A stretch of DNA of 38,838 nt from Bigelowiella natans CCMP2755 (GCA_000320545.1 ADNK01002937.1:1-38838), one strand, 5' to 3'. Positions 1-38,838 are shown, counted from the stretch's first letter. The notes: generated from the letters alone by a model not told the origin. Numbers and translations: made by a program.

Positions 1-39
1 TGTTAAGCCTCATGTGTGTTTCTGCCCCTCTCTCTCTCT

Positions 40-89
<50 letters not shown>

Positions 90-376
90 CATGTGTGTGA
101 GAGAGCTACGAGCGGTTGCAAGCTACTACCGTCTTGCCACCCGACTCGGATATGATTCGCTTCTCAAACGCCTAAGTGTAATAGATGGGATTGATTATTT
201 CATCTGTGTGCAGGTGCATGTGCGTGCGTGTGCTTATGCAAAGCCGTCGGTTTTCTGAGGATACCCTGTAGATATCTTTGAGTTCTCGAAATGCATAAAA
301 ACGTGGCGTCTGCGACAGCAGCCACCTGCATACCACGTGTAAGTAGCGTGTGAGTATCATAATCTTGCTCAAAACA

Positions 377-408
<32 letters not shown>

Positions 409-1128
409 AAGGCCTCTTGACCAGCCTATACCCCCCCCTCCCCCCCCCCTTCCTTCCCTTCGGTTTTTCTTCTTTTGCTTGAAGTACTTGGGGTCGTATT
501 CGAAGATGCGCAATTCGGGGTCCAGGAATACGCGTGCTATCAGCTGGCGATGAAGATATTCAAAAATGAAATGCACAAATGTACGCGAATGCACCCAACA
601 CAGAGATGGAGAGAGAGGGGGAGGGGGAGGGGGAGGGAGAGGAGGAGGAGGAGGAGGGAGAAGGAAATACGTGTTAATGTCGCTGTAAGTAAAAGAGCAA
701 CAACAAGTGGGCAGATCCTAATGATATCATGAGAAGGGAGAGGGGAACTACAAAAGCGACGACGGCGATAACGACGATGATGAAGCCATCACTACCGCTG
801 CTGGTACGTTTGGAGTCTGGTTTCCTGAGAAGAGAGAATCGAGAGAGCGCGTGGGGGGGGGGGGGGGGCGGGCGGACAAATAGGGGAACATCATCCGCAG
901 ATCAAACTAGCACAAAGCACAAACAGGATGATGATAGAGGGGGCATAATAAGCAATCGTTCGGTCTGCATGCCCCCACCCACTCATCCCATTAGTTTTAA
1001 AGCTTGGCACCTCACGGGGTTCAAAGCAAAGTGACAACGACGATGATCATGCCGGGGAAGGAGGGGTTGGGGGCGAGGGGCAGTGACCAGGTAGTCTCGT
1101 TATTGTATGCACATATACATGTATCCAT

Positions 1129-1166
<38 letters not shown>

Positions 1167-1765
1167 CTGGACTTGCATGAAACTAGACACGTCGCACCCG
1201 TGCCGAAGAAGAGCGCAACGAGGGGGTATACCATTGCACTCCCAAACTCGGGGGAGAACCCTACATGTCCAGGGGGGAGGAGGAGGAGGAGGAGGAGGAG
1301 GAGGAGGAGGAAGAGGAGGAGGAGGAAGCAAACAGCAAGAGATGCCGCAATCAGGGCTTGGTGCAGTAGAGAGAGGGGAGGGCAGCCAGCAGCTACATAC
1401 GACCTAGTCGTCGTGTTCAAAGAAGCAGCACAGAGGAGGAAAGCGAGAGACGCACGTGTATCAACGCGCTCGACTCGCACTCGTCATCGTCCTCGTCATC
1501 ATCATCACAACGGTCATCAACATCACCCTCGGCGTCACTACAATCATAAGCATCATTATCATCATTATCGTCATCATCTCTATCTCCGTCGTTTAACCCG
1601 CAAATCGTAGCAATGTATCGATGGGCACAGCGATGAAGATGGGCGTGAGCCAATACACCCATTTCAGGACTTTGCCAAATCTTACAGGGAAAAAGCCAAG
1701 ATTTAGCGGCGACAGCGAGGAATCACCAATCACCAATTACATCATTGAAACACGCACACACGCAC

Positions 1766-1801
<36 letters not shown>

Positions 1802-3181
1802 GCACATACCACACATTCAAATATAAACATGGCGTGAAAGTAGTCGACACCTTCTTATCTCCTTCGAGAACTTTTCCTGGATGGGACGCGCTTCGTAGTT
1901 ACACCATGCCTTCTCCCCTACAACAATCATACGTGCATGGCCATGTATGCGAGGTGTGGGAGGGAGGGAGAGAAAAAGACCTTAAAACTCCTCCGACATT
2001 CCAGAACCCCCCCCCCCCTCCCTTCACACCTCTAGCATTCACGACGATTTAGGTACCCAACGTAACAGAGAGAAGACATTAAGTGCTAATCGACGACGAC
2101 TTTGGTGTGCGGAGTCTCATCTCGCATTTACGGTAGAATGGGTGACGGCTACCTCTTCCGAAACTAATCCTCATTTCAATAGGGAAGGGCTCGTAGCCTG
2201 GCAAGGTATGTTTATATATATATATATAATTATATATGTAGAAGAAAGAATACGATAGTGGGGAGCGGGGTAATGTTACTGGCTCCGTTTCTCTACTTGC
2301 TGAGAGTACAGAATGGCTTCTTCGTTATCTTCTTCTTCTTCATACCATCATCATTGCCGTCGTGCAGGATCATCGTTCATCGTCATCACCATTATCATCT
2401 TCGCTATCATTTATCATCTATCATCCGCGGTCAGCAACAGCCGCGGCACCCACCAAGCATCCTATGAATCTTCAGCAGGTTATGGTAGGTAGGAGGCGCT
2501 CCTTGCACGCCGTCGTTGATGACCACCCCGCCAGCGTCGCCAAGGATCTAATCACGGTAATCATGCAATTCTGCCATTTGAACTTCTTCTTCTACTTGTA
2601 GAATCAACGAATATCTGAAGATCTCGTCAAATTCAGTACTGACGACGAGGAGGGGGGAAGAGTAATTGGGTAGGAGGAGGAGAAGGAGGAGGAGGAGGAG
2701 GAGAAGTATCACCTTCTCTGACGTTGCTACACCCCCTGGGCCTTCGGCTCCATCCCATAGCTCGATCTATGAATCATCGATTGAATAGCGATGAAGTGTG
2801 AATTGAATAAGGTCAATGCAGGGGCAGACATGGAAATACAGAGAATCCGCGCTGATGGCTTTCATTACTAAGGTCTAAAATTATCGATTACATCAAATTT
2901 GCTCGCTTTGCGAGACAGACTCCAGGCACACGAGAGGCCTGCAACCAATCCAAATTAGAGGAATTTGCATCGAGGACGTAACAAGATCAATCAGCCAATG
3001 TTCCCCAACGAACGAATGACCACCAACGACGCTGATGGCGATTCAGAGAAAAACCTAAGGCTGCTTCGAAAACATAAACAATGACGGAGGGGGGGCGGGG
3101 GGAAAGGGGGAAGGGAGAGATCCAACCAGCAACACCGCCCCCGACTATCAAGACCCTCTTCTTGCTCCCCTCCTCCTCCAT
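1..3181 (-). CDS. FAD/NAD(P)-binding oxidoreductase (flavin amine-oxidase-like), multi-exon, 3' end outside the window
   Basis: ATG at 3181. Phase-compatible GT-AG exons give MEEEGSKKRVLIVGGGVAG|LSCAWSLSRKASKFD|IELWDGAEGPGGVATSEK|ILGDAGGVVINDGVQGAPPTYHNLLKIHRML|GYEPFPIEMRISFGR|GEKAWCNYEARPIQEKFSKEIRR|FGKVLKW. Later exons read GFSPEFGSAMVYPLVALFFGT, GNQTPNVPAAV, IARVFLDPELRIFEYDPKYF, WLLSQTPRFYAFRELKDIYR and AFEKRIISESGGKT. The N-terminus has a Rossmann GxGxxG and a downstream GG motif. Confidence 0.85.
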
Positions 3182-3364
3182 CGTGCTCGTTGGTTCGCGT
3201 GGGCAGTTTCAGTGGCTCTGAGGGGGAGACGGTGACGTACGAGGAATCGCCTGCGTTTTGATTGCGCGACATGGAAATACGCTCGTAACTGCGATGCGAG
3301 TTCAACTAGGAGTGCTTTTAGGAAGTTCTCGGCATTAAAAGTTGCCTGCTGCAAAGTTCGACGA
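3182..3364. promoter_or_regulatory. Very short divergent (bidirectional) promoter region
   Basis: Only 183 nt separate the head-to-head ATGs at 3181 (-) and 3365 (+). Confidence 0.55.
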
Positions 3365-4954
3365 ATGAGGCAGGTACCCCACCTCCCCTTCTTCCTCCGA
3401 TTGGTGCTGGGCTTGCTCGCCCCACAGCTCCTCCAGGCCCGGTACCACCACACGGGCACTGTTCAGGCTATCAACGGACGATCTCATCACCCGAGGTGGC
3501 TCTCGCTCGCTTTGTAGCTAATGATGATGACGATGATGATGATGATGATGACGATGATGATCATTGAGGCAATGCCAAATTGCCTTCTCGTCCGCACTTC
3601 GCACGGAAGGAGACCTCGAGAATGGATGCGAAGAAAAGAAGGATAGGAAAGCAATTGGGGAAGGAAAACCCACAACGGAATATGTAGCTTAGCTGAAGGC
3701 CGCTGTGTACTTGATATTTGGTTCGCAGATTCGCTTCATCATGGTTTCTGTCGGGCTTGATGAAGAGAGGCAATGGCTTTACCGGTCGTATTCGTCCTCA
3801 TCACGATCCAGCTCAGTATGCTGCAAAATGGCGCCGCCAACCTTCCCCGCTCCTGCTCCTTGCATGCCCTGCGAAGAAGAAGAAACTGGGCGACGAAGAA
3901 CTTGTCGAGAGGTGCGGTAGACATTGTGAGCACACGCGGAACAGTACAGAGTTACTTCATTGAGACAGTGACTCAATAAATATTTTATTATGTGTGTATG
4001 TGTATGCGTGTGTGCGCTTACTTAGACTGAAACAGATATCAGCCCGTGACGTCGAGTTGAAGGAAGAGCGTGGTACTAGTGCACGCACACGTATCTGCGT
4101 GTGTGATGCAATACACTGTGTATATGGTTGTTGTGTGGTTCATACGCAGCATGAACAACTTTTTGAGGGCAAATCAATACGGTGACATGCAGATCGCGAG
4201 AAAGCTATGTTGGAGGCTCAGAAGTCCGGCGTAGAGAGGCAATTCGACAAGGTGGCAAGCTGACATCATACTCTTCGAGCCGCGGCGAGATAGATCACAA
4301 GATGAGCGAAGCGATGTATTGACTAAAGTCCATGACACCCTAGTAGTGGTGGTGGATAACCGAGAACGACGGATTTCGGCTGCTTTTCTTGTTCTTTCTA
4401 CTCGCGGTTTCTTTAGCATTCACGTGTCTCTCCATCAACCTTTTCAGGTGGAAAAGGTCATTAGCGGCGGGGAGAAAGACTCTAATGGTGAGCCATGATG
4501 TTCGAAAGAGCATATTCATACTTTTCAACCTGAAAAATAAAACGTCTCAGCGACCCCCCCCCTCCCCCCTCCCCCTCAATTCGTCTTGGCTCGCTCCTCC
4601 TCCTGCGGGCATATGAACTCCGTCTGCCTTTGCTATCTCTCCATTCGAATTAGGGTTCGTGAAGATCGGCGGACTTGTGGTCACTATCTATTTGACGGCG
4701 ATTGATTGTGATGACTGTCGTGGCTGTGTTAGCTTTTGGTGCTACGCTCTAGATGCTTTTCCAAGCACTGTATCATCACCACCATCCTTGTCATCATTAT
4801 CACCACCATCATCATCATCATCAACATCATCAATGTACCATCCGCGCTTGACTTCATCTTCTCAGGCTTCATTGCTCACTGTGTGGGTCTACGTCGGCAA
4901 CCAAGGGATGAGCGGGTGCTGCTTGCATCGCCATGTTGAACAGCTACGATAATA

Positions 4955-4991
<37 letters not shown>

Positions 4992-6918
4992 TCTTCGTCG
5001 TCACCATCATCGTCAGTCAATACACGTGCGTCATCATGCAAAAACGGATAACGAGGCACCATCTCCGTTAGGTACACAGCCGCTCGGAAGCTCGATTTTA
5101 GAGAGCCTCAACAAGAGATAACAGAGCGGTACCCAATCACGCGTCTGCATATGTGAAGGGATTCGCGCAAATACATAAATGTTCATCTCCTCCTCCCCTC
5201 CCTCCCCACCATCCAACCGTCCCCCGTTTTGACCGACGTTGCTTGTGCGTTTTGTGTGTCATCGAAGAGACCGGCAGCAAGCGCGGGAGCTGCTGGGCCA
5301 AATGGAGGCGCGGAGGCAGAATGTCAGTGAGAGGAGATGTAAATGATGATGATAGTGTTCTATGGTGCTGAGGGTAAAAAAATGGATTCGTAAACGCTAT
5401 GCTGTAAATACACAAACACACGTGTGTGCGTGCGTGTGTGTGTGTGTGTGTGTGAGCGTGTGTGTATAACGTTATGCTACCGCGCCCTACTCTAACTCAC
5501 TGTATATGTACATGTTTTTGCTCGCATGACCAGTCCCCTCGAGACTTGGAAGCGCTGGAAGCATCCGCAGTTCTCTATACAAAGCTCGGAAATTATCCGA
5601 AGGTAGTGTTATGTGCTTTCGCCTTTTCCACGGTGAAGGGAAGCTTTGATGCATAAGTAGTAGTAGTGGCATCTTGAATATGTTACTAATGAAGATAGTA
5701 GTAAGGGCTACTTTCATTATCCGCAATGGTCGATATCATGCCCTTTTCCCCCCCCCCCCCCCCCCTGTTCCACAACGACAGCACAAACACAACAGCCATT
5801 CAATCCCGTGGCGTTGTATCTTCTGACGAAGATAGGAAGAGGGGGGGAGAGGGGATTAGGAGGGTGGGGGGGACGCGAAGAGTAACAATCAACCCACGAG
5901 TCGTCTGAAAACACACGCATACGTTTAAGGTCGAGGCGGAGACTGGAAAGTACCAAGACGCGCTAGATTCCTACGAAAAGGCGCTCAATATTGACTCCGG
6001 TTTGCTGCTGTCTATGGTTCTTGTTCTTGCTCTTGCTCGCCATGATGCATTTGCGATGAATGCAGGGTCTCTCGAGATCTGGGAGGGTTACACGAACGTG
6101 TTTATCACGGAGGGGGATTATGAGGAGGCACTTGAGCAGCTGGAGCAGGTTTTGATGGTGGTGGTAGTGGTGGTGGTGGTGGTGATGATTGGCTTCTGCC
6201 TGCCTCCCTGTGTGTATGTTCGTGTGTGTATAATGTGTGTCTTAGTGCGCGCGCGCGCACGCACGCTAATATATACTCTGATAGTCCTCCTTCGTGGTAT
6301 GATTGTAACTTCAGGCCAAGGCATTGCAACCGCAGGAGATTGGGATCTTGAAGGCTGCTGTCTATGCGCAATGGCCAGGACATCTACGTGAGACACGCTG
6401 ATGATGACAATGATACCGAGTGATACTAATGATGATGACGACGACGGTGATGGGGACAGGAGAGAGCTTATCGTAGCGATTGCGAGTCGATGGTGGATTG
6501 GTAGGTTATGGAAAGAGAAACAACCATATCACTACACAATATTAGGCGATGCTGAAAAAATATACACGAAGCTCATCGAGGACTATCCGGAAGATGCCCG
6601 CGTCTACCTTGCAAAGGTGGTATATGGCGTCGTTATATATGATTCGCCGTGAGTAGTGGGAGAACTTTCCAAAGGTGTTTCTATGCTGCAAAACGCCCCG
6701 AGCGACTATTGCAAAATAGCAATTTTGGCATCAGGCTTTTCAGATGTTCATCATTTTTCCAAGAGCGAGTCACTTTAGCTGGGATGATCTTAACTGACTT
6801 GCAATGATTACAGGGAGCCTTCTTAAACAAGGCCGAGCGTTACTTTGAGGCTAACAAAGTTATAGCAGAAGGCAAGCAAATGATGGCAGCTTTAGAAGCC
6901 GAGAGACAGCAGAAGTAG
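3365..6918 (+). CDS. Plastid-targeted membrane-anchored TPR protein (resembles the plant chloroplast At1g78915 type), about 15 exons
   Basis: Exon 1 (3365-3495) is MRQVPHLPFFLRLVLGLLAPQLLQA..., a signal peptide. Exon 2 (3729-3911) is an Arg-rich transit-like region. Hydrophobic segments are WWWITENDGFRLLFLFFLLA and GFVKIGGLVASLLTVWVYVG. TPR-like exons are SPRDLEALEASAVLYTKLGNYPK, VEAETGKYQDALDSYEKALNID, LEIWEGYTNVFITEGDYEEALEQLEQ and YAQWPGHLRDAEKIYTKLIEDYPEDARVYLAKG. Stop TAG at 6916-6918. The family match is from memory, not a search. Confidence 0.8.
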
Positions 6919-7787
6919 TGTATAATATGAAGAGTAACAGTACTGTGCAGCAACCACCCAGCTTGTTAGTGGACATGATCATGAGCAAAAAACCGTTGAA
7001 GAATTTAAAAAATTGACAGTAACTACATACATATTTCGCAGATAATAGCCTTTGATAGGGGTATGATGCGCTGCTAGCCACCTGCTAGCCTGCCGCTCTA
7101 GTCATGTTGTAGTGCGTGCCAGCATCCGATTGCTCAATGTCTGCGCTCAGCCAAGCTACTTGCAGTCGCAATTAAACAAATGCAGCAGTTTCTGTACATT
7201 CATTGATGTGCACGACGAGCGATGCACATCATGACAATACCAGCTACTGCTTGTACGGTGCTGCGACTGATATCATGACTGACAGTCGTACATTGTAAGT
7301 GCGTTAAATAGACATACGTCTCTTAAATGCACGTTAATAGACACGTGTGACTGATTAAGGCGGGCATGCTACATGATACTTCCATAGACAGCAAGACTGC
7401 TAGACTGCGAATATAGGCACGAATCTACTTGTATGATGAAATGTAGCAATGCATGAGTGAATTCCATTAAACATCATGCGCCACACGGCACCTGAACAAT
7501 GCGCGGATCGCATTTGAACATTGAGCAGCGCTGCATGTGCCTTACATCCTGTGAGATTCGTGTGCACATGCACGCGCCAACAGATCCCTTCACACTTCCG
7601 GAGCAACGGAGTAATTAATTTTCCAAGTTGGCGAGGCCTTCTTCCCGCTAAGAGGCATATACAGCTAACCCTACTCACTTCGAGATCCGATCAGCGCACC
7701 CATATCCAGCATTTTGATGCGATTAGAGTACGCTGAGCGAACAAGGGTCGATTGGTTCGGTGACTATTCCCTGCGACCACTTCAATT

Positions 7788-8507
7788 TCAACGTTTCAGA
7801 TCCCATGCTATCAGGTCGCAGGGTTCATTTTTTGCGTGCCTCCTCATCGGGTAGCGCTCCACACTCTGCAGAAATCTGATCATGTCAGCGAATACCAACG
7901 GCTCACGATCATTGTCCTGCTCCCCCCTTGCCGCGGACTGAATAAAATCGTCTCCTTCTTCTAGAACTGGCCACTTCGTCAACGGCTCTCCGCCACCGTT
8001 AGAGACCTCCTCCTCCTCCCCATCTTCGATTAGATAGTCCCAATGATCGACCTCCACAACCATGTCGCGCGAATGCAGCTCCGTGTCCCGTGTGCAGACG
8101 TACACCCGCCATATTGTGTCATTGTTGTAGAAGTCAGATATGCACGCATAGCTATGCCAATGATAGTAGGGAAACGGCTGTGTTTGGTGCTCATCATCGA
8201 CAAGATCCGAGATGTGCGTCAAGAGCATTGTGTCCCCATCGCTGACCATGGGGCATAGGCGCCTCTCAGCACAGCGCAAGTACTGGCGGAACACTGGAGG
8301 AAACGCGTCGAATTCATTACTCGATACAGGTGCCGGTAGTTTCGGTTCGTCCCATTTGTGCGCCTCATTGGATCCCAAGCGATTCAGTAGCTCTCCCAAC
8401 TTGCCGAACGCTCGTCCTTCATCACTCGAGAGAGCGCGAGCCCCGCACCTAGGCTGCCTTCCGTAGAAAAAGCAACGGGGCTTGGCTCTGCTTAGCCACC
8501 GCCGCAT
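7788..8507 (-). CDS. Intronless hypothetical protein (239 aa) with a mitochondrial-type presequence; possible SMI1/KNR4 (SUKH)-like domain
   Basis: Clean, non-repetitive ORF from ATG 8507. The N-terminus MRRWLSRAKPRCFFYGRQPRCGARALSS is Arg-rich, acid-free and ends in an R-x-L-S-S cleavage-like motif. Confidence 0.65.
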   Translation of the reverse strand: MRRWLSRAKPRCFFYGRQPRCGARALSSDEGRAFGKLGELLNRLGSNEAHKWDEPKLPAPVSSNEFDAFPPVFRQYLRCAERRLCPMVSDGDTMLLTHISDLVDDEHQTQPFPYYHWHSYACISDFYNNDTIWRVYVCTRDTELHSRDMVVEVDHWDYLIEDGEEEEVSNGGGEPLTKWPVLEEGDDFIQSAARGEQDNDREPLVFADMIRFLQSVERYPMRRHAKNEPCDLIAWDLKR

Positions 8508-8966
8508 GTTAGTCCGTGACAATCAGCCCCATCGCCGTGGCCATCCTGAACCCATCACTGATCTGGACGCGCACAGGGTGTGCGCGACTACCGGAGGGTT
8601 CCCACACCATCTACTCGCATATCGTGCTAAGACCGTGATTTCGATCTGTCTCGAGCACAAAATGGCCTGTATATTCACGGATTTCTTCCTTCCTCTCTTT
8701 ACCGAACGTCTCGTCGAAAAGAAAATAGCGGGAACAGTGGCCGATCAGTGGGTGCGCAGGCGCTGTCCTGCGCTTTGTATCGTTATCTAGATTTTTTAGT
8801 TGTTTTCCGTTGTCGCGCATACAAAACTGCCTTGATGGCTTCAAATATTCGGGTTTCCGAAGATCTACGACGGCACACGTTGATCGAAGAACGAGCACCG
8901 ATCTTCCATAATCCAAAGCGCCGCACCGGCCTAGCCTCTCGTCTATCTATCTTCGCATTTCCAATC

Positions 8967-10043
8967 ATGTCCACGGAACAGAAGAAGCTGCGCATCTGCA
9001 TCGGCGGCGGTGGGGGGTTCATCGGCGGAAACCTCGCCCGTCGTCTCCACAACGAAGGACATCACGTTGTGTGCGCCGATTGGAAACGCAATGAGTACAT
9101 GGAAGAGAAGGAATTCTGCTCGGAGTTTCATCTTGTTGACCTTCGCAATTACGAGAACTGCATCAAGGCAACGAAGGGCTGTGATGAGGTCTACAATCTT
9201 GCGGCAGATATGGGAGGAATGGGCTTCATTCAATCCAACCACTCTGTCATCCTCTACAATAACACCATGATCTCCTTCAACATGATGGAAGCTGCTCGTG
9301 TCAACAAGGTTGGCCTGTTCTTCTACTCTTCCTCTGCATGCATCTACCCCGAATTCAAGCAGACTGAAGATGAGATCGTTGGGCTTAAGGAGTCAGATGG
9401 TTGGCCTGCTCAGCCGCAAGACGCATACGGCCTTGAGAAGCTGGTCTCTGAAGAACTCGCTATTCACTATGAGAAGGACTTCGGCATGAAATGCCGCATT
9501 GCTCGCTTCCACAATATTTATGGACCTTTTGGAACTTGGAAGGGAGGCCGGGAAAAAGCCCCTGCTGCTTTTTGTCGCAAGGCTCTGACCTCCACGAAGG
9601 ACTTTGAAGTCTGGGGAAACGGAAAGCAGACTCGTTCCTTCTGCTACGTCGACGACTGTGTTGAGGGAATCCTTCGTATCGCTCACTCCGATTACACCAA
9701 GCCTATCAACCTCGGTTCCGACGTTGCTATTAGCATGAACGGCATGGCTAAGCTTTGCATGAAACTCGCTGGAAAAGAAATCCCAATCCGCAACATTCCT
9801 GGTCCTGAGGGGGTTCGTGGTCGCAACAGTGACAACACGCTGATAAAGAAGGTGCTGGGATGGGCACCTAGTATCACTCTTGAGGATGGTCTCGGCCGTA
9901 CAATCAAGTGGATCAAGGGCCAGATCGAGAAGCTTCCTGAAGAAGAAAAGGCGAAGCTTACTTCCTCTGTGATTGTGAAGCAAGAAGACGCCATGAAACA
10001 AAATGCAGCTTGCGCGGCCGCTACTACTAAAGGATCTAACTAA
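8967..10043 (+). CDS. GME: GDP-mannose 3',5'-epimerase (extended SDR family), intronless
   Basis: Motifs GGGGFIGG, VYNLAADMGGMGFIQSNHSVILYNNTMISFNM, FYSSSACIYPE, catalytic AYGLEK (YxxxK), RFHNIYGPFGTWKGGREKAPAAFCRK and GPEGVRGRNSDNTLI match known GME signatures. First ATG at 8967. Confidence 0.97.
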   Translation: MSTEQKKLRICIGGGGGFIGGNLARRLHNEGHHVVCADWKRNEYMEEKEFCSEFHLVDLRNYENCIKATKGCDEVYNLAADMGGMGFIQSNHSVILYNNTMISFNMMEAARVNKVGLFFYSSSACIYPEFKQTEDEIVGLKESDGWPAQPQDAYGLEKLVSEELAIHYEKDFGMKCRIARFHNIYGPFGTWKGGREKAPAAFCRKALTSTKDFEVWGNGKQTRSFCYVDDCVEGILRIAHSDYTKPINLGSDVAISMNGMAKLCMKLAGKEIPIRNIPGPEGVRGRNSDNTLIKKVLGWAPSITLEDGLGRTIKWIKGQIEKLPEEEKAKLTSSVIVKQEDAMKQNAACAAATTKGSN

Positions 10044-10429
10044 CTAGGTCCGATGTACTAAAAAATTTCTGCACGCATTTCATGCATCAATTATAAATAT
10101 TTAGAGTGGATATTGCTACTTACGTTCATGTATAGGCTATGATATGTTCTGCGCTGCTAATGTCGTCCTGACCTAGTAGTTGCTAAGGGTTGCATGTATT
10201 GATAGCAGCATGACACATGCAAATTGTGTAGATAAAGCTCTCACGGCAGGCTGGCGTTACTTGATGCGAACTCTAGGCTAAAAGCTGCTTAGTTTGTTCC
10301 GTTTCTAAATAAAATACGAATGGCATACGTGCTACATGCTAGCATGGTTTAGAACATGAATGAACAAATTTTAACAGCATATGATTTATTAACAGTTAAA
10401 ACAGTCTGCAAATTATAACAAAACAGACT

Positions 10430-13400
10430 TTAATCATGAAGCAATGGAGTAGCTTCGCTTTTCTGATCCGCTATTTCTAAAATGCTGATTCTACGTTTTT
10501 GCTCACCGTCACCTATTTTTTCATCATCAATGACAAATTCGGGATCTTTTGGTACTTCTTTCAAAGGATTTCCTACATCTAGACGCATGCACGGCTGCTC
10601 CCACATGTGTAATTTACGTGAAAGGTTCAGAAACTCTGTCACTTTTTGTTGCGGTCGTTCAGAGTCCAAGTTTGCAGCATTTGACAATGTCATGCTTAAA
10701 TCCGTCATCAACTGACCGAACGTTGTAGTCAAGTGAGAACTATACAACCATGTTACGATTGGAAGCGGAAATAAGAGAAATTGTTGCATATATCCGAACT
10801 TTAATCCAAGAATAATCATCAGCGAACTTTGTGCTAGCACCAACCCGTGCAGCATGAACTTTATTATTACCGGCCAGAACATGCCTGTTAACACCAATTC
10901 ATCTGAATCAGTTTTCGATGTCTATTGAATGAAAGAATAATCCAGATACCTACCATATGTTTCGAATGAGGGCGTATGGACGTAAAGCAGCTGATACTTT
11001 TGAATGAGGTAATCGAAGGAAAAATATATTGTAGCGAATGGTAGAATAATTGGAGCCACAGTTGAGTAGCAGCATGAAATCGTGAAGATCAGACATCCAA
11101 ATGCAAGATAGGTTCCGTATTGGAAATAATAGGGCTTCATTGCCTCTCGTAGCTCATAGTCAACATCAGCCATGGACTGTCAATTTTGTATGAATCATGG
11201 AATAACTTAGTGAATTATCGATACTCATCCCTAATAGTTTACCGCAAATATTATGGTGAGGAATAACTTTCCCATCCGAATTAGTTTCTGTGCGTTCACA
11301 GCTAGTCCCTATATATGAAATCATAGATGAATCCAAAACTTGAAATTTTGCAAATAAATGCCATTACTTGAAGCATCATATATTGGATCATCACGGCTGA
11401 AACCTGAGGAACCTCAGCACCAAGAAGCTGCCAGGGAATATGTAGTTGTACAGTTGATATTTGGCATGGTGTCAGTATAGTTATTTGCTCTGGAGATATC
11501 ATTCTCATCGTTCAACCTCGAAAGTTTTCAAAGGCCGCTTAATTGCATCTTGTATAACAGAGAATACTGAACTGTTGATATGAAACAAGAAAGGATTTGA
11601 ACTAGCAATTAAATGAAACGCGAGATTTTACCTTGATATAAGCGTAACAAAATATATGTTCACGAGAAGAAATACATAATACGTTCCAAAGTATTCGATC
11701 TCCAACTGGCTCCCTGATAAAACAAGCAGACATGCTAAACATGTGGCAAACCTTCCCCGAAATGTTTACCTTCGGCAACCCCAGTTTTATAGATAATTCC
11801 ACGAATTATAGGCTGAAAACGTTATGGGATATTTCGTCCAGATCTGAAATGTTACTAGAACGCTACCTGGACGAGGATCATTATGACTACACGCCAAAGT
11901 GTAGGGCCAAATCCCTCAATAAGGGCTTTACCCTAATATAATATTTTTCCCAAAAGTCATAGCTCTTTCCAATAGACAATAGTTGCGTTGATTACAGAGC
12001 TGGGAAGCTGTGCAAGAGGCTCCATCGCTGGGTACGTATTGGCTGATGGCATCATGGCTAATAAAAACTCGACCTCAATAATCACATGGAAGGTTCACCC
12101 AAAGCATCCACGTCTGAGAGAGCGCCACCAAGTGCAACCTGGGTTTGTAGAGAGAGGCGGATTATGTCAGCTTTGGATTGTGTCACACTTCCCAATCGTT
12201 ACCGGAATAGCCCAGAAGATTATAAGAGCAACCAGAGCAACATAGGATGTAGAGCTCATCACATTCATTTGTGCTTTGCTTGGAATGTTGCACATATTTT
12301 CCCTGCAAAAACAAAATTAGGGTATAGCCATCCGACATTCTAAAGGGCTGAACCATAAAATATCACGGGGCTTAGGAGCAGGCTTAACCTATTCACGCAC
12401 AAATATGAATCCATCCGTAACAGAAATTTAAAAGAATTAACAATTCCACAAATATCAAACGCTGCAGTCTCGATTATTGTTTGGTAAATAGTCATTCAAT
12501 TGCCTGCCAACTTGTTCCTTCAGTAAGTGTTGTATCCCTGTGATAAGATTGCTTAGATCGTTTGAAGAAAGATGATTAAATATTTATTATCAGAAATTAC
12601 GCTGCTTTTGTGGCGACAGTAATTAGTTTGAATGTAACAAAAGCTGCGTTGCAGAACTCTCCTTGATCTCGAACACTTGTTATCTTTTCTTGGAGTTCCT
12701 CAACTTTTTCTTCATGATATCTCTCAGATTCCACCTTAAATTGTTAATATTGATGCTGACATAGTTTAACAACGCTTTCAATTGTAAATTCAAAAACCTC
12801 CTCTCCAAAGCATCCGCAAAATCCGAGTTTTTCTGTGATTTTCCCCTTGCGGTCTTCATTTTTTTTCTTAGCCTTTAGCATGGCTAGATACTCCTATAAA
12901 CAAATGGATATACGAATATTTTGCAATTATTTCATTCACAAATGTCGAGAGAGAGAAAAAGTCCTTACCTTCTTCAGTTCTTCACAATCGAGTCTCATGC
13001 TCTCCCTGTTATAAACAGGTGACACAAAGGCAACCTGACCAGGATATAGCCGGTCGAGGAACTTCTTGATCAACTCCGCAGTGTTATGTGACTCTGGTAT
13101 CCGATATATCATTACCTTGGATGTATAACTAATCTTAAATAATACATACTTCCACTTAATTGTTAGCCTGTTATATTCTTGGCACTTACGGTATAGTGAC
13201 TGCTTCCGCCTGTTTTCATAGATCTTCTTCGCAAATCAAGTATTGTAAGATAGTTGCTGTATGTGAATATCATGCTGATTATGGTCGCGATCCACATAAC
13301 GATTGCTGGTGCCTGAGATAGATTCTAGAAGTGTAATCTCAACCATACACGGAGTAACATTAGACACTATTTTGCGCCTCCTTTAAGTACCCATAGAAAA

Positions 13401-14119
13401 TCACTCGATTGTGAGATGTTCGCCAAGGTGAGCTTGGAAAGGCCTACATCAGCGAAAATAAATACTCCAGTCTTCAGAAACATATGATGTTGAACCCTGT
13501 TCTCCTTTTTTTCCTTGAGAAAATATTGGAACTAATATGACTAGGCCAATAAAACTATATGTGCCGACACATAAACACATCATCAGAGTCGGTGATGTAA
13601 AATTTCATAACTTCTTCATCACACCTGAGAATGGTCATGATGGTAGCAGCCATCCTGATGAAATGCAAATAAACTACTGCATCCATTCCAGACCTTTTAC
13701 GTAACACATCAACTTTCAATTACTTGAATATCACTTATGGATTCAGTAACATAGTAACAGAGATTGTTTGATATCAGACTTCCGTAGAACTTCTTCCTCT
13801 GGCATTTTCCACACTCCATACACCCAAGAAAAGACACGCTAGAATATAATTAATGACAATAGATTTCAGAGAACTACACTGACTCCGTACTCCGCATACG
13901 TACATCGAAGTATTAAGCATTAAAAAGTCCGACCTGAAAAGGGTAGGTTCCTTCGCCCCCTTTCCACCTCGGCGCAAAGAATCCCGGAAAGTAGCCTCGT
14001 AGAAGCTCGAACACGACGACATAGGCAAGGGCAGACAGCACTGCTGGAATGAGAACAGACACGGTAGCTGCATCGTCATCTTCGGGAGGGCTCGAGGGCG
14101 CTGCGGCACTAACCATCAT
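10430..14119 (-). CDS. OSCA/CSC1/TMEM63 (ERD4-like) osmo/mechanosensitive cation channel, many short introns
   Basis: N-terminal TM segment VLSALAYVVVFELLRGYFPGFFAPR. Internal exon SGMDAVVYLHFIRMA matches the GLDA-type motif. The RSN1_7TM C-terminal region reads FQYGTYLAFGCLIFTISCCYSTVAPIILPFATIYFSFDYLIQKYQLLYVHTPSFETYG|MFWP. Stop at 10430. Confidence 0.92.
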
Positions 14120-14321
14120 TGATTTTGTTGGCTGTCTGCGAATTTGGCATCGCGACATGCGTGCCATGCAGGGATGCGATGAAACACGATCGCCCTCCAG
14201 ATTGCGACAATGTCAATCTCATGTCGCAGCTTGCCAAGATGGCCAAGGCTCGCGTGGATTTGGAAAAAACAGCATGCACCTGTGGATGTTTGGGATGAAG
14301 GATTTTGGTTGGTGTTGACTC

Positions 14322-14541
14322 CAGAACTCCATGCTTGAGCATGAACGGGAAACGAAGGTGGATCGCATTCAATTTGCTGGCATCTTGGCTCTTCAAGAAG
14401 CGTCTGAAGCTCATCTTGCTGGTTTGTTCGAAGGTGCCATGCCAACTTGGCAATCTTTGCACAATTCGTGCAAAAACGTGTGACCATTTGGCCAAAAGAC
14501 CTTCAATGAGCAAGGCGCATCAGAGGCGAAAGGACCCAGAA
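14322..14541 (+). pseudogene. Degenerate fragment of a divergent histone H3 variant (loop 1 to C-terminus; CenH3-like features)
   Basis: From 14361 it reads [26 protein letters not shown] [13-nt insertion] NLCTIRAK [+1 A] [18 protein letters not shown]. Canonical H3 is [55 protein letters not shown]. There are two frameshifts and an in-frame TGA, and no recognisable N-terminal part. It is not visible in the ORF track. Confidence 0.9.
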
Positions 14542-15095
14542 GTGTGCGTGTTTTTGACTCCACTGGAGGTGTGGAAAACGTTGAGGATCACTCTTGTTGA
14601 CATTGCTGAATTGGGGCCGGTGCATCGTGGTGTTTTGGCACTTTGGCACCTTGAAGAACACCACCCGAGCGACAAACGTGTTGACACTGCGTGCGTGCGT
14701 GGAGAATGCAATGGTGTTGTGATTGAATGCGATCGCATCAAAGTGGCGGCAGCAAGTATCGGGTGCTGTCAGCTTTGTTTGCACCAAAAACAGCGCTAGA
14801 GCGGCTAGCAGTTGGTGCGTGCCACTGCGGGCAACTGCTAGACTGCTAGAACTGTGAGTATTTCATTGTGCGCGCCAAGACCTTTGCGATGTTGTGATTG
14901 GATTTGAGGCAATGTCAGATGACCAATTGTGCAGTTGAGTGGCATGGAATGCAGTGAGCTGCATGACAACAGATTGCACACATTGTGCGTGCAGCATGTG
15001 TCACGTGCGCATGTCTGCAGTGCTAGAGTGCAATGCCATTCATCATCACTTGGATTGCTAGATTGGTCTAACCGATTTCATCCATGCTAGCATGG

Positions 15096-18000
15096 CTACA
15101 CTAAAAGTCTTAATAAAGAAAATCTCTGGATAATTGCGTGCGTCGGCTGTTTTAAAGCCGCTGCTTTTTGATCTAACGTTCATAGCTAATCGCGATGGAT
15201 GCTAATCGCCATTCTCACCTAGCCACATGAGCCCTTTCGAATTTTGGAATTTTACTGAAGCCCAGAATACCCTCTTGCATCAGCCACGGATCTAAAGACT
15301 GCGAAGCACAAAGTAGAGAAATTCGATCATGCAATGCGCGATTCATAAGGCAAGTGAAGGAAGAAACAAAAAACGGAAAGAATGAAAGTGAGGTCCAACC
15401 TGCGCAGAGCTGATTCCTCCGCCGAATGCCAGTCTTCGATCTAGCCTCCCAGCCACCATTCCACCGCCACTGCTACTGGTAGCTTTGAAAGCTCTCACGA
15501 TTGGATCTGACGTCGGCAAAGCACCTTCTAACGTGGGCAGCATACGTCCTATGTAGTCACGCATTCTACTAGTCTTTGGCACCGCACGTTTCGCACTCGT
15601 TTCGACCGCCGACGCTGACGCCGACAGCTTGCTGCTAGCGCTGCTCGCGCCCCCGCCAGCAGCAGCGCTCCTACTTCTTTTCACGCCGCCGCTACCGCCG
15701 CTTCGACGTGCCGAGCTGTAAAGACGTGAGATTGCATGGATCCATCCCAATAATCTGTGGAAGACGGGTGAGTAGTTTCTCCGACGTTCCAGCACTAGTG
15801 GTGCCAGAAGTCCTTCATCCTCCTCCTCCTCCTCCTCCTCCTCCTCCTCCTCGGAGCTCCATGGGCGGCGTCGATTGTGATGACGAGATGGTACTTTTAC
15901 ATGGATTATTTTGAGAGACGCCAGCTTGGCTATGGACCCCAGCACCTTCGCTACTAGGCTTTCTGGTAGTGCAGCCGTCTCTGTTGTTAGCTTCTTCGGC
16001 CCAAAGCGCAGCAGCAAGCTCCCAACAGCAGCTACGTGCGCCTCCACCACCCATTGTACCTTTGGTAAAAAATACGATACGACAGTGATCAGTACACTAG
16101 CAGCATTACAACGAACGATGACGACGACGACGATAATGGCAACAGCGACGCGACGAAGGACAGCGTGCACACATCATCCCCTACCGCTCTCGAGGCGTTT
16201 GCGCTGAGGAAGAGGAATTTGCGGTGACGGCGAGCTGATGGCGCCGTTACTTTTTCCGAGGAGAGCGATGGGAGGGGGGGCCGTCCGGTGTTAGGGGTAT
16301 CATCAGGCCCTTTCTGATGTTGTTGTGGTGGTGATTGTTGTTGTTGTTGTTGTTGCTGCTGCTGCTGCTGATCCTGTAGAGCTGCAGGCGAACAGGGGTT
16401 AGTGTGAGGGGTGTGGGCTGCTCGAGGCGTATGAGGCGTGGACGGTGTACTAGGGGAAGTGGTTGTAGCAGTAGCACCGACGGTACTAGAAGGTCTTCTA
16501 TCCTCTCCTCTTGCTCCCCCATCTCTTCCCTTTGTTCTTCCTCTCGTTTTGCCGTCCTCTTCCTCGGAGAGCATCGTCAGCAGCTTCTCAAGGAGCTTTG
16601 CCAACAGCGTCACGTGTTCTCGGATCATACGAGGGTTAAGGCGCTGCTCTTGCCGCTGCTGCCTCCCCAAGGGGGATGAGGAGGAGGCAGAGGGAGGAGA
16701 GGGCGATGGCGACGGCGAGGGGGGGGACACAGGCAATGATGGTGGATGCGATGATGATAAAGAGGTCATGGATTCTGCTCTTGGCAGTGAGGAGGAAGGG
16801 GGAGGAGGACGGGCTGATGATGATGATGACGATGAGGAGGATAGGGATTGAAGATCTGCTTGACCAATCGATGCTAGAATAAACGACGAAATAGCGCGAC
16901 AGCTGTCTGGTGGCTGATTCATGTGCCATTCAAAGGCTCGGTCGGCAGCGTCTAAGTATCCTGAGAGGCTATCAACATCATCATCATCGTCGTCGCCCCT
17001 CGCCTTCTTCCCTTCTTCATCCTCCTGGTCAGCAGCGTTAGCAGCAGCAGCACCAGTCGTCTCAACCTGCATCGCCGAGCCGCCATTCTTGCTCTCATCA
17101 CCGCCTGCGGCTGCTGCACACTTCTTCGTCCTGCTGCTGATAATCGCTGGCGGTGCCGTCGCTTTGGCAAGGCTGTCGAGGGATTCGCAGATGGAGCTTT
17201 GATATGCAGTCAGCGCCATGGGAAGGACCTGTTCGTGAGGACGAAGAAACCATAGCAATATGGTGGGTGGATAAGGAATCATCGTGAAAAGATATCAGCG
17301 GTGCCATCGTCATGCCCCACCACCTCCTCCTCTCCTAACAGCTGCGCGGGAGGACATATAACGTCTCCTTATCCTCTACCCCCCCATCCCCATCGTCATC
17401 CCATCATAATAACAACAATCATCACCATCGCCATCATCATCAATAGCACACGACGCACACAGCGAAGGACGACGTGATCGCACCTGATCCATGAAGCGGT
17501 AGGCAAGGCCCGGAACGAACATCAGATAAAGCACACCCACGTCTATCCCGCCCCCCCCTCCTCCTCGACCGCCACGCAGCTGCTCTGCTGTGGTGGTGGT
17601 GGTAGTAACACCGAAGTCGTTCCTATTAAAGGAGGAGGAGGAGGAGGGCAAAGGGAGCAATAGAAGCTCCGCCTGTAGGCTGCTGAGCAATTTGTTACTG
17701 GTGCTTAGATATGTAGCACTATCCCTTCCTCCCCCTCCCCGATCTTCGTCATCGTCGCTGCAAGCGGAGCCATTCAAGTTTCGAGTGGCCGCAACCACTT
17801 TCTCAACGCTGGCCACAAGGCACTGATGAAGCACGTCCCAATGCGAGTGCTGCTGCTTTCGGATCCTCCCCCGTCCACCTCTTCTATCACTATGACTTAC
17901 AATACCACCACCACCACTACTATTTCTTCTATGCTGATCATCATTTTCATTATTGCCACTGCTTTTATGGAGACCATCGCCGCCTCCCCGCTGCTGCTCT

Positions 18001-20438
18001 ACTCGCCCCAGCAGGCAGCATCCGCCGGGCACCATTCGCTGCAGTACGCGGAGGAAGTGCAGCCTGTGCTCGTGCGACTTGAGCTGCCTTGCCACGGTGA
18101 GCCCCACCTCCTCTGGGGAGGCCACCCACTGCGCATAGAGCTCTTTGCGCATCATCATCATCATCGTCGTCGTCGTCGTCGTCCTCATCCGCACAGCAGT
18201 AGGCTCGAGGAGGAGCAGCTTTTTGGAGACCAGCTGGATGGTGATGTCTCGTAGGAGGTGGGGGTTGCACGAGAGCATCACTCGGAAGGCTCCCAGTGAG
18301 CAGCAGCAGCGGCGGCGGCGGCACAACGACAACGACAACGAGGAGGAGGAGGAGGAGGAGGAGGAGGAAGAACCAGCACCAACGCCATCAAACTCTGGGT
18401 AGCTCTGCTGCTGATGCTGCGTTGAGGGGGGGAGGGGGAGAGGAGTCGTGAACAAAAAACGCGCCATTTGTAGCCATAAGGAGGAGGAGTAGGGGGAGGA
18501 ATTAGGGGTGTGTGATGATGATGACGATGATGATGGTGGTGGTGGTAGTGGTGGTGATGCCGTCGATAAGGAGGAACTACTGGCGTTATTTGTTTGCGGC
18601 TCTTCTGTTGATTTGGATGCAGACGCCCTCTCTTCTCTGCCTCTATCTCCGCCGCCATGAGAAATGTGGTTCCCGCCGTTCGGCCTCCCTCCCCTCCCGG
18701 TCGTATTCGTCGTCGTCGCAATGAGTGCCTCTTTGATTGGGTTGAGCACGAATGAGGGCTTTATGATCGAGTACTGGACCATAGTCGCTATCATGATGAT
18801 GATATACCGATCGCTTTCCCAAACATTGCGGCTGCTCATTGCTTCTTCAATGATCCGCCGCCCTGCTACCGTCCAATCATCCGCACAACCGCTACGAGTG
18901 GTGGCGGGGGGGGGAGCGGCAGTCGTGCCCGCTGAAGATGCAGTATCACCAGCTGCAATGCCGGCTGCGAGCCGACCTTCCTCCCCCCGCCCTCCCTCCT
19001 TTTCTTTTTCGTCTCCTCCCTTCTTCTCTTTTGCTGCCGCAGCAGCTGCTGACGTCCCGCCAGAATGGTGGCCGGAATCAACTTTACCGAGGAGCATGCG
19101 AGGAATGAACACGGAGAGTGCGTATTGCCAGTGGGTGGTGGTGGTGGTGGTGGTGGCAGAAGTGGTAGTAGAGGTAGTAGGAGTCGTGGAAGTGGTAGCA
19201 GCAGCTGCAGAGCTGGCAGCTGAAGGATCCGCAGCAGCCGTGGCTGGTGCTAGCGACGAGGTCGGTGCCGATGTCGATGCGCCGCCGCAACCGCCGCCGC
19301 CGCCGCCGCCGCCGCCGTTCCGCCCCCAGCGCTCTATCAACGCCTCCGCAATCATCACGAGGGCGCGGATCCGATGGACGCACAGCCAGTGCTCGTAGTT
19401 GGCGAGCCTGAAGACAGACCCGGCGTTTATGGCCGATGCGAGGAGCGCTGCTAGCGCGACTGCTTGGCACTCGTTGACGAGGCGGCCGTTCACGGGGCTG
19501 CTGGCAGCTGCTGCGTTGTCGCTCCCGGGATCGGGGCTAGGGGCGGCGGTGGCGGCGAAGGAGACGATGTGTTCGATCATGACGTTGGCCTTGGCCATTG
19601 AGGAAGAGAGGTCTCTCAGGTCTCTAGCACTGAGAACCTGGTAGAGCAAGTGCTGGTAAAGCTGATCCGCAGCCTGTTCCAGCGTCTTGCCCAGTGGGGA
19701 GGAGGAGGGGGAGGAGGAGGAGGAGGAGGAGGAAACAGTAGCACCAGAAACTAGCGGTGAGGAGATGGATGATGGTGGCTGCATCTGCTGCATTCCTCCC
19801 TCGCCACCTCCTCCTACCCCTTCGGGTGAAAGCGGCTTCGGTGGCGATGGCGAGGGGGGGGAGGAGGGGGGTTGGATGACGATGTCGGGTGTCTCAGGTA
19901 CTGCGGGGGAGGACGTTGACATCTTCTTCGCTGGGAAAGACGAGGAGCTTGAATTGTGCCGTATGGTGGCAGTCGAAGACTCTTTCCTCTCTGGCTGCTG
20001 CTGCTGCTGCTGCTGCTGCTGTTTCTCATCCAGATAATCGCTGCTATGCTGCTTCGGTATCACCGTGCTCTTTGTCTTCTTCTTCCTCATCATCTTCATC
20101 ACCTGCTGCTGGAGTTTCAGCTGTTTCGAGACAGCGCCGACCGCCTTGCCGTTGGCAAGATTTTCATGCAGCAGAGATGCTAGCCTGCTGTGCTTGCACA
20201 CACGCATGCGAAGCAGCCACCGATTACCCAGCACTCTGCGGTCCTTTCGGGTGGTAAATCCAGGCTGTTTTTCCGACGCGACGGATGCGCTCAGCAGAAC
20301 GTTGTGCGCACACGCCATCACGATTGCGCCCGTGGTTTTCGGATTGCTTGATAGAATCATCCAGTATCTGAGCAGCATTGAGCAGAAGGCAGCACCAGCA
20401 CGTGTTTTTTATGACGATTAGTAGGATGATGATGATGG

Positions 20439-20469
<31 letters not shown>

Positions 20470-20501
20470 GATGATGGTTATTATCATTATTATTATGAGT
20501 A

Positions 20502-20535
<34 letters not shown>

Positions 20536-21736
20536 CAAACTTACTCTTGAATCGCTGCGACGAGTGGCGGGCCGAGATGTAGCAGCTGGACGTCTTTGAG
20601 CAGGTCTCGCACAAGTTTGGGCAGATGTGATGATATCGAATCCAGATTAGACCTGCAACCACAACACAATGAGGAGGCCCGCGCACATATACCAACGGTC
20701 TATTTAATAGCCACAACCCCTCTTCTAACCCCTCTTCCTCCTCCCCCCTCCTCCTCACCAGCAATGATTTATGTGATGCTTGGTGATTGACGAGGAGGCT
20801 GCGTGAATGAAATCATGGCATAGCAAAATATCTGCACGTAATAGTGTAAGTATTGATTTATCATCATCATCGTCATCATCATCGAGCTTGTAGTATTACA
20901 AAAGGTTAGTGAGGAAGCGAATGACTTCCACGTGCCATTTCTTTGATGAGAGGTATCTGGCCTGGTGATGAGAGAAAGATGGGCTTCCTCCTCCTCCCCC
21001 TCCTCCTGGTGCTGCTACCGATGATGATAATGACGAAGGAGGGGGGGGGGACGTGGAGAGTGATGAGGAGATGCTATCTCCAGGCGGGCTGCTTGTTGTC
21101 GCTGCTGCCGCTGCTGGAGCAGTGGAAGGGGCGCCACCGGTGAGATGCTCTGTCACGATTTTCCTGATGAGCTTGCTCAGCAGCTCGGTACGCAGGTGGA
21201 GGGGCAGGCAGCATAGCACCCTAGACACCCACTGCAGCCCACATACGGAGATGCACGCCCCTGTTTGCAGCACCCCCTTCTCCAGCGCCTGCTTCCTTTC
21301 CCCACTGACCGCGGACCAGACGGCCTCGATATCCGCCGAGAAAAACTGGCTGCACACTCCACGGGATGATGATGATGATGAGGAGGAGGAGGAGGAGGAG
21401 AAGGAGGCGGAGCGCACAATGCTTCTCAGCGTTCGTATCGTCTCGATGGCCTTCTCGGAGCTGCGGCAGCCCAGTAAGGATTGGGAGAGGAGAGGGCGGG
21501 ATTCCTGGTGACGACGACGATGATGATGATGATGATGATGATACCCCCCGAGGGTCCCAAGGGGATGCGGCAGGCATGACAGCACCATGCTCCATGATAC
21601 TCCAACGATTGCCTTCTCGAGGCCGGTGAAGTTTCCGAGAAGGAAGGAACTAGGCGGGGGGGGAGAAAGATACATAATAAACGGAGGAGGAGGAGGTGGT
21701 GGTAGTGGTGATATAGAAGTATTAGTAGAAGTAGTA

Positions 21737-21773
<37 letters not shown>

Positions 21774-22781
21774 AGGTTACAGGCGGAGGAGGGGGAGACA
21801 GAGGAGGAGGGGGATTGCGAAATAGACGATGGTGCATGTGGTTGTTATCATCATCATCATCATCATCAATATCATCATTATCATCATTATCATCATTAAT
21901 CGTTATCATCATGGTGATTAATCCAGGGATCCTTGTTCATTCAATCCAGCGCAACATCACCACCACGCACAACAAAATACCAAAAAAGCCCCTCCTCCTC
22001 CTACAACAACCAACAACAACAATCACCGCACTATCACCACTACATACTTGCGCTGATAGCGAATGTTGCTGATGATAAGGGGCTGCTGCTCCTTCCTATC
22101 GCTCGTAGCGGCTGAGTGCTTCTTCCTCTTCCTTCTATTCGCACTGCCGCTACTACCATATTTTGTCATCAAAGCATTAGTAGCAGTCGCCATTCCTCCT
22201 AGCTTCTTCCTCTTGAGATTTGGCTGCTGCTGCTGCTGCTGCTTGTTGTTGTTGTCGTTGTTGTTGTTGTTCACGCTGATGACGATTCCCTGCTCTTTCC
22301 TACTGGTTCCGCGAACGCTATTCAGTATCCTGCTGCCGTAGCAGTAGAAGAGCAAGCGCCACGATCATTCTGCTTCTTCATTATGATTTTGATGATCATC
22401 ATCATCTCCATATGCCTGATGTGGAGGCGCAACAACAAAAACACCCCCGACGACCGGTACACATAAACGAAGAAGATCGCTGCTGCTGGTAGCACCCCCC
22501 CCTTCTGCACCTGCTTCTTCCTCCCCACAGCCCACCCGGCGGACAGATCTCCCTCGGAGGAGAAAAAAAAATACCCGCAAAAAAAGGAGGAGGAGGAGGA
22601 GGAGGAGGAGGAGGAGGAGGAGGCGTCCTCGGCTGATCTTCCTAGCGCCGTGACGTGTGGTGGTCTTGGAAGAGATCCAGTAGCGAGCAGCTTACGGAAA
22701 TAACTATCGTACCGGAAAAAACCCAGCCTGAAGACGACGGACAACAGACAAACGACGAAGCAGTAGCATCAGTCAATGATA

Positions 22782-22817
<36 letters not shown>

Positions 22818-23195
22818 AATGGTTGTCGTTGAAAGAACCAACACACACACAACGACAATGGAGGGAGTCCTCGCAGGGGACGTATCTGCTGCTGCTGGCT
22901 GCTATAAATACCGTGTCATTTCCCGAAACAGCGCAGAGATCTTCTCGATCTGTCGGGTTTTGAGTCATTATCATCATCATCATAATCATAATCATTATCG
23001 TCGTCGTGCGATTTGGTGTTGTTGTTGTTGTTGTCGTCGTCATTTGTTGCTTGTGGATCTCGCTCTCGTTCGCGTGGCATCTTAGGGATTCTCTCCTTAT
23101 TTTGTTGCGTATTGTTTCCGTGTGTGGCCTCTCTCTCTTTCTCTCTCTCCCTCCCTCCCCTTCCCTCTCCCTCCCAGCGCGTAACATGATCACAC

Positions 23196-23231
<36 letters not shown>

Positions 23232-23519
23232 AACACAGACCTCATCGAGTTCGCTTGGGAGGAAGTTTTCCAAGAAGCAAAAGCCAATGGTGGTGAAGTC
23301 CTTGGCCGGGAGAAGAGTAGCGCCTGCTGCAGAGATGATTGATGCCTTATTATTCATCTTTTTCTTCTTCTTCTTCTTTATCCGAGAAACTGCCATTCGC
23401 AGATCCGCATGGAAGGGGTATTCCGTATGCGTGTGTAATATGGACAACGCCATCGCCAGCTTATCAGCGAATCCGAGGTACTTCCTGCTCGGGAACAAAA
23501 ACCAAAAAAACACGCAGCG

Positions 23520-23555
<36 letters not shown>

Positions 23556-24468
23556 TGTATCGGTCATCGTTGCAAATTTCGGCGATTGAGTGCGGTGTTA
23601 GTGGAGAGGTGTGCTTCTTCTTCTTCTTCTTCTCCCTTCTTCTCCTGTCTTTGTTTTATTTCCAGTGGCATGCAGCCCCATCGATCATCAGCCTCACCAC
23701 CACCACCACCACCACCACCACCACCAGCCCCGATTGGTACTACTACACACGAATGCGCACTACCTCTTTTCCGACACAGTCCATTCAAGTAGCATATGGA
23801 TGCAAGCGTCGTACTCCTTCTTACCTGTCCAAGATGTAAGAATCACAACAACGGTTATCAATGATGAGCCATCGGCATGGTAGTGAGGAGGAGCGACTCA
23901 AAATTGGGTGTATTCGCTTCGTCTTCTCAGTCTCATTTTGGCCTTACTTGATGTGTAAACTTGCTGCAGCTGCGAGCAGATCTTCCTCACAATATCTGGA
24001 CGATTCTAAAAACGGCACGGAAAGAGACATGGTGACCATCCCACCCAGAAATACGTCATTAAAATGAATACACACCCAACCCACCCTCCCTCCCTCCCCT
24101 CTTAGAAACCAGCAGCGAGCATGCGCGTCGTCGTACGTTTGAGTAATGCGGCGATGTGTCCAAGAGCCGCAGCATCTTGTACTTGGCTACGCGTCGCATG
24201 ATCGAAGCCGATGATTCTGGCACTTGCAGCGACTCACAGAGCGATGGAGTCGAGGTCATCAGCGACGATAGCGTGGTGGCATCTGCAACGCCATCGTTGT
24301 CCTTTCGCCGTTGCTGATTCTCCCAAACCGAGAATGGGACGTTCCCGAAGGCCATCGACAAGTACCGCATTATATCCTGAGAAAGGAGGAGGAGGAGGAG
24401 GAGAAGAAGAAGAAGAAGAAGAAGAAGAAGAAGAGAGCAGCAGTTAATAGCACGAATGCACTTGCACA

Positions 24469-24504
<36 letters not shown>

Positions 24505-24871
24505 ACACACGCACACACATAGGCTCCTCCTACCGTGAACGCCTACATGACTGGCCTGCGGAAAACTACACTTAAAAACGGTATATAGATTATGTCCACC
24601 TTCGCCAAAGCGGGGAGATTATAATGAGGTTGGTCGCTGCTGCTGCTCCTATGGGAGGACTTCGAATAATAGTGCCGCGATTTGGAATCCTGAGCGTATG
24701 ATGCATCCCCCCCCCCCCCCACGACTGTACTTAAAGCATATCTGGCGGCATGCCAACCAGATCTTAGCGCTCAGCTCGCTCGAAAGCGTGAGTTCTGGGA
24801 GGAGCATTGAGGCCAGGGGAAGAACAAACGCGAGTGCATTGGGCGAAGCCCGTTGCGACGTACCTTTTTTA

Positions 24872-24914
<43 letters not shown>

Positions 24915-25106
24915 TATAAATAGAAGCAACGGCATGGGGATGGGTGCACATCGAAGCAGCAGCTCCTTTCTTCGATTTGGACGACGACGACGGCGGTATA
25001 CCACCTTGCAGCCACATCGCGTCGGTGACCCGTTTTAGCACCATAGATCGAGAAAGAAGACCCTCTTCCATTTGCCACGACAACAGCCTAGCAATGAAAA
25101 ACAAGC

Positions 25107-25186
<80 letters not shown>

Positions 25187-25486
25187 CTCCACCCCCCCTC
25201 CCCAAAAACAGTTCTGTCGTCGTCGCATCATCCGTCTTCCTGGACTGCTTGTTGTTGCAGGAGCTAAACACTATTCACCTTGAAAAGCGCGTCCATCTTG
25301 AGAGTGTTGGGTGACTAATACCAACACCAACACTGCTGCTACCGCTGCTGCTACTGATGTGAGCGCTATCACGCCATTGCTACACACAGTACACAGAAAA
25401 GAATTCCCAAACAGAACGACCGGTCAGTGGAAGAAGTGATACACTGTTCGCCGAAGGCGTCGAAAGTTTTGATTAATCTTCTTCAT

Positions 25487-25518
<32 letters not shown>

Positions 25519-27094
25519 GAGGAGGAGGAGGAGGAGGCGGAGGAAGAAGAATCAATTTATCATCAGATAGACACCTTGGCTGCGCGACGTGGATCAGGTT
25601 TGTTCACGAGCCTCAGTAGCGTGTCAGCGTACTCCATGACGTCCTTCGTCCACTCGCGTTTCAACTGCTTTGCCCCCTGGGAGGGGAGAGAGACGTTGTG
25701 ATGTGTGAGAAGATGATGGAAGGAAAGCGAATAAGGAAATCGAAGAAGTAGAGGATACAGAGCTTTCCCAACTAGGAGGGAAGAGGGAATTTTACTTTGT
25801 CACGCAAAAACGAAGGTAACCGTACGTTTTTGCCGGCAGTCCAAGTGCGTGCAACTAGAGCACCCCTTCACCTCCACTATTACTGCTTCTACGACTACTC
25901 CTCCTCCCCCCCCCCTCCCTTTCCTCCTATACTACTTCTACAACTGCTACCTCAGATGAAGAGCGACTTCCGAATCGACCCTGGTGATGAACCAAAAATC
26001 CAACAATAGCACAGTTGTGTCAGTCAGCATCCTATTTATTCATACCCCCCCGCGAAGGAGCGTGGAGCTAGGCGAAGTACCTTATCTGACGCTTTGCGTT
26101 TCATTTGATTCACGTACAGCACTTTGATCAGCCACGTACACCGAAGGAGGCTGATGTCTCTTTTGCAGATTTCGTCCAACAGAGACCTGGTGTTTTCACG
26201 TGGTGACCTGGAGCTATCACACAGCCTGTTGTATAGGATATTACTGTGACCGACAGGATGTGGAACAACTGCAGCTGCTGTTTGTCTTTGATGACTACGA
26301 AAACGCACAGCGACCGAGGTGTGGCTAACCCATTCCCGTTTATTAGTTTGCGAGCTTAGCACTTGAAACTAACACAAACGACACATGGAGGAAACGAGAA
26401 TGGGGAATCATCGATGGTGCTCGGATACCTGCTTGGAATGCTCTCCGCCAATTTATCAAATGGCACCTTTGGGTCTGCGAGGCGGCGGAAGAACCGTTCC
26501 TCGCGCTCCTTATCGCCACTTGCATCGTATTTTATGACAGTTTGCCGACGCTTCTTTGCTCGCCTCAACGGCAAACGTTCGATTCGAGTAAACTAAATAA
26601 TAAAATAATAATATTCTAAGGGAGCAATGCACACGGTGGGATGATGATGAACTCATCGCCGGATTCGTAGTAGCGAAGTTGCAGGGGAAAGGCATTGGCC
26701 GGCTGTAAAATGTAACGACCTCTTTTTGGACAAAGATCCTTTTCTCGCCCATGACGAGGTGTGGATCAATCACCGCATACTCAGTCTGAACAGGATGATA
26801 ATGATGATGATGATGATGTACGTACAACCCAAACTCAGAGGCAGAATCTAGTCTCTCCAAGGGAAAACGAACCCCCTAGACCCTACTTACCTTTTTAAGT
26901 TGAGATGGATAGTGGTAGTAGCCATGTCGGATGTGCCGGGAACCAATATCATTCTCCGTGCACGTAACAGACGGCAAATCGTTGCCGTCGGCGGTAGGCA
27001 AACCTTTTAGCCCACCGATGCCGTAGTCTTCATCATGCATATTTGGCAAGGAGCTGTGGGGATAAGCCGCTGTTAAATAGAATAGCAACCACAA
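15096..27094 (-). CDS. MED12: Mediator kinase-module subunit MED12, about 12 kb multi-exon gene; exact start not resolved (probably 27100-27400)
   Basis: The Med12 domain is split across exons at about 26430-26590 (KEREERFFRRLADPKVPFDKLAESIPS) and 26080-26210 (RSLLDEICKRDISLLRCTWLIKVLYVNQ). These are followed by EWTKDVMEYADTLL and FIARLLSWQMEEGLL, and by C-terminal SLDPWLMQEG (about 15270-15300), all resembling plant-type MED12 blocks. ORFs 20896..21912, 17376..20378, 16089..17282 and 15343..16170 are its large low-complexity exons. The stop at 15096 is tentative. Confidence 0.85.
20420..20535. repeat. Compound (GAT)n microsatellite, representative of dozens of intronic SSRs
   Basis: Long imperfect gat/ggt/att run. 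Similar (TA)n, (CA)n, (CT)n, (GGA)n, (GTA)n and poly-C/G tracts occur throughout 1-6500, 15800-26820 and 31300-38660. Confidence 0.95.
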
Positions 27095-27977
27095 TTATGG
27101 AGAAACCGCAGGAGTGTGGACAACTTCAACAAGACAAAACAGAGCAGCATAGAATTGGCGAGCACTGCCCGTCTTAGCGCGCTCTTCCGATTATGAGTGC
27201 AGTCTGAATCAACTCGTTGGTTTTTTACCCTGTTCAATCCATGGCTTCTTTCTCTTACTTGCGCAGAAGCCGAAGTTCAATCTTCCTCAGCGCCCCCCCC
27301 CACCGTTCGAGCTCCGAAAAAGTTCTTCTGAACCAAACTCGATGAGGCAGTCAGAGTAATGCAAAGGGTTTGCTTTCCCACACTCAGACCTAACGTTGCG
27401 ACTTGGGAGGGTACTTTTCAACATATCACGGTCGAATATATTAATACGACATCACCAAACGCTGATTTTCGGAGAAACAAAGCTTAGGTTCTCGGGAATT
27501 TAATATTCAGATTTTCTAGTGTAAATGACCCAAGCCAGACCCCTTCCAATTTGTTTGAATGCAAATGAAAGTAGCATATTTATGTCAATATTATGGAACA
27601 TTTAAGTGATTTTCTCGCGAATTTTGCACAGCTTTGTTACCCTTTTCCAGTTTTCCCTCTTGGAGTTCTCTGGGAGAGTGCATGCATCCCGGCTGCCAAA
27701 GAAAAACCAAGCGAAGTCTGGAAATCGGAGCCCAAATCCTTGACGATTTATTTTCCCCCCATCCGAATATACATGTCGCATACACAGAACGCACTAGATT
27801 CTTGGGAATTTTGCCATGAAATCCAATCGAAATCAGCCCCATACAAACTCGGATAAACCAGAGCCGTGCGCCGGTCGACCGACGCGCAAGCAAGAAAAGG
27901 CTGACGCAAGGCCAACTGCCTCTCTGTCTCCTTTTAAACTTGTGCCATCATTTAGATAGACTGGCTGAGTATTAATC

Positions 27978-29041
27978 ATGATTCGACTTCCTTTCTGGCG
28001 AGGGCTTCCGCGGTTGGTAGCTCCCTCCTCAGTAGCAAACCAAGCCAACTTACACTTCCGCGTCGTCTTACATCGCAACTTGAGAACAAGGGTGACTCAG
28101 GGTAGACTTCCAGCTGCACTGTTTTCAACGTCGAATGATAGTTCTGCGAAAAACGAAGGCGATGATTCGAAAGCGTTGGAGGAGGCGAAGTCGGGGAGCG
28201 AATTGTCAACAGATGTCGAGGAGGTTCCCGGTGCGCTAGGAATGCCGGCACCTCGTAACACAGAGGACGAGGAGCTTGAAAAACAACTGGTTGGTGGCTA
28301 ATGAATATATTAGTGACTAGTAGAAAGAAATTAACGTCGTCACTAGATTATGTGGGAAAAGGAATGAACCGAATAAACTTCGGAACCTTTTGATGTATGT
28401 TTTTTATAATCTATATGAGACTATCGAAAACTAACAAATGCTACCGCTGCTCGACAAATTCGTCTGTGTTTCGTTGCGATATTTAGTACGTGAAGCCCCC
28501 TGAGAATGCTGTGGAGCACGTTGTCCATGCAACAAAAGAAACATTCAATTATGCTGTTGTAGTTGGAGGCGTAGTTCTTATCGGGGGCTTAGCAGGAACC
28601 CTGTACTACTACCTCTTTTCAAGTTCTGGACCGCAGAAGATATTTGACAACTCGTACCAGCTCGTAAAGATGAATTCGCGAGTAGCCGCGAAAATCGGGA
28701 CTCCAATTGTAGGCAAGCAGGTTTCTCGTCAGAATGGGAGGGTTATGAACTCCATATTTTCTGAGGAATATGAGATCAACGGCCAAATGCACACTAGAAT
28801 AAGATATGTGGTGAAAGGTCCCAGAGGATTAGCAGATATTGATGCAGAGGTACAGAACAACAGTATTATCAAACCTTGCAAGATTTGCGATCTGAACGAT
28901 GACTAATTATAATTTTATGGTTAGGTTGCCATTATCAATGGAAAGACGGAACTCATTGACGTGTTGGCCACATTCGACGATGGATCGTGCTGTCCAATTG
29001 TCGATAAAGGACTTGATTTCGCTTCTGTTCCGTCTTCATGA
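27978..29041 (+). CDS. TIM21: Mitochondrial import inner-membrane translocase subunit Tim21
   Basis: Exons 27978-28289, 28487-28849 and 28925-29041 are joined by phase-0 GT-AG introns. The protein has an Arg-rich presequence and one TM helix (YAVVVGGVVLIGGLAGTLYYYLF), then SSSGPQKIFD...RVAAKIGTPIVG...HTRIRYVVKGPRGLADIDAEV, the Tim21 pattern. Confidence 0.88.
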
Positions 29042-30258
29042 CCAAGTCGGCTGAGAGCGTCGGACCGCGGCCCGGGCGTAGAATCTTGTACGGATATTTG
29101 TTAATCAGTATGAACAATCATGCATCACTGCACGTCCAACATATTTATTCTATCTACGATATATGGATTTGACCCTAACTGTCGTTCGAGCGCTACTAAT
29201 CTGGGCTATACACGAGCATGTTGTTCATGAGTGCCATGTGTGTGCATTATGGGTCACACGCTCTAGCGTTGTACGTACATGATCGATGAAGCATCGACCG
29301 AGGTGGTCCAATTGCGACATCTCGACACGCTAACGATGCGACGCGTGCGTGCGTATGCACAATGCACTGCCATATGCACATTGTAAGTTCATTTTGCATG
29401 TGTGGCTGTATATACACATGCACACATGCTAGCTTAGTAGCGTGCATGCGCTACAAACCCATGCCGCAGCTTTGCACTGCTACACTAGCTAGGATGACCC
29501 TTGAAAAAATGTAATTGTTGTTCAATTACATGTGAATATTGCACATATCTACATCGATATATCGATTCGGATGCAACTGGGCCATGCGGAGCTGCTCACA
29601 CCTCTAGACATGTGCACAAGTTTACATCGATGACACCGCCCGCTCGGCATCAATCCTTGCGCGTCATGCATGTATTTGCTCAGGCTACGTACGAGCGCAT
29701 CATAAATATCCAATCCGCGAAATATCGCCGTGCATGCAGATGCGTTCGGCCGGTGCGAAGCCATACCGTTGTGTAGGTGCAAGTAAAGATAAAGCGCATA
29801 AACACCATATGTAGCGATTACTGATCGACACTGACATGAGGGATGGTGCATGATGCGCTATGAACTACTTTAATACGAAACGACTTCTGATTAGACAGAG
29901 AATGACAACACACGTCGCATACACACGAACGAATCTGCGTCAAGCTTATTGAAACTTCTAATCATATTCTATAGTTGCTGCTGGGACGAGAACGGCCCCT
30001 TTAATATCAATGGGGCAGGGGAGGAAATAAAAGGTCAGATAATGATTAGGCAAGTGCGCAGAGGGGGAGCAGATCGAATAGAGATGATAATGGAAATACT
30101 GCAAGCGAATAAAAAAGCACGCAATGCAAATTCGTAGCAGCATATGGCTTCCCCACACACTCCTCGAAAACGGATAAGCGCAATATCACGAGTGGCAGTG
30201 CGTACTCTGGGACGCCATCATCGCTATATTCATGAGCTATCGCGGAACCAAGGCACAA

Positions 30259-31317
30259 TCAACCTTTTTGCACGGAGTCGTGAGGATGCAGCGCAATCTT
30301 AGATTTCCTGCTGCTCTCCACTCCTTCGGGTGATGAAGAAGAGGTGGAAAGTAGGGTGGGGGATGCTTCTGCAGAAGCGTTGCTCTTGGCGGAAGCTGAA
30401 GCAGCTGCTACCTTGCTAGCTTCTGCTGACTCTGAGGTATCCCTGCTATGATTTTCCCCTTTTCCCTCCTCCTTGCTGACTTGACTGTGAACGTTCCTAA
30501 ACCTTGGCTTGCCATCGGTGTTATTCTTGTTGGAAGGTGTGGAGGCGCTCTTTGTCAATTCTGGCAGCTGCTTCTGATTGCCGCTGCCTTCAGCGTTCTG
30601 TTGCTGGGGCTCCTCCATCACTACAGCCTGGGGAGCACCGCCGTTCGCAGCAGCGTAGTAGCGTGGAAGAAGCCAGTAGTTCTTCGAGGATGGGCTTCCG
30701 TTTTCTGCTGCTTGAGAGAAGAAAGAGGGGGGAGCGCCGGGTGCTAGTCCTGATAGGGAGATGGGGAAAATGGAATGAGAAACAAGACATGAACCATGAA
30801 TATCCCGACCGAATATGCTAGACTAAATCGACATTGTTATGGAAAGTCTCTAAGTGATGCACATCCTCTGTCCCCTCGCCCCTCCTTCTCGATCTCAATT
30901 TGCGACCTGGCCAGGAGATTGGCATGGGAAAGCCTGGAGGGGGGGGCATGAAAGCGACTGGGATCAATTTAGGGGCGTTCGGAGATTTATGGTGCTTCTT
31001 CGCAGTTCCTTCCTTTTCATTCATGTTCTCAACACCCTCGGGCGCTAGATTGACGTTGCCCATCGGCATCATTCCAGGTGGGGGAGGTGGAAAAGCTCCC
31101 ATTGGCATCATAGGTGGTGGCGCCATCATCATACCGGCAGGGGCCACAAAAACGTGTTGCCGCCCTCCTTCGCCAACTTGGCTGCTGCATCGGCTTCTAT
31201 CCCATACATGTTGGCAAAAGCTGACACCGCCGCGGCAGCAGCTGTGTCATGCTTCTTTTTATCGCCTTTCCGGCCCTTACCACCGAACAGGGGGAGAATT
31301 ATATAAATGTGTATTAA

Positions 31318-31359
<42 letters not shown>

Positions 31360-31716
31360 ATCGCCTCCCCCATTCTTTTCTCGAGTATGTATCTATGTTC
31401 TTGAAACAGCATTTAACAACGAACGGCTTTCCTTTTGTCTTCGCCCTACTGAAAGGCTTTCTTCCTCTCCTTTTTTTTCTTCCTCTTCTTCTTGTCATCT
31501 ATAGAAACGCTTCTTTGTCCTTCCTCTTCTTTTTCTTTCTCTTCTTCTTGTCATCTATAGAAACAGCTTCTTTGTCCTTCCTCCCCTCCTACCATCTTTT
31601 TTCTTTTCTTTTCTAAACCCACCTTAATGGCTTGCACGCCCTTCGTTGATGCAGACTCCGTCTCAAGAAATTGAGGAAATGCTGCGATGGATGAATAAAG
31701 TGTTCACGACGCACGA

Positions 31717-31758
<42 letters not shown>

Positions 31759-32381
31759 CCCCCCCTCAATGCACTTTTTAACCATTCATATAAAAACATT
31801 CGTTCTCCATTTAAGTTCACTTTTTTTTCCTTTTTCCTCCTCTTCACTGTACCTGGCTTCAGAGGCTTGTTTGATCCGACTGAAACGGCGGAACTAGGCA
31901 ATGGAGCACGTGGAAAGGCGCCTGGGGGAGGAGGAGCCCCAGCTGCAGCAGCGGCAGCTGCTCCGAGATGCGCTGGGTTTCTGGGATGTGACGAAGAAAT
32001 TGAGTATATATTCATTGGCAGACTCCATTTCTACTCATCGCCGATCTCTCTCTTGATCTCTCTCTTGATCTCTCTCTTCTCTCTCTTTCTCTTGCAATAG
32101 CTATTTCCATCCCCCACTCTTACTCCCCATTCTCAATCATCATTCTACGCAGCGGAAGGGTGTACGTTCCATATGGCCCGGCAATATTTCGGTATCCAGG
32201 GTAAGCGAAGGGAGCCATGGGATGAAACGGATTCACAGCTGTGTCCGCTGTATAAAGTCGCAAGTATGGTGTCAGAGAGGGGAAGTAAGTATATTTGTCA
32301 CATATGCATCATGCGTGTGAGTATTTCGAATGTGAAGCCCAATTATTTAAATTGCGTTTTACGGATAGCAGACACTTCCAT
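30259..32381 (-). CDS. Uncharacterised Pro/Ala/Met-rich low-complexity protein, multi-exon; one junction and the 3' end unresolved
   Basis: Phase-compatible exons MEVSAI|PDTAVNPFHPMAPFAYPGYRNIAGPYGTYTLPL|PHLGAAAAAAAGAPPPPGAFP...KP|AFPQFLETESASTKGVQAIK. Further exons APAGMMMAPPPMMPMGAFPPPPPG...SWP|GLAPGAPPSFFSQ...MEEPQQQ. No domain recognised. Confidence 0.55.
31483..31583. repeat. Intronic direct duplication, about 44 nt in two copies
   Basis: ctcttcttcttgtcatctatagaaac(a)gcttctttgtccttcctc occurs at about 31483-31526 and 31539-31583. Confidence 0.85.
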
Positions 32382-32815
32382 CCACAGGGATGATATTAGC
32401 GCTACTTGCTCGCGAATCAGGCGAATCGGGATTCAATAAATTCGCGAGTTGGTGACGACATTAGAATTGTCTTCATTGTTTGTTTTCCGGAAAATGCCAT
32501 GCTGAGTTTACCGGATAAAAATCCCCCAACTGGACTATTGAATGTATCCAGTGGCAAAACGTAGGTCGGACTCTCCCCACCACCAGAACTCGATCCCTAC
32601 AATGGTAATAGATGCTTAATAGCTGAACAAACAAGGTCCCCAAAACCCTCCCCAGTGTCGAGTCCGTACCGTTTGGAATTTCATAGATAATAGAAGCATC
32701 GTGTACAGAGATAAGCCCATCCGAGACGGTTGGGGCCAGAGTGGGAGCATCGTTTTTCTCGATTCCCGTGCTGAGACGGGGCCGGTACGAGAAGGTTGAT
32801 TCCGTGGGTGGGGAA

Positions 32816-32903
32816 TTCAAAATTATCGAAGCAAATTATTAAATTTTTGAAACGCGCAAAATATTTCTTCGGCGTTCTTAACAGCAGCGGTTTCCCGCCA
32901 AAA
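32816..32903. promoter_or_regulatory. Candidate cell-cycle promoter elements: E2F site plus two CHR-like hexamers
   Basis: TTTCCCGC(CAAA) at 32891-32902 fits the E2F consensus TTTSSCGC. TTTGAA at 32846-32851 and TTCAAA at 32816-32821 match the CHR hexamer. All lie upstream of the cyclin-containing gene. Confidence 0.5.
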
Positions 32904-33174
32904 TAAATTTCCGCACAGTAGTCAATTACGTCTCGGAACACCATTTACCCAGGAAATGAAGGTCGATTCTCTACAAACTGAGCGAGATTGGGTTGATCGG
33001 GTACAGAATCGCGGTCCGCTTCTTCTTCTCGAGAAACGATGTGAAATGATTTGTGTTCCTGGAGGTGCGACAACCTTTTTTTTATGTCGCAAGTACCTAG
33101 TAAAACGCCACATTTTTTCGACGCTCAAAAGGGAAAGGGAGGGGCGGGCAAAAAGAGAGCCTAACTCGTTGGGT

Positions 33175-33580
33175 ATGTCATCTCCATCTGGCCGCAAGCG
33201 TGGACGCTCCACCTACGATGAAAGCGCAGCCGGAAACAATGGCGACGAAAATGCTCGCGAGGAGAACGCAGTTAGATGCAATAACGAGGAGGGAGCGGGC
33301 GGCGGGTCCATGCCGACGGGAGGCGGACAAGCTGTGGCCGCTGGTGACGGAGTAGAAGGGCCATCATCATCGTCATCATCATCATTATCGAACCGTCAAC
33401 AACGAAAGAGACAGAGAATAGAAGGGAAAACAGGGGTGGCGGACAATCAAAGTAGAAGTCCAATGGATGATGACAACGACGATGTTAAAGTACAGTCCGG
33501 AGAAGATCTCTATCACCCCATTGAGGTAATAGATTAAGAATCAGCTGAATCTTCGCCGCATTTTCCAGTGCTCTCAATGC

Positions 33581-33636
<56 letters not shown>

Positions 33637-33692
33637 TAACCCCCCTTCTCATTAATCTGATATATATATACATGTGTATAAATGAAAAAAAA

Positions 33693-33735
<43 letters not shown>

Positions 33736-34158
33736 ATATGTATATATGTATATATCAGAGCAAAGACGCAAAAGAGTACAAGGAACATCAGCACTTTTGC
33801 ATTTCGCACAAAGTCGAGAGACTGAGGCCCAAGGAAAAGCAAGGGGTAAGTGATTGCGACATTCTAGTGCCAGTCATCACGTCTCCGCCCACCCGCTCCC
33901 CTGTCCCTCTTTGCCCCTCTTCAGTCCTTCTATTTACTGACCAAAACAGCACTCGTTCCTCTTTCTCACCTCTCATCGCTATTTGCAATCATGATAGTTA
34001 CGATGATTACGTTGTTGCGCCTTCTACTGTTTCAGCTTCTTTTAGCAAAGCCCGGGTTCAATTACGAGACCAAGGATTTGAGCCAGGGTGACGAGATCTG
34101 CACTTATTGAATACCTCATTTCTGCACGTTTTTGACTAGTAGCAAGCGTTGTTATCTC

Positions 34159-34193
<35 letters not shown>

Positions 34194-34307
34194 CATTCCT
34201 CCTTGATTACTCACCTCCCCTTTCCTTGTACATAGGGACTTGTGTGTCATTCCTTCCAGAAGCCCAATTATGGCTTAACATTGAAGGGCCGTACAGGTTG
34301 AGTGTGC

Positions 34308-34343
<36 letters not shown>

Positions 34344-35302
34344 ACTTGTATGTATGATGACACCCACGTGTCTTATGTATTGGAATTTCCCGTGCGCTTT
34401 GTGGGTTATCAATCCACATATGCTGAATGTAAATGAAACACATATGTGGCGCCACCTTCAGGGCTGCTAAGGCGGAGATGGATGACGAGAAAGACCGATC
34501 CATGATTCTTTGGAGCAATGTAACAAATATGGACATGGAAAGCAAGAATGAGATTAGTAGTAACTTTTTGGTTGTTGTTTCTCTTTCCAACGTTCCACTA
34601 CACCCACCCCCTGCACGCGCCTTTTTTGTCTCTATCAATTGGGGAGGATGATGATGAAATAAATGAAAATACTCTTTCTTCCTTTCCTCAGGAGAAGTTC
34701 ATGCCTGTGCAGATAAAGGACTATACGAGGTAACTTCTTAAACAATACAAGCTTCCACAGTTCCTCCCCCCCCCCCCCCCCTTCTGCTCCCGTCGTTACA
34801 AACTCAAAGTCTGTGCGTGACCGTAAACCTCCTCCTCCTCTTCCAGCTCCCCCTTTTCCTAATTGTCATCAACCAAAACCCTGCAGCACTAAGGACTATC
34901 TGAAAGAAGCTTGGGTGTACCAAATGCTCTTCATCATGAAGGCCTTCCATAAGATGGGCCGTCCGTTCCAGAATATTATCCTCCCTCAGGTAGCTCCTCG
35001 ACGAAAACACAATAATAATCAAATTAGCTTTCTGCCCGCTCTCCTTTCCCCTCTTTCCCCTCCTCCTCCTCCTTGTACGTGGCCTCTTTTCGAAGTACTC
35101 ATTGCAGCGCGCGCGGGGGGGGGCGGCCTAACACAGGTAATGATGACTGGAGGGTACAGCAATGCTACGAGGCGTTATCTGATGATGAAGAATCAGTACT
35201 GTGTCCCTTCACAGCTGTCGCTTCTCTGTAACGACCTCATGAGACTTGGAAACTTCTTCCCTGAAGTAAGTGGAGAAAGAAATTCCTCGAGCGTATGCAT
35301 GG

Positions 35303-35345
<43 letters not shown>

Positions 35346-36114
35346 GTTTGCTATTAGCAGCAGCAGCAGCATCATCATCATCATCATCATCATCACCAGC
35401 AGTAGTAGTGGTAGAATTCGTAGGTTTCTTTTTCAAAGCAATGATGCTGCGCTGCCATGCTGCTAAGAGCTTCAGTGGGGAGAAATTGGAGATCCTTGGA
35501 AACGAGAAATAGAGAGAGAGGGAGGGAGAGAGAGAGAGAGGATGGCGGGAGTGATTGCGGGAGAATTCTAATGGACGGCGATAATGACACAACCGATTAG
35601 GGCGTGAGTTTATTGAGTAAGACCCCACCAGAAGATCTCCTCGGAGACACGAAGCCCAACCCCACAAAGGACCTCTGGAAGGCTGCACTTCTGGTGCGAA
35701 CGAAGGAATGAATGATGACCAGAGAATACTTCGCTCTCCCTCGTCGCAGATGATTCACACACACGCGCGCGCGCGCACACACACACACACACATGCGTTT
35801 GTCCGTGCTGATGAGAAGATAAGAAACTTGACACATTCCTTCCCCGCTGAAACATTACTCCTCCCACTGCGGCTGCTAAACAGATCTACGAGCTTTACAG
35901 CGGGAGTGCCCTTGTGAGAGACGAGGAGACAGACAGCCAATTTGCCCACCTCATGCGCATATTCAAGTTCCTCGGCACGCCAAACGAGAGGACCTGGCCG
36001 GGGGTCACTATGCTCCCGCACTACAATCAGCAATATCCGCAGGTAGCAATCCTGGGAGAGAGAGAGCTCTCGCTGGTCTCCTGCCTCAATAGATGTTTCA
36101 TTGTCTTGCCGTCG

Positions 36115-36148
<34 letters not shown>

Positions 36149-38562
36149 TATACTATCGATCATCCAAAGGAAAGAGAAAGTATGATCGCCGTGTGTACCG
36201 CTCACTCCTCAACCCCTCCCCCCCCCCCCCCTCCCCGATCAATGTCGGTCTCAGTGGAAAGTCTCCCCCGTGAAGCTGGACGCGAAGGTTCCTAAACAGG
36301 TGCAATCTCTTGTCACGAAGCTACTCGTTCTGGACCCAAAGAAGCGCCAAAGCGCCGAAAAGGTGCTCAAGACGGCCGATTTCTTCAATCAAGTTAGATC
36401 GCACTTGGGGAGGCGCCGCGGAAGAACAGCAGGTGGGTGTGCGCTTCTTGCTCTCGTTTTCTTTTTATATCTTCGCTATGATCGCGCTTCGTCTCTGTGC
36501 GATGATGTTTGTCATCTCTCTTCGTTCTGTCTGCTATACTATACGTCTCCTTTTCGCACACAACTGCCCTCCCTTGAAGAGAAGGCTGGTTGTTTAGCAC
36601 TTCACCCCCTCTCCCCTCCCCCCTTCTGCCTATTTGCGTATTGACCTATTTAGTATTTCATCATCCTCATCATCATGATCATCATTATCATCATGATTAT
36701 CTTCATCTTCATCATCATCATTCGTATATCGTCGTCACCGTCTGCAGGCCCGGAATGGGAGGAGGTCGATCTGATCACAGACAAGGAGGGGGATTTCAGC
36801 ATCGAGGGCAACATTATCATGCTACTGGAGAAGGAGGAGATCCCCGTCTCCGCCCCGAAGAAGAAGAAGAAGAAGAAGAAGAAGAAGCAACAGCGCTGTG
36901 AGCAGAAGAAGGACGACGGAGGGGAGGTGGGGGGGAGGGCAGCTCAAAAGGAGAACAATCCAACCGGCGACCACCACCACCCCCCTCCCTCCTCAGCTGT
37001 TCTTTTGGCCAGGTCGCGCCCGACGATAGAGATCTCACCCTCCAGCAGCAGCAACAGTAGCATGGAAATAGTAGAAGATGGGGACGGGGGGGGGACGAAG
37101 AGGAGGCGAAGAGGAAATGACAACTACAACACAAACAGCAGCAGCAGTACCAACACCAACACCAACAGCAATACCAACAGAACGGAAGGCTCTTCGCCGC
37201 CAAAGCGGCCATCGTCATCATCATCACCGCCATCCTCCTCGTCATCATCGCCATCATCGTCCTCGTCCCCCCTGCCCTCACAAGCAGCAGCAGCAGCAGC
37301 ATCTTCTGGGGTGTGGGGGGTGGAGCAGCGCAATATCGACTTAACGAAGCGGAGAACCCTCGTGGACTGGCTGTTGGAATTCTGTCGGGTGAGGAAGCTT
37401 TCACAAGATACGCTCTTCCTCGGCATCAGCCTTCTTGACACGTACATGACGAAGACGCCCAACCTAGACCTCTCCAAATTCCAGATGATCGGAGAGGTAC
37501 CGTGGGAATGGGGGGGGGGGAGGTAGGGGGGAGGAGGGGAGGGAGTATTCTGTTGTCATTTTGCCTCGAACGTCAATTATGTGAAATATGCACGCTATCA
37601 CCACCACCACCATCATCATTCTCATCATCATTCCCATTCTCACCAATAAGCATGGTTTGCTTCCGCGTCATCGTCGTCGTTGCCGTTGTCGGCGTGTCCT
37701 CCTCCTCCTCCTCCTACTGCTGCTGGTGGCGGTGGTAGGTTGCGGTATTCGTCGCTTCCAAGGTGGTGGATAAGAACCGACTTACTCTAGATGAGCTGGC
37801 GGATATTCCTGAGGAGTGCTACGAGGTGAGGGAGGTGCGGCACATGGAGCGCGAGCTGCTCAAGACCTGCGAGATCGGCAAGATCAACATCATCACCCCC
37901 CTCTACTTCATGCGCTGCTTCTTCGGGCTCATCCACGCCGACAGCGACTGCGGCTGCTTCCAGACGGAGTGCCTGGCCTTCTGGCTGCTGGAGATGTTCA
38001 TCACCCACTTCTCCACGAAACGGTACCGCGCCTCCACCGTGGCGCTCTCCGCCCTGACGCTCGCCCTCACGGGGCGGGCCGACGTCAACCACCCCTCGGA
38101 GATGCTGGTGGTCACGCCACCCGCTTTTCCCAAGAATGGACCTTACAGCAGCAGCAGCAGCAGCAGCAGCAGTTGGGTGGCGCTGCGGGATATAGCGACA
38201 ACCATTCAAAACAAGGCGAAGCGAGACTACAATGAATGCATACAAGGACTATACCAGACGTGGAAGACCTATGCGCGAGGGCCTAGAGGTGGGTGCTTAG
38301 TAACGTGTTACAGCGGGGGGGGGGGGGGAGGAGGCAGGATCTGTGATTGTCCCATGTGTTTGGGTGGTGTATCATGCTTGGCTGTCTCTCTCTTTTCTCT
38401 CTCCCTCCCTCCCTCTTTCTCTCTATTCTCCTCCCCTTACTACCCCTGCGAACACCTCCAAGGGGACAAATGGCAGATGTTCGCACGGCGGGAGCAGAAG
38501 GCGAGCTACCATTGGGAGAAGTACAGCAAGCCTACATACGCAACTGTTGCTGGTAGTAGTAT

Positions 38563-38593
<31 letters not shown>

Positions 38594-38838
38594 CAGTCGA
38601 ATTCGTGGAATAATTCTATGATGGCGACGGTGGCGACGCAACAACAATAACAACAACAACATCAACAAACACAGCTTTGTTGCTGCTTGTGACGTAATCA
38701 TATCGTGGACATCGTCATCTATTATCAGCTCTTCGCCTGAGGACTTGCTACAAAAACTAATGCCGAAAAAAGGTGATGAACTCCGACGACGAAGGCGTAA
38801 TGCTGCCGATATGCCTACACACCAAGAAATCAGCAAAA
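33175..38838 (+). CDS. Putative fusion of a CDK-like pseudokinase domain and an A/B-type cyclin; probably continues beyond the window
   Basis: Likely start MSSPSGRKRGR at 33175 (an in-frame ATG also exists at 32956). Kinase C-lobe exons: YLKEAWVYQMLFIMKAFHKMGRPFQNIILPQ, TPPEDLLGDTKPNPTKDLWKAALL, IYELYSGSALVRDEETDSQFAHLMRIFKFLGTPNERTWPGVTMLPHYNQQYPQ and WKVSP...LVTKLLVLDPKKRQSAEKVLKTADFF. A phase-1 intron at 36433-36747 leads into the exon carrying the cyclin box RRTLVDWLLEFCRVRKLSQDTLFLGISLLDTYM...KFQMIGE|VAVFVASKV...MERELLK...TPLYFMRCF, and later EKYSKPTYATVA. Confidence 0.8.
33586..33755. repeat. (GT)n and (TA)n microsatellites in the first intron of the CDK-cyclin gene
   Basis: Dinucleotide runs are directly visible. 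Confidence 0.95.

What the first reader, a model, noticed from the sequence alone, without database searches (positions are those of the whole stretch)
33175..38838. CDK-like domain and cyclin apparently encoded as one polypeptide
Seen in the sequence: the last kinase exon (36255-36432) has no stop and ends at a phase-1 GT. The next AG (36746-36747) continues in the same phase into an exon with a poly-K stretch, a Ser/Pro-rich linker and an A/B-type cyclin box. The 315-nt gap looks like the other introns (pyrimidine and CAT microsatellite) and lacks the TGCA/CATG/GCTAG-rich signature found after gene 3' ends in this window. Established: CDKs and cyclins are normally separate genes so that cyclin turnover gates kinase activity. 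Inference: this is a natural CDK-cyclin chimaera, possibly an undescribed cell-cycle regulator.
Basis: partly seen in the sequence, partly recalled or inferred. Interest (0 to 1): 0.9.

Follow-up and report, generated by a model that had tools for sequence, protein, structure and literature searches.

The report
Dead CDK–cyclin fused to F-box receptor
The splice joining the kinase-like exons to the cyclin exons is real, but the kinase part is catalytically dead and the gene continues into an F-box and leucine-rich repeats, so it is most likely a ubiquitin-ligase adaptor carrying a built-in CDK–cyclin look-alike, not a self-activating kinase.

Summary
Observation confirmed. RNA-derived contigs from three separate studies remove the 315-nt intron 36433-36747 exactly. 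One 2.5-kb contig runs from the 5' UTR through all eleven kinase-like exons into the cyclin exons.

Interpretation partly right:
- The CDK-like domain has lost the glycine loop, the beta3 lysine, the HRD aspartate (now Asn) and DFG. It keeps a PSTAIRE-like helix and the CDK2-type C-lobe.
- The gene does not end in the window. A 100%-identical transcript contig continues over two assembly gaps into an F-box and FBXL-type leucine-rich repeats.
- Full-length orthologues with the order pseudokinase, cyclin, F-box, LRR occur in four other named chlorarachniophyte genera. They also occur as uninterrupted ORFs in unnamed environmental eukaryotes. One lineage adds a C-terminal CKS domain.
- Inactive CDKs with built-in cyclin domains were already described in Phytophthora (2010) and Stentor. 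I found no description of the F-box/LRR/CKS extension.

Most likely function (inferred): an SCF substrate receptor that uses a dead CDK–cyclin unit as bait. A first-reader note (s1-752891) reports a similar fusion elsewhere in this genome; my searches found no second copy.

The parts
33141..33174 (+). 5' UTR (the furthest upstream point reached by RNA contigs)
   Evidence: contigs begin at 33141 (X1), 33148 (X3) and 33175 (X2).
33175..33525 (+). Exon 1: ATG and a low-complexity N-terminal region of 117 aa
   Evidence: No Pfam hit. The junction to exon 2 is not listed, but the contig length fits it exactly.
33759..33845 (+). Exon 2: degenerate beta1/glycine-loop region of the pseudokinase
   Evidence: the glycine-loop motif GxGxxG is replaced by KEHQHF.
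34036..34087 (+). Exon 3: pseudokinase N-lobe (beta2-beta3; beta3 Lys lost)
   Evidence: Joints; alignment.
34236..34296 (+). Exon 4: PSTAIRE-like helix (reads ...FLPE... here; LRE in all 13 relatives aligned)
34462..34519 (+). Exon 5: pseudokinase N-lobe (beta4-beta5)
   Evidence: Joint 34519->34692. The acceptor is inferred; the contig length fits.
34692..34729 (+). Exon 6: hinge region
   Evidence: Joints.
34887..34989 (+). Exon 7: helix E and degenerate catalytic loop (HRDLKPQN replaced by FQNIILPQ; Asp->Asn)
   Evidence: The profile of the family matches here.
35137..35265 (+). Exon 8: inserted segment plus the family motif N-D-L-M-R-L-G-N in place of the DFG/activation segment
   Evidence: N, M, R and G are invariant in 13 sequences.
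35601..35693 (+). Exon 9: PPE (the APE motif) and the DxW motif
35884..36042 (+). Exon 10: C-lobe with the GDSEID-like DEETDS motif and the GTPxxxxWPGV motif
36255..36432 (+). Exon 11: last pseudokinase exon (helices H-I), no stop, ends in phase 1
   Evidence: (Pkinase profile 227-260/263, E 0.007).
36433..36747 (+). Intron 11 (315 nt, GT..AG): the junction in question
   Evidence: Removed in contigs of three runs. Contains an in-frame stop at 36642 if retained.
36748..37496 (+). Exon 12: poly-K, Ser/Pro-rich linker, first half of Cyclin_N (includes KRRTLVDW, the MRAIL-equivalent helix)
   Evidence: The X3 contig differs from the genome by a 9-nt gap within this exon.
37739..38288 (+). Exon 13: second half of Cyclin_N plus Cyclin_C
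38463..38552 (+). Exon 14: conserved segment after the cyclin box. The donor is at 38553, so the TAG at 38564 is intronic.
   Evidence: transcript contig L014 leaves the window at 38552.
38728..38772 (+). Diverged copy (83% nt identity) of the start of the true exon 15, with no RNA coverage. The true exon 15 lies in the assembly gap after the contig end.
   Evidence: blastn of L014 against the window; depth is 0 over 38651-38838.

Best explanation
This is one single-copy, 20-plus-exon gene of a chlorarachniophyte alga. Other agents' notes name the alga as Bigelowiella natans.

The protein has about 1,300 residues, in this order: a low-complexity N-terminus, a CDK-derived pseudokinase, a linker, a B/A-type cyclin box, an F-box and FBXL-type leucine-rich repeats.

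Shown: the exon structure, the splice, the domain order, the loss of every catalytic motif, and conservation of the whole architecture in other genera.

Inferred mechanism:
- The pseudokinase and the cyclin box pack against each other within the chain, like a CDK-cyclin dimer.
- The F-box docks on Skp1-Cullin-1.
- The protein then works as an SCF substrate receptor. Its bait is a kinase-dead CDK-cyclin surface (the cyclin docking groove plus the CDK C-lobe, which can hold a Cks subunit), together with the LRR arc.
- It would therefore capture proteins that normally dock on CDK-cyclin complexes, such as CDK inhibitors or RxL/Cy-motif and phospho-Thr-Pro proteins, and mark them for ubiquitination without phosphorylating them.

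In effect it would be a covalent version of the Skp2-Cks1-CDK2-cyclin A assembly, and an analogue of cyclin F.
For: Fusion transcript: one search shows the joint in three studies at equal depth on both sides, and one contig spans both parts.

Continuation of the gene: searches show that transcript contig L014, 100% identical to the genome, links window exons 13-14 to contig C799 and to nine exons on C798, ending ...IIIW. One search finds an F-box (E 9.6e-7) and LRRs in L014.

Conservation: one search finds Pkinase (C-lobe) + Cyclin_N + Cyclin_C + F-box + LRR in P0003, P0004, P0006, P0007, P0011 and P0015. name Lotharella, Amorphochlora, Norrisiella and Gymnochlora. Searches show uninterrupted ORFs on environmental or genomic contigs, which excludes a gene-model artefact. 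Searches show a single copy in this genome.

Dead kinase: searches (MAFFT against the alga's own PSTAIRE CDKA; an independent HMMER alignment to CDK1) show the G-loop, beta3 Lys, HRD Asp (now Asn or Ser), catalytic Lys and Asn, and DFG all lost. The xxLRE helix, APE, DxW and a DDETDS (GDSEID-like) motif are kept. One search gives CDK2 as best match for the C-lobe (E 3e-21).

Cyclin still looks able to bind a CDK: the best PDB matches are cyclin B1 (3e-15), A2 and cyclin F. Two invariant residues, K495 and E524 in P0003 numbering, lie in the cyclin box; from memory of cyclin A I take them to be its CDK-contacting Lys/Glu pair.

Intramolecular docking: AlphaFold2 on residues 1-680 of P0003 gives pTM 0.78 although 141 residues are disordered. 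Complex prediction, with the pseudokinase and the cyclin as separate chains, scores 0.37 against a best control of 0.01, graded 'weak support'. The runs agree in at least 58% of contacts and the partner pLDDT is at least 72.

Ligase link: one search gives FBXL2 (1e-39), FBXL17 and TIR1 as best matches, and Skp2 more weakly (1e-7). One search shows that P0015/P0032 carry a C-terminal CKS domain (E 4.5e-21). Searches show that the alga has CKS and Skp1 genes.
Against: - No interaction, substrate or ligase activity has been measured for any member.
- The docking support is weak by the tool's own calibration, and resemblance to solved CDK-cyclin complexes can inflate it.
- I could not inspect the coordinates of the model, so the geometry of the interface is unseen.
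- The LRR part is closer to FBXL2/FBXL17 than to Skp2, so the Skp2 analogy rests on architecture and the CKS fusion, not on orthology.
- The CKS part of P0015 did not fold in AlphaFold2 (pLDDT about 20-30).
- No CDI/KRP-type inhibitor was detected in the genome (inconclusive).
- This alga has Pro where all relatives have the Arg of the LRE helix motif.
- The F-box and part of the LRR region are missing from the genome assembly and are known only from a transcript contig that has an unresolved frame break.
Confidence: 0.5

Rival explanations
1. The cyclin box binds and activates a genuine CDK in trans. The fused pseudokinase acts as an autoinhibitory decoy that must be displaced. The F-box/LRR half either brings that active CDK to SCF substrates, so that the ligase writes its own phospho-degrons, or makes the cyclin destroy itself.
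For: The cyclin keeps an invariant Lys/Glu pair in its box. The genome has canonical PSTAIRE CDKs. In this alga the long flexible linker of about 180 residues would allow the pseudokinase to swing away. Docking support is only weak.
Against: The PSTAIRE-like helix and the whole C-lobe of the pseudokinase are strongly conserved, as expected if it stays bound. AlphaFold2 places the two domains confidently together (pTM 0.78). A covalently tethered partner has a very large advantage in effective concentration.
Confidence: 0.2
2. It is a non-degradative scaffold. The pseudokinase-cyclin unit sequesters CDK inhibitors, Cks or CDK substrates, or acts as a cyclin using a pseudokinase as scaffold, as suggested for Stentor. 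The F-box only binds Skp1 outside an SCF ligase.
For: The Stentor authors proposed a scaffold role for their pseudokinase-cyclin. From general knowledge, some F-box proteins act outside SCF complexes.
Against: F-box plus cysteine-type LRRs, with FBXL2 as best match at E 1e-39, is the standard SCF receptor module. It is conserved in every full-length member.
Confidence: 0.12
3. The N-terminal domain is an atypical but active kinase that uses non-canonical catalytic residues, so the protein is a self-activating CDK-cyclin.
For: From general knowledge, some kinases first called dead later proved active (WNK, CASK, haspin). An Asp or Glu is often present in the N-D-L-M-R-L-G motif.
Against: Five separate catalytic elements are missing at once. 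The acidic residue of the family motif is Arg or Gln in some members. Pfam recognises only the C-lobe.
Confidence: 0.05
4. These are two neighbouring genes joined only by occasional read-through splicing or by misassembly.
For: The reading frame would close at 36642 if the intron were retained. RNA contigs of X1 and X2 break inside exon 12.
Against: The spliced joint is seen in three studies at the same depth as the flanking exons. The contig breaks fall at the (AAG)n repeat, and one contig crosses it. Orthologues encode the same fusion as continuous ORFs, in transcripts and in intronless genomic contigs.
Confidence: 0.02

Closest known systems
CDKs with integral cyclin domains of oomycetes and ciliates (Phytophthora infestans PITG_21617 and three others, Judelson & Ah-Fong 2010, PMC3019232; Stentor SteCoe_2757, bioRxiv 10.1101/168187)
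   Same: An N-terminal CDK-like domain is followed by Cyclin_N and Cyclin_C in one polypeptide. The catalytic Asp of subdomain VIb is replaced by Asn. Some members keep a PSTAIRE-like helix. The organisms belong to the same supergroup (SAR).
   Different: Neither paper reports an F-box, LRR or CKS domain ('F-box' occurs nowhere in either text). I could not obtain their sequences, so common descent is untested. The ESM Atlas lists an oomycete Pkinase+Cyclin_N cluster as the nearest neighbour at a score of only 0.84-0.92.
Cyclin F (FBXO1), the SCF receptor with a cyclin box (PDB 9cb3; PMC12232547)
   Same: A cyclin box and an F-box sit in one protein. Its cyclin box recruits substrates for ubiquitination rather than activating a CDK. 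Cyclin F is among the best PDB matches of the cyclin part (E 1.8e-11).
   Different: In cyclin F the F-box lies N-terminal to the cyclin box, and there is no kinase-like domain and no LRR. Here the order is pseudokinase, cyclin, F-box, LRR. It is not a member of that family.
Skp2-Cks1-CDK2-cyclin A assembly on SCF (for example PDB 7b5l, 2ast, 7luo)
   Same: The same set of modules is present: an FBXL-type F-box/LRR receptor, a cyclin-CDK unit held N-terminal to the F-box, and Cks at the C-terminal end of the LRR. In P0015/P0032 the CKS domain is fused exactly there.
   Different: In animals these are four separate proteins and the CDK is active. Here they form one chain with a dead CDK. Sequence similarity of the LRR to Skp2 is weak (1e-7, against 1e-39 for FBXL2). 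In chlorarachniophytes Cks is not fused.
FBXL2 / FBXL17 / TIR1-type F-box LRR receptors
   Same: The F-box is followed by cysteine-containing LRRs. These are the best PDB matches of the C-terminal half.
   Different: None of them carries a cyclin or a kinase-like domain. The family here ends in a conserved ...IIIW tail, not the CaaX box of FBXL2.
Kinase-cyclin fusion clusters of giant viruses (Nucleocytoviricota; ESM Atlas clusters of 548-563 aa)
   Same: Pkinase plus Cyclin_N in one protein. These are the nearest Atlas clusters to the N-terminal half of P0007 (score 0.95).
   Different: A scan of IMG/VR with family-specific peptide patterns found no relative. The Atlas gives no alignment. No F-box or LRR is recorded for them.

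Membership tests
Active cyclin-dependent kinase (CMGC/CDK) | Glycine-rich loop GxGxxG and the beta3 (VAIK) lysine | tested here: not met
   the window reads KEHQHF at the loop and Asn at the Lys column. No family member keeps the loop.
Active cyclin-dependent kinase (CMGC/CDK) | Catalytic loop HRDLKPQN (Asp, Lys, Asn) and the DFG aspartate | tested here: not met
   the window has FQNIILPQ. HMMER against CDK1 gives Asp->Asn, Lys->Phe, Asn->Met and DFG Asp->Cys in P0015.
Active cyclin-dependent kinase (CMGC/CDK) | CDK-type fold, with a PSTAIRE-type helix and a CMGC C-lobe | tested here: met
   CDK2, E 3e-21 over the C-lobe; CDK1 residues 31-294; Foldseek top hits are all CDK2; xxLRE helix.
CDK with integral cyclin domain (Judelson & Ah-Fong 2010) | CDK-like domain followed by Cyclin_N/Cyclin_C in one confirmed transcript | tested here: met
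CDK with integral cyclin domain (Judelson & Ah-Fong 2010) | Asp->Asn in subdomain VIb | tested here: met
   Asn in the window and in 7 of 9 relatives; Ser in Amorphochlora. The Norrisiella transcript model is disrupted in this region.
CDK with integral cyclin domain (Judelson & Ah-Fong 2010) | Sequence-level homology to the oomycete and ciliate members | not testable with these tools
   No tool returned those sequences. The profile search found none, and the Atlas gives only a feature score.
A/B-type cyclin | Two cyclin folds (Cyclin_N and Cyclin_C), with nearest relatives among mitotic cyclins | tested here: met
   window exons; cyclin B1 3e-15, A2 3e-12. The part is very divergent: only 15 hits among 1.84 billion representatives.
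A/B-type cyclin | Activates a catalytically competent CDK partner | not testable with these tools
   The tethered partner is dead. Binding of a CDK in trans is untested.
FBXL-type SCF substrate receptor | F-box motif followed by C-terminal cysteine-type LRRs | tested here: met
   (this alga's transcript contig L014: F-box E 9.6e-7, LRR_4 1.4e-13). The F-box exon itself lies in an assembly gap.
FBXL-type SCF substrate receptor | Binds Skp1 and supports ubiquitination | not testable with these tools
   Skp1 genes exist in the genome. No interaction data.
Cyclin F (FBXO1) | F-box N-terminal to the cyclin box, no other recognition domain | tested here: not met
   the order here is cyclin then F-box, with extra pseudokinase and LRR domains.
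Skp2 (FBXL1) | Orthology of the LRR domain to Skp2 | tested here: not met
   Skp2 matches at E 1e-7 only, far behind FBXL2 (1e-39) and FBXL17 (3e-27).

The most novel reading that the evidence does not exclude
A natural single-chain version of the whole SCF-Skp2/Cks1/CDK2/cyclin A degron reader. The ubiquitin-ligase receptor looks to its substrates like an active CDK-cyclin(-Cks) complex but cannot phosphorylate them, so binding leads directly to destruction. It would be a hard-wired way to remove CDK inhibitors or CDK-docking proteins, conserved in chlorarachniophytes and in at least three unnamed marine or environmental eukaryote lineages, and possibly descended from the same ancestor as the oomycete and ciliate dead-CDK-cyclin proteins.
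Probability: 0.35. Interest if true: 0.8.

Novelty: new variant of a known kind. Interest (0 to 1): 0.6.

Why it matters
CDK, cyclin, Cks and the Skp2-type F-box protein are normally four separate proteins, and their regulated assembly drives the G1/S transition. Here evolution has joined three of them into one chain, and all four in one lineage, while killing the kinase.

If the inferred mechanism holds, three things follow:
- The CDK-cyclin surface can serve purely as a recognition module for a ubiquitin ligase.
- The function of the unexplained dead-CDK-cyclin proteins of oomycetes and ciliates becomes a testable question.
- The protein offers a compact natural scaffold for studying, or engineering, degron recognition by CDK-cyclin-Cks surfaces.

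It also corrects the gene model. The public fragments are annotated as 'Cyclin-dependent kinase 2 homolog' or 'Protein kinase domain-containing protein'.

Tried and rejected
- **Joined protein left out.** All window searches were exon by exon, by reference. Full-length statements rest on orthologue proteins and transcript contigs that the tools returned.
- **Raw RNA reads.** Run X21 gave only 4 reads on the stretch. Transcript ends, strand and the level of intron retention could not be measured. The moderate depth in the intron bin 36462-36660 falls on low-complexity repeats and is not interpretable.
- **The search for homologous proteins.** All three searches added only one member (Gymnochlora). 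No oomycete, ciliate or viral kinase-cyclin protein was retrieved, so common descent is untested.
- **IMG/VR scan.** No relative found.
- **JGI metagenome scan.** Of 37 loci, tblastn shows that nearly all match only the kinase C-lobe at 22-39% identity. They are ordinary CMGC kinases, not family members. Only L046 looks related.
- **AlphaFold2 of full-length P0015.** pTM 0.55, and the CKS part is unfolded (pLDDT 20-30). It says nothing about CKS docking. An alignment that included CKS rows misaligned them and was dropped.
- **Complex prediction.** Weak support only, and no interface was given.
- **CDI/KRP inhibitor domain.** No hit, but the control genomes gave none either, so this is uninformative.
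- **Second fusion in this genome (note s1-752891).** The profile and exon searches and a look at C2337 (an ordinary CDK) found no second locus with both parts.
- **Taxonomy of the unnamed contigs.** Unresolved. The Atlas gives a Chlorophyta Pkinase+F-box cluster at a score of 0.78, which is only a lead.

Full report
**The observation**

The exon 36255-36432 is open throughout, ends in phase 1 and is followed by GT. AG lies at 36746-47, and the next exon continues in phase into a poly-K run, a Ser/Pro-rich linker and a cyclin box. Read exon by exon, Pfam finds Cyclin_N split over 36748-37496 (E 1e-8) and 37739-38288 (E 2e-6), with Cyclin_C in the latter (E 1e-5). Pkinase appears only as a sub-threshold hit in the last kinase-like exon (E 0.007). 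The 315-nt gap is compositionally like the other twelve introns.

**RNA evidence**

Twenty public runs of one organism hold about 40% of the sampled words of the stretch. That is the exonic share. I laid Logan contigs of three runs from three studies on 32880-38838. Every intron is removed, so the contigs derive from RNA.

The joint 36432|36748 (GT..AG, skipping 315 nt) is present in all three runs. The shorter side is 103-177 nt, and depth is the same as in the flanking exons. One 2509-nt contig (X3 record 7) runs from 33148 to 38139 through all kinase-like and cyclin exons. The contig breaks in X1 and X2 fall at the (AAG)n repeat of exon 12.

The joints give 14 exons in the window, and the contig length fits the two junctions not listed in the output. 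The raw-read run yielded four reads only, so transcript ends and intron retention could not be measured.

**The gene is longer than the window**

The window is a whole contig (G000:C800). A phmmer search with exon 13 against 1.84 billion representatives gave only 15 hits. One of them, P0001, is 100% identical to the end of exon 13 and to exon 14, and then continues into an F-box and LRRs.

P0001 is encoded on a 1963-nt transcript contig, L014. That contig matches:
- window 38102-38289 and 38461-38552;
- then 184 nt that are absent from the assembly;
- then C799:256-342;
- then 464 nt that are absent from the assembly;
- then nine exons on C798, up to a stop after ...IIIW.

So exon 14 ends at 38552 and the TAG at 38564 is intronic. 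L014 has an unresolved frame break in its variable spacer. Window 38728-38772 is an 83%-identical, unexpressed copy of the start of the missing exon 15. The gene is single-copy.

The full-length picture comes from orthologues.

**The family**

The long hits share one architecture: pseudokinase (Pfam sees only the C-lobe), Cyclin_N, Cyclin_C, F-box, LRR.

Named members come from Lotharella globosa, Amorphochlora amoebiformis, Norrisiella sphaerica and Gymnochlora. Public names for them are 'Cyclin-dependent kinase 2 homolog' and 'Protein kinase domain-containing protein'.

Other members are unnamed. Some are transcript contigs (L013, L022). Others are uninterrupted ORFs on gene-dense contigs from metagenome assemblies and unlabelled sequencing runs (L015/L016, L017, L008). 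This rules out a gene-model artefact.

P0015 and P0032 add a C-terminal CKS domain (E 4.5e-21). P0011 has a RING/zinc-ribbon insert. A quick maximum-likelihood tree splits the chlorarachniophyte clade from the unnamed clade.

**The kinase part is dead**

I aligned the family to the alga's own PSTAIRE CDKA, a 299-aa ORF in L012. Every member, and the window exons, lack the glycine loop, the beta3 lysine, the HRD aspartate (Asn in most, Ser once), the catalytic Lys and Asn, and DFG. An independent HMMER alignment of P0015 to CDK1 gives the same substitutions.

These features are kept:
- a PSTAIRE-like helix (xxLRE; this alga alone has Pro for the Arg);
- APE and DxW;
- a strongly conserved DDETDS motif at the GDSEID position;
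- the GTPxxxWPGV region.

An invariant N-x-x-M-R-x-G motif replaces the DFG segment. The best solved relative is CDK2 (E 3e-21; Foldseek).

**The other parts**

The cyclin box is nearest to cyclin B1 (3e-15), then A2 and cyclin F. It keeps two invariant residues, K495 and E524 in P0003 numbering. From memory of cyclin A, these correspond to its CDK-contacting Lys/Glu pair. It also keeps an MRAIL-equivalent helix.

The C-terminal half is nearest to FBXL2 (1e-39), FBXL17 and TIR1. Skp2 matches only at 1e-7. The genome has three CKS loci and several Skp1 loci. No CDI domain was detected, which is uninformative.

**Structure predictions**

AlphaFold2 on residues 1-680 of P0003, with the 13-sequence family alignment, gives mean pLDDT 73 and pTM 0.78, although 141 residues are disordered. 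I read this as the two domains being placed confidently against each other, but I could not inspect the coordinates.

Complex prediction, with the pseudokinase and the cyclin as separate chains, scored 0.37 against a best control of 0.01. The tool grades this 'weak support'. At scores of 0.60 or under, only 5 of 78 solved complexes pass, and so did all 4 mismatched pairs that ever passed. The runs agree in at least 58% of contacts and the partner pLDDT is at least 72. Resemblance to solved CDK-cyclin complexes may inflate the score.

The full-length P0015 model was not informative for the CKS part.

**Prior art**

Judelson & Ah-Fong (2010, PMC3019232) described four Phytophthora infestans CDKs with C-terminal cyclin domains. 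They confirmed them by RT-PCR and noted that all carry Asp->Asn in subdomain VIb. They found relatives in other oomycetes, Paramecium, Tetrahymena and Theileria. [quoted passage not shown]

Neither text mentions an F-box. Searches for chlorarachniophyte/F-box/CDK and for related terms found no description of the extended architecture. The ESM Atlas lists oomycete and giant-virus Pkinase+Cyclin_N clusters as nearest neighbours. These are leads only, and a pattern scan of IMG/VR found no relative.

**Mechanism**

Shown: one expressed, conserved gene encodes a dead CDK-like domain, a cyclin box, an F-box and FBXL-type LRRs.

Inferred: the dead CDK and the cyclin form an intramolecular CDK-cyclin-like unit. 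The F-box docks on Skp1-Cullin. The unit, together with the LRR arc and a Cks subunit (fused in one lineage, presumably recruited in trans elsewhere), recognises proteins that dock on CDK-cyclin complexes and hands them to the ligase. This parallels cyclin F and the Skp2-Cks1-CDK2-cyclin A assembly, in which cyclin A is held by the part of Skp2 that lies N-terminal to the F-box and Cks1 by the C-terminal end of the LRR. That placement is from general knowledge; PDB entries 7luo and 7b5l appear.

I put about 0.9 on the architecture and about 0.5 on this mechanism. The rivals are given separately: activation of a CDK in trans, a non-degradative scaffold, an atypical active kinase, and two separate genes.

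**Verdict**

The CDK-cyclin fusion as such is known. Its union with an F-box/LRR receptor, and with CKS in one lineage, appears to be a new variant. It deserves experimental follow-up.

Noticed in passing
window 38553-38838; G000:C799 and G000:C798:1-2761: The window is a complete contig. The gene crosses two assembly gaps, of 184 nt and 464 nt of mRNA, and continues on C799 and then C798. The F-box exon is absent from the assembly.
   Followed up: yes
window 38728-38772: A diverged (83% nt identity) copy of the start of the missing exon 15 lies in the last intron-like stretch. It has no RNA coverage. It could be a decayed duplicated exon or contig-end misassembly.
   Followed up: partly
window 34236-34296 (exon 4): In the PSTAIRE-like helix this alga has Pro (FLPE) where all 13 aligned relatives have an invariant Arg (LRE). 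The RNA contigs agree with the genome here.
   Followed up: partly
window 36748-37496 (exon 12): The X3 RNA contig differs from the genome by a 9-nt gap inside exon 12. This is an in-frame length difference between strains or alleles, not localised further. The linker here (about 180 aa) is much longer than in the orthologues.
   Followed up: no
L012:862-1761 (G000:C1061): The alga's canonical PSTAIRE CDKA is encoded as an uninterrupted 299-aa ORF, unusual in this intron-rich genome. A second canonical CDK with introns lies at G000:C2337, near 108.7-109.9 kb.
   Followed up: partly
window 17379-20378 (- strand) and 10000-14000: A 1000-aa uninterrupted ORF in a 59-62% GC patch has no Pfam hit. 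It sits next to a 4-kb stretch of only 38-40% GC. Neither was explained.
   Followed up: partly
window 8748-10040 (+): An uninterrupted 431-aa ORF encodes an NAD-dependent epimerase/dehydratase (Pfam Epimerase, E 7e-45).
   Followed up: no
P0011/P0026 (L015:3086-6406): One environmental lineage carries a RING/zinc-ribbon-like insert of about 70 residues inside the pseudokinase C-lobe. That would add a second possible E3 element to the same chain.
   Followed up: no
P0024 (Norrisiella), residues about 150-215: The catalytic-loop region is replaced by unrelated sequence in this transcript model. This may be a frameshift or a retained intron in the MMETSP assembly.
   Followed up: no
L014:640-890: The transcript contig of this alga changes reading frame in the variable spacer between the first LRRs and the main LRR block. 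This could be a retained intron or an assembly error. The genomic sequence is missing.
   Followed up: partly
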